Assembly (NCBI GenBank): GCA_963812155.1
Contig: CAWETW010000002.1
Span: 432,681 to 496,680, forward strand
Length of the DNA stretch: 64,000 nt
Source: Vulcanimicrobiota bacterium
GTDB taxonomy: Bacteria > Vulcanimicrobiota > Vulcanimicrobiia > Vulcanimicrobiales > Vulcanimicrobiaceae
Direction: 5' to 3'
Shown here: piece by piece, positions 1 through 64,000 of the stretch
Position numbering within the stretch: the stretch's first letter is position 1
Layout of the letters: the number at the start of each line of letters is the position of its first letter
Notes under the pieces: generated by a model
Told to the model about the DNA's origin: nothing
The model's input: the letters and a program-made list of their open reading frames with translations, nothing else
The model's database searches: none
Made by a program: the position numbers and the translations under genes

Positions 1-381
1 CGCAAGAACCGCGAACTCGTGTTGAGCCTAGCCAACTACGAGACGAAAAAATCATACGACCAGAGCAAACTCGCGATGATGCTGCAGTACGCGGAGACGA
101 CCTCGTGCCGCCGGCGATTCATTCTCAACTATTTCGGCGAAGACTTCGACCGTTCGAACTGCGGTGCGTGCGACAACTGCCTGCGAGCGGCCGTTGGGAG
201 GGTCGACGAGGGAGCGGCCACCGGAGGGTTCAAAATCTCCGACGTGGTGCAGCACCCCAAGTTCGGCATGGGAACGGTGGAACGCGCGGAGCGGGATTTG
301 GTGACGGTGCTCTTTCCGAGCTGCGGCTACAAGACGCTGCTGGCATCGGCCGTCCACCGCTCCGGCAAAATTGCTTCCTAG
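1..381 (+). CDS. RecQ-family helicase, C-terminal part (truncated by window edge)
   Basis: CRRRFILNYFGE...CGACDNC matches the RecQ zinc-binding region. Confidence 0.8.
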   Translation, partial: RKNRELVLSLANYETKKSYDQSKLAMMLQYAETTSCRRRFILNYFGEDFDRSNCGACDNCLRAAVGRVDEGAATGGFKISDVVQHPKFGMGTVERAERDLVTVLFPSCGYKTLLASAVHRSGKIAS

Positions 382-2020
382 CGAGACCGTCTCTCGCTCC
401 TTCGCGGCGCTGACGCTGCTGGCGGCGTGCCTGACGGCTCCCGCCCCGGCGCAGACGCCCGCGTCTCCTACGCCCTCGCCGGCCGCGGCCCCGTCTCCCG
501 GCGCATCGACGTCACCGGCCGCCTCGACCTCTCCCTCCCTTCCCGGAACGGCGTCGCCGACGCCGCCGCCGATTACGGTCGAGCCGGCGAGCGCGACGGT
601 TCCGGTGGGTGGTTCGGCCCGCGTCGTGGTCGGGTCGGCAATCGCGCCGATTACCGTCGTCGCGCGCGACCCCGCGGTCGTCGAGGCGGCGGTCGATCAA
701 TCGTCGTCGGCGATTGCGCTCTCGGGAAAGAAGCCGGGAACGACCGTCGTCACGGTCTCCGACGCGCGCGGCCTCACGCGCGACGTCCAGGTGCGCGTCG
801 CATACTATGCCGGAAGCACGGCCGCACAGACGACGCTCTCGATCACCGGCGATCCCGCATCGGCCGATTTCGTCCGCCAAGAGGTCGTGGCCGCGGTCGT
901 TCGCGCGACCCAAGCGCGTCCGGGCGCACAGGTCGTCGTCTCCGCCGACGACGTCCGGTTCGCGGGCACGCTCGCGCAGGATCGCGTCGCCGCCGTCAAC
1001 GTTCCGGTGCTCGTTCAAGGAACGGATTACATCGAAGTCGATGCGACGACGCGCGTCGACGTCCGCAACGTCGCCGCACCGCGCATTTCGCCCGGTTCCC
1101 TCATGGTGAGCGACTATCCCGAACGGCTCGAGGAAAACGGAACGCTCTTCACCGCGGATCTGCGCAGCGAACAGCCTTCGCGCTTTCTCTATTTTCATTA
1201 CAATCCGCCGGGTCAGCCGACGCGGCGCGTCGTTCTGCGCGTCGACAACACGTCGCCCGAGCCGGCAAACGTGCAGTTCATCAGCGGACTCGGCGGTCCG
1301 ACTGCCAACGAAATGGAGGCGGGACACACGGCGACGCGCGCCTTCTTGATCAACGTCGTGCAGAATCAGGGACGGCTGATCACGATTCCCGGAAACTCGT
1401 CGCTGAACATCTCCCAACAGAGTCTCCCGCCGGGGACGATCGTATGCAACCTGCTGCAGCTGCGCGCCCTCTCGGGAAACGGCAGCGTACATTTGACGCT
1501 GACGTCGCAGCCCGCCGAGGGCGATGTCGCCGTCGCAGCCGGCGGAGCGCTGTTGGAAGCCGAGCACAAGCACGCGCGCGGCATCTATCCGATCCCGGAG
1601 TTTTACTACGCGGCGCAGTGGAACGTCAACGACGACTACCTCGAGGTTCCCATCGGTCAGATTCCGCTGCCCAACGATCTCCAAGGCCAAGCATTGGCGG
1701 GAGATTACGGCGTGCTGCAGTCGTTCGTGGTCACTTTACACAATCCAGGCTCGACGCCGCAGGCGGTCGCCATCTACGAAAACCCGCGCGGCGGACGCGC
1801 GACCGGAACCTACATCATCGACGGCGTCCTCGTGCAGTCGCATCAGGTCACCGCGTTTTCACGCTACAAGATTCGGCAGTACCTCATCCCGGCGCGCGGA
1901 TTCGTGCGCGTCACGATCGTGACGATGCCCGAGGCCGGCTCGAGCTACCCGCTGCGGTTGATCTTCGCACCGGACGACGGCAGCGTCGCGCCGGGAGCGC
2001 CCGGTTCGCCGGTGTATTAG
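371..2020 (+). CDS. Secreted protein with Pro/Ser/Thr linker and Ig-like (pilus-assembly N-terminal-like) domain
   Basis: Hydrophobic signal peptide, PAST-rich linker, GKKPGTTVVTV motif; function uncertain. Confidence 0.6.
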   Translation: MLPSETVSRSFAALTLLAACLTAPAPAQTPASPTPSPAAAPSPGASTSPAASTSPSLPGTASPTPPPITVEPASATVPVGGSARVVVGSAIAPITVVARDPAVVEAAVDQSSSAIALSGKKPGTTVVTVSDARGLTRDVQVRVAYYAGSTAAQTTLSITGDPASADFVRQEVVAAVVRATQARPGAQVVVSADDVRFAGTLAQDRVAAVNVPVLVQGTDYIEVDATTRVDVRNVAAPRISPGSLMVSDYPERLEENGTLFTADLRSEQPSRFLYFHYNPPGQPTRRVVLRVDNTSPEPANVQFISGLGGPTANEMEAGHTATRAFLINVVQNQGRLITIPGNSSLNISQQSLPPGTIVCNLLQLRALSGNGSVHLTLTSQPAEGDVAVAAGGALLEAEHKHARGIYPIPEFYYAAQWNVNDDYLEVPIGQIPLPNDLQGQALAGDYGVLQSFVVTLHNPGSTPQAVAIYENPRGGRATGTYIIDGVLVQSHQVTAFSRYKIRQYLIPARGFVRVTIVTMPEAGSSYPLRLIFAPDDGSVAPGAPGSPVY

Positions 2021-2026
2021 GGTTCC

Positions 2027-3058
2027 CTAGCCCACGCTTCCGACGCTCGCATAGAGTCCGCGCATGGCGCGCGCACTGGCCGGCCACGAGAGCCGATCGA
2101 TAGCGGCGGCCCGCACCGACGTTGCGCGCGCGTCGTCGTCTCCGCGCATCGCGCGCCGCAACGCGTGCGCCCATTGCGATTCATTTTCCACCGGGACGAC
2201 CGGGGCGTCGCTCCCGACGACTTCCGGCAACGCGCCGCGATCGGAAACGATGCACGGCGTACCGGCGCAGAGCGCTTGAGCGGCGGCATAGCCGAATCCC
2301 TCGTAGTGCGAGGGCACGGCGACGACCGCGCAGCTCGCGTAGAGATCGAGCAGTTCCCGGCGCTCGACGTATCCGCGAAACTCGACGCGATCCGCCACGC
2401 CGAGCCGGCGCGCGATCACCGCGCACTCGTTGCGATACGGCGTGGGCGGACCAACCGAAAGGATACGCGCGCCGGGAAGTTCGGGAAGCAGCCGCACGAG
2501 CGCGTCGAGGTTTTTACGCCGTTCGACAGTTCCGACGATGAGAATCGTGCGTCCGTCTCCGGCGCGCCGCTCCAGCGTGCAGAAATCGTCGGCGACGCCC
2601 GGATACACCACGTGCACGCGCGCCGGGTCGTAGTCGCCGAGCACTCGCAGCAGCTCCCCTCGCGAGAACTCCGAGTCGACCGCGATGCGTGCGACCGTGC
2701 GGTAGCGGTCGAGAGAAAAGCGTCCGAAGTAGTAGCGCGCGTACGCGGGCGCGTGCGCCTGCACGCACAGCCACGCCACGTCGTGTACGGTTGCGACGAC
2801 CGGTAACGGCGATGCGAACGGCACCGTGCCGGAGGCGCAGTGCAGCACGGCCGCGTGCGCACGCGCGGCGCGGCGCGGCAACAGCACCTGATCCCACCAG
2901 ATTCGCCGGTCGAAGCGCCACGGATCGAGCGACGGCTCGCAGAGTTTGACGAGTTCGATCTCGGGATCGTCGCGCAGTGCATCAGCCAACCCGCGAACGT
3001 ATTCGCCGATGCCGGTCGCGGTGCCGATGGCGAGTTGCGCGTCGAGCGCGACCCTCAA
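2027..3058 (-). CDS. Glycosyltransferase family 4
   Basis: TGIGEY, TVHD, RKNL, PSHYEGFG motifs; TTG start overlaps upstream stop. Confidence 0.9.
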   Translation of the reverse strand: MRVALDAQLAIGTATGIGEYVRGLADALRDDPEIELVKLCEPSLDPWRFDRRIWWDQVLLPRRAARAHAAVLHCASGTVPFASPLPVVATVHDVAWLCVQAHAPAYARYYFGRFSLDRYRTVARIAVDSEFSRGELLRVLGDYDPARVHVVYPGVADDFCTLERRAGDGRTILIVGTVERRKNLDALVRLLPELPGARILSVGPPTPYRNECAVIARRLGVADRVEFRGYVERRELLDLYASCAVVAVPSHYEGFGYAAAQALCAGTPCIVSDRGALPEVVGSDAPVVPVENESQWAHALRRAMRGDDDARATSVRAAAIDRLSWPASARAMRGLYASVGSVG

Positions 3059-3906
3059 CGCAGTTCGCGCTCCAGCGCCCGCACCATCAACGCACGCGCG
3101 TCGATCCGGCGCGCGCGCTCGAGATACCGGCGGGCTGCGGGCGCGTCGCCACGCCGGTGCGCGACGACGCCCAAGCCGGCGACTGCGTCGGCGCTCGCCG
3201 GATCGGCGGCGGCCGCACGCGCGAACAGCGACGACGCGTCGTCGAGATCGCCGAGCAGCACGGCTTGATTGGCGGCTACGATCGCATACTTCTCGGAAAG
3301 CGGCGCGAGGTCGGTCGCGATCCGCATGTCGCGCATCCCGCGGCGCAGCCACGCCATCTGCGCGGGGCTTCCGGACACTTCGCGCCAGGCTTGCCGGTTC
3401 GCGAGGTCGCCCATGCGCCAGGCCGTTTGAGCGATCGCGTCGGGATGCGTCGTCGTCAGCGACAGCCGCAGGTCGAGCGTCCGTTCCAGCGCATACGCCT
3501 TCGCGGGGCTGGCCGGCTCCAACGCTCGCACCGCCAACTGTACCGCATCGACGTCGGGAGCGGCGATAAAATACTCGAGCGCGAGATCGCGGTCGCCTTG
3601 CGCCATCGCAAGGCGTGCCAGCAGTTCGTCGCGCGAAGCCGACGGCGGCAGCCGCAGCGCGTAGTGCAGCGCCTCGCCGTTTCGCCGCGCAGAGAGCGCG
3701 TAGGCGGCCAATGTCGCTTCGACGTAGGGTGCGGGGGCGAGGCGATCGAGCGCGCGATAGACGGCGGCGCCGAATGCGACGGGAACGTGCGACGGCAGCG
3801 TGCCGCGCGCCGCCGCCGGGGCGGCAAACGCGTCCGATGCCAACTGAATCGCGCCGAATGCCGTCAACACCGAAACGGCGGCCGCGATGACGAAGACGCG
3901 AGTCAG
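3055..3906 (-). CDS. TPR-like helical repeat protein with N-terminal hydrophobic segment
   Basis: C-terminal TPR-like pattern (A..LF..A...DP....A..GLG); start uncertain, possibly CTG overlapping upstream stop. Confidence 0.6.
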   Translation of the reverse strand: MTRVFVIAAAVSVLTAFGAIQLASDAFAAPAAARGTLPSHVPVAFGAAVYRALDRLAPAPYVEATLAAYALSARRNGEALHYALRLPPSASRDELLARLAMAQGDRDLALEYFIAAPDVDAVQLAVRALEPASPAKAYALERTLDLRLSLTTTHPDAIAQTAWRMGDLANRQAWREVSGSPAQMAWLRRGMRDMRIATDLAPLSEKYAIVAANQAVLLGDLDDASSLFARAAAADPASADAVAGLGVVAHRRGDAPAARRYLERARRIDARALMVRALERELR

Positions 3907-5096
3907 AATTTGACGGTGAAGTTCACGTCTTCGCGGGTCTCCGTGGTCGTGTTGACCGGAATGAGACTGTCGAGATAGCGCAGCTGGCGTGCGGAGACCG
4001 ACAGCGTGCTCGACGAGTTTGGAATCTGGAAGGTGAGCTTCCCGCCGTACGAGTTGTCGATCGCATCGAGGTTGCTCAGGCCCGGTAGGCCGTATCCGCC
4101 GAACAGCCGGTCGGCGGCGTAATCGAGATTGAGCGTCAATCCGCTTAGGACTGGGACGGCAACGCCGGCGCCGAGCGAGACTTTGCTCATGTTGGCGTAG
4201 TTCGGCACGGCCAGCGGCACGCCGGCGCCCGGCAGCTGCCACGAGGATGCGTCTCCCAGCGTGGCCGGCGTAAGCCCGCTGGAATCGCTGCGCGTCAATC
4301 GCTCGTAATCGCTCGAAAGCCCGAACGTCAGCGTGCGCGCCCCGGCACGCACGTCGAGATTCGCGCCGGCTGCCGCGCCGTCGTCGTTCAAACCGACCGA
4401 GGGTGCGGCCATCGACGCGCTTTCCAATCGCGTCGTAAACTTCAGCGGCCCCAAGCGCACCGAGGACGGCACAGCTTGCACCGAACCGGCGGATCCGGCG
4501 ATCGTTCCGCTCTCGCCGAACGCAAGCGCCGAGCTCGCCGCAACCGTAGGCGCCGTGCCGTGCACGAGTCCGCCGAGCGAGAACGCGCCGGATTGCGGCG
4601 ATACGAGCGTAACCCGCGCGACCGGCTGGTACTGGCCGGCGGTGAACGTGGTCGCCGAAATGCGTGCGGCGTCGTCGCGCGCCGATGCGTCGTCGTCGCT
4701 TTGAGGCGTGACCGCGAAACGAAGATTCGAGCGCAGCAGGGGCGCACCGACGGATTGCGCGAGATCGAACGCGGCGCCGTCGGATGCAACGAATCGCGCG
4801 TTGCGCGACGATGCGAACGTCGGCGACGATCCCGGACGGCGCTCGAACGTCGCCGAACGCAAAGCCGGCGCGGTTCCCAAAGCGAGATCGCGCAACGGAG
4901 ACTCGCTGATGCGATCGCCGTACGCGGCGGCAAGCGCAGCACTGGCGTCGGCCGACTCGCCGAAGATGCGCATCATGACTTGCGCGGGGAGATCGAACGA
5001 CGCGGTGCCCGCAACGTGCGGCGACGCCGAGGCAATGCGAGGTACGAGCGCTACTGCGAGCGCCGCCGAGGCGATCAAGCCGGCCAGCCTACGCAC
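3903..5096 (-). CDS. Putative outer-membrane beta-barrel protein
   Basis: GGAGGAGG RBS, signal peptide, alternating beta-strand pattern in C-terminal half, terminal VNFTVKF. Confidence 0.55.
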   Translation of the reverse strand: MRRLAGLIASAALAVALVPRIASASPHVAGTASFDLPAQVMMRIFGESADASAALAAAYGDRISESPLRDLALGTAPALRSATFERRPGSSPTFASSRNARFVASDGAAFDLAQSVGAPLLRSNLRFAVTPQSDDDASARDDAARISATTFTAGQYQPVARVTLVSPQSGAFSLGGLVHGTAPTVAASSALAFGESGTIAGSAGSVQAVPSSVRLGPLKFTTRLESASMAAPSVGLNDDGAAAGANLDVRAGARTLTFGLSSDYERLTRSDSSGLTPATLGDASSWQLPGAGVPLAVPNYANMSKVSLGAGVAVPVLSGLTLNLDYAADRLFGGYGLPGLSNLDAIDNSYGGKLTFQIPNSSSTLSVSARQLRYLDSLIPVNTTTETREDVNFTVKF

Positions 5097-5189
5097 GTCC
5101 TCCTCCACTACGGTTGAAAGACACCCTTCCCGTAAACGATGCAAGGGCTCCCGCCGTTACATCGCTCGGACGTTCCATCTTGGAGGCCT

Positions 5190-5594
5190 CTAGGCGCGGT
5201 CCCTGGCGATAAATCGCCGAGCTATCAAAATAGCCGCATAGTCGTCGACCGGCACGGGCGGCATCTGCAAGCCGGCCGGAACCAGACGGCGCCACCCCCG
5301 GGGCGGGTGTTCCCGGAAATAGAGTTCGCGGGCCCTGCGCGAGGTCTCGAACTCGTCGACCAGGTGGATCGGGACGCCCAAGACGAGCAGCCGTTCCCGC
5401 AGCCCGGCGGCGCTGGTCCCGCGCCCGAGGGCGAGCGCCTCGACGCCGCCGGAAGCAACGAGTGCGGCCAGGCGTTCGACCAGATTCCCGGCGGGGACGA
5501 CGCCCGATTCAATGACGGCGCCCGCCGGGTCGAGCAGGGCGAAGCCGGCCTTGTCCCGGCCAGGATCCACCCCTAGGACCGTCCCGGTGCTCAT
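5190..5594 (-). CDS. YqgF/RuvX-like RNase H-fold nuclease
   Basis: LGVDPGRDKAG, VDEFETS and VDDYAA motifs. Confidence 0.8.
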   Translation of the reverse strand: MSTGTVLGVDPGRDKAGFALLDPAGAVIESGVVPAGNLVERLAALVASGGVEALALGRGTSAAGLRERLLVLGVPIHLVDEFETSRRARELYFREHPPRGWRRLVPAGLQMPPVPVDDYAAILIARRFIARDRA

Positions 5595-6535
5595 TTACGC
5601 TGCGGCGTAAGCACGATGACGATCGGGACGCCGCCGATGTGAGGATAGAAGTCCTGCGCTGCAAACGCCGTCAGCACGTAGGTGCCGCGCTTGTCTATCC
5701 GCTGCTGCATTTGGGTGGCATCGGGGATCAGTTGGAGCGCCTGCACGTTGTCGGCGAGAAACGGCGGCAGCCCCAGGCGCTTGGCCGAGATCGAAACGTA
5801 GTTCTGAACCTGCCCGAGTGCAATGTACGCACTGGCCCCGCTCGCGCCCGGAACTGTCAGTTGCGCGATGACCTGACCTTTTTGGAAGTATCGCTTGTCG
5901 TCGGTCCCGTTGACCTCGAAGTGGATCTCGTCGTTCTGGTAGAGATTTTGATCCGACGTGACCGTCAGCATCACGTTTGCTTGAGTCGTTTTCGCAAGAT
6001 TCGTTAGCGTGTCGGAAAGCGTCGCGAGCCGCTTGTCGGCGTCGGGCGGAATGGCGTACGGCTTAAGGCCGAGAAGCGGATAGTTCGCGTTCACGAACTT
6101 TACGGCGTCGTAGTAGAACGACCGAATCGTCCCCAGGCGCTGGGCTCGCGACGCGTCTCGATCGACGATTCGATAAAATGGAACCATGAGCGCGTCGACT
6201 TGGACGACGAGCTTGCCTGTGTTGACTTTCTTTTCGAGATCCCGCTCGCGATGCGTGAGTTCGGAGATCTGCTGGTTGAGCGAGTTGAGTTTGAAGAACG
6301 CCGTTTTTACCTGTTCCGAAGCGAAGATCGCGACCAGCGTTACGACCAGCGCGATGATCATGCCGGTCGCGATTGCAACGATGGTGGACGTGTAGCGCGG
6401 GCGGATGCCGAAGAGCGTAAGCCGCTGGCGCCCGACCCGGTGGCCGACGCGGTCGCCCACGTAGGCGACTGCGCCCGAAATCAGCATCACGAACAGCACG
6501 TTGCCCACGCCGCGTATGAATTCGACGAAGTTCAC
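5591..6535 (-). CDS. DUF3084-like membrane protein
   Basis: GAVAYVGDRVGHRVGRQRLTLFGIRPRYTS motif followed by coiled coil. Confidence 0.8.
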   Translation of the reverse strand: MNFVEFIRGVGNVLFVMLISGAVAYVGDRVGHRVGRQRLTLFGIRPRYTSTIVAIATGMIIALVVTLVAIFASEQVKTAFFKLNSLNQQISELTHRERDLEKKVNTGKLVVQVDALMVPFYRIVDRDASRAQRLGTIRSFYYDAVKFVNANYPLLGLKPYAIPPDADKRLATLSDTLTNLAKTTQANVMLTVTSDQNLYQNDEIHFEVNGTDDKRYFQKGQVIAQLTVPGASGASAYIALGQVQNYVSISAKRLGLPPFLADNVQALQLIPDATQMQQRIDKRGTYVLTAFAAQDFYPHIGGVPIVIVLTPQRK

Positions 6536-6554
6536 CCCGCGCTACGCTCCGTCA

Positions 6555-7664
6555 CTAGACCAGCGCCGCCCGGCGCAGCCGGGCGAGCCCGATTGCGGTG
6601 AACAGCAGGTTCGGCATCCACGCCCAGAGCCACGCGATTGCCAGAAAGGCTTCGCCGAAGAACGAGCACACCGTCATGACGATATAGTAGACGAAGACGA
6701 TTGCCAGCGACAATCCGAACCCCAAGCTCGCGCTGCTGCCGCCGCTGCGTATCGTGCGCAGCCCGAAGGGAACCGCGATCAGAATGAACACGAAGCAGGC
6801 AAACGGTCGCGCGAGCTTTTCCTGATAGGTGGTGACGTACTTTCGCAGCTCGCTCTCCGTCAGTTGTCCCGTTCGGACGATCCCGGCGATTTGAGCGCGG
6901 CTCATGTTGTCGGGATCGTCGTTCTTGATGCGCTTGACGAGGTCGGTTGGATTTTGGCCGATTTCGACCTGCTGTTGCGGTATCGGCGGCTCGGCCAGCA
7001 CCGAACCGTCGGGATTGAAGCGGTAGAGGCTGGAATCTTGCAGCAGCCACTTGTCGGCCGTGAACTCGGCCCGGTCGGCGAAGACGATTTGGCGCGGCCG
7101 GTTGCGACTGTCGTATTGAATCAGCGTGACGTGCAGCAGCGCCTCTGAATTCGGTTCGTAGGCGGTGGCGACGGTGACTTGGCGCCCGCCGCCCGGTAGC
7201 GGCGCCGTCACGGTCAGGTCACGCCCGTACGCGCTGGTGTGATTGATGACCGAACTTTCGATCTCGACGAGCTGGTCGTTGGCGTACGGAACGAGTGCTT
7301 CTTGCAAAAAAAGCGTTACGAACGACATCACGATGCCGACGGCCAGCAGCGGCATCACGATTCGGCCGAACGTCACGCCCGCCGCTTTCATCGCCGTCAG
7401 TTCGCTGTCGCTCGAAAGCCGCTGGATCGCCAGCAGGGTGCCGAGCAGCAATGCCATCGGGATCACCAGCACGATGTAGGCCGGCAACGACCACGCAAAC
7501 ACGAGCACTGCCGCCCACAGCGGTGCGTGCTCGCTGCTGACGAGTTTTCCGACGTTGAGGATTTCCGTCGCCGCGAAGATCAGCGTAAACGCGCCCAAGC
7601 CGAAACCGAACGGTCCCGCCAACTCGGTCAGCATGTAACGGTCGAGGATGGTGAACTTTAGCAA
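6555..7664 (-). CDS. LPS export permease LptF/LptG family
   Basis: ILDRY start, RLSSDSELTAMKAAG, multiple TM helices, AWMPNLLF. Confidence 0.9.
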   Translation of the reverse strand: MLKFTILDRYMLTELAGPFGFGLGAFTLIFAATEILNVGKLVSSEHAPLWAAVLVFAWSLPAYIVLVIPMALLLGTLLAIQRLSSDSELTAMKAAGVTFGRIVMPLLAVGIVMSFVTLFLQEALVPYANDQLVEIESSVINHTSAYGRDLTVTAPLPGGGRQVTVATAYEPNSEALLHVTLIQYDSRNRPRQIVFADRAEFTADKWLLQDSSLYRFNPDGSVLAEPPIPQQQVEIGQNPTDLVKRIKNDDPDNMSRAQIAGIVRTGQLTESELRKYVTTYQEKLARPFACFVFILIAVPFGLRTIRSGGSSASLGFGLSLAIVFVYYIVMTVCSFFGEAFLAIAWLWAWMPNLLFTAIGLARLRRAALV

Positions 7665-7714
7665 GCGCCAAAGCGCCTTTTAAACACCCAACTACGCCGG
7701 CCACTCACTCCCTG

Positions 7715-8461
7715 TTAAAGCCTAAAGCCTTCGCCGAGATAGAACGTCCTCGCAATCGGAGAATCGAGCACTTCTTGCGCTGTGCCCGAGACTTCGATGC
7801 GCCCGTTATTCATGATGTAGGCGCGATCGACGATGGCGAGCGTCTCGCGAACTTGATGGTCGGTGATGAGAATGCCTAAGCCGCGGTCGCGCAGTTGGCG
7901 GATCATCGTTTGGATATCGGCGACGGCGATCGGGTCGATGCCCGTAAAGGGCTCGTCGAGCAAAAGAAACGCCGGTTCGATCGCCAGGGCGCGCGCGATC
8001 TCGACGCGCCGGCGCTCGCCGCCGGAAAGACTGTCGCCGCGAGCGTCGACGAAGGCCCGCAGTCCGAACTCCTCGAGCAATGCGGGCAATCGCCGCTCGC
8101 GCTCGTCGTGCGGTATGCCGTTCTGCTCCCAGATGAGCCGGATGTTGTCGCCGACGGAGAGTTTGCGAAAGATCGAGTTCTCCTGTGAGAGATACCCGAC
8201 GCCGTTGCGGGCGCGCGCGTACATCGGCGCCGACGTGAGGTCGATCTTCTTGGACTCCATGTCGAGCAGCACGGTGCCGCCGTCGGGCTTCACCAAGCCC
8301 ACGACCATGTAAAACGTGGTCGTCTTTCCGGCGCCGTTCGGACCGAGCAGCCCGACGACTTCGCCGGTGCCGACTTCCGCCGAAACGCCGTTGACGACGG
8401 TGCGCTCGCCGTAGCGTTTGACCAGCCCGCGCAGTTTAATCGACGATTCTTGACCGTTCAT
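7715..8461 (-). CDS. lptB: LPS export ABC ATPase
   Basis: [38 protein letters not shown]. Confidence 0.95.
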
Positions 8462-9015
8462 TGCATTCGCATGTGGGTGAGTGAGATGTCGGATTCAAAG
8501 CTCGAGCCGGTGCCGCGAAAACCCTTGGGATCCACGATGACGACGTTGCCGTTGCCGCGCAGCGCTTGCCCGGTGCGATCGTAGACGAGCCGGTCGCAAT
8601 CGAGCTGCATGCCGGTGCTCGTCTGCGCGTGAACCGGTTTCAGCAGCGTGATCGTATTGGCATCCTCGTCGAGAAGCGCTTGCGGCGCTACGGCGGTCAT
8701 CGTTCTCCCGTTGCGATCGTGGAAAGTGACGTGAGCATCTTGGAAAACCGCTCGCGCCTTGCCCTGCGGGCCTTTGCTCTCGTAGGATTTTGCGATCAAT
8801 TCATACTCGATGCGGTTTTGGACTTGCTGAATGATGCGTACGGGCCGGTGCGCGCTGCCCTGACCGGTGATGTGGAGAGACGGCGCGGCGGCACTGCGCG
8901 GCGGATTCGCGCGTGCCGAAGGGGCCGGCCTGCTGGCGGGAGCTTGAGGGTTGCACGCGCAGAGCAAGAGGACGGCCGCGAACCGGCCGGCCCGGCGAAG
9001 TTCGACGGCGTTCAC
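8458..9015 (-). CDS. lptC: LptC-like periplasmic jellyroll protein
   Basis: Directly upstream of lptB; lipoprotein-like N-terminus; beta-rich LptC-like C-terminus. Confidence 0.7.
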
Positions 9016-10229
9016 CGTTGCCGATCGCCCGGCGGCTCCTTCGGACCGGCCGCGGCCAGCGCCAAGCCCATCGCCGGCAGCCAGAGTCCGAAGATGGCGA
9101 TGCTCATCGTATCGATCAGCCCTTGTACGGCAATGCCGGCGAGTCCCGCCGTAACCGCGAGCGCAAGCACCGGCGACGCGGGCCCGCGCGACATCCGAGC
9201 GCGCAGTTCCGCCGCAAACCTCCACGCGAGCCAAGCGAACGCAGCCAACAGCAGTACGCCGCCTTCGGCGAAGAACGTAAGGTAGATGCTATGCGCGTGA
9301 AATGCGGTCGCGTCGGCATCCGGAACGTGCACGAGCGCGTAGAGCAACGGAAAGTCGAACGGTCCCACCCCGGTGAGCGGAAAGCGGTCGATGATTTGCA
9401 ATGCAGCCTGCCAAATCGAGAGCCGCGTGTAGTCTTCGCTGGGATCGTGGTGGCTGTTAAAGAGCAGCAGCACGGCGAGCGCGCCTGCGGCAATCGCGAG
9501 CAGCGCGACGATGCGGCCGTGCCTGTTTTCACGCGAGCCCACCGCGACCAGAAACGCGGCCGCCGCCGCTGCGCCCATCCATCCGGCACGCGAAAACGTC
9601 AGCACCAGCGCAACCGCGCCGACACCCATTGCCGCCCATCCGAGCACGCGCAGCGCTCTCGGCGCAGCTTCGCGCGTGGCCGCGTAGGCGATCGGCAACA
9701 TGACGATCAGATATGCCGCGAGCTCGCCGGGCAACACGAACGTACCGGTGGCGCGCCCGTGTTGCAACGCGTAGAGCGACGCCGGGGTGCGCGTCACGAC
9801 CATCGCAATCGCCGCCGCCGCCGCGAGCGTCCCGGTCGAGAGGTACGCCCAGAAAATCGCGTCGGCGACGCGCGCTGCCCGATAGAAACGCAGCAGGGAA
9901 CAGTGCCACAAAATACTCGTTCCGAAAATCCCGACGAACAGAAGACCGCGCAGCGGATCGAAGCCGGCCAGCGCGGCGAGCGTGGCCGCACCGAATCCCG
10001 CAAGCATCGGCAACAGCAATGGCTGCGAGCGAGGCACGCGATATATGACGAGCAGCGCGCTCGAATAGACGACCAGCGCGCCAACGAGCGCCAGCACGGC
10101 GAGCGCGAAGGGCCTGGGCACCACCGAAACGCCCGGATACGTGACGCTCGTCAGCACGATGAATGCCGGGTACAGCGGCAGCGCTGCGTAGACGGCCGCA
10201 AATCCCAGCGGAAGCGCGCGTTTCAGCAT
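9012..10229 (-). CDS. O-antigen ligase family membrane protein
   Basis: LTFSRAGW, RLSIW, PLTGVG, HAHSIYL motifs; many TM segments. Confidence 0.85.
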   Translation of the reverse strand: MLKRALPLGFAAVYAALPLYPAFIVLTSVTYPGVSVVPRPFALAVLALVGALVVYSSALLVIYRVPRSQPLLLPMLAGFGAATLAALAGFDPLRGLLFVGIFGTSILWHCSLLRFYRAARVADAIFWAYLSTGTLAAAAAIAMVVTRTPASLYALQHGRATGTFVLPGELAAYLIVMLPIAYAATREAAPRALRVLGWAAMGVGAVALVLTFSRAGWMGAAAAAAFLVAVGSRENRHGRIVALLAIAAGALAVLLLFNSHHDPSEDYTRLSIWQAALQIIDRFPLTGVGPFDFPLLYALVHVPDADATAFHAHSIYLTFFAEGGVLLLAAFAWLAWRFAAELRARMSRGPASPVLALAVTAGLAGIAVQGLIDTMSIAIFGLWLPAMGLALAAAGPKEPPGDRQR

Positions 10230-11389
10230 TGCGCCGGCGTTGCAACCGCAGCGATGCGCTCGGCGACGCGCCGGGCCGCGCCGGACTCGCCGATGCGTGC
10301 TTTTCCGGCAGCCGCCATGCGCGCGCGACGCAACGGATCGTCGAGCAGCGCCGACACGCCGGCGGCCGCGCTTTCGCTCTCCGCCGGAAGCACCGTCATC
10401 GCGTCGCCGAGCAGGCCCGATTGGCGTTTGCGGTACCAGCCCGAATCGCGTCCCGGCGGTTCGAACGCAACGACGGGTACGCCGGCAGCCGCGGCCGCTT
10501 CGTTTGCGGTGCCCGCCTGTCCGAGCACGAGCGCCGCGCGACGCAACAGCGGGCCGATCGCACCGCGCCACGCGCGGGCACCGATGCGCCCTGCGGACGC
10601 AAGCGTGAAGGGAATCGCTTCGTCCGTCGTTGCGGCCACATCCCAGCCGCAGCGGCGGGCAATCGCTTCGAACTCGCCGGCGTCGAGTCCGCGTGCGACC
10701 GAGAGCACGGAGCCGGCGTCGGGCCGAGCGTGCGCGACGCGCCGCGCGACGTCCAACAGGAATGCCGCGCTGGCGTACGCGCCGGCGCGACTTCCCGGAA
10801 AGAGCACGATCGGCTGCTCGAAACCTTCGACCGCGGCGCCGGCTCGAGCGTCGTCGGGGGTGGCGAAGAGATCGGCGATGACGTTCGCCGGCGGTTCGAC
10901 GCGCAGGCCGTGTCGCTCGAGGCGCTGCGCCGTCGGCGCGTCGCGCACGAAACGTGCGACCGCGCGCCGCAGGAGCCGTTCTTCGAAGGCGCCGTAGGGC
11001 GCGACGTCGACGCTCTTCGCCGTGCCGACGAAGACCGCCGGCGTCCGCGCCTGCAGCGCCATCATTAAGGCGAACGCGTCGCCGACGGCAACGACCGCGG
11101 CGTACTCGCCGCGCACCGCGCGTAAGAAGCGCCGTTGCGCGAGCGTGAGCCCGAGCAGACCCGCCCGCACGTCGCGCACGATGTTGCGCACGTTTCCCAT
11201 GGCGATCAACCCGCCGCTGGGCATCGCCGCGCGCGGCCCGACGTCGCGCAACGATTCGGACGGAACGTCGCCGACGAGCGCCAGGTGATCGAGCCCCAGG
11301 TTCGGGCGCAGCGCCGCGAGCTCGACCGCGATCCGTTCGGCAATCGCCGCCTCGCCGTGCCCGTTACTGACGAACAAAACCGCGGTCAT
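10223..11389 (-). CDS. Lipid-A-disaccharide synthase-related glycosyltransferase (TIGR03492-like)
   Basis: SNGHGE, MPSGG, GTAKS, LFPGSR, AGTANE motifs. Confidence 0.8.
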   Translation of the reverse strand: MTAVLFVSNGHGEAAIAERIAVELAALRPNLGLDHLALVGDVPSESLRDVGPRAAMPSGGLIAMGNVRNIVRDVRAGLLGLTLAQRRFLRAVRGEYAAVVAVGDAFALMMALQARTPAVFVGTAKSVDVAPYGAFEERLLRRAVARFVRDAPTAQRLERHGLRVEPPANVIADLFATPDDARAGAAVEGFEQPIVLFPGSRAGAYASAAFLLDVARRVAHARPDAGSVLSVARGLDAGEFEAIARRCGWDVAATTDEAIPFTLASAGRIGARAWRGAIGPLLRRAALVLGQAGTANEAAAAAGVPVVAFEPPGRDSGWYRKRQSGLLGDAMTVLPAESESAAAGVSALLDDPLRRARMAAAGKARIGESGAARRVAERIAAVATPAQC

Positions 11390-12114
11390 GCCGCCGGCAG
11401 CAGCGGAACGAGCCCGAAGCCGGTCAGCGAGAAACGCGCGCGCGATGCGTCGTATGCGAGTTCGCTTCGCGACACGTAGCGTCCGTAAGGTCCGGCATGA
11501 ACGATCGGTACGTCGCCGGCATACTCCGGCTCGAAAAGCGTGTCGTGGCTGTGGCCGCCGAGGAGCAGATCGATCCGCGGGACGCGTTGCGCGAGCGTGC
11601 GGTCGAGACGCAAGCCGAGGTGCGAGAGCACGACCAGCACGTCGCCGCCGGGAATCGTGCGCGCGTACGGCTCGACCGCATCCCACGGGTCGAGAAATCG
11701 CCAGCCGAAAACGCGCTCCCAGGCGCTGCCGGCCGGATATTGCATGATCAGCAACCCGAGCACGTGGACGCGCACGCCTTCGCGCTCCATCGTAAGCGAA
11801 CGCGCGAAGGGCAACGCACGTCGTTTCGTGTCGACGAGATTCGTGCAGACCAGGGGATGGCGCATGCGTGCCGCCCGCGCGGCAAGCAACGGAAAGAAAT
11901 AGTGAAACTCACGGTTACCGATGGCCTGAGCGTCGTATCCGGCGGAATCGATTTCGCCGACGATCGGCTCGTTGCGGTGATAGACGGTTTGACTGCCGCG
12001 CAACGAATCGCCGCAATCGAAGAGTAGTCCCGGCTGCGTTTCGCGTAGCGCGCGCAGGGGCGCGACGATCCCGCGGTGGTCGTGAAGATCCGACGTGTGA
12101 TAGATGCGGATCAC
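11386..12114 (-). CDS. Calcineurin-like metallophosphoesterase (resembles 5'-nucleotidase N-terminal domain)
   Basis: HTSDLH, DCGD, GNREF, LSHLG, GGHSH motifs. Confidence 0.85.
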   Translation of the reverse strand: MIRIYHTSDLHDHRGIVAPLRALRETQPGLLFDCGDSLRGSQTVYHRNEPIVGEIDSAGYDAQAIGNREFHYFFPLLAARAARMRHPLVCTNLVDTKRRALPFARSLTMEREGVRVHVLGLLIMQYPAGSAWERVFGWRFLDPWDAVEPYARTIPGGDVLVVLSHLGLRLDRTLAQRVPRIDLLLGGHSHDTLFEPEYAGDVPIVHAGPYGRYVSRSELAYDASRARFSLTGFGLVPLLPAA

Positions 12115-13244
12115 GCGGGCGGCCCCGCGGCCGCTGCGTTCGACTGCGCCAGCGCCACCGCGAAACGCGCGCAACGCTCCAGCGCGTCGGGCGGTCCGAG
12201 CGCTCGCTGAAGTTCGTCGAACTGCCCGTACTGCCGTCCGGGATCGCGCAGCACCGCGTCCATGGCATCGGCGAGGCGTTCCGGCGTCGCTTCCTCTTGC
12301 AGCAGTTCCGGAACGACTTCGCGCTGCAGCACGAGATTCGGCAGCGTAATGAAACGGTGCTTGATCATCGTGCGCCCGTGCTTGACCAGCACCGGCGTTA
12401 TGATGTAGAACGCGACCGCGGGGACGCCGCACAGCAGCGTCTCGAGCACGGCGGTTCCGGAGGCAACCCACGCGGCATCGGCATCCGCGATCGCGTCGAT
12501 CGTTCCGCGCGCGATCTCGATGCCGGTGAGATCGTACCGGCAGATCGTTTGCTCGATGCGCGACGTCGCACGATCGCCGGCCGCACCGAACACGCCGCGA
12601 AGCTGCGGGCGGCGCCGTTTGAGCAGCGCAAACGCACGCGCGAGCGCCGGCAGATGGTAGCGCAACTCACCGCTGCGGCTGCCCGGCAGCATCGCCACGG
12701 TGCCGCCGCCGGCGGGAGGCGCTTGACGCGCGGCGCGCCGCCGGTAGCGTCCGGCGAGCGGATGTCCGAAATACACGACCGGCAAGTTGAGGCTTTCGTA
12801 GAACGACGCCTGATGCGCAAAAGCGGTCATCGGCACCGCCACGCCTGCGACGGCGCGCGCCTTCTTCGGATTATCGAGCCACGTTCCGGGTGGAAAGACG
12901 TCGAGCACCGGCCCCGTGTAACGCAGTCGCCGCAGCGTCATCGCCAGCCGCAAATTGAACACGCCGAAATCTACCAGCACGACAAGATCCGGCTTCGTCG
13001 CAACGAGATGAAAGGCCGTGCGCCACATAATGGCCAGCAGCTTCGGGATTCGCGGAATCGCCGCCAGCGGACCCATGCTCGCCCAACCCGTATGGTCGCG
13101 CCACAGCGTAAAACCCGCCTCCCGCATCGCTTGGGATCCGATGCCTTCGAATTGCGCGTCTAGGTCGACCTCGCGTATCGCTTGCGCGAGCAACAACGCG
13201 CTCGACTCTCCAGATGCCTCGCCGGTCGAAAAGAAATACCGCAC
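12111..13244 (-). CDS. lpxB: Lipid-A-disaccharide synthase
   Basis: GEASG, GHPL, LPGSRSGE, SGTAVLE, LPNL, PELLQ. Confidence 0.9.
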   Translation of the reverse strand: MRYFFSTGEASGESSALLLAQAIREVDLDAQFEGIGSQAMREAGFTLWRDHTGWASMGPLAAIPRIPKLLAIMWRTAFHLVATKPDLVVLVDFGVFNLRLAMTLRRLRYTGPVLDVFPPGTWLDNPKKARAVAGVAVPMTAFAHQASFYESLNLPVVYFGHPLAGRYRRRAARQAPPAGGGTVAMLPGSRSGELRYHLPALARAFALLKRRRPQLRGVFGAAGDRATSRIEQTICRYDLTGIEIARGTIDAIADADAAWVASGTAVLETLLCGVPAVAFYIITPVLVKHGRTMIKHRFITLPNLVLQREVVPELLQEEATPERLADAMDAVLRDPGRQYGQFDELQRALGPPDALERCARFAVALAQSNAAAAGPPA

Positions 13245-13301
13245 TGCAAAGGTCGCGCGGTTAAGCGCCGTGCCGGCGCTTAACGCGCGACCGTCGCAAC
13301 G

Positions 13302-14069
13302 TCACTTTAGTATGCCGCGTTGGGATTCGGCCTCGACGAAGGCGACGATCTCGCGGCCGGGATCGGTCGTGACTTCGGCTTTCATCGCGTCGAGCGCTTT
13401 GGAAACCGTGAGTTTCGGATCGTAGAGAATTTTGTAGCATTTTTTGATTTCGTTGCGCTCTTCGGGGGAGAAGGCGGCGCGGCGAAGGCCGACGCTGTTG
13501 AGACCGTAGGGGCGTGCCGGATTACCCTCGATGAGAAAAAACGGCGGCACGTCCTTCGTGAGTTTGGTCGCTCCGCCGACCATCGCGTATCGTCCGATAC
13601 GCGTGAATTGGTGGACGCCGGCTTGGCCGCCGATGGTTGCGTAGGCGCCGACGTCGACGTGTCCGGCCAACTGCGCGAGATTACTCATCGTCACGCCGTC
13701 GGCGATCGTGCAGTTGTGCGCGATGTGCACGTAGGCGAGCAGCAAACAGTCGTCGCCGACCGCGGTCACTTCGTCGTGACCCGTTGCGCGCTGGATGCTC
13801 ACGTACTCGCGCAGCACCGTCCGGTTTCCGACGCGAGTGAAGGCCCGTTCGCCGCTGTACTTGCGATCTTGCGAGGCGGCGCCGATCGTCGCAAACGGAT
13901 AAACGTGGCAATCCTCGCCGATGCACGTCCAACCGTTGACCACGACGTGCGACTGCAGCACCGTGCGGTCTCCGACGGTGACGTGTTCGCCGATGATGCA
14001 GTACGGCCCGATTTCTGCTCGCCTGGCGATATCCGCGCCGGGGTGAACGATTGCGGTCGGATGGATCAC
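13302..14069 (-). CDS. lpxA: UDP-GlcNAc O-acyltransferase
   Basis: IHPTAIV start, hexapeptide repeats, HIAHNC, LAGHV, GLNSVGLRR. Confidence 0.95.
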   Translation of the reverse strand: MIHPTAIVHPGADIARRAEIGPYCIIGEHVTVGDRTVLQSHVVVNGWTCIGEDCHVYPFATIGAASQDRKYSGERAFTRVGNRTVLREYVSIQRATGHDEVTAVGDDCLLLAYVHIAHNCTIADGVTMSNLAQLAGHVDVGAYATIGGQAGVHQFTRIGRYAMVGGATKLTKDVPPFFLIEGNPARPYGLNSVGLRRAAFSPEERNEIKKCYKILYDPKLTVSKALDAMKAEVTTDPGREIVAFVEAESQRGILK

Positions 14070-14539
14070 GAGTGCAGAACCGACGCATCGGCGCCGAACA
14101 TGCGCCGGTCGGAAACGATCGAGAAGCTGAGCACGGCAGAGCACGCGAGTTGTCCCTCGACCGTTGCCACGGTCGAGACCCAGCCGATGTTGCGCCGGTG
14201 ACGGATCATCGCCACCTCCATGTCGAGGCGATCGCCCGGTATGACGGGCCGCCGGAACTTCGCCTTATCGATGCCGGTCAGATACGGCGTCTTGCGCGAG
14301 AACTCGCCCGGTTCTAGGACGACGGCACCGCCGAGCTGCGCCATCGCTTCGAGCATGTACACGCCCGGCAATAGCGGATTTCCCGGAAAGTGGCCGTTGA
14401 AGACGGGCTCGTTGAACGTGATGTTCTTGAAACCGCGCGCGCGCACCATCGGCTCCAACTCGGTGATGCGATCGATCAGCAAAATTGGATATCGGTGCGG
14501 CAGCACTTCGAGAATTTGCCGGATGTCTAAGGCTCCCAC
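14066..14539 (-). CDS. fabZ: 3-hydroxyacyl-ACP dehydratase
   Basis: LPHRYPILLIDR, GHFPGNP.LPGV..LEAMAQ. Confidence 0.95.
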   Translation of the reverse strand: MGALDIRQILEVLPHRYPILLIDRITELEPMVRARGFKNITFNEPVFNGHFPGNPLLPGVYMLEAMAQLGGAVVLEPGEFSRKTPYLTGIDKAKFRRPVIPGDRLDMEVAMIRHRRNIGWVSTVATVEGQLACSAVLSFSIVSDRRMFGADASVLHS

Positions 14540-15429
14540 GCAATCTCCTTCGCGGCCTCGCGCAGCGCACGCGTGGCCCGTGCGTGCATTTCGTGGCCGC
14601 TCTTTACGGCGACGATCTCGAATTGCGGCCACGCTCCGAGCAGTGCGAAATCGCCGATGAGATCGAGCACCTTGTGACGCACGACTTCGTTAGACCAGCG
14701 CAGCGGCTGCATCGGTCCTTCGGGGGTAAACACCAGCGCGTTCTCGAGGCTCGCCCCTCGCGCGAGCCCGCGCGCGTGCAAGCCTTCGAGTTCGTGCAGG
14801 TAGCCAAAGGTGCGGGCGCCTGCGATCTCGCGCTCGTAGAGTTGCGCGTCGACCTCCGCGTCGAAATACTGCGTTCCTACCGGCGGCGCGAATTCGGCGA
14901 CGAATCGCACCCGGAACGCCGGTGCGGGAAGTGCGGCCACCAAACGGTCTCCCGCGCGCAGCACGTACGGCTGCGTCAAGGTCACGACGGTGCGCGGACG
15001 ATCCTGCATCGTCACGCCCGCGCGCTCGATGGCCTCGACAAAGTTCTGCGCGCTGCCGTCGCAGATCGGAATCTCGGGTCCCTCCACCGCAATCCGCGCA
15101 TTGCTCACGCCGCTCGCGAACAAAGCGGAGAGTAAATGTTCGGTTGTGGAAACCGAGGCGCCGTCGAGTCCGACGACGGTCGCGCGCGACGTGTCCACGA
15201 CATTCTCCGCAACGGCCGGTACGCTGACCGTGACGCCGGGATCGCGCGGCGAACGCAACAGAAAGACGATGCCGCTGCCGGGTTCGGCAGGCTGGACGTC
15301 GACGGTTGCGCGTTCGCCCGTGTGAAGCCCGACGCCCTCGAAGCGCATCGGCGCCGCCAGCGTCGCCTGCTTGCGCTCGCTACGATCGTTCGGGTTCGAT
15401 TGCGCGCTCCAGTGCGTCGACACGAGCAA
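14527..15429 (-). CDS. lpxC: UDP-3-O-acyl-GlcNAc deacetylase
   Basis: GVGLHTG, TTEHLLSAL, EIPICDGSA, ARTFG, HKVLDLIGD. Confidence 0.95.
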   Translation of the reverse strand: MLVSTHWSAQSNPNDRSERKQATLAAPMRFEGVGLHTGERATVDVQPAEPGSGIVFLLRSPRDPGVTVSVPAVAENVVDTSRATVVGLDGASVSTTEHLLSALFASGVSNARIAVEGPEIPICDGSAQNFVEAIERAGVTMQDRPRTVVTLTQPYVLRAGDRLVAALPAPAFRVRFVAEFAPPVGTQYFDAEVDAQLYEREIAGARTFGYLHELEGLHARGLARGASLENALVFTPEGPMQPLRWSNEVVRHKVLDLIGDFALLGAWPQFEIVAVKSGHEMHARATRALREAAKEIAWEP

Positions 15430-16405
15430 CGAGCTTTGGCAGCTTGCGAATCATGACCTCTCGCCGCAGCTCGTCGCGGTGTTCGCGCGCCGGATTCCCC
15501 GAAACCGTCGTGCCTTCGGCGACGTCGCCCCACACGCCGGATTGACCGGCGACGGTCGCACGAGAACCGATCGTCATGTGTCCGCGCGTGCCGACTTGAC
15601 CCGCAATTTTTACGTAGTCGCCGATGACGGTCGATCCCGCCAGCCCGGTGAGCGACGCCAGCGCGCAATGCTTACCAATCCGGCAGTTGTGCCCGATTTG
15701 CACGAGGTTGTCGATTTTCGTTCCCGTACCGATATGCGTGCTGCCGGTTTGCGCGCGATCGACGCACGAGTTCGCACCGATTTCCACGTCGTCGTCGAGC
15801 ACCACGTTGCCGACCTGCGGGATCCGTTCGAGACGGCCCTCGACGAACGCCCAGCCGAAGCCTTCGCTTCCCACCACGCTGCAGGGGTGCAGCACGACGC
15901 GGTTGCCGATGCGGCAGCGATCCATGACGCACGCGTGCCCGTGCAGCCACGCCGATTCGCCGATCGAAACGTCGTCGCCGACGTACGCGCCCGGCCCGAT
16001 GATGCTGCCCGCACCGACGGCCGTTCGCCGGCCGACGTACGCACCGGCACCAATGTAGACGGCCTCGCCGACGCGCGCGTCCGCCTCGACCACCGCGGTC
16101 GCGTGCACGAACGGTCCTTGCGGACGCGGCGGCCGCAACGCTTCGAGCAGCCGCGCGAGCGCGAGCCGCGCGTTTTCGACGACGAGCAACGGCTTTTCCG
16201 ACTTCGGTAGAGATACCGACGCATCCACGAGCACCGCCGCCGCACGGCTTCGCAATGCGGTGGCGAGATAGCGCTGGTCGGTCGCGAACGTCAGCGTTTC
16301 GGAATCGGCGTCATCGATGCCCGCAATGCGCGCGATCGGAAGCGCGCCGTCGCCTATCACGCTGCCGCCGACTCGCCCGGCCAGTTCGTTGAGCGTTCCT
16401 AACAT
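15380..16405 (-). CDS. lpxD: UDP-3-O-acylglucosamine N-acyltransferase
   Basis: Hexapeptide repeats, GSEGFG, IPQVG, KIDNLVQIGHN. Confidence 0.95.
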   Translation of the reverse strand: MLGTLNELAGRVGGSVIGDGALPIARIAGIDDADSETLTFATDQRYLATALRSRAAAVLVDASVSLPKSEKPLLVVENARLALARLLEALRPPRPQGPFVHATAVVEADARVGEAVYIGAGAYVGRRTAVGAGSIIGPGAYVGDDVSIGESAWLHGHACVMDRCRIGNRVVLHPCSVVGSEGFGWAFVEGRLERIPQVGNVVLDDDVEIGANSCVDRAQTGSTHIGTGTKIDNLVQIGHNCRIGKHCALASLTGLAGSTVIGDYVKIAGQVGTRGHMTIGSRATVAGQSGVWGDVAEGTTVSGNPAREHRDELRREVMIRKLPKLVARVDALERAIEPERS

Positions 16406-16422
16406 TGCGACGTATGCAGCGT

Positions 16423-16839
16423 TTAGCCGGCCGGCTTCGGCGTCGCTTTTTCGGTGATGTTCAGCGATTTTTCGACGTCGCCGGTGATGTCGACTCCGCC
16501 GTAGCCGATGCCTTCGCGCGTGACCACGAGCTGCAACTTTCTCTGCTGGGCGATCTTGGAGGACGCGTCGCGAATTTGCTGCGTGAGCTGTTCGGTTATT
16601 TTCGCGTACTTTTGCTGCATGGCAAGCGTGGCGCGTAGTTTTTGCCCGCGATTGCCGCGGCCGCCCGCGATCGTCCGCTCGTCGGCAAGCAGCTGGTTCT
16701 GGTAGTTTTGGTATTCCGGCCAATTGGCGACGATGCGCTGCACGTCGACCAGTCCGATCGGACTGGACGCTCCGCAGCCGGTCAGCGAAAGGGACGCGCC
16801 GAGCGCGGCCAGCGTAAGTACGAATATCTGATGTTTCAC
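16423..16839 (-). CDS. OmpH/Skp-like chaperone, short, probable lipoprotein
   Basis: LTGC lipobox, IGLVDVQRI, YGGVDIT. Confidence 0.75.
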   Translation of the reverse strand: MKHQIFVLTLAALGASLSLTGCGASSPIGLVDVQRIVANWPEYQNYQNQLLADERTIAGGRGNRGQKLRATLAMQQKYAKITEQLTQQIRDASSKIAQQRKLQLVVTREGIGYGGVDITGDVEKSLNITEKATPKPAG

Positions 16840-18134
16840 TCGTGTAAGCTTTCGACGTCCTTGACGAGATCGTTGGTGAGGTCGTAACCGCCGGCGGCCG
16901 CCGCAACGCGATCGAGCACGATACTGAATCCGCGCTCTTTCGCGATGCGCGCCGCTTCGCGCATTACTTGGTCGACGATCTGCTTGTAGAGGGCATCTCG
17001 CCGCCGTTGTAAGGCTTCGAGTTCTTTGGCCGCAGCTCCGGTCGCTCCCACGTCGGCGCCGTGAAGGGCCGCGAACTGGCGGTCCAAATCGGCCTTCGTC
17101 GCCTGATAATCCGCAACCGTCTTGCGGGCATCGGTCTGAAATTGCATGGTGAACTGGCGATGGATGCCGGCCAGCTTGTCCCGTACGCCCGGCGGCAAGT
17201 TGGGTGGAAGCGCTGGCGGCCCTAAGCTGCGCAGTTGGGCGCCCACCTCGTTCCGGCGCTCGAGCAGCTTGGCTTGCGTCTGGCCCGCAATCGCGCCGGC
17301 CTGCGTCCGTACGGCCGCGCCGGTTTGGGCGCTCAGCTGCGCGCGGTAGGCGCTCAAGGTCGCGGCGTCGGCCCGGCGCGCGGCGTCGAGCTGCGAACTC
17401 TCCTTGGAGTTGATCGACTCGAGCTGGCCCTGTAACTGCTTACGCGTGGCTTCGTCGAGCGCGAGATTTGAAAGCCGGGTCTTAATCGCCAGACGCTGCG
17501 CCGCGTCGGCTTGTGACAGTCTCAGCGAGAGATCCGTCTCGTTCTGTTGCAGCTGCGCCGCTTTGGCCGAATATTTTTGCGATGCCTGCTGCTGCAGTTG
17601 GCGGGCAATCGCGGACGTCGCGGCGTTGTTCTGCGCGACGACGCTCTGCTGGTAGGCCATGAAGTCTTGGTTTGCGGCGGCGGCGGCCTGGCGCGCTTGC
17701 TGCGCCGACGTCGCACTCATCTGCCCGGCCGCGTACGCGCCGCCTTTGATGCCGGCGGCGCTCAACGCCGCAGCGACTGCTTGGCGTTCCCGGCCGGCGT
17801 ACTGCTGCTGCTGTTGCGCGAGAATCGCGTTGGCCCGGTTCTGCGCGTCGTGCAGCTGGCGGTTGAGATCGGTGGTCTGCCGGGCGATCTGCGACGCGTT
17901 GAGCGGCACGCGCGGCGCGGCCGCCGCGAGGTTGATTGCGGCGATGCCGTCGTCGAGTTGCGTGAGCTGCGGGTAGAGCGGGTGGTGCTTGACGACTTCG
18001 TCGAGCCGGATGTAGCCGGTGCCGCGAATGGAAGTTGAATGAACGTTTACGCAGCCGCCGAGAAAAAGGGTCGCGAACGCCAGTGCGAGCGCAGCATAGC
18101 GGCGGCTCTTACTTGCCGAGCGCATTTTGGACAT
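16836..18134 (-). CDS. OmpH/Skp-like lipoprotein with long coiled-coil insertion
   Basis: LGGC lipobox; GYIRLDEVV N-terminus and IAKERGFSIVL..GGYDLT C-terminus around an Ala/Gln-rich coiled coil. Confidence 0.6.
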   Translation of the reverse strand: MSKMRSASKSRRYAALALAFATLFLGGCVNVHSTSIRGTGYIRLDEVVKHHPLYPQLTQLDDGIAAINLAAAAPRVPLNASQIARQTTDLNRQLHDAQNRANAILAQQQQQYAGRERQAVAAALSAAGIKGGAYAAGQMSATSAQQARQAAAAANQDFMAYQQSVVAQNNAATSAIARQLQQQASQKYSAKAAQLQQNETDLSLRLSQADAAQRLAIKTRLSNLALDEATRKQLQGQLESINSKESSQLDAARRADAATLSAYRAQLSAQTGAAVRTQAGAIAGQTQAKLLERRNEVGAQLRSLGPPALPPNLPPGVRDKLAGIHRQFTMQFQTDARKTVADYQATKADLDRQFAALHGADVGATGAAAKELEALQRRRDALYKQIVDQVMREAARIAKERGFSIVLDRVAAAAGGYDLTNDLVKDVESLHE

Positions 18135-18916
18135 CCGCCGTGATGTCCGTTCCTCCGTAGATCACGTCGGCGCGGTCGACGACGAGCAGCAGTTTTTTGC
18201 TTGCGGCGACGTCGGCGGTCGCGCGTTTCGTCTGATCGACGAACGGCTTGAGGAGCTGATCCTGTTTGTCGGAGACGGTCTTGTTAAACTGCTGGTAGAG
18301 TTGCTGCTTGTCGGTATTGTTTTTCGCCTGCGCGACCTTCGGCGCGAAGAGCGCCCGCTGAGTGTTTGCGAACTGGTTCATCTCGTCGTTGGCCGTCTTG
18401 ACTTTCGGCACGTTGTCGAGCACGTTCTGGTCGACGAAGCCGATCTCCGAGGGCGGCGGGCTGGCGGCCGGCGGCTGAATCGCCTGCGAACTCATGAAGA
18501 GCGTCTCGACGTCTTTGGTGACGTCTTGGCCGCCGTAGACGACGATCCGCTTGTCGACGACCACCGTCAGGTTGTGCGCGCCTGCGACTTGCGCGATGGC
18601 GAGTTGCGCGCGCTGAAAGAGCGGCCCCACGATCTCGCGCTGCTTGTCGGTGTACTGCTGCTGGAACTGCATCGAGATGCGCTGCTTGTCGGCGTCGCTG
18701 TTCGCGCCGCTTCACCGACGAGTTGAACTGTGCGTCGAGCTGCGCCTTGTATGCCGCCAGCGTGCGATTGGCGTTGGCGAAAACCGGCATGTTTCCAAGT
18801 TCGGCTTGATCGACGAATCCGACGTCGGTGAGATCCGCCGCAATCGCGGCGGGTGCGAGCGACGCCGCCAACGTGAGCGCGAGGGTCGCAAGCGATGGAA
18901 TCGATCGAACGTTCAT
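18109..18916 (-). CDS. OmpH/Skp chaperone with two tandem domains (apparent frameshift near 18709)
   Basis: VGFVDQ...YGGQDVT and IGFVDQ...YGGTDIT repeats split over ORFs 18284-18916 and 18109-18672. Confidence 0.8.
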
Positions 18917-18943
18917 ACTTTGCCCCTTAGTGTCGCGTTTTCA

Positions 18944-21209
18944 CTAGAAACTCTGGCCGATGCCGAAGCTCGTGTGCGTTCCGTATGCGCCGCGCGCGAA
19001 GTCGATGCGCACGGTACGCAATCCGAACTGCGGCACGTCGAACCGTATGCCCGCGCCGTAGTCGCCGTAGAGCGCCCAATTGGCCGGATAACCGACGATC
19101 CGGTTCGTGTACGGATTCAGCAGCGGATACGCACCGCGAATCCGATAGTCGAGTTCGTCGACGAAGACGGCCAGCGTAATGCGGCGGTCGAGCGCCAGCG
19201 GCTGGCGCAACTCGATCTGTCCCGAAGCCGGCGTCGGTTGCGTAGAAGACTTGGTTGTAGCCGCGCATCTGCTGGTCGGAGAACGTGTACAGATTGTTCG
19301 GCGGAATGACGCCCGTGGATGCGTCGAGCAACAGGTGCACGCCGAGCGTTGCGGATTTGAGCACCGGGAAAAACTTCGCAATGCCCAGCGACGGTTGCGT
19401 GAACTGGAAGTTCGAACCGAGCGCCGGCATCGAGAACGTTCCCGACAAATAGGCGTTGGCGCCGTGGCGCGGATTGAACGGATCGTCGAGAGTGTTGGTC
19501 GAGAGGTTCAGCGTCGCCGTGTTGAGCTTGTACGGTGCGCCGGTGTTGACGTTGGCGATCGACGACGCCGCAATGCCGAACGACCCACCGTAGGAGTTGA
19601 CGGTGGAGTTGACCGGTCCGGGCGTCGGGCCGACGAAGATGTTCGGCTGGTTGCCTTGGAAATAAAATGGCGACGGCACCGTGGTGTTGTAGCGAATCGT
19701 TTGAGCGCTCAGGGCGAACGAAAGAATCGTATAGTCGCTGAGGCGGCGTCCGATGTTGCCGGACGCGCCGATCGAACTCGACGTATTGGTCGCGACGATG
19801 CCGCCGATCTGGGCGCTGTTGGTACCGGGATAGAGCGTTACCGGAACCGGCGCCGGCGTGCCGCCGATCGACGGGATGCTGGGAGACGAAGCCGTGACGC
19901 CGTACACCGGATAGTAGTACGTGTTGTTGTTCGCGAACAACTGCGCGCCGACACTGTATTTCTGCGATTGCGGCGAGTTGCCGAGATACGGAACCGCAAC
20001 GGCGATCTGAGCGACGCCCGTACGCGCGCCCTTCTCGAACTGAACCGATCCGGAGTTGCCGGTACCGTGCAGGTTGCTGTCGGAGAAGCCGAGCGTGCCG
20101 TAGAGCCCTTGCCCGGTGAGTCCGCCGGAGTATCCGAAACCGACCGAGGCTTGCGCGGTGCGCTGTTCGGTCACGTGCCATACCAGCGTCACGTCCTGCG
20201 GCTTCTTCGGATCGGGGCCGGGCTTGACGTCGGGCTCGACCTTCGAGAAGTAGCCGAGCGAGTTGAGCCGTTCGTAGTCGCGCTTGACCGCGTCCGTGTT
20301 GAGCACCATTCCCGGCACCTCGCGCAGCACGCGCCGGATGACCTGATCCTTCGTGCGCGCGTTGCCGGTGATTTCGACGATCGAAATGCGCGCGACGTAG
20401 ATATTGTATTTGACGTTCGCGGTGCCCGCCTTGTGATCGATCGACGACGGGTCGATGCCGCCCTCGAAGTTTCCGAGCTCCAGCCGATACTTGTCTTCGT
20501 AGAGTTTCTGCAGCGCTTTGAAGTCGGCATCGCGCACCGCGTCGGAGTAGATGGTCCCAGGCTTCAGCGTCAACGCCGGAAGAATCAGCGGCGGCGGCAG
20601 CAGCGGATCGCCGCCGATGATGATTTCTTTGACGACGAGACCCTCTTGAATCACCAGCGTCAGGACGCCGCTCTTCGGATCGAGGTTGAGATCCTTGACG
20701 TGCGTGGGGACTTGTCCGCCGTATCCGATGCGCTCGTAGTAGTTGTTGATCTTCAAAACGTCCTGGCGAAACGTGTTCGTGTTGAAGACTTGACCGACGG
20801 AAAGATCCATCAGTGCCAACAGCGTATCGCTGGGAACCTTTTGGTTTCCGTTAAAGACGATCTTGGTGAGTACCGGATTTTCCACCACGCGATAGGTGAT
20901 GGCGATGCCGTTGGGACGCTGGCGCACGAGCGGCGGCGCGATGTCGGCGAAGTAACCGAGCGCGTTGATGCGCGCCAAGTCGTCCTGCACGATCTTGGGA
21001 TCGTACGTTGCACCGGGTCGCGCAGCAATGACGGCCATGATCGTCGATGTCGGGACGTGCAGATTTCCGGTGACGTCGACCGAGACGATCTTCGGGGGAG
21101 TAGCCGCAGCGGCGCGCTGGGTCGCCGGAACGGCCGCGACGACGAGAGCGAGCAGAGCGCCCGCCCCGCACGCCAGTGCGCGAAGGGCGCGCCGAAGGTC
21201 AACGGTCAT
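18944..21209 (-). CDS. bamA: Omp85/BamA outer-membrane assembly factor (apparent frameshift near 19222)
   Basis: POTRA repeats (GNARTKDQVIRR), MRGY motif; C-terminus ...FGIGQSF lies in the adjacent frame. Confidence 0.9.
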
Positions 21210-21383
21210 GCGAAAAAAGTTCGTCCTCGACTTCTGATAGAGAGGCGCTGACGTCGTCAGCGACGGGCCGCCGGCTCCACGCGCCTGTTCTGACCCGGGT
21301 CGCCCTGTTCGCCCTGCCCGACTTGGGTCCTTGCCTGCCGGATGAGGCTCCGATTGGAGTTCGATGCGGCATGCGTTGAGACA

Positions 21384-24300
21384 CTACAAATATCGCTGTA
21401 AGCTGAAGCTGAAGCCGTTGGTTCCCAGCAACGGCAGCAGGAGCAACTGGTTCGAGGAACCCAGCACCGTCACGGGCTGCTCGAAGAGTTTAATGGGGCC
21501 CGTTTGGTAGTAGAAGCTCAGCGTTGCCGACGTGAAGGCGCTGGGATTGTACTTGACGCCGAACGACTGGATCTGTGGCAATCCAAAGGTTGTGGCATAG
21601 ACGGCACTGACCGATTTACCGAGCAGGCGAGTCGCCGAAACGCCGACGTTGCCATAGTAGCCGAGCGTCAGGTTGACGCTCGAGAGCCCGAGGCCCGAGC
21701 CGATGGCGTTTTCGAGCGGCGACAGCAAGCCGGCCGCGAACTGCGCGTTGAGCAGGTTGAACGCCTCTTGTCCTGCCGTAATCGTTCCGTTGTGCGTCTG
21801 ATAGGCGCCCGGCGGCAAAGGCGACAGCGCTCCGTAGGGCGTGATTCCGCCCGGCGACTGCACCTGGTAAGGCGATTGCGAGTTGAACGCGATGCCGTTG
21901 ATGAAGCCGCCGAACGGCGCGATCATCGAGAGCACCTGCTCCCTCGTATATCCCGGCGGATTCGACGTGAACGCAATCTTCAGCCCTTGAATTTGTCCGT
22001 CAACCGTAATGGTGATGTCCGCGGATCCGTACGGATTGCGCGCGCGGTCGGGATCGGGGTTGACGACGTTCGTCGTCGCCACCGCGTGAATGGTCGGCGC
22101 AATGCCGTCGCTCGGATCGAACGCGACGCTGCCCTCGCGCACGCGGAAGGCACGATCGAAATAGGTGAGCGTGCCGCCCGTCGACGTAATCGAGCCGCCC
22201 AGCTGCGGCGACGCCAGCGTACCGCCTAAGTGCACCGTGCCGGCAGCCCCGATGTCTAGCCCCGCGCCGTATCCGCTGCCGCGCACCCGCACGTTCTTGC
22301 CGGCGGTCGCATTCAAATCGAAGCCGACCGGTGGAAACGGCAGCGCGGTGGTGCCGGGCGCGTTCGCAGCGGCTTGTATGAACGCCGAGAAGGGCAGCGT
22401 CGCGTCGTTGAGCGTCAGCTTGCCGGAGAGCAACGCCGTCGACGCGGGCGTCTTCGTGAGCGTGAACCCGGCATCCAGCGAGCCGCTGCCGTAGGCGGGC
22501 AGGTTCAACTGCGCGCCGCGGGCGGTCACCTTCGCCGAGAACGCGTAGCCTGCGCTTGCCCCGGCCCCCTTTGGGAGTGTCAGGTTCCCCGACCCGGTCA
22601 TCGTGCCCGAGCCGAGCCGCGCGAAGACTCGATCGAACGTTGCGCCGGTACGATTGAAAACCAGACGGGCGGTCGCGTCGGAAATCGGCGTACGCTCGAG
22701 ATCGCTCGCGTACGATCCCTTCGAAAGTTGCGCGTGCCCAACGACGATCGGCGCGCGAATCGTCCCGCTCAATCCGAAGTGACCGTCGATCGTTCCGCCA
22801 AGCTTCGTGTTGTTCCCGAGGGCGGCGTCGAAGACGCCGGGATCCAAGCCCACGACGTCGACGTCGACGTTCAACGGCTGATCCGGCGGACCGATGCGAA
22901 ACGGCGACAACTCGAGCGGCAGCGACCCCGCCAACGACGCCTCGCCGCGCGCGAACGTTGCGCCCGCGTTCGAGAGCACGAGCGTGCGCCCGTGCAAGCG
23001 CACCTGTCCGAAGAGCGATTCGATGCCGACGTCGTACGCGCGCACGTTCGACGCGTCGAGCCCTGCCACGAACGTCGGCGATGCGAACGTGCCGCCGACT
23101 TGAAGGGTCGATTCGAAAGAACCCGCGACCGGAATTTTTACGCGTGCGAGTTGATACACCAGGCGGGGAAGATCGTCGGTGGCGGCGTGAATCTGCAGAT
23201 CGAGCGGGTCGCGCGGTCGCAGTCCGAGCGATCCGCCGGCCGTCGCGGAGAGACCGGGGGTTACTAATTGCGCGCGGTCGACGACGACGCGCCTCCCGCT
23301 CGAATGCACGCTCGCCGTCGCAGTATCCAGCGTCAGCGGCCCGAGCGTGCCGCTTTCGACCGACGCGTCGCCGCGCAGCGCAAACTGCGGATAGCGTCCG
23401 CGCAACATCGCGCTTCCCGACGCCTTGCCGGTAATCGGCACGGTTGGAAATCCCAACGCCGCCACCCACAGCGAGAGGTCGAGATTACTGACGGTCCCGT
23501 GCAAATCGTAGCGCGAACGGACGAGCGTTTCGTAGAGACTCGCCTCGGGCGAAAAACCGACCGACCCGCCGGCGCGCAGCCGTCCCTGGTCGCCGCCGAT
23601 TGCGAGCGACCCGTCGACTACGTTGCGCGCGCTCGACCACGACGCATAGGTATCGCCGATGGGAAGATTGCGGTAGCGGAACGACCGCACGGTTACGTTG
23701 CCGCTGGTCGAGAGGCGGTTGGCGCTCACCGCGGCCGCGATTTTGATCGATCCGTTGCCGTCGAGCGTGTCGCCCGTATCGAAGTAATCGTTGAAGTCGG
23801 AAAGATCCGCGTGCGGGGCGCTGACGTCGAGCGTGCTATTGCCCGGAGTGGTCGCGGCGTCGAACGCAACGCGCGTGCTCGCCACCTGCACGTGTCCGTC
23901 GCGCGCGCCGACGCCGCGGGTATCGGCGGCCAGCATCGCGGCGCCGTCGACGAAGCGCAGACCGTTGATGGAGCCGGCGGGTACCGCAACACGGCCGGCT
24001 ACGGTGGGCGCGGCAGCAGCACCGCCGACGGTGAGGTTTGCATTGAACGTTCCTTCGGTCGCGTAGTTGGGAAGATGGAACGAGCGCAGCGCGCCGGCGA
24101 TATCGGCGGCCGGAACGTCGGCGGTGAGCGCGTAGCGCGGACCGTTCGACGCGAGCCCACCCAGGCTGCCGCCGATGCGCGCGTACGTCGTTCCCAGCGC
24201 GCCGAGCACGCGATGCAAATACGCCGTCTGGCCCGTCAGCTGCACGTCGCCGTTGCCCGACAGCGCGAACTGCGCTACGCGTCCGCCGGCAATCGTCACG

Positions 24301-26630
24301 CCGCCGCCGAACGACGGAAGCGGGGCGCCGGCCGCCAAATCACCGCTCGCCCAAACATGTCCGGTTTCCAGCGGCAGCCCGATTCCGCGCAGTTGGACGG
24401 CGCTCAAACGATTGGCGATCAGCGAGAGCGCGCCGTTCGACGCACCCGGCGAGAGTGCGAAGATGCCCGCGGCAACGACGTCGCCGCCGGCCGCTTGCGC
24501 GTGTGCGGAGTAGACGCGCAGACGATTGCCTTCGATGCCGAGCGTGATGCTCGCATCCGAAATCGGCACGCCGCGCAACGTGGCATCGCGCATCGCGAGG
24601 TGCGATGCTTGCACGACGATGCCCGACGGCAGTACCGCAACGGCCGTTGGACCGGCTAATGCGCCGTGGGCGGGGATGGCGTTGCCGAGAAACGGCTGCA
24701 ACCCCTCGAACGTGCCGCGATACTCTCCGTTCGCGACGAACGCTTGCGTCGAGAAGGCGCCGCTGCCGGCGAACGCACCCCACGGTCCCGATGCCCGCAA
24801 CCGGCCGATGTGCGCGTTGCCGAGCGTTCCGCCGAACGCTGCATCGATGCGATCGAAATGCATGCCGGCGATCGTCGCTCCGTTCGCCGCAACGTTTCCG
24901 GCCAGCACGATATCGTTGCCGGATCCGCCGCCGGCAACCGCAACGTTCGTGATGCGGCCGCCGATCGGGGGAACGGCGGGCAGCGCCATTCCCGGGAACT
25001 TCGTCGAGACCGCGCGCATGTGAAGATTGCTCGCGAGCGCCCAGAAGGCGCTCGTGGAGTGCGGACGATCGAGTGCGTATCCGCCGTCGAAATCGCCGCG
25101 CCCGGTATGCATCCAAAACGGCGCAATCGCCGCCGTGCCTTCGGGATCGAGCGCGAAGAGCGCCGCGACGCGGCCGGTGCCAAGCGCCGACGCGGCCGCG
25201 CCGCGCACGCGGAACGACGTATTGTCGCCGGTGACCGCGGCGTCGACGAGCATCGGCTCGCGTCCGAGCATCTCGTCGAGATAGGGAAGCCGGTCGGCGG
25301 TGCCGGCGATATGGACGGCAAGACGCGAGTGCAGCCGCCCTGCGATGTCGAGCGTTCCGCGGATGCCGACGTCGGTTCCCTCGTAGCGCGCGCTCAGCGG
25401 CATCAGCGCCACGACGTTGTCGCGATACACGACGCCCGCGCGCAACGCATCGAACGGTAACTGACGATAGACGGCGCGCTTGGCCGCGCCTTGCGCGACG
25501 ATCATCGGATTGTCGATTGGCCCTTGCACGAGAACGCCGAGATTGATGACGCCGGAAATCGGTTCGCGGCGCGTGAACGCAAACGCACTTCGCAGTGAGG
25601 CCAAGTCGCCCGTGCCGTAGATGCCCAGCCGCAGTTGTGCGATGCCGGTCAAGTCGCCCGTTAAATCGTAGATGCCGCCCGCCATGTGCAGCGGGATGCC
25701 GGCCAGCGATGCATGGATATGCTTCAGGAAAAAGGCGTTGTCGACGAGCTGCAAGCGGCCGTGGATCGCTTCGACGGGTGCGTCGAGCGCCGCAAGCGCC
25801 AGCGCACCGCCGTCGATGTCGAGCTGCAGGTTGGCATGGTACTCGGGCGTGACGTTCGGCTGCACGTCGAGCGAGTAGAGCCGTGCGTCGAAGTTGCGGG
25901 CACGCCCCTTGAGAATGCGCACGACCGGCGTATCGGCGAAGTAATTCGCGAGCGCGCGCAGCGGAAAGCGTGCCGCGCGAGCGCGGTGCATGGCGTAGCC
26001 GCGTATCGCGTCCATCGTGCCGACGAGCGTGAAAGGCATGGGCCGGCTCCCCACGAGGAAGGAACCGCCCGCATCGTAGTGGGAGCGCCGGGCCGTGTCG
26101 ATCGCTGCGTCGACGTTGAAGTGCACGATGCGAATGCGCTTGGCGCTGGCGTCGTAGGCCCTCGGCTCGAGCAACTCGAGCGACGCATCGTGCATGCGCA
26201 GATCGAAGCGAATCGGGACGTCGCTGACCACCTGCGGCGCCGGCGCCTGCGGCAGACGTCGCGCCGCGGCGGGAACGATGAAATTGTACGTACCGTCGGC
26301 AAACCGTTCGATCGTCAGCTTGGCATCCCGTACCTCGATGCCCACCAAGCCGAAACGATGCGCGCTACCCGGGAACAGATCGCGAAGCGAATACCGTACG
26401 TCGATGCGCGACGCCGAGAGCAGCGGAACGCCGTCGCGGGACACGCGCACGCCGGCAAAGGCTGCGTGACCGGCGCCGATATGCTGCTCGCCCAGCGCAA
26501 CGGTATAACCGCTCGCCAAGAACGCCGCCGTCTCGAGGGTCCAGCGGACGGCGAGGTGGCGGAAGGCGATCGCCGTTCCGAACACGACGATCGCGACCGT
26601 TAGGCCGGTCAGCCACCAACGTTTGCGCAC
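21384..26630 (-). CDS. tamB: TamB/AsmA-like translocation and assembly protein
   Basis: 1748 aa, N-terminal TM, Gly-rich beta repeats, DUF490-like C-terminus, upstream of bamA. Confidence 0.8.
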   Translation of the reverse strand: MRKRWWLTGLTVAIVVFGTAIAFRHLAVRWTLETAAFLASGYTVALGEQHIGAGHAAFAGVRVSRDGVPLLSASRIDVRYSLRDLFPGSAHRFGLVGIEVRDAKLTIERFADGTYNFIVPAAARRLPQAPAPQVVSDVPIRFDLRMHDASLELLEPRAYDASAKRIRIVHFNVDAAIDTARRSHYDAGGSFLVGSRPMPFTLVGTMDAIRGYAMHRARAARFPLRALANYFADTPVVRILKGRARNFDARLYSLDVQPNVTPEYHANLQLDIDGGALALAALDAPVEAIHGRLQLVDNAFFLKHIHASLAGIPLHMAGGIYDLTGDLTGIAQLRLGIYGTGDLASLRSAFAFTRREPISGVINLGVLVQGPIDNPMIVAQGAAKRAVYRQLPFDALRAGVVYRDNVVALMPLSARYEGTDVGIRGTLDIAGRLHSRLAVHIAGTADRLPYLDEMLGREPMLVDAAVTGDNTSFRVRGAAASALGTGRVAALFALDPEGTAAIAPFWMHTGRGDFDGGYALDRPHSTSAFWALASNLHMRAVSTKFPGMALPAVPPIGGRITNVAVAGGGSGNDIVLAGNVAANGATIAGMHFDRIDAAFGGTLGNAHIGRLRASGPWGAFAGSGAFSTQAFVANGEYRGTFEGLQPFLGNAIPAHGALAGPTAVAVLPSGIVVQASHLAMRDATLRGVPISDASITLGIEGNRLRVYSAHAQAAGGDVVAAGIFALSPGASNGALSLIANRLSAVQLRGIGLPLETGHVWASGDLAAGAPLPSFGGGVTIAGGRVAQFALSGNGDVQLTGQTAYLHRVLGALGTTYARIGGSLGGLASNGPRYALTADVPAADIAGALRSFHLPNYATEGTFNANLTVGGAAAAPTVAGRVAVPAGSINGLRFVDGAAMLAADTRGVGARDGHVQVASTRVAFDAATTPGNSTLDVSAPHADLSDFNDYFDTGDTLDGNGSIKIAAAVSANRLSTSGNVTVRSFRYRNLPIGDTYASWSSARNVVDGSLAIGGDQGRLRAGGSVGFSPEASLYETLVRSRYDLHGTVSNLDLSLWVAALGFPTVPITGKASGSAMLRGRYPQFALRGDASVESGTLGPLTLDTATASVHSSGRRVVVDRAQLVTPGLSATAGGSLGLRPRDPLDLQIHAATDDLPRLVYQLARVKIPVAGSFESTLQVGGTFASPTFVAGLDASNVRAYDVGIESLFGQVRLHGRTLVLSNAGATFARGEASLAGSLPLELSPFRIGPPDQPLNVDVDVVGLDPGVFDAALGNNTKLGGTIDGHFGLSGTIRAPIVVGHAQLSKGSYASDLERTPISDATARLVFNRTGATFDRVFARLGSGTMTGSGNLTLPKGAGASAGYAFSAKVTARGAQLNLPAYGSGSLDAGFTLTKTPASTALLSGKLTLNDATLPFSAFIQAAANAPGTTALPFPPVGFDLNATAGKNVRVRGSGYGAGLDIGAAGTVHLGGTLASPQLGGSITSTGGTLTYFDRAFRVREGSVAFDPSDGIAPTIHAVATTNVVNPDPDRARNPYGSADITITVDGQIQGLKIAFTSNPPGYTREQVLSMIAPFGGFINGIAFNSQSPYQVQSPGGITPYGALSPLPPGAYQTHNGTITAGQEAFNLLNAQFAAGLLSPLENAIGSGLGLSSVNLTLGYYGNVGVSATRLLGKSVSAVYATTFGLPQIQSFGVKYNPSAFTSATLSFYYQTGPIKLFEQPVTVLGSSNQLLLLPLLGTNGFSFSLQRYL

Positions 26631-26733
26631 GCCCAGGAACCTCGCATTCCTTTACCCTTCGGCAAGCGGCGACTCCCTGCCGCCACATCCTTACGTTTCA
26701 ATGAGGAAGCCCCTGAGCTTCCCTTAAAGCCGG

Positions 26734-29481
<2,748 letters not shown>

Positions 29482-29488
<7 letters not shown>

Positions 29489-30591
29489 GCCGCTGCCGCA
29501 ATGCGCGCGCCGCTTACGACGCGCACGTGCGCGCTGGGGGGGAGCGCCTTGGGTACGTGCGTCGCCGTGACGAACGCCTGCTCGTAGTCGCCGACGCCGG
29601 CCAGAAACGCGGCCGCGCGTTCTTCGTCCAGCTCGGAGAGAACGTCGTCGAGCAACAACAGCGGCGCCTCGGCGGCGCGCTCGCGAGACACCGCGTACTC
29701 GGCCACCTTCAATGCCAGCACGGCCGTGCGCTGTTGTCCCTGCGACCCGTAGACCGCCAGCGAACGCCCGTCGAGCGCGAGCGCGAGATCGTCGCGGTGC
29801 GGACCCGCCACCGAAGACTTCCGGGCGCGTTCCGAAGCCGCGACGTGCTGCAGCCGCGTCGCTATGGCGGCCTCGACCGCTTCCGGCGTTGCGGTGTCGA
29901 AAGGAACGTTCGGCTCGTACTCGACCGCCAGTGACTCCGCCCCGTTGGTGAAGCGCGCGTGCGCATCGCGCGCCGCGCGCGCGAGCGCCTCGACGAACGC
30001 GGCCCGCGCGAGCACGATGTGCGTTCCGGCGGCAACGAGTTCGCGATCGTACACGGCCAGCAACTCCGGATCGCCGGGATCCTCAGCACGAAGCAAGGCG
30101 TTCTTCTGTTGCAGCGCTTTACGATAGCGCGCCAACTCGCGGTAGTATGCCGGGTCTTCTTGTGCGAGCGCGACGTTGAGAAATGCACGCCGCTGACTCG
30201 GCGCCCCGGCGGCCAGTTGCAGATCGGCCGGCACGAAGGTCACGACGCGCAACTTGCCGAGGAAACTCGAGTAGCGGACGGGACGGCCGTTGAGGGTGTA
30301 GGTTTTGCGGGTGCTGCGATGTCCTTTCGCGATCGTGCAGGCGAGGTTCACGCTGCCGGCACTCACGCGGCCTTCGCCGGAAATCGTTGCGGTTTCGGCG
30401 CCGTAGCGCACCGCGTCGGCGTCGCGGCTGGTCCGAAACGACTTTCCGGTGCCCAGCATCGCGATCGCTTCCAACAGATTACTCTTCCCTTGCGCATTGG
30501 CTCCGACGTACAGATTCAACCCCGGCGCGGGCTCGACGTCGAGTTCGCCGTAGTTGCGAAAGTCGAAGAGCCGCACGTGCGTCAGCCGCAC
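29482..30591 (-). CDS. recF: DNA replication/repair protein RecF
   Basis: GANAQGKSNLLEAI, GPHRDDL, GSQGQQR, LLLLDDVLSELD. Confidence 0.97.
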
Positions 30592-30609
30592 GAGCTCACG
30601 AGGACGGCC

Positions 30610-31725
30610 TTATTGGCGCAACGGCATGAGGACGTACAGCTGCTGCCCGGAGTCGAGCGGCTCGAGCGGTCGAATCGCGGCCGGTGAAAGCGGCCCGAGA
30701 AATTCGACGACCGTCTTGTCGCTCTTGACGTGATTGAGAATCTCAACCAAGTAACGCGCGTTGAACGCGATCGAAAGATCCTCGCCGGTCTGCTCGATTT
30801 CGAGTTCTTCGTACGCCGTACCGGAGACGTCGGAGTTGGCGGTGACGACGAGCGTTTGGTTCGATATCGCGAGCTTTACCATGCTCGCGCGGTCGCCGGC
30901 GACGAGTTCGGCGCGACGCAGGCTGCCGATCAGCGCAGCCGTCGCGACGGTCATCGTGCGGTCGAACTTCGCCGGTATGACTTGCTGGTAGTTGGGATAC
31001 TGCCCGTCCACGAGGCGGACCGTAATGGAGACGTCGCCGGCGGTCATCTGCAACTGATTGCTCTGGGCTCCGAGCGCGCTGACCGCGATCGTTTCGCCGG
31101 CGCCGAGATTGCGCGACGTTTCGGCGAGCGCGCGCGACGGCACGATGTATTTTTCGCTGCCGGTAATGCCGTCGTCGAGCGTCGTGACGAATTTCGCCAG
31201 ACGGTATCCGTCGGTCGCAACCATCGTCAACGACGCGCCTTCGATCTCGAGCAGGGTGCCCATGAGGACCGCGCCGCGTGCTTCTTCACTCGAAGCGGCG
31301 AAGATCGTGCCGTCGATGGCGTCGCGAAACTTCTTCGCGGCAATCGTGAAGTGCGACCCGCGCGTTGCCGCCGGCAGCGGGGGATACTCCTCGGCCGGCA
31401 AGGCGTGAAAATCGTAGTTGCTGCGCTCGCACTTGATGCCGGCGCGCGTCGGCGTGCCGGTCAGCTCGAGCGTGCCGGTCGGGAGATTCCCCAAGTAGCT
31501 CGAGAACAGTTTGGCCGGAACGGTGACCGACCCGGACTCGCTGATGTCGGCCGGAAAGGCGTGCTCGAGGGTGAGTTCTAGATCGGTGGCGCGCACCGCG
31601 ATCTTCCCTTCCTCTGCCTGCAACAGCACGTTGGAGAGGATTGGGACGGTCGTATGTGCGTTGACGACCTTGCTGGCTGCCCCCACCGCGGAAGCGATGT
31701 CTTTGGTATTACACGTAAACTTCAT
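30610..31725 (-). CDS. dnaN: DNA polymerase III beta clamp
   Basis: PILSNVLL, ATDLE, VATDGYRL, RLVDGQYP, FNARY, LMPLR. Confidence 0.97.
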   Translation of the reverse strand: MKFTCNTKDIASAVGAASKVVNAHTTVPILSNVLLQAEEGKIAVRATDLELTLEHAFPADISESGSVTVPAKLFSSYLGNLPTGTLELTGTPTRAGIKCERSNYDFHALPAEEYPPLPAATRGSHFTIAAKKFRDAIDGTIFAASSEEARGAVLMGTLLEIEGASLTMVATDGYRLAKFVTTLDDGITGSEKYIVPSRALAETSRNLGAGETIAVSALGAQSNQLQMTAGDVSITVRLVDGQYPNYQQVIPAKFDRTMTVATAALIGSLRRAELVAGDRASMVKLAISNQTLVVTANSDVSGTAYEELEIEQTGEDLSIAFNARYLVEILNHVKSDKTVVEFLGPLSPAAIRPLEPLDSGQQLYVLMPLRQ

Positions 31726-31759
31726 TTTCTACCGTTTCTACCGTTTCAAGCGTGCGGTA

Positions 31760-31940
31760 CTCGGGAGAATTTATATTTATACTAGAGCCGTAACAGCAGT
31801 AGGGCGGTGCATTCTGAGGACAAGTGCCCAACGGCACGCCGTGGCGGGGCAATGCGCCGGGAATAAGGTGTGGACGCGTCGCGGCGCGCGATGCACATAT
31901 GCACGTCATGAAAGCTGCGCAATGAGTTATCCCTGCAGGC
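31760..31940 (-). other. oriC unwinding element between dnaA and dnaN
   Basis: Minus strand reads TTGTCCTCA box (31815-31823), a short GC run, CTA CTG CTG TTA trio-like repeats (31791-31802), then AT-rich TATAAATATAAATT. Confidence 0.75.
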
Positions 31941-31986
31941 GCCGCCGCCCTGTGCGCACGCTGTGGCGAGCGCGGGCGGACGCGGG

Positions 31987-33339
31987 CTAAGGATTCTGAC
32001 ACATGGCGACGAGCTGACGGATCTTGTTCCGATACGCCTCGTCACGTTCCATCTGGTCTTTGATCTTGTCGCGCGCGTACATGACCGTCGTATGGTCTTT
32101 CTTCCCGAACTCCCGCGCGATCTGCGGCAGCGAATACTCGGTGAGCACGGTTGCGACGTACATCGCGATCTGGCGGGGCGCCGCCAGGCGCTGATCCCGC
32201 CGCCCGTTGTCCATCTCCTTCACGGTCAGCCCGTGGGCACCGGCGACGGTTTCCTTGATCTTCGCGATCGTGACCCGCTGGAGCGGCGCGTTGGCAACGG
32301 CGCTCTTGAGCACTTCGGCAGCGAGATCGATGGTGATCGGCGAGCGCGTCAGCGAGGCGTAGGCAACGACCCGAATCAGGGCGCCTTCGAGTTCGCGGAT
32401 GTTCGACGGGATGACCTTAGCGATGAACGAGGTCACCTCGTCGGGGACGGGGATCTTTTCGCTCTCGGCCTTCTTGCGCAAGATGGCTTCCCGAGTCTCG
32501 AGGTCCGGTGCCTGGATGTCGGTGAGCAGACCCCATTCGAAGCGCGATCGAAGGCGTGACTCGAGCGTCTGGATTTCCTTGGGTGGACGATCCGAGGAGA
32601 TGATTAACTGACGCCCGGATTCGTGCAGAGCGTTGAATGTATGGAAGAACTCTTCTTGCGTGGTTTCCTTTCCGGCCAAGAACTGAATGTCGTCGATGAG
32701 AAGCACGTCGACTTGGCGATAGCGATTGCGGAACTCGGGCGTCCGGTTGTTTTGCAGCGCGATAATAAATTCGTTGGTGAACTTTTCGCACGTAAGATAC
32801 ACGACGTTGGCGCTGGGGTTGTCGAGCATGACGCGATGGCCGATTGCGTGCATCAGGTGCGTCTTGCCCAATCCGACGCCGCCGTAGAGAAACAGCGGAT
32901 TATAGGCACGCGCGGGCGCGCTCGCAACCGCCTGCGAAGCTGCGTGGGCGAAGCGGTTGGAATTGCCGACGACGAACTCCTCAAACGTATAGCGGACGTT
33001 GAGGTTGGCGGTGCGCAGCTCTTCGGGGGCGCGCGCCGAGTGCGGCGGAACGGCGGCCGTCGTTTCGACGGGTTCCGCTACCGACAACCGCAACTCGAGA
33101 TCGGTTCCGAAGACGGCTCTTAATACGTCGATAATCTGCGCTTGCAGTTTCGTACCGACCCACTCGCGCGCAAACTTGCTGTGCACGGCGAGATGCAACT
33201 CGTTTCCGTGCAGACCGACGAAGCGCATCGGCTTGATCCACATCTCGAATACGGGTTTGGAAAAACTCGCTTCGAGCGTTCCCAACGCCGACTGCCACAA
33301 TTCGTTCGAGACGTCGGAATTGCCGAGCGCAAGCGCCAT
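31987..33339 (-). CDS. dnaA: Chromosomal replication initiator
   Basis: YNPLFLYGGVGLGKTHL, LLIDDIQF, RLRSRFEWGL, KKDHTTV. Confidence 0.98.
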   Translation of the reverse strand: MALALGNSDVSNELWQSALGTLEASFSKPVFEMWIKPMRFVGLHGNELHLAVHSKFAREWVGTKLQAQIIDVLRAVFGTDLELRLSVAEPVETTAAVPPHSARAPEELRTANLNVRYTFEEFVVGNSNRFAHAASQAVASAPARAYNPLFLYGGVGLGKTHLMHAIGHRVMLDNPSANVVYLTCEKFTNEFIIALQNNRTPEFRNRYRQVDVLLIDDIQFLAGKETTQEEFFHTFNALHESGRQLIISSDRPPKEIQTLESRLRSRFEWGLLTDIQAPDLETREAILRKKAESEKIPVPDEVTSFIAKVIPSNIRELEGALIRVVAYASLTRSPITIDLAAEVLKSAVANAPLQRVTIAKIKETVAGAHGLTVKEMDNGRRDQRLAAPRQIAMYVATVLTEYSLPQIAREFGKKDHTTVMYARDKIKDQMERDEAYRNKIRQLVAMCQNP

Positions 33340-33429
33340 CTTCTACATCCTCTATCGTCTGAGAAATTGAGCTGCCCCCAGCCCGGGAGGGCGCAAACTC
33401 TTGGCTTAATGAAGCGGTGCTCCTGCGAG

Positions 33430-33625
33430 GAATATGCACGACTTTATGCACTTATCCACAGGGCACCCGTTACGATGTTTCCGGCTCTTTTCGGCACTAT
33501 GAACCGGGCCGGCGGCCATCCCCCGAAGCGCGAAATGATCATATGCAGCCGTCGTTTCCGGGACCGTCTCGAGGCCCTCCGGGACGAATTTTTCCACAGG
33601 GTTGTCCACATGTGTGGAGAGCGGG
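33430..33625. promoter_or_regulatory. DnaA-box cluster upstream of dnaA
   Basis: TTATCCACA 33452-33460, TTATGCACT 33444, TTTTCCACA 33590, TTGTCCACA 33602, TGTGGAGAG 33613. Confidence 0.85.
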
Positions 33626-33781
33626 TTCGCGGGCGCGCCTTCAAACGCCGCGAGGGTGCCGCACCCGGGCCGGATCGACGCCCTTTCACGCGGGTCTAGG
33701 CAAGCGTCCGGACGGGAAGGGCGCCAGGACCGCTCGAGGCGATTGGGTAGCACGTCGTCGCGGGTGACCGGAGGATAGGCC

Positions 33782-34798
33782 ATGCTCTGGCGCTCGTTCT
33801 CGTTTGCCCGGCAGCCGTTGTGGGCTGCACTCCTGCTCGCCGGAGCCGGCTGCGCCGGCAACGCAGCCCCCGCGGCTCCTTCGCCGGCAACGCTTCTGCA
33901 AGCCGATGCGACGCCGAGCGCGCTTGCGCCCGCGATCGTCGTTGGAAATTATAGCGGCGCAAACATTCTCAAATTCGCGCTCGACGCGAAGGGTAACGTT
34001 TCGCCGACCGCGGTGATCTCGGGACCGCGAACCGGCATCGAACACGCCGACAACGTCGCGCTCGATACGAGCTTTCGCACGTACGCGTCGATCAACGGCA
34101 AGACGATCGCAGCGTATTCGGCCGATGCGCACGGAAATGCGAAACCCGTCCGCACGATTGCGGGCGGCAATACGCAGCTGGCGTTTCCAATCGGCGTCGC
34201 GGTGGACTCGGCGGGGTATTTGTACGTCGCCGACTGCGGCTACGGGAACGTGAAAGTCTACGCTCCGGGCGCAAACGGAAACGTTTCGCCGATTCGCGTC
34301 ATCGGGTTGACCAGCGGCTGCACGATTCAACTCGCGGTCGATAAAACCGACCAACTCTACGTGACCTCGGGCGACAACCTCATTTCGGAGTTTTCTTCCG
34401 AATCCAACGGCAACGCGCTGCTGCGCACGATTTCGGAAGGAAAGGGCTCGGGCGGCATCGGCATTCGTTCCATTGCGGTCGACGGCCGCGGTTATGTGTA
34501 CGCCGGCAATCTGTTGGCGAAAGACATTCGCGTCTTCGCGCCGCACGCGCAAGGATTCGCGAAACCCGTGCGCACGATCGGTGGTTCGAACACGCACCTC
34601 GGCGCGGCGACGGGCTTAGCGCTCGATGCATCCAACAACCTGTACGCGACGATATGCCGCCATTGCTCGCAGGGTTCGGGTACCGACAGCATCGTGGTCT
34701 TTGGCCCGGGCGCAAAAGGTAATGTGAAGCCCGACCGCGTCATCGAGGGGAAGAACACGATGCTCTCATCCCCGACCGATCTCGTCGTACGGCAATAG
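33782..34798 (+). CDS. NHL/beta-propeller repeat secreted protein, probable lipoprotein
   Basis: GAGC lipobox-like motif; repeated P.GVAVD..G.LYVAD and GNV.P.RTI.G..T.L units. Confidence 0.8.
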
Positions 34799-34905
34799 AG
34801 GGCTCGCCCCGGCGCCTCCGACGATTTTTTCCGCCTCTCGACCGACTACCTGAGCGTCTACCGGTACATCCTCAAGGACCTGCGGTCGGTCCCCTAGCGC
34901 GCGCC

Positions 34906-34935
34906 TTGCCACGGGCGCCCGCCTCCTGGTATAGT
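34906..34935 (+). promoter_or_regulatory. Sigma70-type promoter for rpmA-obg operon
   Basis: TTGCCA (34906), 18-nt spacer, TGgTATAGT extended -10. Confidence 0.65.
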
Positions 34936-34944
34936 AGCCCGGCT

Positions 34945-35223
34945 ATGTTCGTCTTCGATCTCCAGCTCTTCGCCTCGAAGAAGGGCGCCGGTTCCACGCG
35001 CAACGGTCGCGACTCCAACGCGCAGCGCTTGGGCGTCAAGCGCTTCGGCGGCGAGAACGTCATCGCCGGCAACATCATCGTGCGCCAGCGCGGCACGCGG
35101 TTTTACGCGGGTCAGAACGTCGGCATCGGCCGCGACCACACGCTGTTTGCGCTGGTCGACGGCACGGTGCAGTTCTCGAACCGCCGCAACCGCAAGTACG
35201 TCGACATTCGCCCGGCCGCGTAA
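34945..35223 (+). CDS. rpmA: 50S ribosomal protein bL27 with N-terminal extension
   Basis: [33 protein letters not shown]. Confidence 0.97.
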
Positions 35224-35269
35224 GCGACCGGCATCTTTTCTGGCGCGCGCGCCGAAGCAGAACGGCGGC

Positions 35270-36535
35270 GTGCAGTTCATCGATGAAGCCGTGATTGCCG
35301 TCGCCGCCGGGAAGGGCGGGGACGGCATCGTTGCATGGCGGCGGGAAAAGTATATTCCCAAAGGCGGCCCTGCCGGCGGTGACGGCGGCCACGGCGGCAG
35401 CGTCTACCTGCAAGCCGACTCGGAACTCTCGACGCTCGTTGAGTTTCGCTACAAGCGGAGCTTCGCAGCGGAGTCCGGCCGGCCGGGCGGCACCTCGAAC
35501 AAATCCGGCAAGAGCGGCGACGACTTGACGATTGCCGTGCCCGCGGGAACGCTCGTCTACCGGACGCTCGAAGGGAAAACGGAAGCCTATTTCGCCGATC
35601 TCGACGTTCCCGGCGAACGGCTGCTCGTCGCCAAGGGCGGACGCGGCGGTCTCGGCAACCAGCACTTCGCAACCAGCGTCCGCCAAGCGCCGCGCTTTGC
35701 CGAGCGGGGCGAGCCCGGGGAGCATTGCGCGTTACGGCTCGAACTGCGCCTGCTGGCCGATTGCGGCGTCGTCGGCGTTCCCAATGCCGGCAAATCGACG
35801 CTGCTTTCGGTGGTTTCGGCGGCCCGTCCGAAAATCGCCGACTATCCGTTTACCACGATCGAACCGCAGCTCGGCGTGGTGCGCGTCTCCGACGAAGAAT
35901 CGTTCGTGATGGTCGACGTTCCCGGCCTGATCGAAGGCGCGCACGCCGGTGCCGGTCTCGGCGATCAATTCCTCAAGCACGTCGAGCGCACGCGCGCGCT
36001 CGTGCATCTGCTCGACGGCGCCAAGCCCCTCGACGACATACTTCACGACAAAACGATGATCGAGCGCGAGTTGGAAGCGTGGAATCCGAAACTGCTCGAG
36101 AAGCCGGCGCTTCTCGTCGTGAACAAAATCGATCTGCCCGACGCGCGCGAACGGCTCGCCGAACTGCGCGAGCGATTTCCCGGGATTTCCGGCATCAGCG
36201 CGGCGACGCGCGAAGGCGTGCGCGAACTCGTTTTTGCGGTCGCCCGCACCGTCGAGCTGGCGCCGGTTCCCGAAGTCGTCGCGCCGGCGCCGGCGACCAT
36301 CGAACTGCTGCCGTCGGACGCCTTCGTGCTCGTGCGCGGCAGCGACGGCGCTTTCGAATTGTCGGGCAAGCGTATCGAGCGGCTCGCCGCGATGACGAAC
36401 TTCGACTCCGACGAGTCGCTCGCGCGCTTCGAACGCGCGCTCGCAAAAATGGGCGTCGAAAAGAAATTGCGCGACATGGGCGCCGCGCAAGGGGATACCG
36501 TCCGCATCGGGACGTACGAATTCACGTACTCATGA
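35270..36535 (+). CDS. obgE: GTPase Obg/CgtA
   Basis: Gly-rich Obg domain, GVPNAGKST, YPFTT, DVPGLIEGA, C-terminal OCT-like domain. Confidence 0.97.
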   Translation: MQFIDEAVIAVAAGKGGDGIVAWRREKYIPKGGPAGGDGGHGGSVYLQADSELSTLVEFRYKRSFAAESGRPGGTSNKSGKSGDDLTIAVPAGTLVYRTLEGKTEAYFADLDVPGERLLVAKGGRGGLGNQHFATSVRQAPRFAERGEPGEHCALRLELRLLADCGVVGVPNAGKSTLLSVVSAARPKIADYPFTTIEPQLGVVRVSDEESFVMVDVPGLIEGAHAGAGLGDQFLKHVERTRALVHLLDGAKPLDDILHDKTMIERELEAWNPKLLEKPALLVVNKIDLPDARERLAELRERFPGISGISAATREGVRELVFAVARTVELAPVPEVVAPAPATIELLPSDAFVLVRGSDGAFELSGKRIERLAAMTNFDSDESLARFERALAKMGVEKKLRDMGAAQGDTVRIGTYEFTYS

Positions 36536-37140
36536 AACTCGGTATTTTCGGCGGCACGTTCGATCCGATTCATAACGCGCATCTCTTCGTCGCCGAATCG
36601 GCGCGGTTGAGCGAAGATCTCGATCGCGTGTTGTTCGTACCGGCTAACTCCCAGCATTATCGCGACCGGGCGCACGCGCCGGTCGAGCATCGGTGCGCGA
36701 TGATCCTCGCCGCCATCGCCGGCAACTCCGGATTCGCGCTCGACGATACCGATTTGCACGAGGATGCGACCGGGTATACGGCCGATTTGATTCCGCGGCT
36801 CGCACGGCGCTATCCGGGCGGCACGTTCACGTTCATCATCGGCGCCGATTCGCTCGTCAACACGGCGTGGGTTCGCTTCGACGAAGTGTTGGAATCGCTC
36901 GAACGTTTCGTCATCGCGCCGCGCCCCGGCGTTCGAGCCGACGCGCTGGGCCGCGTGCTGGAGGCCGTTCCGGGCCGTCTGCGCGAGCGCGTCGCGTCGC
37001 TAAACCTTCCCGAGGTTCCCGAATCGGCGACGGCAATTCGCGCGTTGCTGTCGCAAGGCCGCAGCATTCGTTACTTGGTCCCCGACGAGGTTTGGCAATA
37101 CATCCTCACGCAAAAGCTCTACGGCTTCGGCGATGCGTAG
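36532..37140 (+). CDS. nadD: Nicotinate-nucleotide adenylyltransferase
   Basis: GIFGGTFDPIHNAH, FIIGADS, SATAIR. Confidence 0.93.
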   Translation: MKLGIFGGTFDPIHNAHLFVAESARLSEDLDRVLFVPANSQHYRDRAHAPVEHRCAMILAAIAGNSGFALDDTDLHEDATGYTADLIPRLARRYPGGTFTFIIGADSLVNTAWVRFDEVLESLERFVIAPRPGVRADALGRVLEAVPGRLRERVASLNLPEVPESATAIRALLSQGRSIRYLVPDEVWQYILTQKLYGFGDA

Positions 37141-37537
37141 CGGGCTGCTCGCGCCGCTCGCCGTCGCGCTCTGGGCGAGCGGCTGCGCCGGCGGTGGCGG
37201 CGACGCGGCGGTCTGCTCCGCCTACCACGACGGACGTTCGCACGCCGAGGTGGTTGCCGATGGACGCGTCACCACCGTACTCGGCGTTGCGCAAGGCCGC
37301 GTCAGCCCCCACGAAGGGTTTCTGATGCGACTCGATTCTGGTTGCGACGTCATCGTTCGCGTGGAAGCCAATACCGATCTCACCGGCGAGTTTCCGATCG
37401 CTCGCGGCGACCGCGTGGTCGTCAAGGGCGAGTACGAGTACTATCCGCGCGGCGGCGTGATCCACTGGACGCATCGCGACCCGCGCGGGCGGCACGAGGG
37501 GGGCTACGTGCAGCTCGGCGGCCGCACGTATCAATAG
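37133..37537 (+). CDS. DUF3465-like lipoprotein
   Basis: ASGC lipobox; GEYEY...GGVIHWTHRDPRGRHEGG. Confidence 0.8.
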   Translation: MRSGLLAPLAVALWASGCAGGGGDAAVCSAYHDGRSHAEVVADGRVTTVLGVAQGRVSPHEGFLMRLDSGCDVIVRVEANTDLTGEFPIARGDRVVVKGEYEYYPRGGVIHWTHRDPRGRHEGGYVQLGGRTYQ

Positions 37538-37542
37538 CGCGG

Positions 37543-38232
37543 ATGGACGATCGTCGCGTCACGCGCGTGATTCTCGCGAGCGGCTCGCCGCGGCGACTGG
37601 AACTGCTGCGCTCGCTCGGGCTGGACGTCGTCGTCAAGCGGAGCGGTTACGGTGAGCCGTCGATCGCGGGAGTCTCGCCCGAGCGCCTGGCGACGCTCCA
37701 CGCGCGTGAGAAGCTGGCGAGCGCCTTGCGCGCCGCGGCCGAAAGCGCCGCCGCGGACCTGCCCGTTATCGCGGCAGACACGGTGGTCGATGCCGGCGGC
37801 GTCGCGCTCGGGAAGCCTGCGGATGCCGGCGATGCGGCCCGAATGCTGCGACTCCTCTCGGGTCGCGAACATCGCGTGCATACCGCATTCGCGCTCTCGC
37901 TGCCCGGCGTCGCATCGCCGGTCGAGGAACTCTCGACGGCGCTGGTGCGCTTCTACCCGCTCGACGATCGCGAAATCGCCGAGTACGTGGAAAGCGGGGA
38001 GCCGCTCGACAAGGCGGGAGGTTACGGCATCCAAGGGCGCGCGGCCGCACTCGTCGAGTCGATCGCCGGCGACTTTTACACGGTGATGGGTTTTCCGCTG
38101 GCTCGCTTCGTTCGCGCCATGCGGCGGTTGGGATTTTCTCTGCCGACCGCGAATCCCGTGGCTCCTTCAACTGCGGCCTCGGCCGCGCACACCGTGGGAG
38201 CGGCCGATTTTCACGTACCGGGACGAACGTAG
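37543..38232 (+). CDS. maf: Maf nucleotide pyrophosphatase
   Basis: ILASGSPRR, AADTVV, LGKP, DKAGGYGIQG. Confidence 0.93.
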   Translation: MDDRRVTRVILASGSPRRLELLRSLGLDVVVKRSGYGEPSIAGVSPERLATLHAREKLASALRAAAESAAADLPVIAADTVVDAGGVALGKPADAGDAARMLRLLSGREHRVHTAFALSLPGVASPVEELSTALVRFYPLDDREIAEYVESGEPLDKAGGYGIQGRAAALVESIAGDFYTVMGFPLARFVRAMRRLGFSLPTANPVAPSTAASAAHTVGAADFHVPGRT

Positions 38233-39010
38233 ACTTTTCGCGCTGATCAGCCTCATCATCGTGGCGGCGTTGATTGCGCTCGTGCAAATCAACGCGCAGC
38301 GTGCGAAGACGGAGAGTCCGATCGCGGCGGTCGCGACGTCGCTTTTCGCATTTGCAGAGAGTGCGGTCTCGGCGACGGCGGCCGGGGCGCGCGGCGGCGC
38401 TGCGGCGGTCTTAGCGTTGCCGCAGCTCGAACGCGACGTCGCGCGGCTGCGCGCGCAGAATACCGCGCTGTCGGCCGAAAACGCCCGGCTGCACGAACTC
38501 GCCGCCGCCTATGCGGCCGAGGCCGGCGTTCGCGCTTCGGTCGCGCTTTACCACGGCATCGAGGCACGCGTCATCGGCTTCGCGCCGGAAAACGAATCGC
38601 GCACGGTGACGATCGATCGCGGATCTCATGCCGGCGTGCGCCGCGACGACGGCGTCGTCTCGGAAAGCGGCGTCGTCGGAAGAGTTGCATCGGCCGGTCC
38701 GCTGACCAGCACGGTGGTGCTCGTCACCGATTATACCAGCCGCATTCCGGCGGTCGTGCGCCGGGGCCGGTGGTGGGGCATCGCGCGCGGGAATCTCGGC
38801 AGCGTCCGGTTGGAATACGTGTCGCAGGATGCGCCGCTGGCAGCCGGGGACGTCGTCGTCACCGGCGAGGGACGTTCGTTTCATTCGGGCGTGCCGATCG
38901 GGACCGTCAGCGCAACCGAGCGCGGCGACGCAACGCTCTACCAAACGGCGGTGGTAACGCCCGCGGCGAATCTCGGCGCTCTCGATCGCGTTGTCGTCAT
39001 TCCGCGGTAA
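38207..39010 (+). CDS. mreC: Rod shape protein MreC (probable ATT start; first canonical start 38261)
   Basis: TM, coiled coil, IDRGS..GV, GVVGRV, GDVVVTG. Confidence 0.88.
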   Translation: MFTYRDERRLFALISLIIVAALIALVQINAQRAKTESPIAAVATSLFAFAESAVSATAAGARGGAAAVLALPQLERDVARLRAQNTALSAENARLHELAAAYAAEAGVRASVALYHGIEARVIGFAPENESRTVTIDRGSHAGVRRDDGVVSESGVVGRVASAGPLTSTVVLVTDYTSRIPAVVRRGRWWGIARGNLGSVRLEYVSQDAPLAAGDVVVTGEGRSFHSGVPIGTVSATERGDATLYQTAVVTPAANLGALDRVVVIPR

Positions 39011-39518
39011 GCCGCAAGCCGCGCCGTTCGTCGGGCCGCCGTGGTACGTGGCGGCGGCATGGCTGGCGGTCGCGGTCCTCCTGCAAGCGACGCTGGTGCA
39101 CGCGGTTGCGATTCGCGGCGTCGTGCCGAGCGTCGTACTGGCAGTCGTCGTCTGGTATGCGCTGCGCGTCGACGTGCTGCGCGCGGCGGCGTACGGACTC
39201 GCCGCCGGACTCTGTGAAGACGTCCTTTCCGCGACGACCGGCGCGGCGTGGACGATTTCGACGCTCGCCGCCGCCGTAACCGCCGGCATCCTGTCGCGCG
39301 GGTTTTTCGCCGACTCAATTCCGCTCGCAGCCGCCATTACGATCGTCGCAACGCTGCTGCGGGCGCTGATTTTCTGGGCCATCATGTCGTTCGAAGGCTA
39401 TCCGCCGGGATTGGGCGCGATGCACGCGCGCGAAGCGCTGGCGGCTGCAGTGCTCAACGCCGCGGTCATCGTTGCGGCCACGCTCGTCGTGCGCCGCATC
39501 GGTCCGCGCACTGCATGA
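38991..39518 (+). CDS. mreD: Rod shape protein MreD
   Basis: Hydrophobic multi-TM protein with GLCEDVLS, between mreC and mrdA. Confidence 0.8.
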   Translation: MSSFRGKPQAAPFVGPPWYVAAAWLAVAVLLQATLVHAVAIRGVVPSVVLAVVVWYALRVDVLRAAAYGLAAGLCEDVLSATTGAAWTISTLAAAVTAGILSRGFFADSIPLAAAITIVATLLRALIFWAIMSFEGYPPGLGAMHAREALAAAVLNAAVIVAATLVVRRIGPRTA

Positions 39519-41365
39519 CGACGAACCGGCCGCCGAAACCGCAGCCGTGGGAGCGGCCCGCGTGGCGCGTTGCCGCACTGGTCGCGTGCATGCTCGCGGC
39601 GGGCATCGCGCTCGTCGTGCGCCTAGTCGAGGTGCAGTTGCTGGACGGCGAAAAATATCGCGCCGCGGCGCAAGCCAATCAAGTGCGCTTGATTCCGGTG
39701 GCAGCACCGCGCGGCGTCATCTACGATCGTCACGGCACCGTCCTGGTGCGCAGCCGTCCCTCGTTCGTCGTCGGATTGATTCCCTCGCAGATCGAAGATA
39801 TCGACGGCGAGCTGGCAACGCTCGCGACGACGCTCGGCGTCGACCCGGGCGTGCTGCGTTTTCGTTTGCTCCATCATCGCGGCGCGAACTATCGCGATTT
39901 CGACGAGGTCGTTGCCGGCGAACCGTACGGTCCGGTCGTGCTCGCAAGCGATTTGCCGGTCGCGAAAGTCGCGCGCCTTTCCGAGCTGCTCAGCGAACTG
40001 CCGGGCATCGATTTGGAAGTGCAGCCGACGCGCGACTATCCGTACGGGCCGCTTGGATCGCACCTTTTCGGCTACGTCGGGGCCATCACCGAACAAGAGT
40101 ACCAACGCCTTAAGAACCAAGGGTATTCGCCCAACGACGTCGTCGGCAAAGACGGCCTGGAAGCCGTCTACGATAGGTATCTGCGCGGCGTTCCGGGCGG
40201 CGAGCGCGAGCTCGTCGACGCGACCGGCGCCGTCGTGTCGACGATTTCCTCGCAGCCCGCCATTGCGGGCGACACGCTGGTGACCAGCATCGATTGGCGG
40301 CTGCAGCATATCGTCGAAAACGCGCTGGCTTCCGAGATTGCGTCGTGGGGGCACGGCCGCCGGCTGTCGGGAGCCGTGGTCGCCGAGGATCCGTGGACGG
40401 GCGGAATTCTCGCGCTGGCGAGTTATCCCAACTTCGATCCGCGCGACTTTGCGAGCGACCGCTTCAAACGCGTGCAGCGCTATCTCACCGACGCGAGCGA
40501 ACCGCTCTTCGATCGCGCGATTGCCGCGGCTACGCCGACCGGGTCGACCTTCAAGATGGTCACCGGTTCCGCAGCGCTCACCGAAGGCGTCGTCAAAGTC
40601 GATCAAGTCGTCTACGATACCGGCGGCTGGAACTGCGGCGGTTACTACGCGCGCGACATCGCCGCCGGCGGCCTCGGCAACACGACCTTCGTGCCCGCAC
40701 TGGCGGCGTCGAGCGACGGCTACTTCTTCCGGCTTTCGTGGTGGCTGGGCAACGAGCGCTTGCGCAGGTACGCGCTCGCGTTCGGTCTCGATGCGAAAAG
40801 CGGCGTCGATCTTCCGGGGGAGAACGAAGGCAATTGGCCGACGAACGCGTGGGAAATGCGAACCTTCGGCGTTCCGATGCAGCCCAGCGAATCGTGCTTT
40901 CTCGGAATCGGGCAAGGCGCGATGCAAGCAACGCCGCTGCAGATGGCCAACGTCGCTTCCGCGGTCATCAACGGCGGTACGCTCTACAAACCACAGATCG
41001 TGCACGAGATTCGTTCGCCGAACGGCCGCATCATCAAGCGCTTCTTGCCCGAAGTCATTCGCCGAGTTCCGGTCACGCCGGAGTCGCTGGCTGCGGTGCG
41101 CGCGGGCATGGCGAAAGTCACCGATCCGGGCGGCACCGCGTACGGATTGGCGATTGCGGGCTTACCGTATTCGGGAAAGACGGGCACCGCCGAAACCGCC
41201 GGCGGCAACGGTCCGAACACGACGTGGTTCATCGCGTGGGCTCCAAGCGATCGCCCTAAAATCGCGTTGGCGGTTTTCGTCGATCGCAGCGGTGGCTACG
41301 GCGCGCAGGTTGCCGCTCCGATCGCGCGCCAAATTCTCGTCGAGTACTTCCGCAAGAAACCGTAG
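39515..41365 (+). CDS. mrdA: Penicillin-binding protein 2
   Basis: APRGVIYDR, STFK, SSD and KTG catalytic motifs. Confidence 0.93.
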   Translation: MTTNRPPKPQPWERPAWRVAALVACMLAAGIALVVRLVEVQLLDGEKYRAAAQANQVRLIPVAAPRGVIYDRHGTVLVRSRPSFVVGLIPSQIEDIDGELATLATTLGVDPGVLRFRLLHHRGANYRDFDEVVAGEPYGPVVLASDLPVAKVARLSELLSELPGIDLEVQPTRDYPYGPLGSHLFGYVGAITEQEYQRLKNQGYSPNDVVGKDGLEAVYDRYLRGVPGGERELVDATGAVVSTISSQPAIAGDTLVTSIDWRLQHIVENALASEIASWGHGRRLSGAVVAEDPWTGGILALASYPNFDPRDFASDRFKRVQRYLTDASEPLFDRAIAAATPTGSTFKMVTGSAALTEGVVKVDQVVYDTGGWNCGGYYARDIAAGGLGNTTFVPALAASSDGYFFRLSWWLGNERLRRYALAFGLDAKSGVDLPGENEGNWPTNAWEMRTFGVPMQPSESCFLGIGQGAMQATPLQMANVASAVINGGTLYKPQIVHEIRSPNGRIIKRFLPEVIRRVPVTPESLAAVRAGMAKVTDPGGTAYGLAIAGLPYSGKTGTAETAGGNGPNTTWFIAWAPSDRPKIALAVFVDRSGGYGAQVAAPIARQILVEYFRKKP

Positions 41366-41371
41366 CGCATA

Positions 41372-41758
41372 TCAGGATGACGAGGCGAGCACTGCGAGTG
41401 CCGCCGAGATGCGCGACGCGCGTTCGCCGGGATTGGCGGCGAAATAACGCTCCACGCATGCGCTGCCGCCGCGGCGCGTAAGGGCGTGCGCCGCCGCTAG
41501 TGCGACCGCTTCGGACGAATCCCCGAGGGCGCGCTCCAGCAACGGCTGCGAGGCATCGTCTTCCAGCGCGCCGAGGGCAAAGACCACGTCGCAGCGCTCG
41601 GATTCGCAAAGGCCTGCGAAATCGCTGCCCGCGTCGCCGGTCCAGGTATCGTCGCCGCGCGCACGCACGGCAGCGGCTCGCGACGATGCGCGCACGGCAA
41701 CGAACGCGACCGTCGCCAGAATGAAGACGCCCGCGACGACCGCCGCGGCGAAGATCAC
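41372..41758 (-). CDS. Small membrane-anchored HEAT-repeat-like protein
   Basis: N-terminal TM; LERALGDSSEAVALAAAHAL; start overlaps stop of upstream gene. Confidence 0.6.
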   Translation of the reverse strand: MIFAAAVVAGVFILATVAFVAVRASSRAAAVRARGDDTWTGDAGSDFAGLCESERCDVVFALGALEDDASQPLLERALGDSSEAVALAAAHALTRRGGSACVERYFAANPGERASRISAALAVLASSS

Positions 41759-44700
41759 CGCGCGGCCGCGTGCAGCGCCGCGAGCACGTCGTCGAGCGCA
41801 GCGTCGAGTGCGCCGTCACGATCGCGCTGCAGCGCGGTGACGAACTCCGCGGATTCCAACTCCGCCATGGCGTCGAGCCGGTCGCACAGCGGTGCACGAT
41901 AGCGAGCGAACTCCGCCGGCGCCTCCGGCAGCAGACGTGCTAACGCGGCCCACGAAGTCGCGCTTGCCAACTCGGCGTCTTCGATCCGATCGGCAAACTG
42001 CGAGAGCGCGCCCGGTTCGAACGTGCCGGTGAGAAGCGTCACGGCGGCATCGGGCGGTTCCGCGGGCATTCCAAGGGCCGACGCGGCTTCGTGGAGCAGC
42101 CGTTCGATCACCGCGCGCAGCGACGGCGTCTCGAGGTCCCGCGCTGCGATGGCGTAGTTCGGCAGCCGAAGTTTGATGAAGAGCCGGTCGAGTTCGTCGC
42201 GCAACGCGTCGCGCAACGCCGCAAGCGCGCCGGCGCGTGCGTCGCCGAGCGCGTCGGGCAAAAAGGCACGGATCGCAAAGAGATGCGTGACGAATCCTTC
42301 GAAGCGCGCCTCCTCGAGAAACCGCACGACGCGCGTCAGTCGCTCGGGGGAGAACGCGAGCATCGTTCCGGCGCGACGCTCGCCGCTCGCCGCGAGCGAG
42401 GCAATCGCAGGTATTCCCGGCTCGAGCGCGATCTCCGCAGTGCCGTTACGCTCGGCAACCGGCGTGGCCGGCGGGAGTTCGAGGAATCGTTCTTCGGTCA
42501 GCGCGCGGCGGCTGCGCCCGAAGGCCGGCCCGAGCATGCCGTCGAGCCCGAACGGCAGTCCCGCGATCGAATTCGCGAACGCGGGCGCGGCGCGCACTTT
42601 CAGTTCTTCGGCGACGATGTCGTCTTCGCGTTCGTCGTCGTAACGAACGCGCGCGGTGACGTCGATCGCTTCGCCCGCGGCAAGGCCGTTGTGCACGACG
42701 TCCTGCCATCGAATCGTCGCTTCGACGCCCGGGTCCACGTCGTTGAGCGCGATGCCCGGCTCGACCGCGAACGGCGCCGCCGCCCCGGCGTCGCGAATCG
42801 GGACGTCGTTGACCGTCGTCGAGTTCGGAACGTAGATCAACGACGAAGGGCGCGCGACCGACGCGCAGACGCGCCGCGCCGGCCCGTCGCCGCCGTTGCG
42901 TAAGTGGAGCGTCCATTCGATCGTTTCACCCGCGTCGACGACGCCGGCGGGCTCGCAGGCCAGCGATCCGACCGAGAAATCGGGTTGCGCGGCGGTGGCA
43001 ATCGTCAACTGCGTGAGCGGTACCGGCAGCATCGCGGATGCCGTGACGACGCCGTCGACCGTGACGGGATGTTCGCGCGCGATGCTGCGCAATAGCCGCA
43101 AGCCTAACCGAGCCCTCGCGTGAGCGCCGGCGCGGACTTCGCCGAAGACGAGCGTCGAACGTTCCCGCACGGCGCCCTCGACGCTCTCCAGCCGCGCTTC
43201 CGGAGAGACGTACAAGCGCAGGCGGACGTCGTGAGCGACGTCGGTGCCGGCATTGACGAGTGCGACGTCGACGTCGGCGATTTGGTTCGGGCGCAAAACG
43301 CCTTCGCTCGCCAACTCCAAACGGGATGTCGCAACGTCGAAGGCGGGATGCGAGTCGACGAGCCAAAAGACGTCGCCGAGCGGGGTTTCGCCGAGTTCGC
43401 GCGTGTGCAAACTTGCGCCGACGCGGATCTCGCTGCGATCGGGATAGGGCGATCGCACGTGGGCGCGCAACGTCAGCCGCCGGCTCGCGTATGCGTCGAG
43501 CGCTCCAAGATCGACGGTGTCGCCGTCGATCGGCAAGCGAGACGTGCGCTCGAAGATCCGCACCTCGTCGAGGGCGGGATCGGTGCGGAGGTGCAGCACC
43601 GCATCCGAAGCGACCGCCGTGCCGTCGTTGGCGACCGTCACGACGGCTTCAATGTCGCCGCCGGGTTTCACCGACGCGCCGCTCGCGCGCCGTAACGCGT
43701 TGCGATGCTCGGGCAACGCAGGCTCCGATCGAACGATCGCGCGAGATTCCAACCGCCGGGACCCGTTTTCTCGCGCCGGTTCCCACGACAGAACGGCGGC
43801 AACCGGCAGCGCGATGGCGTCGGCGAGCGGCGCGGCGACCGTCGCTTGCGCGCACAATACGACGGTCGCACCGGCATCGATCGAACCGAGCTCGAAGTGC
43901 AGCGGATCTTTGCGGCGCTCGCGCACCGGCCGGCCGTCGATCGTCGACGCGCCGCGCACCGGGACGATCGAATCGGGCAGCTCGAAGGCGACCGTCACGT
44001 TTTCGGCCGCGGCGGTGCCGGCGTTGCACGCGTTGAGCGTGAACGTGAGGCGGCTGCCGGGGCGCGCCTGCGTAGACGGCTCGACGCGCAGCGACGTCTC
44101 GTCGCCTTGAAAGTTGGGCGACGAACGTACGGTCAGCGATGCCGGCGCCAAATCGAATGCCGCAGTCTCTTGCGACGCTACGGAAGCACGCGCGACGACG
44201 ACGGTGCCGTCGGCGAGCGGCGCGTCGATGCGGATGCGATAGGTTAGGGTCGCGGTTGCGCCTGCGGGAAGCGTGCGCATCATGACCGGCGCGTAGACTC
44301 GATCGAATGCCGCGCCGAGTTCTCGTTCGAGTTCGCGTCCGTTCACGCGCGCCGATCCGCCCGCGTAACTCGCGTGCTCGGGAATCGGCGCCACGATGAC
44401 GACGTCGTGCGCGCTCGATTCGCCGGCGTTGTGCACGCGTACGCTCGCCTCGGCGGTCGTTCCCGGAACCGGTTCGTCGCGCGACTCGAGCGAAACGATC
44501 GTCAACGCGTTTCGCAGTTGCGGACGGCTTCGCACCGCCAGCCGGACGACGTTCGATCCGACCGGCGCCAGTTCGAACGAAGCAACGGCGGCCTGCACTT
44601 CGATCGTCGTACCGTTCTCGATGGCGCCCGCGACGCTATAGGCAACGACGACGGTGCGCTCTTCGCCGGGCGCGACGTCGCCGATGTCGGCCCCGCCGCT

Positions 44701-44964
44701 CGCCAAAATCGGCGAGTTTCCTAGTCCGTCGTCGAGTAGTGCATCGTCGAGCTTACCGCTGCCGACGAGATACACCAAACCGTCGGGCAAGGTGAAACGG
44801 ACGCGTACGCCGGTCGCCGGAGCGCCCCCCTGGTTGCGAAAGGTGAACGCCGCGTGCACCGTCATTCCAGGTTCCAGCTCGCGTTCGGGCGAAACGACGA
44901 GCGTCCGGAGGCCCTCCGGCAGCGTCGGAGCGCCGGGCGCGAAAACCTCCGACAGGGTACGCAT
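41755..44964 (-). CDS. DUF11-like repeat (Ig-like) large protein
   Basis: Repeated (PG)...N.G...A..V and Y..GS..VN units; helical C-terminal domain. Confidence 0.7.
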   Translation of the reverse strand: MRTLSEVFAPGAPTLPEGLRTLVVSPERELEPGMTVHAAFTFRNQGGAPATGVRVRFTLPDGLVYLVGSGKLDDALLDDGLGNSPILASGGADIGDVAPGEERTVVVAYSVAGAIENGTTIEVQAAVASFELAPVGSNVVRLAVRSRPQLRNALTIVSLESRDEPVPGTTAEASVRVHNAGESSAHDVVIVAPIPEHASYAGGSARVNGRELERELGAAFDRVYAPVMMRTLPAGATATLTYRIRIDAPLADGTVVVARASVASQETAAFDLAPASLTVRSSPNFQGDETSLRVEPSTQARPGSRLTFTLNACNAGTAAAENVTVAFELPDSIVPVRGASTIDGRPVRERRKDPLHFELGSIDAGATVVLCAQATVAAPLADAIALPVAAVLSWEPARENGSRRLESRAIVRSEPALPEHRNALRRASGASVKPGGDIEAVVTVANDGTAVASDAVLHLRTDPALDEVRIFERTSRLPIDGDTVDLGALDAYASRRLTLRAHVRSPYPDRSEIRVGASLHTRELGETPLGDVFWLVDSHPAFDVATSRLELASEGVLRPNQIADVDVALVNAGTDVAHDVRLRLYVSPEARLESVEGAVRERSTLVFGEVRAGAHARARLGLRLLRSIAREHPVTVDGVVTASAMLPVPLTQLTIATAAQPDFSVGSLACEPAGVVDAGETIEWTLHLRNGGDGPARRVCASVARPSSLIYVPNSTTVNDVPIRDAGAAAPFAVEPGIALNDVDPGVEATIRWQDVVHNGLAAGEAIDVTARVRYDDEREDDIVAEELKVRAAPAFANSIAGLPFGLDGMLGPAFGRSRRALTEERFLELPPATPVAERNGTAEIALEPGIPAIASLAASGERRAGTMLAFSPERLTRVVRFLEEARFEGFVTHLFAIRAFLPDALGDARAGALAALRDALRDELDRLFIKLRLPNYAIAARDLETPSLRAVIERLLHEAASALGMPAEPPDAAVTLLTGTFEPGALSQFADRIEDAELASATSWAALARLLPEAPAEFARYRAPLCDRLDAMAELESAEFVTALQRDRDGALDAALDDVLAALHAAAR

Positions 44965-45040
44965 GACGCGATGACGTTTCGCCGCCCGCCAATGGCCCCC
45001 TTGACGCACATTCATTGCGCTGATGCCTGAAGGAGTCACG

Positions 45041-46237
45041 ATGCTCGCAGTTCACGAAGATCGCATCGCCGCGGCCGTCGATCGCCTCGGATCCGAGAAC
45101 GCGTTCGAAGTGCTGGCTCGCGCGCGCCAACTCGAAGCGCAAGGACGCCGCGTCGTGCACATGGAGATCGGCGAGCCCGATTTCGATACGCCCGATCACA
45201 TCAAGAAAGCCGCCGCGGAAGCGCTCTACGACTGTCACACCCACTATACGCCGTCGGCCGGCATTCCCGAGCTGCGCTCGACGATTGCTGAGTATGCAAC
45301 GCGTTTTCGCCGGATCGCGCCGGCATACGGCGTTGAAAACGTGGTCGTCGCGCCCGGTGCGAAGCCGGTCATTTGGAACGTGCTTTCGGCGCTGCTCGAT
45401 CCCGGCGACGACTTCATTTATTTCGACCCCGCGTATCCGGCGTACGCGTCGTGCGCGAGTTATCTCCAGGCGAACGTTCACGCGATTCCGCTGCTCGAGT
45501 CACGCAACTGGCGGATGGATCTCGACGAACTCGAAAGCCGCGTGTCGAACCGTACCAAAGCAGTCGTCATCAACTCGCCGCACAATCCGACCGGCGGCGT
45601 GCTGACGAAAGGCGATCTCGAGCGAATTGCCGACATGGCGCAGCGCCACGATTTCTTCGTCATCGCCGACGAGATTTACAGCCGCAATTTCTATCTCGAC
45701 AGCGACTACGTTTCGATCGCATCGCTCGACGGAATGCGCGATCGCACGATCGTGGTCGACGGTTTTTCGAAAGCCTACGCGATGACGGGATGGCGGCTCG
45801 GGTACGCGATCATGGCGCCGGAGTTGGCGAAGATCGTCACGCTCTTCAACAACAACACGTTCAGCTGCGTGACGGCATTCGTGCAGATGGCAGGCATTGC
45901 GGCGTTGACCGGTCCCGACGAACCCGTGCGGCGCATGAACGAAACCTTTCGCCAGCGCCGCGACCGGCTCGTTGCGGGGCTCAACGACATCCGCGGCATG
46001 TCGTGCACGCTCCCCGAAGGCGCGTTCTACGCGTTCCCCAACGTGACGGCGATCACGCAAGACGACCGCGCGCTCGCGAAGTTCCTTTTAGAAGAAGGCG
46101 GCGTGGCGTGCGGCGGCGGCTCGTCGTTCGGCGCGGCCGGCAAAGGTTACTTGCGCTTCTCGTACGCGGCCTCCATCGACGACATCGATTGGGCGCTCGA
46201 GCAGATCGCAAGAGTGTTGCCCGACTTCAAAGGCTGA
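45041..46237 (+). CDS. PLP-dependent aminotransferase class I/II
   Basis: IGEPDF, NSPHNPTG, ADEIY, FSKAYAMTGWRLG; AGGAG RBS. Confidence 0.93.
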   Translation: MLAVHEDRIAAAVDRLGSENAFEVLARARQLEAQGRRVVHMEIGEPDFDTPDHIKKAAAEALYDCHTHYTPSAGIPELRSTIAEYATRFRRIAPAYGVENVVVAPGAKPVIWNVLSALLDPGDDFIYFDPAYPAYASCASYLQANVHAIPLLESRNWRMDLDELESRVSNRTKAVVINSPHNPTGGVLTKGDLERIADMAQRHDFFVIADEIYSRNFYLDSDYVSIASLDGMRDRTIVVDGFSKAYAMTGWRLGYAIMAPELAKIVTLFNNNTFSCVTAFVQMAGIAALTGPDEPVRRMNETFRQRRDRLVAGLNDIRGMSCTLPEGAFYAFPNVTAITQDDRALAKFLLEEGGVACGGGSSFGAAGKGYLRFSYAASIDDIDWALEQIARVLPDFKG

Positions 46238-46240
46238 GCG

Positions 46241-46458
46241 GTGAAAGCGAGCGCGGCGGTGCGCGTCGTCGCCGCGCTCGGCCTCGCGCTGCATCGTCGC
46301 GGCGCTCGTCTACGCCATCGCGAACGGGCGGCGTCTTTCTCTTTCCGTTCCTGCTGCTCGTCGGCTTTCCGATGGCGGCCGTTTTTCGGAGGCGGCGTCT
46401 TCCTCCACCGGATTGCGACGATCCGCTCCAGCCCCCGCCGCGCATCTCGCTCAACTAG
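46241..46458 (+). CDS. Small membrane protein interrupted by two apparent 1-nt insertions
   Basis: Stitched frames give MKASAAVRVVAALGLAL-IVAALVYAIA-TGGVFLFPFLLLVGFPMAAVFRRRR...RISLN. Confidence 0.4.
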
Positions 46459-46524
46459 TGACATGACACTAGTGTCGTGTGAACGTACGATGCTCGGCGC
46501 TTCTGCGATCGAAGACGTTTAAAG

Positions 46525-46947
46525 CTACCCGTTGGGACGGACTCGTACGAACGTGCGCATTGCTTGCCCGATCGTCGTTGCGAATGCGGTCGGACGCTGC
46601 GCTCCTTCGCCGCCTGCAATGAAGACGAATGTATCGCCTTCTAACGTGTAGCTTGCCGGCAAGACTTTCCCCGCGTCCGGACCGATCGAGTCGACCCAGT
46701 CAATAGCTTTCGGGCTAACCGATGCATCTATGGAGAACGTACCGTTGAGCGCGACCGACCCGTCCAAATTTCGAACGGTGAAGGAGTGCCCCGAGAACGT
46801 CGTTACTCCGCCAACGTCAAACTCGTCGTCAGGATTTTCGATCCCGTCAGCTTCCTTACGGACCTGACGCCAGCTGCCTTGCAGTTTCGCGACTTCCCGC
46901 TCTGAAACGGCCGTCTGTTCCGGCGAGACCGGCTTTTGCTCGTTCAG
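46525..46947 (-). CDS. TIGR03067-like beta-barrel domain protein (probable CTG start)
   Basis: LQGSW..., GTFSIDASVSPKAIDW, YTLEGDT, RPTAF. Confidence 0.7.
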   Translation of the reverse strand: MNEQKPVSPEQTAVSEREVAKLQGSWRQVRKEADGIENPDDEFDVGGVTTFSGHSFTVRNLDGSVALNGTFSIDASVSPKAIDWVDSIGPDAGKVLPASYTLEGDTFVFIAGGEGAQRPTAFATTIGQAMRTFVRVRPNG

Positions 46948-47018
46948 AACGCCCTCGAACTTTGAAAGGGCGACACACGCGGGCCGGTTCTCGCAATCAC
47001 GTTGTGTTAACGCACGCC

Positions 47019-48665
47019 CTAGTGTGATGGAACGGTGGCGCGGCTGGGCGAGAGCTCGACCTCGCCGGTAATGCCGACGTTACCTTTGTGCGGGCGCCGC
47101 GCGATGTTATAGAAGTGCCAATGCATGAGGCAGAGCGATACGAACTGGTAGAACGGCATGCGCTCGCCGCGCATTGCGAGATTCTCGTCGACGTAGAGCC
47201 GAACGTACTGCGGAAACAAACGCCAAAACGCGGACTTTCGAGTCAACTCGCGCGCAAGCCGCAAAACGACGAGCAGGGCCCCGAAATTGCGCGTGACGGT
47301 CGAGCGGAAGCCCGTCATGCCGGCGGCGCGGTCCAATGCTTGTCGTCGCGCGCGAAACGTGGCCGAGCGGTAGCCTTTGAAAACGCGGCCGAAAAACACC
47401 GGCGCTTCGTAGAGCCGGCGGATCAGGTCGGCGTGGCCGGTTCGCAGCTCGGCCTGCGTCATGAGTTTCGGAACGAACGCGACTTCCGGATCGGTGTAGT
47501 TCAATCGGCCTTCCGCCTTGAGCCGATCGTAGAGCGGCGTCGTCGGAATCGGCGTCAAAATGCTGACCATTGCCTGTCCGACTCCGCTTTCTTCGATGAA
47601 CTCGTACTGTTCGTCGAAAATGCGAGGGTCGTCGTTGTCGAAGCCGACGATGAAACCAGCCTGCAAGACCAGACCGCCGTCGCGAATCCGGCCGATTTTC
47701 TCGAGCAGCGAATCGCCGCGCGTGTTCTGGAACTTCAACGTCTCGATGAGTGATTCGGCGCGCGGCGACTCCAGGCCGACGAACACTTGGCGGAAGTTCG
47801 CCTGCACCATCATCTCGATGAGTTCCGCGTCGTCGGCCAGATTGACGCTCGCCTCGGTATAGAGCTGCATGGCATAACCGTTGCGTTTCTGCCACTCGAT
47901 CAAGTGCGGCAGCATCTTCTTGACCGCGACCTTGTTGCCGATGAAATTATCGTCGACGAGAAAACAGAGGCGCGCGCCGGTACGCCGGACGGCGTCGAGC
48001 TCGGCGAGAAACTGCTCGGTGGTTTTCAGCCGCGGCCTTCGGCCGAAGATCGTGATGATGTCGCAGAACTCGCATTGGAAGGGGCATCCGCGCGAAAACT
48101 GGACGGTCGCCATTCCGTAACGGGACATGTCGAGCAAATCGTACCGCCCCGTTGGAACCTTGCTCATGTCGGTCTTTTCGGCTTGCTCGTAGCGCTCGAG
48201 GGGCGCTTCGCCGTTAGCAAACGACGTGAGAAACGCCGGCCAGCTCTCGTCGGCTTCGCCGATGAAGCGCACGTCGCAGAGATGCGCGAGTGCAGTCTCC
48301 GCGACCGTGACGTACGGTCCGCCGACGATGACGAGAGCGGGCAGGTCGCGCAGTCGCGTGAGAATCTCGACCATTCGAGCGCGCTGGACGATCATTCCGG
48401 TTATGCCGACGATGTCGAAGCGCCGAAGGTCGTCCCAATCGATCGATCGGACGTTTTCGTCGACGAGCTCGATCTCGACGCCCTCCGGAACCAACGCGGC
48501 CAGGGTTGGAAAAGCACCCGGCGTGCTCCAGTAACGTTTGTTGCCCGGAAGCATCGGCAACGTGAAATCGAACCCCCAGAACGATGGTTCGAATCGGGGG
48601 TTGATGAGGCAGACGCTGCAACGGCTTTGCCGGCTTGATCGCCGGCGAACCGGTAACCGCGGCAA
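47019..48665 (-). CDS. B12-binding radical SAM protein (DUF4070-like C-terminus)
   Basis: SRGCPFQCEFC motif; B12-binding N-terminus (DENV, GGPY); true start may be GTG 48687 with an indel near 48620. Confidence 0.88.
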   Translation of the reverse strand: MPRLPVRRRSSRQSRCSVCLINPRFEPSFWGFDFTLPMLPGNKRYWSTPGAFPTLAALVPEGVEIELVDENVRSIDWDDLRRFDIVGITGMIVQRARMVEILTRLRDLPALVIVGGPYVTVAETALAHLCDVRFIGEADESWPAFLTSFANGEAPLERYEQAEKTDMSKVPTGRYDLLDMSRYGMATVQFSRGCPFQCEFCDIITIFGRRPRLKTTEQFLAELDAVRRTGARLCFLVDDNFIGNKVAVKKMLPHLIEWQKRNGYAMQLYTEASVNLADDAELIEMMVQANFRQVFVGLESPRAESLIETLKFQNTRGDSLLEKIGRIRDGGLVLQAGFIVGFDNDDPRIFDEQYEFIEESGVGQAMVSILTPIPTTPLYDRLKAEGRLNYTDPEVAFVPKLMTQAELRTGHADLIRRLYEAPVFFGRVFKGYRSATFRARRQALDRAAGMTGFRSTVTRNFGALLVVLRLARELTRKSAFWRLFPQYVRLYVDENLAMRGERMPFYQFVSLCLMHWHFYNIARRPHKGNVGITGEVELSPSRATVPSH

Positions 48666-48770
48666 GCCGCTCGCTCAGAACGTCCACTGGTCCGTCGTGC
48701 CTCCTTAGAATCTAGCCGACCTTTCAGCGGGCGTCCGGCCGTTTCCCCGGAGCGCTCGAGCGATGAGCCC

Positions 48771-49781
48771 TTACGAGAGTTTCATCGCGCGCTTCACGTC
48801 GGCGAGCACGACCGCGGCAATCGCGCGCGTGCGCTCGGTGCCCTCTTCGATGATCCGCTCCACCTGGGCCGGATCGTTTCGATAGGTTGCGTAGCGCTCG
48901 CGGATCGGGCGCAGATAGGCATTGAGCGCGTCGGCGAACTCGGACTTGTCCTGCACGCAGCCGAGTGCGCCGCTGCGGCAGGCGGCGGCAATTCCGTCGA
49001 GGCGCAACGGATTGACGAAACGCCACAGCGAGAATACCGGACAGATTTCCGGACGGCCTGGATCGCCTCGCCGAATCTTCTGCGGATCGGTCACCATCGA
49101 GCGCACCTTCTTCTCGGTGGCGGCTTCGTCGTCGGCGATGAAGACGGCGTTGCCGTACGATTTGCTCATTTTCCGTCCGTCGGTTCCGGGAACTTCCGGA
49201 AACTCCGAGAGCGTCGCTTGCGGTTCGACGAGAATTTCGCGGCCGTCGCCGTAGAGGTGATTGAACCGGCGAATGACCTCGCGTCCGAACTCGAGATGTG
49301 CCTGCTGATCGCGACCGACCGGCACGTACTCGCCGCGCACGATGGCGATATCGCAAAGTTGCAGCAGCGGATAGCCGAGGAAACCGTACGTGGCGATCGA
49401 CGAACCCAAGGCGTCGATCTGTCCTTTGTACGTCGGCACCCGCTCGAGCCACGATACCGGCGTAATCATCGACAGCAATACGTGCAGCTCGCCGATCTCC
49501 GGCACCGCCGACTGTAGGAAAATGGTCGACCGTTGCGGGTCGACGCCGGCCGCCAGCCAGACCGCGACCATCTCGTTGCGAGCGGCGCGTATTTCTTGCG
49601 GATTGTCGAATTCCGTCGTGTACGCGTGGAGATCGGCGATTTCGAAGAAGGCATCGGCCGTATCGCAAAAATTCGCATACTGCGTCAGCACGCCGACGAG
49701 ATGTCCGATATGCAGACCGCCGGTGGGTCGCATGCCCGACATGACGCGTGGTTTCTTTGCGGGGACGGTGCCGGCGATCAT
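48771..49781 (-). CDS. trpS: Tryptophan--tRNA ligase
   Basis: SGMRPTGGLHIGH, VPVGRDQ, KMSKS. Confidence 0.95.
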   Translation of the reverse strand: MIAGTVPAKKPRVMSGMRPTGGLHIGHLVGVLTQYANFCDTADAFFEIADLHAYTTEFDNPQEIRAARNEMVAVWLAAGVDPQRSTIFLQSAVPEIGELHVLLSMITPVSWLERVPTYKGQIDALGSSIATYGFLGYPLLQLCDIAIVRGEYVPVGRDQQAHLEFGREVIRRFNHLYGDGREILVEPQATLSEFPEVPGTDGRKMSKSYGNAVFIADDEAATEKKVRSMVTDPQKIRRGDPGRPEICPVFSLWRFVNPLRLDGIAAACRSGALGCVQDKSEFADALNAYLRPIRERYATYRNDPAQVERIIEEGTERTRAIAAVVLADVKRAMKLS

Positions 49782-49797
49782 GGCGCGTACCGTTTCA

Positions 49798-50523
49798 CTA
49801 ATGCCGCGCTATTTCCGCGCGGACGAACGCGCGTGCGGCCACGACGGCGTGCGCGAGCGGCGTGCCGCGCGCGAGCTCGCAGGCTAGTGCCATCGCCAGC
49901 GTGCAGCCGGTTCCGCGCATCTCGCCTGCGATGCGCGGCTCGCAAAATAGTTCGACGCCCCCAGCGGTCGCCAGCGCGTCGACCGGGTCGCCGTCGAGAT
50001 CGCCGCCCGTGACGAGCACCGCACGCGCGCCGCGCTGTTGGAGCGCCACCGCCGCGCCGGCGATCGATTCGCGCGTCAGCGGATGTACGCCGAGCAGCGC
50101 CGCCGCTTCGCCGGCGTTCGGCGTGAGCACGACGTTGGGTAGCGTGGACAGCGATTCGGCGACTTCGCGCCGTGCATCGTCGTCGGCGAGGCGGCCGCCG
50201 TGCGAAGCGGCCGAGACCGGATCGACCACCGCGACGAGTTCCGGGCGGCCGCGCAACGCCGACGCCACCGCGCGGACGTTTTCGGCGCTGGCCATCGCGC
50301 CGATGCGGACCGCACCGGCGGCATCCCACGGCAGCGCCGCCAACTGTTCGCGCAGATTCTCGACCGGCACGGGATGCAGAGCCCGAACTCCGCGGGCGTC
50401 TTGTGCGCTCACCCCCGCCATGGCGGTAAAGACCCGCACGCCCAGCCGCGTCGCGACGACCACGTCGCGGCCCGTGCCCGCGACGTTCCACGGGTGGCTC
50501 GTACCGATCGAGAGCACGATCAC
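49798..50523 (-). CDS. thiD: Hydroxymethylpyrimidine/phosphomethylpyrimidine kinase
   Basis: VVDPV, LTPN..EA, RGTGCTLA; adjacent to thiE. Confidence 0.85.
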   Translation of the reverse strand: MIVLSIGTSHPWNVAGTGRDVVVATRLGVRVFTAMAGVSAQDARGVRALHPVPVENLREQLAALPWDAAGAVRIGAMASAENVRAVASALRGRPELVAVVDPVSAASHGGRLADDDARREVAESLSTLPNVVLTPNAGEAAALLGVHPLTRESIAGAAVALQQRGARAVLVTGGDLDGDPVDALATAGGVELFCEPRIAGEMRGTGCTLAMALACELARGTPLAHAVVAARAFVRAEIARH

Positions 50524-51185
50524 TGCGCCGGCTCCCACGCCCGCACGAGCCGCTTCGCGGCGCCGGCTGTATCGACGGCCCCGGCAATCGCGGAGATCAC
50601 CGCCGCCATGGCAACGCCCCAACGCGCGACTTCCGCGACGTTCGCTTCGTCGATGCCGCCGATCGCTGCAACCGGGAAGCGGCTCTCGGCCGCGATGCGC
50701 CGCAAACCGTCGATGCCGATCGGATCGCCGGCGTCGTCTTTGGAACGCGTTGCAAACACCGGACCCGCCCCCACGTAATCGATGTCTTCACGGTTTGCGG
50801 CACGCGCTTCGAGCGGCGTGCCGCAGGACAAGCCGATCAACCGGTCGTTCATGACGCGCCGCACGCCTGCGACGTCGTCGAAGCCGCGATCGCCCGGTCC
50901 GAGGTGAACGCCGTCGCAGTCGAAGTCGACGGCTGCGGCAACGTCGTCGTTGACGATGAGGAGCGCACCGCGGCGGCGCGCGCAGGCCACCAGCGCGGCA
51001 ATGGTTTCCGCGACGACGCCCTTCTTCGCACGGTACTGCAACACGCGCACGCCGGCGTCGATGACGGCGGATGCACGCTCCACGGTGTCGTGGGAGTCGT
51101 TGAGGATTGCGTAAATGCCGTGCAGCCGTGACGCGCGCCGCGCGCGTGCATCGGACGCTACGCGCGCCGCTTCAGACGAATCCAC
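50520..51185 (-). CDS. thiE: Thiamine-phosphate synthase
   Basis: LQYRAK, IVNDD, GVHLG, GPVFATRSK, AIGGI; start uncertain. Confidence 0.92.
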   Translation of the reverse strand: MDSSEAARVASDARARRASRLHGIYAILNDSHDTVERASAVIDAGVRVLQYRAKKGVVAETIAALVACARRRGALLIVNDDVAAAVDFDCDGVHLGPGDRGFDDVAGVRRVMNDRLIGLSCGTPLEARAANREDIDYVGAGPVFATRSKDDAGDPIGIDGLRRIAAESRFPVAAIGGIDEANVAEVARWGVAMAAVISAIAGAVDTAGAAKRLVRAWEPAQ

Positions 51186-51337
51186 AGCACCACGTTGGCG
51201 ATGGCATACGCTGCGAAGATAGCGATCAGGAACGTTGCGAGTGCGGCATTATGGCGCGACAGCGCCAGCGGGATCAGCAACGCAAAGCAGACGACTCCCG
51301 CCATTGCGACGGTCAGCATACGCGTGACCGGAAACAT
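51158..51337 (-). CDS. 59-aa two-TM membrane protein (not in ORF track)
   Basis: MFPVTRMLTVAMAGVVCFALLIPLALSRHNAALATFLIAIFAAYAIANVVLWIRLKRRA fills the gap between parB and thiE. Confidence 0.65.
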   Translation of the reverse strand: MFPVTRMLTVAMAGVVCFALLIPLALSRHNAALATFLIAIFAAYAIANVVLWIRLKRRA

Positions 51338-51349
51338 CTTCGATCGGTC

Positions 51350-52219
51350 TTATCCCGTTGCGTCTTCGCCGAGCAGCAAATCGCCCAGCCGAATGAGATC
51401 GTCCTCGCCGGAAAAACGAAACTCGATGCGGCCGCCGCGCCCGTAGCGCACCAACGCGACGTGCGTTGCAAAACGTTCGCGCAGCCGCGTTTCGAACGAC
51501 TGCTCGTCGGCGGTCAACGGATGCATTGCAGGCCGTACCGGCGATGCGCCGGCGCTATCCTGCGCGGCGATTCGTTCGAGCGCCCGCACGGTCAATGCGT
51601 CCCGCACGGCCCGCTCGGCGAGCGCCTGGCGATCCGCGGGAGCGGCGGCAAGCAGCGCGCGCGCGTGACCCGGGGAGAGCCGCCCGCCGGCGACCATCGC
51701 CTTAACGCCGTCGGGCAGCGCCAGCAACCGCAGCGCGTTGGTAACGGCGGGCCGGCTCTTGCCGACGCGGCGCGCGACCTCTTCCTGCGTCAACCCGAAC
51801 TCGTCGATGAGGTGTTGGAATCCCGCCGACTCCTCGAGCGGGTTGAGATTTTCGCGTTGCAGGTTCTCAATGAGCGCGACTTCGAGCGCGTCGCGGTCGT
51901 CGCTCGTTCGCAGGATCGCAGGTATCGTCGTCAGTCCCAGCGATGCGCAAGCGCGCCAGCGGCGCTCGCCGGCGATAAGTTCGAAGGCATCACCGCGGCG
52001 CCGTACGATGATCGGGACGAGCACGCCATATTCCGCGATCGAAGCCTGGAGTTCGTCGAGCGGATCGCGCTCGAACGAGGTGCGCGGCTGATACGGATTG
52101 GGTGTGATGCGATCGACGGGAATCTCGCGCGGCGGCTCGCGCTCGGAACTTGGCCGTGCGGCCGAATCCCCGAGCAACGCCCCCAGCCCGCGGCCCAAAC
52201 CGCGTCGCGGAGCGCTCAC
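51350..52219 (-). CDS. parB: Chromosome partitioning protein ParB
   Basis: GLGRGLGALL, NPYQPR, IAGERRWRA, ENLQRENL, HTH GKSRPAVTNALRLL. Confidence 0.95.
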   Translation of the reverse strand: MSAPRRGLGRGLGALLGDSAARPSSEREPPREIPVDRITPNPYQPRTSFERDPLDELQASIAEYGVLVPIIVRRRGDAFELIAGERRWRACASLGLTTIPAILRTSDDRDALEVALIENLQRENLNPLEESAGFQHLIDEFGLTQEEVARRVGKSRPAVTNALRLLALPDGVKAMVAGGRLSPGHARALLAAAPADRQALAERAVRDALTVRALERIAAQDSAGASPVRPAMHPLTADEQSFETRLRERFATHVALVRYGRGGRIEFRFSGEDDLIRLGDLLLGEDATG

Positions 52220-52989
52220 GTGCGCGCTCCGGCCGGCTCGAGCACCTCGCGCGCCAGTGCCACGTACGCCTGTGCGCCGCGGCTCTTTGGATCGAAAAGA
52301 ATGACTGGTTTGCCGAAGGACGGCGCCTCCGAGATGCGTACGTTGCGCGGAATCTGCGTCTTGAAAATCTGATCCGGAAAAAACTTGACGAGTTCTTCGA
52401 AGACTTCGGCCGCCAGTCGCGTGCGTCCGTCGAACATCGTGACGAGCACGCCGCTCACGCGCAGCGACGGATTGAGCGCTTCGCGTACGCGCGCAACGAC
52501 GCCGGTCAACTGCGATAAGCCTTCGAGCGCATAGTATTCCGCCTGCACGGGAATCAGGCACTCGTGTGCGGCCGTCAGCGCGTTGATCGTGAGCAGTCCG
52601 AGCGACGGCGGACAATCGATCAGCACGAAATCGTAGCGATCGGCGATCGGGGAAACGGCTTGCCGCAGGCGGGTTTCGCGCGACATGGCCGAGACGAGTT
52701 CGATTTCCGCACCGGCAAGATTGATCGTCGCGGGCACGAGAAAAAGCCCCTCGATCTCGGTTGCAACCGCGACGTCGTCGATCGACGCTTCCTGGAGCAG
52801 CACGTCGTAGACGTCGCGCTCGAGCTGCGTTTTTGAGATCCCGAGACCGGTCGTGGCGTTGCCCTGCGGATCCGCGTCGATGACGAGCACGCGTTTGCCT
52901 TGCACGGCAAGTGCGGCACCGAGATTCACGGCGGTCGTGCTTTTACCGACGCCGCCCTTTTGATTCACGAGTGCGATGATGCGCGACAG
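52216..52989 (-). CDS. parA: Chromosome partitioning ATPase ParA/Soj (probable CTG start)
   Basis: NQKGGVGKSTT, DPQGNAT, DCPPSLG, EAPSFG. Confidence 0.95.
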   Translation of the reverse strand: MSRIIALVNQKGGVGKSTTAVNLGAALAVQGKRVLVIDADPQGNATTGLGISKTQLERDVYDVLLQEASIDDVAVATEIEGLFLVPATINLAGAEIELVSAMSRETRLRQAVSPIADRYDFVLIDCPPSLGLLTINALTAAHECLIPVQAEYYALEGLSQLTGVVARVREALNPSLRVSGVLVTMFDGRTRLAAEVFEELVKFFPDQIFKTQIPRNVRISEAPSFGKPVILFDPKSRGAQAYVALAREVLEPAGART

Positions 52990-52993
52990 TCTC

Positions 52994-54388
52994 TTATCTC
53001 CTCGTCACGGCACCGCGTTCCGATTCGCGCCAGTACCTTTCCAGGAGACGCAGCAGCGCGGTGCGCTCGTTACGCTCGGGCGAGTCGGTAACCTGCTCGA
53101 ACAACCATTGCAGCGCCGCGCCGACGCGGCGGTCGCCGCGAAAACCCGCCGGCGCTTCGCCACGGGCCACCAGCGCGGCGATGACCTCGTCGCCGCCGAC
53201 GGCGAGATCGGTGATGGAAAAGGCGGGCTTTCGCGCGATCTCCTCGAGGACGCGCCCGGCAAAGCGCTCGTTATGATCGCCGCGCTCGGGAAGCCCCGAG
53301 CCGCGCACGTCGGCGCGCCGTAATGCGAACAAGTGTTCGATATTCTCCACGCCGATGCGGCGGATGAAGCGTCGAACCGCGGCGTCGCTCATCGACTCGT
53401 CGGTCGAAAACATGTGCTGCCGCACGAGGCGTTCGACTCGCTGGACCGTGTCGTTGGAAAACCGGAAGCGTTCGAGCATCGAGCGAGCCATGTCGCCGCC
53501 GACGATCTCGTGGCGATAAAAATGCGGTCCGTCCTTCGTTCGCGGCTTCCCGACGTCGTGCAGTAAGGCGGCCAAGCGCAATAGAGGATCGCCGGGCGGC
53601 GTTGCGTCGACCGTTGCCATCGCGTGGTGCCAGACGTCGTACGCGTGCCACTCGTTCTGCTCGACGCCGACACCTTCCACGAGTTCGGGCCAGAGGTGCG
53701 CGAGAACGCCGGTCGCGCGCAGCAGTTCGAGGCCGACGGACGGGCGCTCGGCCAAGGTGAACAGCTTGACGAACTCGTCGTGGACCCGTTCGGCCGACAC
53801 GGTCCTGACGAGCGGCGCGGCGGCTGCCATTGCCGCACGGGTTTCGGGCGTCGCTTCGTAGTCGAAGCGCCCGGCGAACTGCGCGGCGCGCACCATGCGC
53901 AGCGGATCCTCTTCGAACGTGTTTGGGGCGAGGATGTCGATTCTACGCGCGCGGATGTCGGCCGCGCCCCCGAAGGGGTCGATAAGCTGGCCGGAGGGCA
54001 GGGCGCAGGCGATCATATTCATGCGAAAATCCCGGCGCGCAAGGTCGTCCTCGAGTGGGACGTCCGGACCCCCCTGGACCTCGAAGTCGCGGTGCCCCGG
54101 GCCGACCGAACGCTCGCGTCGCGGAAGGGCGACGTCGACCGTTTCGCCTCCGGCCGTCAGTTTGAGAATGGAAAACGATGCTCCAACCCGGTCGACGCGG
54201 CCAAGCCGCTCGAGCTTCTCGACGAGGTCGTCGAGCGCGACCCCGGTGACGACGTAATCTGAGTCCGCCACGATGCCTGCCCCGGTTTCGGCTGCCCGAA
54301 TCTCGTCGCGAACTCTGCCGCCGACGGCGTACAGGCAGCCTTGCGGCAGGGCGCCGATCAGGCGTTCGTCCAGGGGGCGTAGTTTCAC
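52994..54388 (-). CDS. cca: tRNA nucleotidyltransferase (CCA-adding-like) with HD domain
   Basis: GGRVRD..DSD, EDDLARRDF, EDPLRMVRA, LLHDVGKP. Confidence 0.85.
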   Translation of the reverse strand: MKLRPLDERLIGALPQGCLYAVGGRVRDEIRAAETGAGIVADSDYVVTGVALDDLVEKLERLGRVDRVGASFSILKLTAGGETVDVALPRRERSVGPGHRDFEVQGGPDVPLEDDLARRDFRMNMIACALPSGQLIDPFGGAADIRARRIDILAPNTFEEDPLRMVRAAQFAGRFDYEATPETRAAMAAAAPLVRTVSAERVHDEFVKLFTLAERPSVGLELLRATGVLAHLWPELVEGVGVEQNEWHAYDVWHHAMATVDATPPGDPLLRLAALLHDVGKPRTKDGPHFYRHEIVGGDMARSMLERFRFSNDTVQRVERLVRQHMFSTDESMSDAAVRRFIRRIGVENIEHLFALRRADVRGSGLPERGDHNERFAGRVLEEIARKPAFSITDLAVGGDEVIAALVARGEAPAGFRGDRRVGAALQWLFEQVTDSPERNERTALLRLLERYWRESERGAVTRR

Positions 54389-54412
54389 GGAAAACTACCC
54401 GGTGAAACAACT
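54382..54412. repeat. Left copy of 31-bp inverted repeat with parS-like half-sites
   Basis: GTTTCACGGAAAACTACCCGGTGAAACAACT; 27/31 match to reverse complement of 54761-54791. Confidence 0.85.
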
Positions 54413-54750
54413 CGCTCGCCCGCACCGTACCGCTCGAGCATTTCCGCGAAGCGGCCGTGGGAATGGTCGTCGATCTCTTCCCACGGAAGCCGCGCGAGCA
54501 TCGGGCCCAAGATCGAGCGCAGCGCTTCGCCGCGGATCATCAGCTGGAAGTAGTGCCGGCCGCCGTGGTGGTACGGTCCGTAGAGGCGCGACCAGCGGAT
54601 CCTGTCATTCAGCCACAACAGCAGGCGCTCGTGGCGCACGTGCATCCGCAGGGTCACTTGCGGTTGCTTTCCATCGCCGCCGAAGTGCCCTTCGCCGATC
54701 AGCAGACCCAAAATGACGCCCTTTTCAAAATCCGACAGCGACGATTCCAC
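54385..54750 (-). CDS. Small single-motif LAGLIDADG-like protein (121 aa)
   Basis: GGGAGG RBS before GTG; FEKGVILGLLIGEGHF helix followed by strand-helix-strand-strand-helix pattern. Confidence 0.7.
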   Translation of the reverse strand: MESSLSDFEKGVILGLLIGEGHFGGDGKQPQVTLRMHVRHERLLLWLNDRIRWSRLYGPYHHGGRHYFQLMIRGEALRSILGPMLARLPWEEIDDHSHGRFAEMLERYGAGERVVSPGSFP

Positions 54751-54760
54751 GCGGCCTCCC

Positions 54761-54791
54761 AGTTGTTTCACCGGGAGGTTCGCCGTGAAAC
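54761..54791. repeat. Right copy of 31-bp inverted repeat with parS-like half-sites
   Basis: AGTTGTTTCACCGGGAGGTTCGCCGTGAAAC. Confidence 0.85.
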
Positions 54792-54870
54792 CATGGCTCC
54801 CCCCAAGACCCGGCACGCCGCCGGCACGACGGCCGGCTACCCTGTCGTCATAGGATTGGAGGTTCCGCTC

Positions 54871-55866
54871 GTGACGTCACGCTTTGCCGCAATGGCCGCC
54901 GCCCTTTCGTTGATGCTTTCAGCCTGTTCCCAAGCGCCGTCTTCGCTCGATCCGTCCACCTCGGCCGGCCCCGTTCTCCGGCGGCCCGGCGGGCCGGCGA
55001 AAGTGCCGCGCCGCGCCTCGTGGATGCGGCGCGACCTCAAGAACCCGCCGCTGCTCTACGTGACGAACGCCAATAGCGTCACGATGTACTCTGGTCTGGG
55101 CGGATCTGCGCTGACGCTCGTCGGCGAGATCTTCGGTTTCCAGGGCCCGGTCGGCGAATGCACCGACGCGCAGGGCGACGTCTTCGTCGCCGACGGTCCG
55201 GCACGCGTCATCGATGAGTACGCGTACGCAAGCATCGTGCCGAAAAACGTCATCACCGACAGACTCGGCGAGCCGTATGCCTGCGCGGTCGACGCCGCAT
55301 CCGGCCGCCTCGCCGTCACGAACCTCACAGATGCGGGAGGCGGCGAGCCCGGCAACGTCCTCGTTTACGCCTCGCCCACCGGTGCCCCGGTCGAATACTC
55401 CGACCCGCAGATAAACGAGCCGCTGTTCTGCACGTTCGATCGAAAGGGCAACCTCGACGTCGACGCCTACGACAGCTCCTTTCACCCGGTCATCGCGCAA
55501 CTGCGGAATGCCGGTACGGAGCTCAAGACCCTCACGTTGAGCGGTTTGGACCCGAAAAAACTTTACGAACCGAGCGGCCTGGAACCCGCCGGCCCGGTCA
55601 TGATGTGGGGCGATACCGGCGACGTCAACCTCGACCAGTTGAAGATTACCGGCTCGACGGCGACGCTGGTTGCAACGCTGCCGCTGAGCAACCTCTACTC
55701 GATCGGCCAGTTCGTTACGTACGGTTCCGGAACGTCGGAAGTCGTCATCATTCCCGACTACAGCGGCAGCCGGTTGCAGACGTTCTCCTACCCGCAAGGG
55801 ACGCTGCTCTTCACGACGACCGACGGCATCTCGCTGCCGGTCGCCGCGGTAATCAGCCGGCCTTAA
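54871..55866 (+). CDS. Secreted beta-propeller-like lipoprotein
   Basis: GGAGG RBS, LSAC lipobox, repeated P.GECTD..GDVFVAD / P.ACAVD..SG.LAV blades. Confidence 0.75.
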   Translation: MTSRFAAMAAALSLMLSACSQAPSSLDPSTSAGPVLRRPGGPAKVPRRASWMRRDLKNPPLLYVTNANSVTMYSGLGGSALTLVGEIFGFQGPVGECTDAQGDVFVADGPARVIDEYAYASIVPKNVITDRLGEPYACAVDAASGRLAVTNLTDAGGGEPGNVLVYASPTGAPVEYSDPQINEPLFCTFDRKGNLDVDAYDSSFHPVIAQLRNAGTELKTLTLSGLDPKKLYEPSGLEPAGPVMMWGDTGDVNLDQLKITGSTATLVATLPLSNLYSIGQFVTYGSGTSEVVIIPDYSGSRLQTFSYPQGTLLFTTTDGISLPVAAVISRP

Positions 55867-56145
55867 AGAGCGTTACGAAGACTGGTCGCAGCACTGCGCC
55901 TTGAGCGTCTCTTTGGCCGAGGCATCGTAGTAGGCCGCCTGGACGAGCTTGAGATGAGCGGCGTGCCAGTTTGTTGACACTTTAACTGGGATGCGCGTAC
56001 CGTAAAGGCGGCCGCGGTCGGTAACGCCGGCAGCAAGGAACTCGGCCGTTTATCGTCGGGGTTTTCATCATGACCGCTCGCGTCGAATCGCCGTTCACGA
56101 CGAACGGCGTAAGGACCGGTCTGCCGAAGAGAAAGAATCGCACGT

Positions 56146-56580
56146 ATGACGCCGTTGGATCTGCGTATCCATCCGCCGCGCGGGCCGCGCGAAACGCTGT
56201 TGGGATTCTACTTTCTTGCGCGTACGGTCGATAAATTGCGTGCGGAGATTCCGGGAGGCAATCCCGGGCCGTTCCTCAATCACGATACCGGCTTCAGCGC
56301 TTACGTCGTGCGGCGCTTGGGGCTGGACATGAACGAACTGCGCGGCGCGGTTGCACGGGCCGCCGACGAAGATGCGTTGATCGAATGGCTGCGCGCGCGC
56401 ATCGCCGTCGAGAGCGCACCGGCCCTCAACGCCAAGCTCGAAACGTTCGTCGTCGAGCGCATGAAACCGGAAGATCAACGGCTCGTTCGCAGCCGCCACC
56501 CCGTTATGGCGAATCGGCCGGAATTATCGAAAATTCTCGATATTCTCGAGGCCGACGACACGACACTATCGGCTCGCTAA
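56146..56580 (+). CDS. DUF5069-like protein
   Basis: DLRIHPPRGPRE..LARTVDKLRA..G motif. Confidence 0.75.
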   Translation: MTPLDLRIHPPRGPRETLLGFYFLARTVDKLRAEIPGGNPGPFLNHDTGFSAYVVRRLGLDMNELRGAVARAADEDALIEWLRARIAVESAPALNAKLETFVVERMKPEDQRLVRSRHPVMANRPELSKILDILEADDTTLSAR

Positions 56581-56715
56581 GGCGCCCAGCGCCACGCCGA
56601 ACGCTACGCCGATTGCCAGTCCCATCGCGATCTGATGCATCGACGCACCGATGGCCACGCCGATCGCCGCTCCCAAGGCGATCCCCAATCCGAGACGATT
56701 GCTCCGCGATCTCAC
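56566..56715 (-). CDS. 49-aa glycine-zipper membrane peptide (not in ORF track)
   Basis: MRSRSNRLGLGIALGAAIGVAIGASMHQIAMGLAIGVAFGVALGALASR, GxxxG repeats. Confidence 0.6.
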   Translation of the reverse strand: MRSRSNRLGLGIALGAAIGVAIGASMHQIAMGLAIGVAFGVALGALASR

Positions 56716-56743
56716 CGTGTCAACGTTAGACCGCTGCGCCCGT

Positions 56744-57418
56744 TTACATGCAGAGCGGACGCTTTTGCGGAATGCCGCTGCGGCGTGGAAAGCGCGCCGG
56801 CGTCGGCGTTTTTTTGCGCAAAAGAACGATGCAGCGGCGATCGCCTACAGGATGCTCGCTCTCAAATTCCGCGCCCAGCACGAGTGCGGCATCGGCGAGC
56901 GTCGCGCGTTCGGCATCGTCGAGGGAGCCGCGTTGCAGTATCGCGACGCCGTTGGATGCGATGAACGGCAGCAGCAGTTCGGCGACCGCCGAAGCCGACG
57001 CAACCGCGCGAATCGTGCCGCAGGCGAACGCGTCGCGCAGCCGGCTATCGTGCGCCGCCGCTTCCGCGCGCGCCGTCACGACTTCTCCGCGCAGCCCGAG
57101 CGCCGAGAGGGCCGATTCCAGAAAGCGTGCCTTCTTGGCGCTCGACTCCACCAATGTCACGGGTACGCCGGTGGCGATAGCGAGCGGAATCGCCGGCAAA
57201 CCAGCGCCGGAGCCTACGTCGACGAGCGTCCGGGCCGCGTAGGGGACCGCGCTGAGACTGTCGAGCAGATGCGGGACGAATGCGTCGGGCGTCTTTGCAC
57301 CGGTGAGGTTGAACGATCGATTTGCCTCGAGCACGAGTTGCGCGTACGTCGCGAGCGGCGCGACGATGCTTGGCTCGACGCCGGCGGCGGCGAGCAGTTC
57401 GGCGACGGCGTCGTTCAA
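56744..57418 (-). CDS. rsmG: 16S rRNA m7G527 methyltransferase
   Basis: [26 protein letters not shown] start overlaps mnmG stop. Confidence 0.93.
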
Positions 57419-59268
57419 CGGGCGGCGGTTTGGCGCGCGCGGTGTACGAACAATCCGACGATTGCGACGTCGGAAGGCGTGACGCCCGGAATGCGGCCGG
57501 CCGATCCGAGCGTTCGCGGCCGCTGGCGCGTCAGTTTTTCGCGTGCTTCGCGTGAAAGCGCGGCAATCGCCGCATAGTCGAACGCGTCCGGAATCGCAAC
57601 GTCGTCGCGCTTGGCGGCGTTTTCTATTGCAGTCATCTCGCGTCGAACGTACCCTTCGCACTTAATTTCGATCGCAACGCGTTCGCCGGTGTCGCCGTAG
57701 AGCGGCGGATCGAACGCGCCGTGTACATCTTCGAAACTCAAGGCCGGGCGGCGCAGCGCGTCGGCAATCGTGGCGCCGGCATCGAACGCATCGTCCCCGA
57801 TGCGCCGCCGAACGAGGCGCGTCGTGCGCGCGCGCGTCATTCCTTCGCGTAACCGGCTTTGCCGCTCTTCGAAGGCGTCCCAGGCTTCGTCGTCGACGAG
57901 CCCTGCCGCGCGACCGATCGGCGTCAGACGCGTGTCGGCGTTGTCGTGGCGCAGTATAACTCGATGCTCGGCGCGCGACGTCAGCATCCGGTACGGCTCG
58001 TCGACGCCTTTGGTGACGAGATCGTCGACGAGCACGCCGGCGTACGCGTCGCTGCGCGCGAGCCGCACCGGCGACGTTCCACACGAGGCGCGCGCCGCGT
58101 TGATGCCGGCGATGAGCCCCTGCGCCGCGGCCTCTTCATAGCCCGACGTTCCGTTCAGTTGACCGCAATGGTAGAGACCGGCGATGCGATGCGTTTCGAG
58201 CGTGTCGCGCAGTTCCGTCGGAGGAACCATGTCGTACTCGACGGCGTAGCCGGCGCGCAGCATCGTGCACGATTCGAGCCCCGGCAGCGTACGCAACATG
58301 GCAAGCTGCACGTCGGCGGGAAGCGACGTCGAAAAACCGCCGACGTACAGGGTGGGCTCGTCCCATCCTTCGGGCTCGACGAAGACTTGGTGGGTGGGAT
58401 TGTGCGCGAACTTTACGACCTTGTCTTCGATCGACGGGCAATACCGCGGTCCGATGCCGGCAATGAGATCGAGTCCGTAGAGCGGCGAGCGGTGAAGGTT
58501 CGAACGGACGAGCGCGTGGGTGCGTTCGTTGGTCTGCGTGACGTAACAGTTCAGTTGCGGGCCGGCGAATCGGGGCTCGCTGCGATACGAGAAGAGCAGC
58601 GGACGCGCGCTCGGCGGTTGCTCGAGCATCGCCGCTGGATCGACGGTCGTCTTGTCGATGCGCGGAGGGGTTCCGGTCTTCAGCCGCCTGGTCGGAAAGC
58701 CGGCCCGCCGCAACGCTACGGCTAGCCCGTTCGCGGGCGCTTCGCCGAAGCGACCCTCGGCCCGGACGTCGCTGCCGCGAAACGATTTACCGCCCAGAAA
58801 CGTGCCGGTCGCGAGCACCACCCGGCGCGCGCAGAAGCGCTCGCCGCCGGCGCCCGCGACGCCGCGCACCGCGCCGGCTTCGATGATGAGATCCTCCACC
58901 AATGCGCGCACGATGGTGAGATTGCGCTGCGCGCGGAGTTCTCTGAGTGCCTCGCGCGCATAGGCCGGCTTGTCCATTTGCTGGCGCAGCGCCCGCACCG
59001 CGGGCCCTTTGCTCTCGTTGAGAAAGCGCGCGTGCAGGCTGCAACGGTCGGCTAAACGGCCCATCGCGCCGCCGAGTGCGTCGATTTCACGCACCAACTG
59101 CCCCTTCGCGCTGCCGCCGATCGACGGATTGCACGGAAGCGTGCAAATCTTGTCGGGATCGCCGGTCACGAGAAGCGTCGGTGCACCGATTCGCGCGGCG
59201 GCCAGCGCTGCCTCGACGCCGGCATGTCCGCCGCCGACCACGATGACGGCAGCGTCGTCGCCCGTCAC
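57415..59268 (-). CDS. mnmG: tRNA modification enzyme MnmG/GidA
   Basis: [48 protein letters not shown]. Confidence 0.97.
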
Positions 59269-59275
59269 GGTTCTT

Positions 59276-59836
59276 TTACGCTGTTGAGGGAGTCGGTGTC
59301 TGCGTCAGATGCGCCCGCAGCCGCAGGGACAGCGCGATCATCATGATCCCGAAGACGATGGCGTAGGCGGCGATGATCCAGATGATCGCCAGCGCTGCGA
59401 CACCCGGATGCCAGATCATCAGAATGCTGAAGAGTATCGAACAGATGCCTGCGAGGATGAGCAGCCATTCGTTCGCAATCGCTTTTCGCAGTTGGATCGC
59501 GGCGACGATCTCGAGAATGCCGGTGATAAACGCCCATGCGGCGATCGTGACGTAGAGCGCAAAAAGCGTGATGCCGACGTCGTAGAAGGTGATCGCGGCG
59601 ATGACGAATCCGACGATGCCCTCCAATACGAAGGGCCACCACCGCTCGTGCGATTGCGCGGCGCGGACTGCCGCCACAATAGCGAAGACGCCGTCGACGA
59701 AAGCGTACGCGCCGAAAAGAATGCCGATGACGACGAGCGTGATGCCGGGCCACAGGAAGGCCAGAATTCCGAAAATCACGGCGGCAATGCCGCGGATCAG
59801 CAACGCCCACCAGTTGCGAGCGAGAACGTGAACCAT
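59276..59836 (-). CDS. HdeD/DUF308 family membrane protein
   Basis: [10 protein letters not shown], two repeated TM units; AAGGAG RBS. Confidence 0.88.
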
Positions 59837-59855
59837 GTCGCTACTCCTTTCGGCA

Positions 59856-61205
59856 CTACTTTCCGATGCAGAAACGGGAGAATATCCCGCCGAGCACCTC
59901 TTCGGCGGCATCTCGTTCGCTTACTTTTCCCAACGCCGCGTACGCGCGATGCAGTTCGCTCGCGACGAAATCGACCGGCTCCCCCGATTGCAGCGTCGAA
60001 ATTGCCGTCGCCAGCGCGTCGAGCGCCTCTTCCACGGCTGCGAATTCGCGGACGGCCGCCAGATGCGGGCGTTCCAGATCGGGAAGTTCGCCGCCCCAGC
60101 CGGCACGGGCGACCGCGTCACGGAGCCGTTCGAGGGATGCCGTATCGCGCACGCTGCCGGCAATCGCGCCGAGCGTCCCGGCCGTTTGCGCGATGGCGAG
60201 CCCCAGATCCGCCTTGTTGAAGAAGACCACGCGCGGGCGGTCGCGCGTCTCGTCGAGCAGCGAGCGCGCTTCCGCACCCAGCGGCAGCGATCCGTCGATG
60301 ACGACGATTGCGAGCCTCGCCGCGGCCAGCGCCCGGCGCGAGCGCTCGATTCCGGCGCGCTCCAGACGATCGGCATGGGCGCGAATTCCCGCCGTATCGA
60401 CGAGCCGGACCGGCACGCCGTTGATGGCGACGGTCTCTTCGATCGTGTCGCGCGTCGTGCCCGGGGTTTCGGAAACGATCGCACGGTCGTCGCCGAGCAA
60501 CGCGTTGAGGAGCGACGACTTTCCTGCGTTCGGCGGTCCCACGATTGCGGCCGTCAAGCCTTCCCGCACGAGCCGGCCGCGCTCGCCGTCGGCGCGCAGG
60601 CGCTCGAGGGCGGCGGCTATGCTCGCGACTTCCGATTCGAGGCGAGCGCGCCCGGGATCGGCAACCTCGTCGGGAAAATCGATTGCGGCGGCGAGTTCCT
60701 CGAGCAGCGTGCCGGCGCGCTGCCGCAACGCACCCACTTCGGCCGCCAATCCCCCGCCGAGGTTCGCCACCGCCGCACGAGCTGCGGCCCGAGTCTCGGC
60801 ATTGATGACCGCAGCGACCGCTTCGGCCGCGTGCAGATCCATCTTTCCGTTCAGAAACGCACGGCGCGTAAACTCTCCGGGTGCGGCCTGGCGTACGCCG
60901 CAAGCGATCAGGGCGCGAAGAATTTCACGAGCGACGATCGGCGAGCCGTGCACGTGCATCTCCAGCAGATCTTCGCCGGTGTAACTCTCCGGCGCGCGAA
61001 AGAAGAGCGCGAGTCCACGATCGAGCATCCGGCCCTTCTCGTCGAGAAACTCGCCGAGTGCCGAGACGCGCGCGCGAATCGGCCGTCGCGTGCGCACCAG
61101 CCGTCGCACCACATTCGCGACGCCCGGTCCGCTTATGCGGACGATCGCGATCGCTCCCTTTCCGGGCGGAGTCGCAATCGCCGCAATCGTGTCGTCAGCG
61201 AACAC
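59856..61205 (-). CDS. mnmE: tRNA modification GTPase MnmE/TrmE
   Basis: DTIAAIATPPG, GPPNAGKSSL, PGTTRD, DTAG, FCIGK. Confidence 0.97.
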   Translation of the reverse strand: MFADDTIAAIATPPGKGAIAIVRISGPGVANVVRRLVRTRRPIRARVSALGEFLDEKGRMLDRGLALFFRAPESYTGEDLLEMHVHGSPIVAREILRALIACGVRQAAPGEFTRRAFLNGKMDLHAAEAVAAVINAETRAAARAAVANLGGGLAAEVGALRQRAGTLLEELAAAIDFPDEVADPGRARLESEVASIAAALERLRADGERGRLVREGLTAAIVGPPNAGKSSLLNALLGDDRAIVSETPGTTRDTIEETVAINGVPVRLVDTAGIRAHADRLERAGIERSRRALAAARLAIVVIDGSLPLGAEARSLLDETRDRPRVVFFNKADLGLAIAQTAGTLGAIAGSVRDTASLERLRDAVARAGWGGELPDLERPHLAAVREFAAVEEALDALATAISTLQSGEPVDFVASELHRAYAALGKVSERDAAEEVLGGIFSRFCIGK

Positions 61206-61625
61206 GCTGAATCGCTGCCAGCAACTCCTGCGGCTCGTCGGTGCCGAGAATGACGTCGGAGCCGTTGCGCTTGACGATGCGAACGCCTTTCCCGAGCGCG
61301 ACGTTCCAGATCCAACCGCGCAGCGTGAGATGGATGCCGATTCCCATCCAAAAGGTCACGGGAACGATCTCCGCGCCGGCGAGGTCGGCGATCGGAATGC
61401 ATCCCCCGGGCCAACCGAACGTCATCGTCCATCGAACTGCGAAGACTCGCCCGTGCTTTCGACGTCGATGCGCAAACGCGCGAACGCCCAGTACGCAAAG
61501 GCGAGAACCACGGTAAGCCACAGGAGGAACGGCGTCCGCGCAAGGATGCCGATGGCGAGCGGGACGACGAGCAGCAGTCCGAACGCCACGTACGGCCTCC
61601 CGACTTGCTCGTGACGGTACGTCAC
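61195..61625 (-). CDS. Hypothetical membrane protein (apparent frameshift near 61441)
   Basis: Two N-terminal TMs in one frame; GIGIHLTLRGWIWNV...LGTDEP in the adjacent frame. Confidence 0.55.
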
Positions 61626-61644
61626 GTACGCCGCACGCGATTCC

Positions 61645-62278
61645 CTATGCCGGGAAGACGACGACCCGGCGCTCGGGTTCCTCTCCCTCGGATTCGGTTC
61701 GCACGAACTCCGATTCGGCCAGTGCGAGGTGAACGATTTTTCGCTCCGAGGGAAGCATCGGCTCGAGCCGCTGCGGCGCGCGCTCGCGCACGCACCGGTC
61801 GAGCGTTGCCAGCGCCAGCGAGCGCAACTGCTCGGCGCGCCGCGCGCGGTACCCTTCGGCATCGATCGTGTAGTAGCGGCGGTTGTTGCGGACGCCCGCG
61901 TTGAGCATGTTGTTGAAAACCAGATTGAGCGCTTCGAGCGTATTGCCGTGGCGGCCGATCAGCATGCCCAAGTCGGGGCCGCTCACCTCCAGATACTCGC
62001 CCTCCGGACGAGGGATGTAGTGCACGTCGACGTGCTCGAGCCCCATCAACGTCGAGAATCTCACCGAGCAGTTTGCGCGCCGGTTTGGCGGCCTCGGGCA
62101 GTTCGCTTCCGGGCGCGCTCGGACCGGTCTGCCGGATCGGAGTGCGCCGAACCGGGCCGCGATCGCCGCGCCGTTCGCCGCCGCGCCCGCGGCCGCCGCT
62201 CGGCGAGGTTCCGGGAATCGCGCGGTCGCGAATGTTGGCCGGCTGTTCTTCGAACTCGAAATCGTCTTCGTAGAGCAT
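61645..62278 (-). CDS. jag: Jag/KhpB RNA-binding protein, KH plus R3H (apparent frameshift near 62053)
   Basis: LIGRHGNTLEAL, DAEGYR, LEPMLPSERKIVH, SEGEEPERRVVV. Confidence 0.88.
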
Positions 62279-62290
62279 AATGCGTGGACG

Positions 62291-63180
62291 CTATGCGCCT
62301 TTCTTATTCTTTTTTTTGGAACGTCTGGAACCCGAAGTTTTTCCCAATTCTGCGTCTTGGCGGCCGAAGCGCCGTTGCTGCTTGGAGTGCCCGGCAGCTC
62401 CTCGGCCGGCGCGTCGTCGGGAGACGGAACGTCGGTAATCACGTGCGTGGTGTCGGCAAACGAGAGCGGTTCGTGATATCGGCGCAGCATGTAGAACGTC
62501 TGCGCCATCGTGAAGGCGTTGTACGCGAACCAATACAGCACCATCGCCGACGGCCAATGATACTTCCAGCCGAAGAAGCCGAGCATCAGCGGCGAGATGA
62601 ACGACATGATGCGTTGCATCTGGGCTTGCTGCGGGTCGGTGGCGGGCATGCTGCTGAAGCGCACGCTCAGGTACATAGACGCCGCATATAGGACCACCAG
62701 CAGATCAGGTCGCTGTGGGCGAGGCTGGTCGCAAGAACGTTCGGATAGGCTTGCGAGATCGACGTACCGATCCACAGCCAGTGTCTGGTTCTCGAAGAGA
62801 TTCTTGTGGTTCATCACCACGTAGTAGACGCTGAGGATGAACGGCCACTGCACGAGCATCGGCCAGCAGCCGGCCAGCGGATTGACGCCTTCGCGCTTGT
62901 AGAGCGCCATCGTCTCTTTTTGGAGCTTCGGCGCGTCTTCTTTGTAGCGCGCCTGCAGTTTCTTGATTTGCGGCGCGACGCGCTGCATCTTCATCATCGA
63001 CTTGAACTGCGCGGTATTGAGCGGCCAGAAGACGACGCGGATCAGCGCCGCGAGGATGACCAAGCTCCATCCCAAGTTTTGAATCGGCTTGTCGATCGCC
63101 ATGACGATCTGCGACATCACGTTGACGATCGGATCGAGCCACGACGTCGCGAGCAACAGGTGGAGGGTTGCGAGCATCAT
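62291..63180 (-). CDS. yidC: Membrane protein insertase YidC (apparent indels near 62780, 62705, 62346)
   Basis: PQIKKLQARYK, LYKREGVNPLAGCWPMLVQ, LYW. Confidence 0.92.
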
Positions 63181-63181
63181 C

Positions 63182-63403
63182 TTACGTTTCGCGTCCGTCG
63201 ACGAAGTCGACGCCGCCGGGGTTCCACGGATGGCAGCGCGCCAGCCGCGCGAGGGCAAGCCACCCGCCGCGCAGCACGCCGTGCTCGCGCATGGCGACGA
63301 GCGCATAATGCGAACAGGTCGGATAGAAGCGGCAGGCCGGTGGCAGCAGCGGCGACAGCGTCAGTTGGTAGAGTCGGACGAGCGCGACGAAAAGGTGCCG
63401 CAA
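63182..63403 (-). CDS. yidD: Membrane protein insertion efficiency factor
   Basis: [21 protein letters not shown]. Confidence 0.95.
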
Positions 63404-63406
63404 CGC

Positions 63407-63735
63407 TCAGGCCTGGTGCAGTGCCGACAAGAAGTCGGCGCGCAGCGCGGAGAAATCGGCGTGCGCCGCGGTTGGCCGCGCGACGATTACCATGCGAAGA
63501 GCACGCCCGGTCTCGGCGAGCGCATCGTTGACGATCGCCGCGAGACGGCGGCGGAATTTATTACGGACAACGGCTTTTCCGATCGCTTTGTTTACGGTGA
63601 TGCCGACCAGCGACGAGGCGTCGCGCGGCAAGGCATCGGTGAGGTAGAGGGTCAGGGTTCGGTCGCAGCGCGCCGGCCGTACCGCCGCAGGCGGGCGAAA
63701 TCCGCTCGGCGGCGCAGGCTGGCATAGCGGCGCAT
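63407..63735 (-). CDS. rnpA: RNase P protein component (apparent frameshift near 63660)
   Basis: LRRRADF N-terminus in one frame; GITVNKAIGKAVVRNKFRRRL in the next. Confidence 0.9.
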
Positions 63736-63869
63736 CAGACCGTCAGGCGGTGACGACCCTTCCTGCGGCGTCGCGCCAGCACGTTGCGGCCGCTCTTGGT
63801 GCTCATTCGCTCCAAGAATCCGTGCACGCGTTTGCGACGGCGGTTATGCGGCTGGTAGGTCCGCTTCAT
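63735..63869 (-). CDS. rpmH: 50S ribosomal protein bL34
   Basis: [22 protein letters not shown]...RRRKGRHRL. Confidence 0.98.
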
Positions 63870-63935
63870 CGAAACACTTCTCTCTTTAACAAAAATAACT
63901 GCCGCTGGCCGAACCCGGCGGCAGACAGGCCCTTG

Positions 63936-63965
63936 ATTATAGGCAGCCGCCGTTCGGAGCGTCAA
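63936..63965 (-). promoter_or_regulatory. Sigma70-type promoter for rpmH operon
   Basis: TTGACG, 18-nt spacer, TATAAT on minus strand. Confidence 0.8.
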
Positions 63966-64000
63966 GGACACGTGTCCGCACCGGCCGGCATTGAAGGAGG

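Follow-up and report, generated by a model that had tools for sequence, protein, structure and literature searches.

A small LAGLIDADG-fold gene linked to an extended parS-type element beside chromosomal parAB in several bacterial phyla

The window analysed, a stretch of 64,000 nucleotides from a Vulcanimicrobiota bacterium, carries near parA and parB two inverted copies of a 31-bp sequence on either side of a small LAGLIDADG-like gene. In the earlier note on this DNA, the copies were proposed to be an unusual centromere, operators of the enclosed protein, the ends of an invertible segment, or the paired arms of an mRNA in which the gene is looped out. The repeat itself is as described there. 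Of 31 bases, 27 match when 54382-54412 is set against the reverse complement of 54761-54791, and an inverted-repeat finder applied to the region 52000-58000 ranked the pair first (40-nt arms, 80%). Both copies have the form GTTTCAC-N13-GTGAAAC, with two exact matches in the window and none in 100 shuffles, and each contains the degenerate 16-mer quoted for it. Within the left copy are the TGA stop of the small gene (54387-54385) and, at 54388-54386, the GTG at which cca begins, as had also been noticed. No perfect parS had been noticed by eye elsewhere in the window, and there is none: no 16-mer of the window lies within three mismatches of the canonical site. None within two mismatches was found in the 2.96-Mb assembly (83.85% complete), where the two copies of the window are also the only GTTTCAC...GTGAAAC pairs when spacers of 0-60 are scanned.

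Table 1. Coordinates of the module and of its neighbours in the window.
Feature	Position	Strand	Remarks
Downstream extended parS (putative)	54382..54410	+	core 54382-54395 (GTTTCAC GGAAAAC) and extension 54396-54410
Upstream extended parS (putative)	54763..54791	-	core 54791-54778 (GTTTCAC GGCGAAC) and extension 54777-54763
Small LAGLIDADG-fold gene	54385..54750	-	121 aa from GTG 54750, the probable start; longer readings from 54771 or 54816
GGAGG, candidate ribosome-binding site	54755..54759	-	nearest relatives are of 121 aa
cca-like nucleotidyltransferase-HD gene	52994..54388	-	GTG start inside parS arm
parA	52216..52968	-	AAA_31, E 5e-65
parB	51350..52219	-	intact GERRxR motif; parS-type R and G specificity residues
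gidB (rsmG)	56744..57415	-	upstream border of variable slot
Proposed 22-bp LAGLIDADG-dimer site, downstream copy	54388..54409	+	predicted register from site and dimer data and I-CreI geometry (PMC3315327, PMC3413129)
Proposed 22-bp LAGLIDADG-dimer site, upstream copy	54764..54785	-	predicted register on the same basis

Read along the minus strand, gidA and gidB are followed by two opposite-strand inserts, the small gene, cca, parA and parB (Table 1). The small gene probably starts at the GTG behind GGAGG, which gives it the length of its nearest relatives. The upstream copy stops 3 bp short of the ribosome-binding site. The downstream copy overlaps the final codons and the stop of the small gene as well as the cca start, and its slot and orientation match the plain parS of many gene-free relatives. 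dnaA is about 22 kb from the module, and the sites are origin-proximal, beside parAB and in the slot of the relatives' parS. The two parS-type cores of the window have 2 and 3 mismatches out of 14 and fall outside the consensus rule of a 16-bp palindrome with about one mismatch; the sites of gene-free relatives are degenerate too. The two inserts are a predicted secreted-protein gene without a Pfam match (54901-55866) and a DUF5069 gene (56146-56580), and this slot between gidB and the module differs among relatives. dnaA and rpmH (window about 32518-33003 and 63735-63971) lie about 31 kb apart and do not adjoin.

The linkage of the element and the gene was followed from both sides. Searching GTDB genomes with the protein gave 178 confirmed relatives, of which the best 80, biased to the closest, were analysed. 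These 80 come from Vulcanimicrobiota, Deinococcota, Binatia-like lineages, Actinomycetota, Acidobacteriota, Bacillota, Elusimicrobiota and others, and an N13 element lies near the gene at 78 of them. At L107 and L108 the gene is present with no standard site. By the motif alone 123 metagenome stretches were found, 80 of them with flanks, and the gene is present in 71 of these 80. Among the nine loci without it, three break off within 100 bases, one lies on the same contig as a further site 1.7 kb away, and five lack the gene in the stretch. Canonical parS plus extension is seen without the gene in the stretches L164, L167 and L200, where the gene may lie farther away or have been lost.

At gene-free par loci the extension was found in none of 86 (388 kb), and the same slot in the four lineages holds a plain 14-mer (28 of 33, 12 of 15, 23 of 26 and 12 of 12 loci). 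Within the family of the window, the element is present in 28 of 30 gene-bearing members vs none of the 33 gene-free ones. On the host tree the gene and the element travel together in 11-12 of 12 independent pairs, L083 and L112 having been left out as duplicates (sign test, p about 0.001). The motif occurs solely beside the gene, in 1-4 copies, in 47 of 50 whole gene-bearing genomes, and two of the 50 have an exact canonical parS. In Solirubrobacterales the exact site is found in 12 of 62 gene-free and 0 of 9 gene-bearing genomes; since an exact match is too strict a control in this order, the loci were read directly.

The gene is patchily distributed, being found in 17 of 72 genomes of the family of the window, in 9 of 71 of an actinobacterial order and, for two samples taken at class level, at 3 of 29 and 18 of 30 gidB loci. 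On the 63-member host tree of the family its presence switches 13 times. It occupies the slots gidA-gidB, gidB-parA, before gidB, after parB or beside cca, following the parS position of the lineage, and 79 of 80 loci are within the gidB-parAB cluster; the exception, L039, is 36 kb from parB. In that Elusimicrobia locus (L039:3853-4357) two direct sites have non-parS cores, and a 17-nt inverted repeat is nearby. As read from sequence comparison, the module is real and conserved across phyla. The centromere and operator readings of the earlier note both survive, merged into one, since the slot is that of a centromere (plain parS in gene-free relatives) and the site is tied to the enclosed gene.

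Judging from the aligned sites, each repeat is a directional 29-bp element, in which a parS-type 14-mer of the lineage, with one perfect and one degenerate half, is followed by a 15-bp extension that terminates in GTGAAACAA. The consensus of 135 distinct sites reads GTTTCAC, GKNRWAC, six bases (nTkACG), GTGAAAC, A, A, with the outer arms fixed by the design of the search and their near-invariance inflated accordingly. Conservation ceases one to two bases past the right arm. The N13 spacing, which the earlier note had suggested comparing in relatives, proved to be conserved: in the best 80 loci a spacer of 13 occurs at 136 places and any other non-zero spacer at most once. Full sites number 304 vs 5 solo extensions; at L040 the extension occurs without the left arm, in two copies upstream of the gene.

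The core appears to follow the parS of the host lineage. In Vulcanimicrobiota and Deinococci, the 14-mer variants of gene-free loci match the cores of carriers of their own lineage. T. thermophilus ParB binds the Deinococcota/Deinococci-type core in EMSA, as given in PMC4409726; published ParB binding concerns this core type, and for the other cores the assignment as parS is putative. Elsewhere in the collection, GTTTCACGTTTTAC recurs in the parS slot of L244, L249, L250, L288, L290, L296 and L109, mostly gene-free loci of three phyla, and is possibly an unrecognised parS variant or a relic of a lost gene. Upstream of cca in L119 are four parS-like 14-mers, three of them inside a longer repeat spaced about 340-380 bp. 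A promoter reading of TTGACG, which is present in many extensions, was rejected, as no conserved -10 box was found downstream and no promoter-like site in the window stretch.

The description of each copy as two parS halves split by 13 bp has to be revised. The first 14 bp are already the parS of the lineage and the third half-site is an add-on; because gene-free loci have the plain 14-mer without the extension, the site is parS plus an add-on and not parS cut in two. Neither is it a symmetric split palindrome, since A follows the right arm in 135 of 135 protein-selected sites while T precedes the left arm in 35%. A single ParB dimer on the outer arms 13 bp apart, with or without bending by the small protein, would agree with two outer arms that are perfect, nearly invariant parS half-sites (an invariance inflated by the arm-based search) and with the binding of half-sites by ParB of some species, reported in PMC7022226. 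We consider such a split centromere very improbable, however, given the complete parS in the first 14 bp, the strict flanking A on the right arm that is absent on the left arm, the existence of solo extensions and an unchanged ParB. ParB looks alike with and without the gene, and carriers keep the arginine and glycine that mark parS specificity (mapped by motif), residues named as parS determinants in PMC7383237. A changed ParB specificity in carriers was rejected as an explanation, as no difference in ParB is visible.

Conservation of the inverted arrangement, another expectation of the earlier note, was found in the best 80 loci for Vulcanimicrobiota alone. The 27 loci of this phylum have 24 copies upstream and 24 downstream of the gene, inverted; in the other 53 loci, 89 of 89 copies are upstream, 86 of them in direct orientation. 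As the inverted bracket was seen in Vulcanimicrobiota alone, it is a local layout, and both inversion and RNA pairing fail as explanations. In all bracketed loci the gene points the same way, towards cca, which argues against an invertible segment. Contigs of four DNA sequencing runs show no strand-switching joint, although contigs cannot show its absence. For an mRNA duplex with the gene looped out, the covariation term is -0.41 over 16 loci; the duplex rests on invariant columns and its variable columns are often broken. The transcript of the window does fold the two copies together (z -3.2), and spacers are slightly more alike within a locus (9.0 vs 8.5 of 13; permutation p 0.01, ignoring kinship). 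Even so, that the copies are ends of an invertible segment or arms of such a duplex seems barely credible.

Searches of Pfam, NCBIfam and the sequences of solved structures gave no name for the small protein; weak Pfam matches were seen in 5 of 68 relatives, and 4,939 relatives were found at E <=0.001. Its LAGLIDADG-like nature, proposed from the sequence in the earlier note, is supported by an AlphaFold2 model (pLDDT 88.7) that matches LAGLIDADG endonucleases (Foldseek, VIA). In the fold comparison the best Z was 12.1 (rmsd 2.1, 104 aligned), with 10.0 for I-CreI and 5.0-7.8 for WhiA. The predicted homodimer scored 0.91 against 0.01 for the best of three controls; the mark applied is one that 20 of 30 solved pairs attain, as against 1 of 23 single chains, and the pass may reflect likeness to solved dimers. 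The dimer runs agreed in 100% of contacts at pLDDT of at least 91, with an interface formed by helix 1 and its invariant G18 and G22. The strand residues D33, Q36, H47, Y67, R72, Q76 and R80 are nearly invariant. We take E27 to be the acid at the catalytic position, from the motif, the aligned ranges and the I-CreI numbering. Of 211 loci, 198 have E or D here, and most copies may therefore be able to cut; the other 13 have A, Q, G, N or S, and all of them keep their sites. Presumably, by the motif, the small protein has methionine at the conserved glutamine position of I-CreI.

The small gene is under purifying selection like that on ParA and ParB, with dN/dS of 0.02-0.15 in the 15 measurable of 18 pairs (three were saturated). 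Its tree, of weak resolution, mostly tracks host groups. At L004 a tract comprising the 3' half of gidB, a neighbour gene and the small gene derives from the clade of the window (AU p 0.03). The 3' half of gidB, the secreted-protein gene and the LAGLIDADG gene are 65-81% like this clade and 58-72% like the kin of L004, and for gidA, parA, parB and most of cca the likeness is to L008 and L096 (75-84%); the gidB-cca region of L004 thus reads, from these likenesses, as a mosaic locus with a recombination tract between genera. The titles of L007, L035, L037 and L038 (Acidiferrales, Enterobacteriaceae) clash with gene order and trees, which point to Ca. Cybelea and Binatia-like lineages, and these labels look unreliable. 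P0122, P0209 and P0205 are two-domain fusions of the small-protein family or distant relatives. No canonical pseudo-dimer was predicted for P0122 (pTM 0.57, rmsd about 14 A), the relative orientation of its domains being ill-defined.

Taken together, we think it probable that the module is a fourth component of ParABS, in which a tamed homing endonuclease sits on half of parS and sets the time or the amount of ParB loading, in phyla from Deinococcota and Actinomycetota to Bacillota, Acidobacteriota and Vulcanimicrobiota; this would also explain the seeming lack of parS in these genomes. As to how it may act, we propose tentatively, with slightly more doubt than confidence, that the small protein binds as a homodimer to a predicted 22-bp site made of the extension and the right half of parS, competes there with ParB and represses its own gene. 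Homodimeric LAGLIDADG proteins read 22 bp, with contacts at positions 3-11 and four central bases without base contacts, according to PMC3315327 and PMC3413129. The dyad would then fall in the four variable bases after position +1 of the extension, and the invariant GGTGAAACA would occupy positions 3-11 of one half-site. The second subunit would lie on the right half of parS, leaving the perfect left arm to ParB. The fixed spacing would follow from this overlap of the dimer site with parS, and the predicted footprint would end conservation just after the right arm, as is seen. Two readers of the major groove on one half-site would exclude each other, which favours a gatekeeper. Self-repression is suggested by the position of the upstream copy, which abuts the ribosome-binding site, and it is likewise from position that an effect on ParB loading may be expected. 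The module can persist without cutting.

Against the dimer model, the two proposed half-sites share only about 4 of 9 positions, all of which are needed by ParB too, and in Thermoleophilia base -1 departs from the ParB and the dyad predictions alike in 8 of 8 sites. Covariation between residue 42 and the bases flanking the right arm, with raw counts of 99 of 110 against 3 of 58 sites, was rejected as evidence, because two supported independent pairs are left once kinship is considered (p 1), and the window does not follow the pattern. The acid retained by most copies, the non-canonical prediction for P0122, the five motif loci that lack the gene and the absence of a standard site at L107 and L108 also count against the model.

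The small protein could also be a helper of ParB, its dimer on the extension side bending the DNA or touching ParB and enabling it to load on a weakened parS. We regard this as rather unlikely, though it accounts for several observations. In three of four lineages, the right half of the core departs more from consensus when the gene is present (mean mismatches of 2.22 vs 1.55, 1.31 vs 0.35 and 4.0 vs 1.5), a comparison biased by the gathering of gene-free sites under a mismatch ceiling, and the left arm stays perfect in carriers. The excess of full sites over solo extensions and the rarity of the exact canonical site in gene-bearing genomes agree with a helper as well, and the Thermoleophilia core, which with its 4 mismatches would be hard for ParB alone, suits a helper better than a competitor. 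In Deinococci, however, the trend is reversed (1.26 with the gene vs 1.67 without). Close relatives repeatedly lose the gene, ParB shows no visible change, and the canonical 22-bp footprint of a dimer would overlap the groove read by ParB.

The patchy distribution, the 13 changes on the host tree (here of 63 rows) and the retained acid could instead be attributed to a selfish homing or addiction nuclease, which would cut plain parS or its surroundings and spread by repair, while carriers alter parS to escape. Irrespective of gene order, the gene is invariably placed in the parS slot, canonical parS is rare in carriers, and the L004 tract is one clear case of recombination between genera that includes the gene. 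That tract, however, also holds the neighbour gene, as ordinary recombination would, and the gene tree mostly tracks host groups. In homing, the target is intact in the gene-free allele and disrupted in the carrier; here the extension was found in carriers only, and none of the 86 gene-free alleles offers an intact target of that kind. L179 and L202 pair canonical cores with an intact acid, and L310 has a plain canonical site near the gene. The 13 acid-less copies belong to several clades and keep their sites, dN/dS is as for ParA and ParB, no broken copy was found in 55 gene-free genomes, and no relative was found in viral contigs. We judge a selfish nuclease unlikely. The small phage LAGLIDADG clusters in Atlas are look-alikes.

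With almost every copy immediately upstream of the gene and facing it, the protein could also be a simple autorepressor, its operator overlapping parS by chance and its true function lying elsewhere, with no effect on partition. The solo extensions of L040 and the module 36 kb from parB in L039 could be read in the same way. A register with parS that is fixed across phyla argues against this reading, however, as do copies as far as 560 bp upstream and the second copy at the 3' end of the gene in Vulcanimicrobiota; further, the 50 whole genomes have no other full sites and thus no regulon of the motif. A mere autorepressor appears quite improbable to us.

How does the module compare with known systems? 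Like chromosomal ParABS with its 16-bp parS, it is found with an origin-proximal gidB-parA-parB cluster and a ParB with CTPase motif and parS-type residues, and its core is the same as, or close to, the parS that gene-free relatives carry (T. thermophilus parSc, PMC4409726; ParB specificity, PMC7383237). Unlike in chromosomal ParABS, almost all parS-type sites close to the gene are lengthened by a constant extension containing a third half-site, whose presence varies together with that of a dedicated small gene. The fold (Z 8.0-10.0), the predicted helix dimer and the acid in most copies are shared with I-CreI, I-MsoI, I-TnaI, I-Vdi141I and I-CeuI. Unlike homodimeric LAGLIDADG homing endonucleases, however, no intron or intein was seen at the small gene, the presumed site is kept beside the gene and not destroyed, and the strand residues are nearly invariant across phyla, the acid being lost in 13 of 211 loci. 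A homing-endonuclease fold kept for a host role, with links to division and segregation, recalls WhiA, a domesticated regulator of LAGLIDADG origin, in which nuclease-type residues are lost and GACAC is read by a separate helix-turn-helix (PMC10243135). Unlike WhiA, a tandem LAGLIDADG protein with a C-terminal helix-turn-helix (same source), the small protein is a single domain of 121-128 aa that has no helix-turn-helix and keeps a conserved strand surface.

A second DNA-binding protein at or beside the site of a ParB-family protein is familiar from plasmids, as in P1, whose parS has an IHF site, and RK2 with KorA and KorB. In contrast to these plasmid systems of other sites and folds, the module joins a chromosomal parS and a linked LAGLIDADG-fold gene. 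We know of no protein besides ParB described as reading chromosomal parS, and a literature search found no other such reader. No description of the module was found in the largely open-access literature searched, and it is apparently undescribed. Among the carriers in culture are named strains of Deinococcus, Meiothermus and Calidithermus, which opens the question to direct experiment. Should the small protein turn out to be a nuclease, it would represent a selfish element directed at the bacterial centromere. If it is a dedicated reader of parS, it would provide a handle on the timing or limiting of ParB loading, and would account for genomes that have parAB but no recognisable parS.
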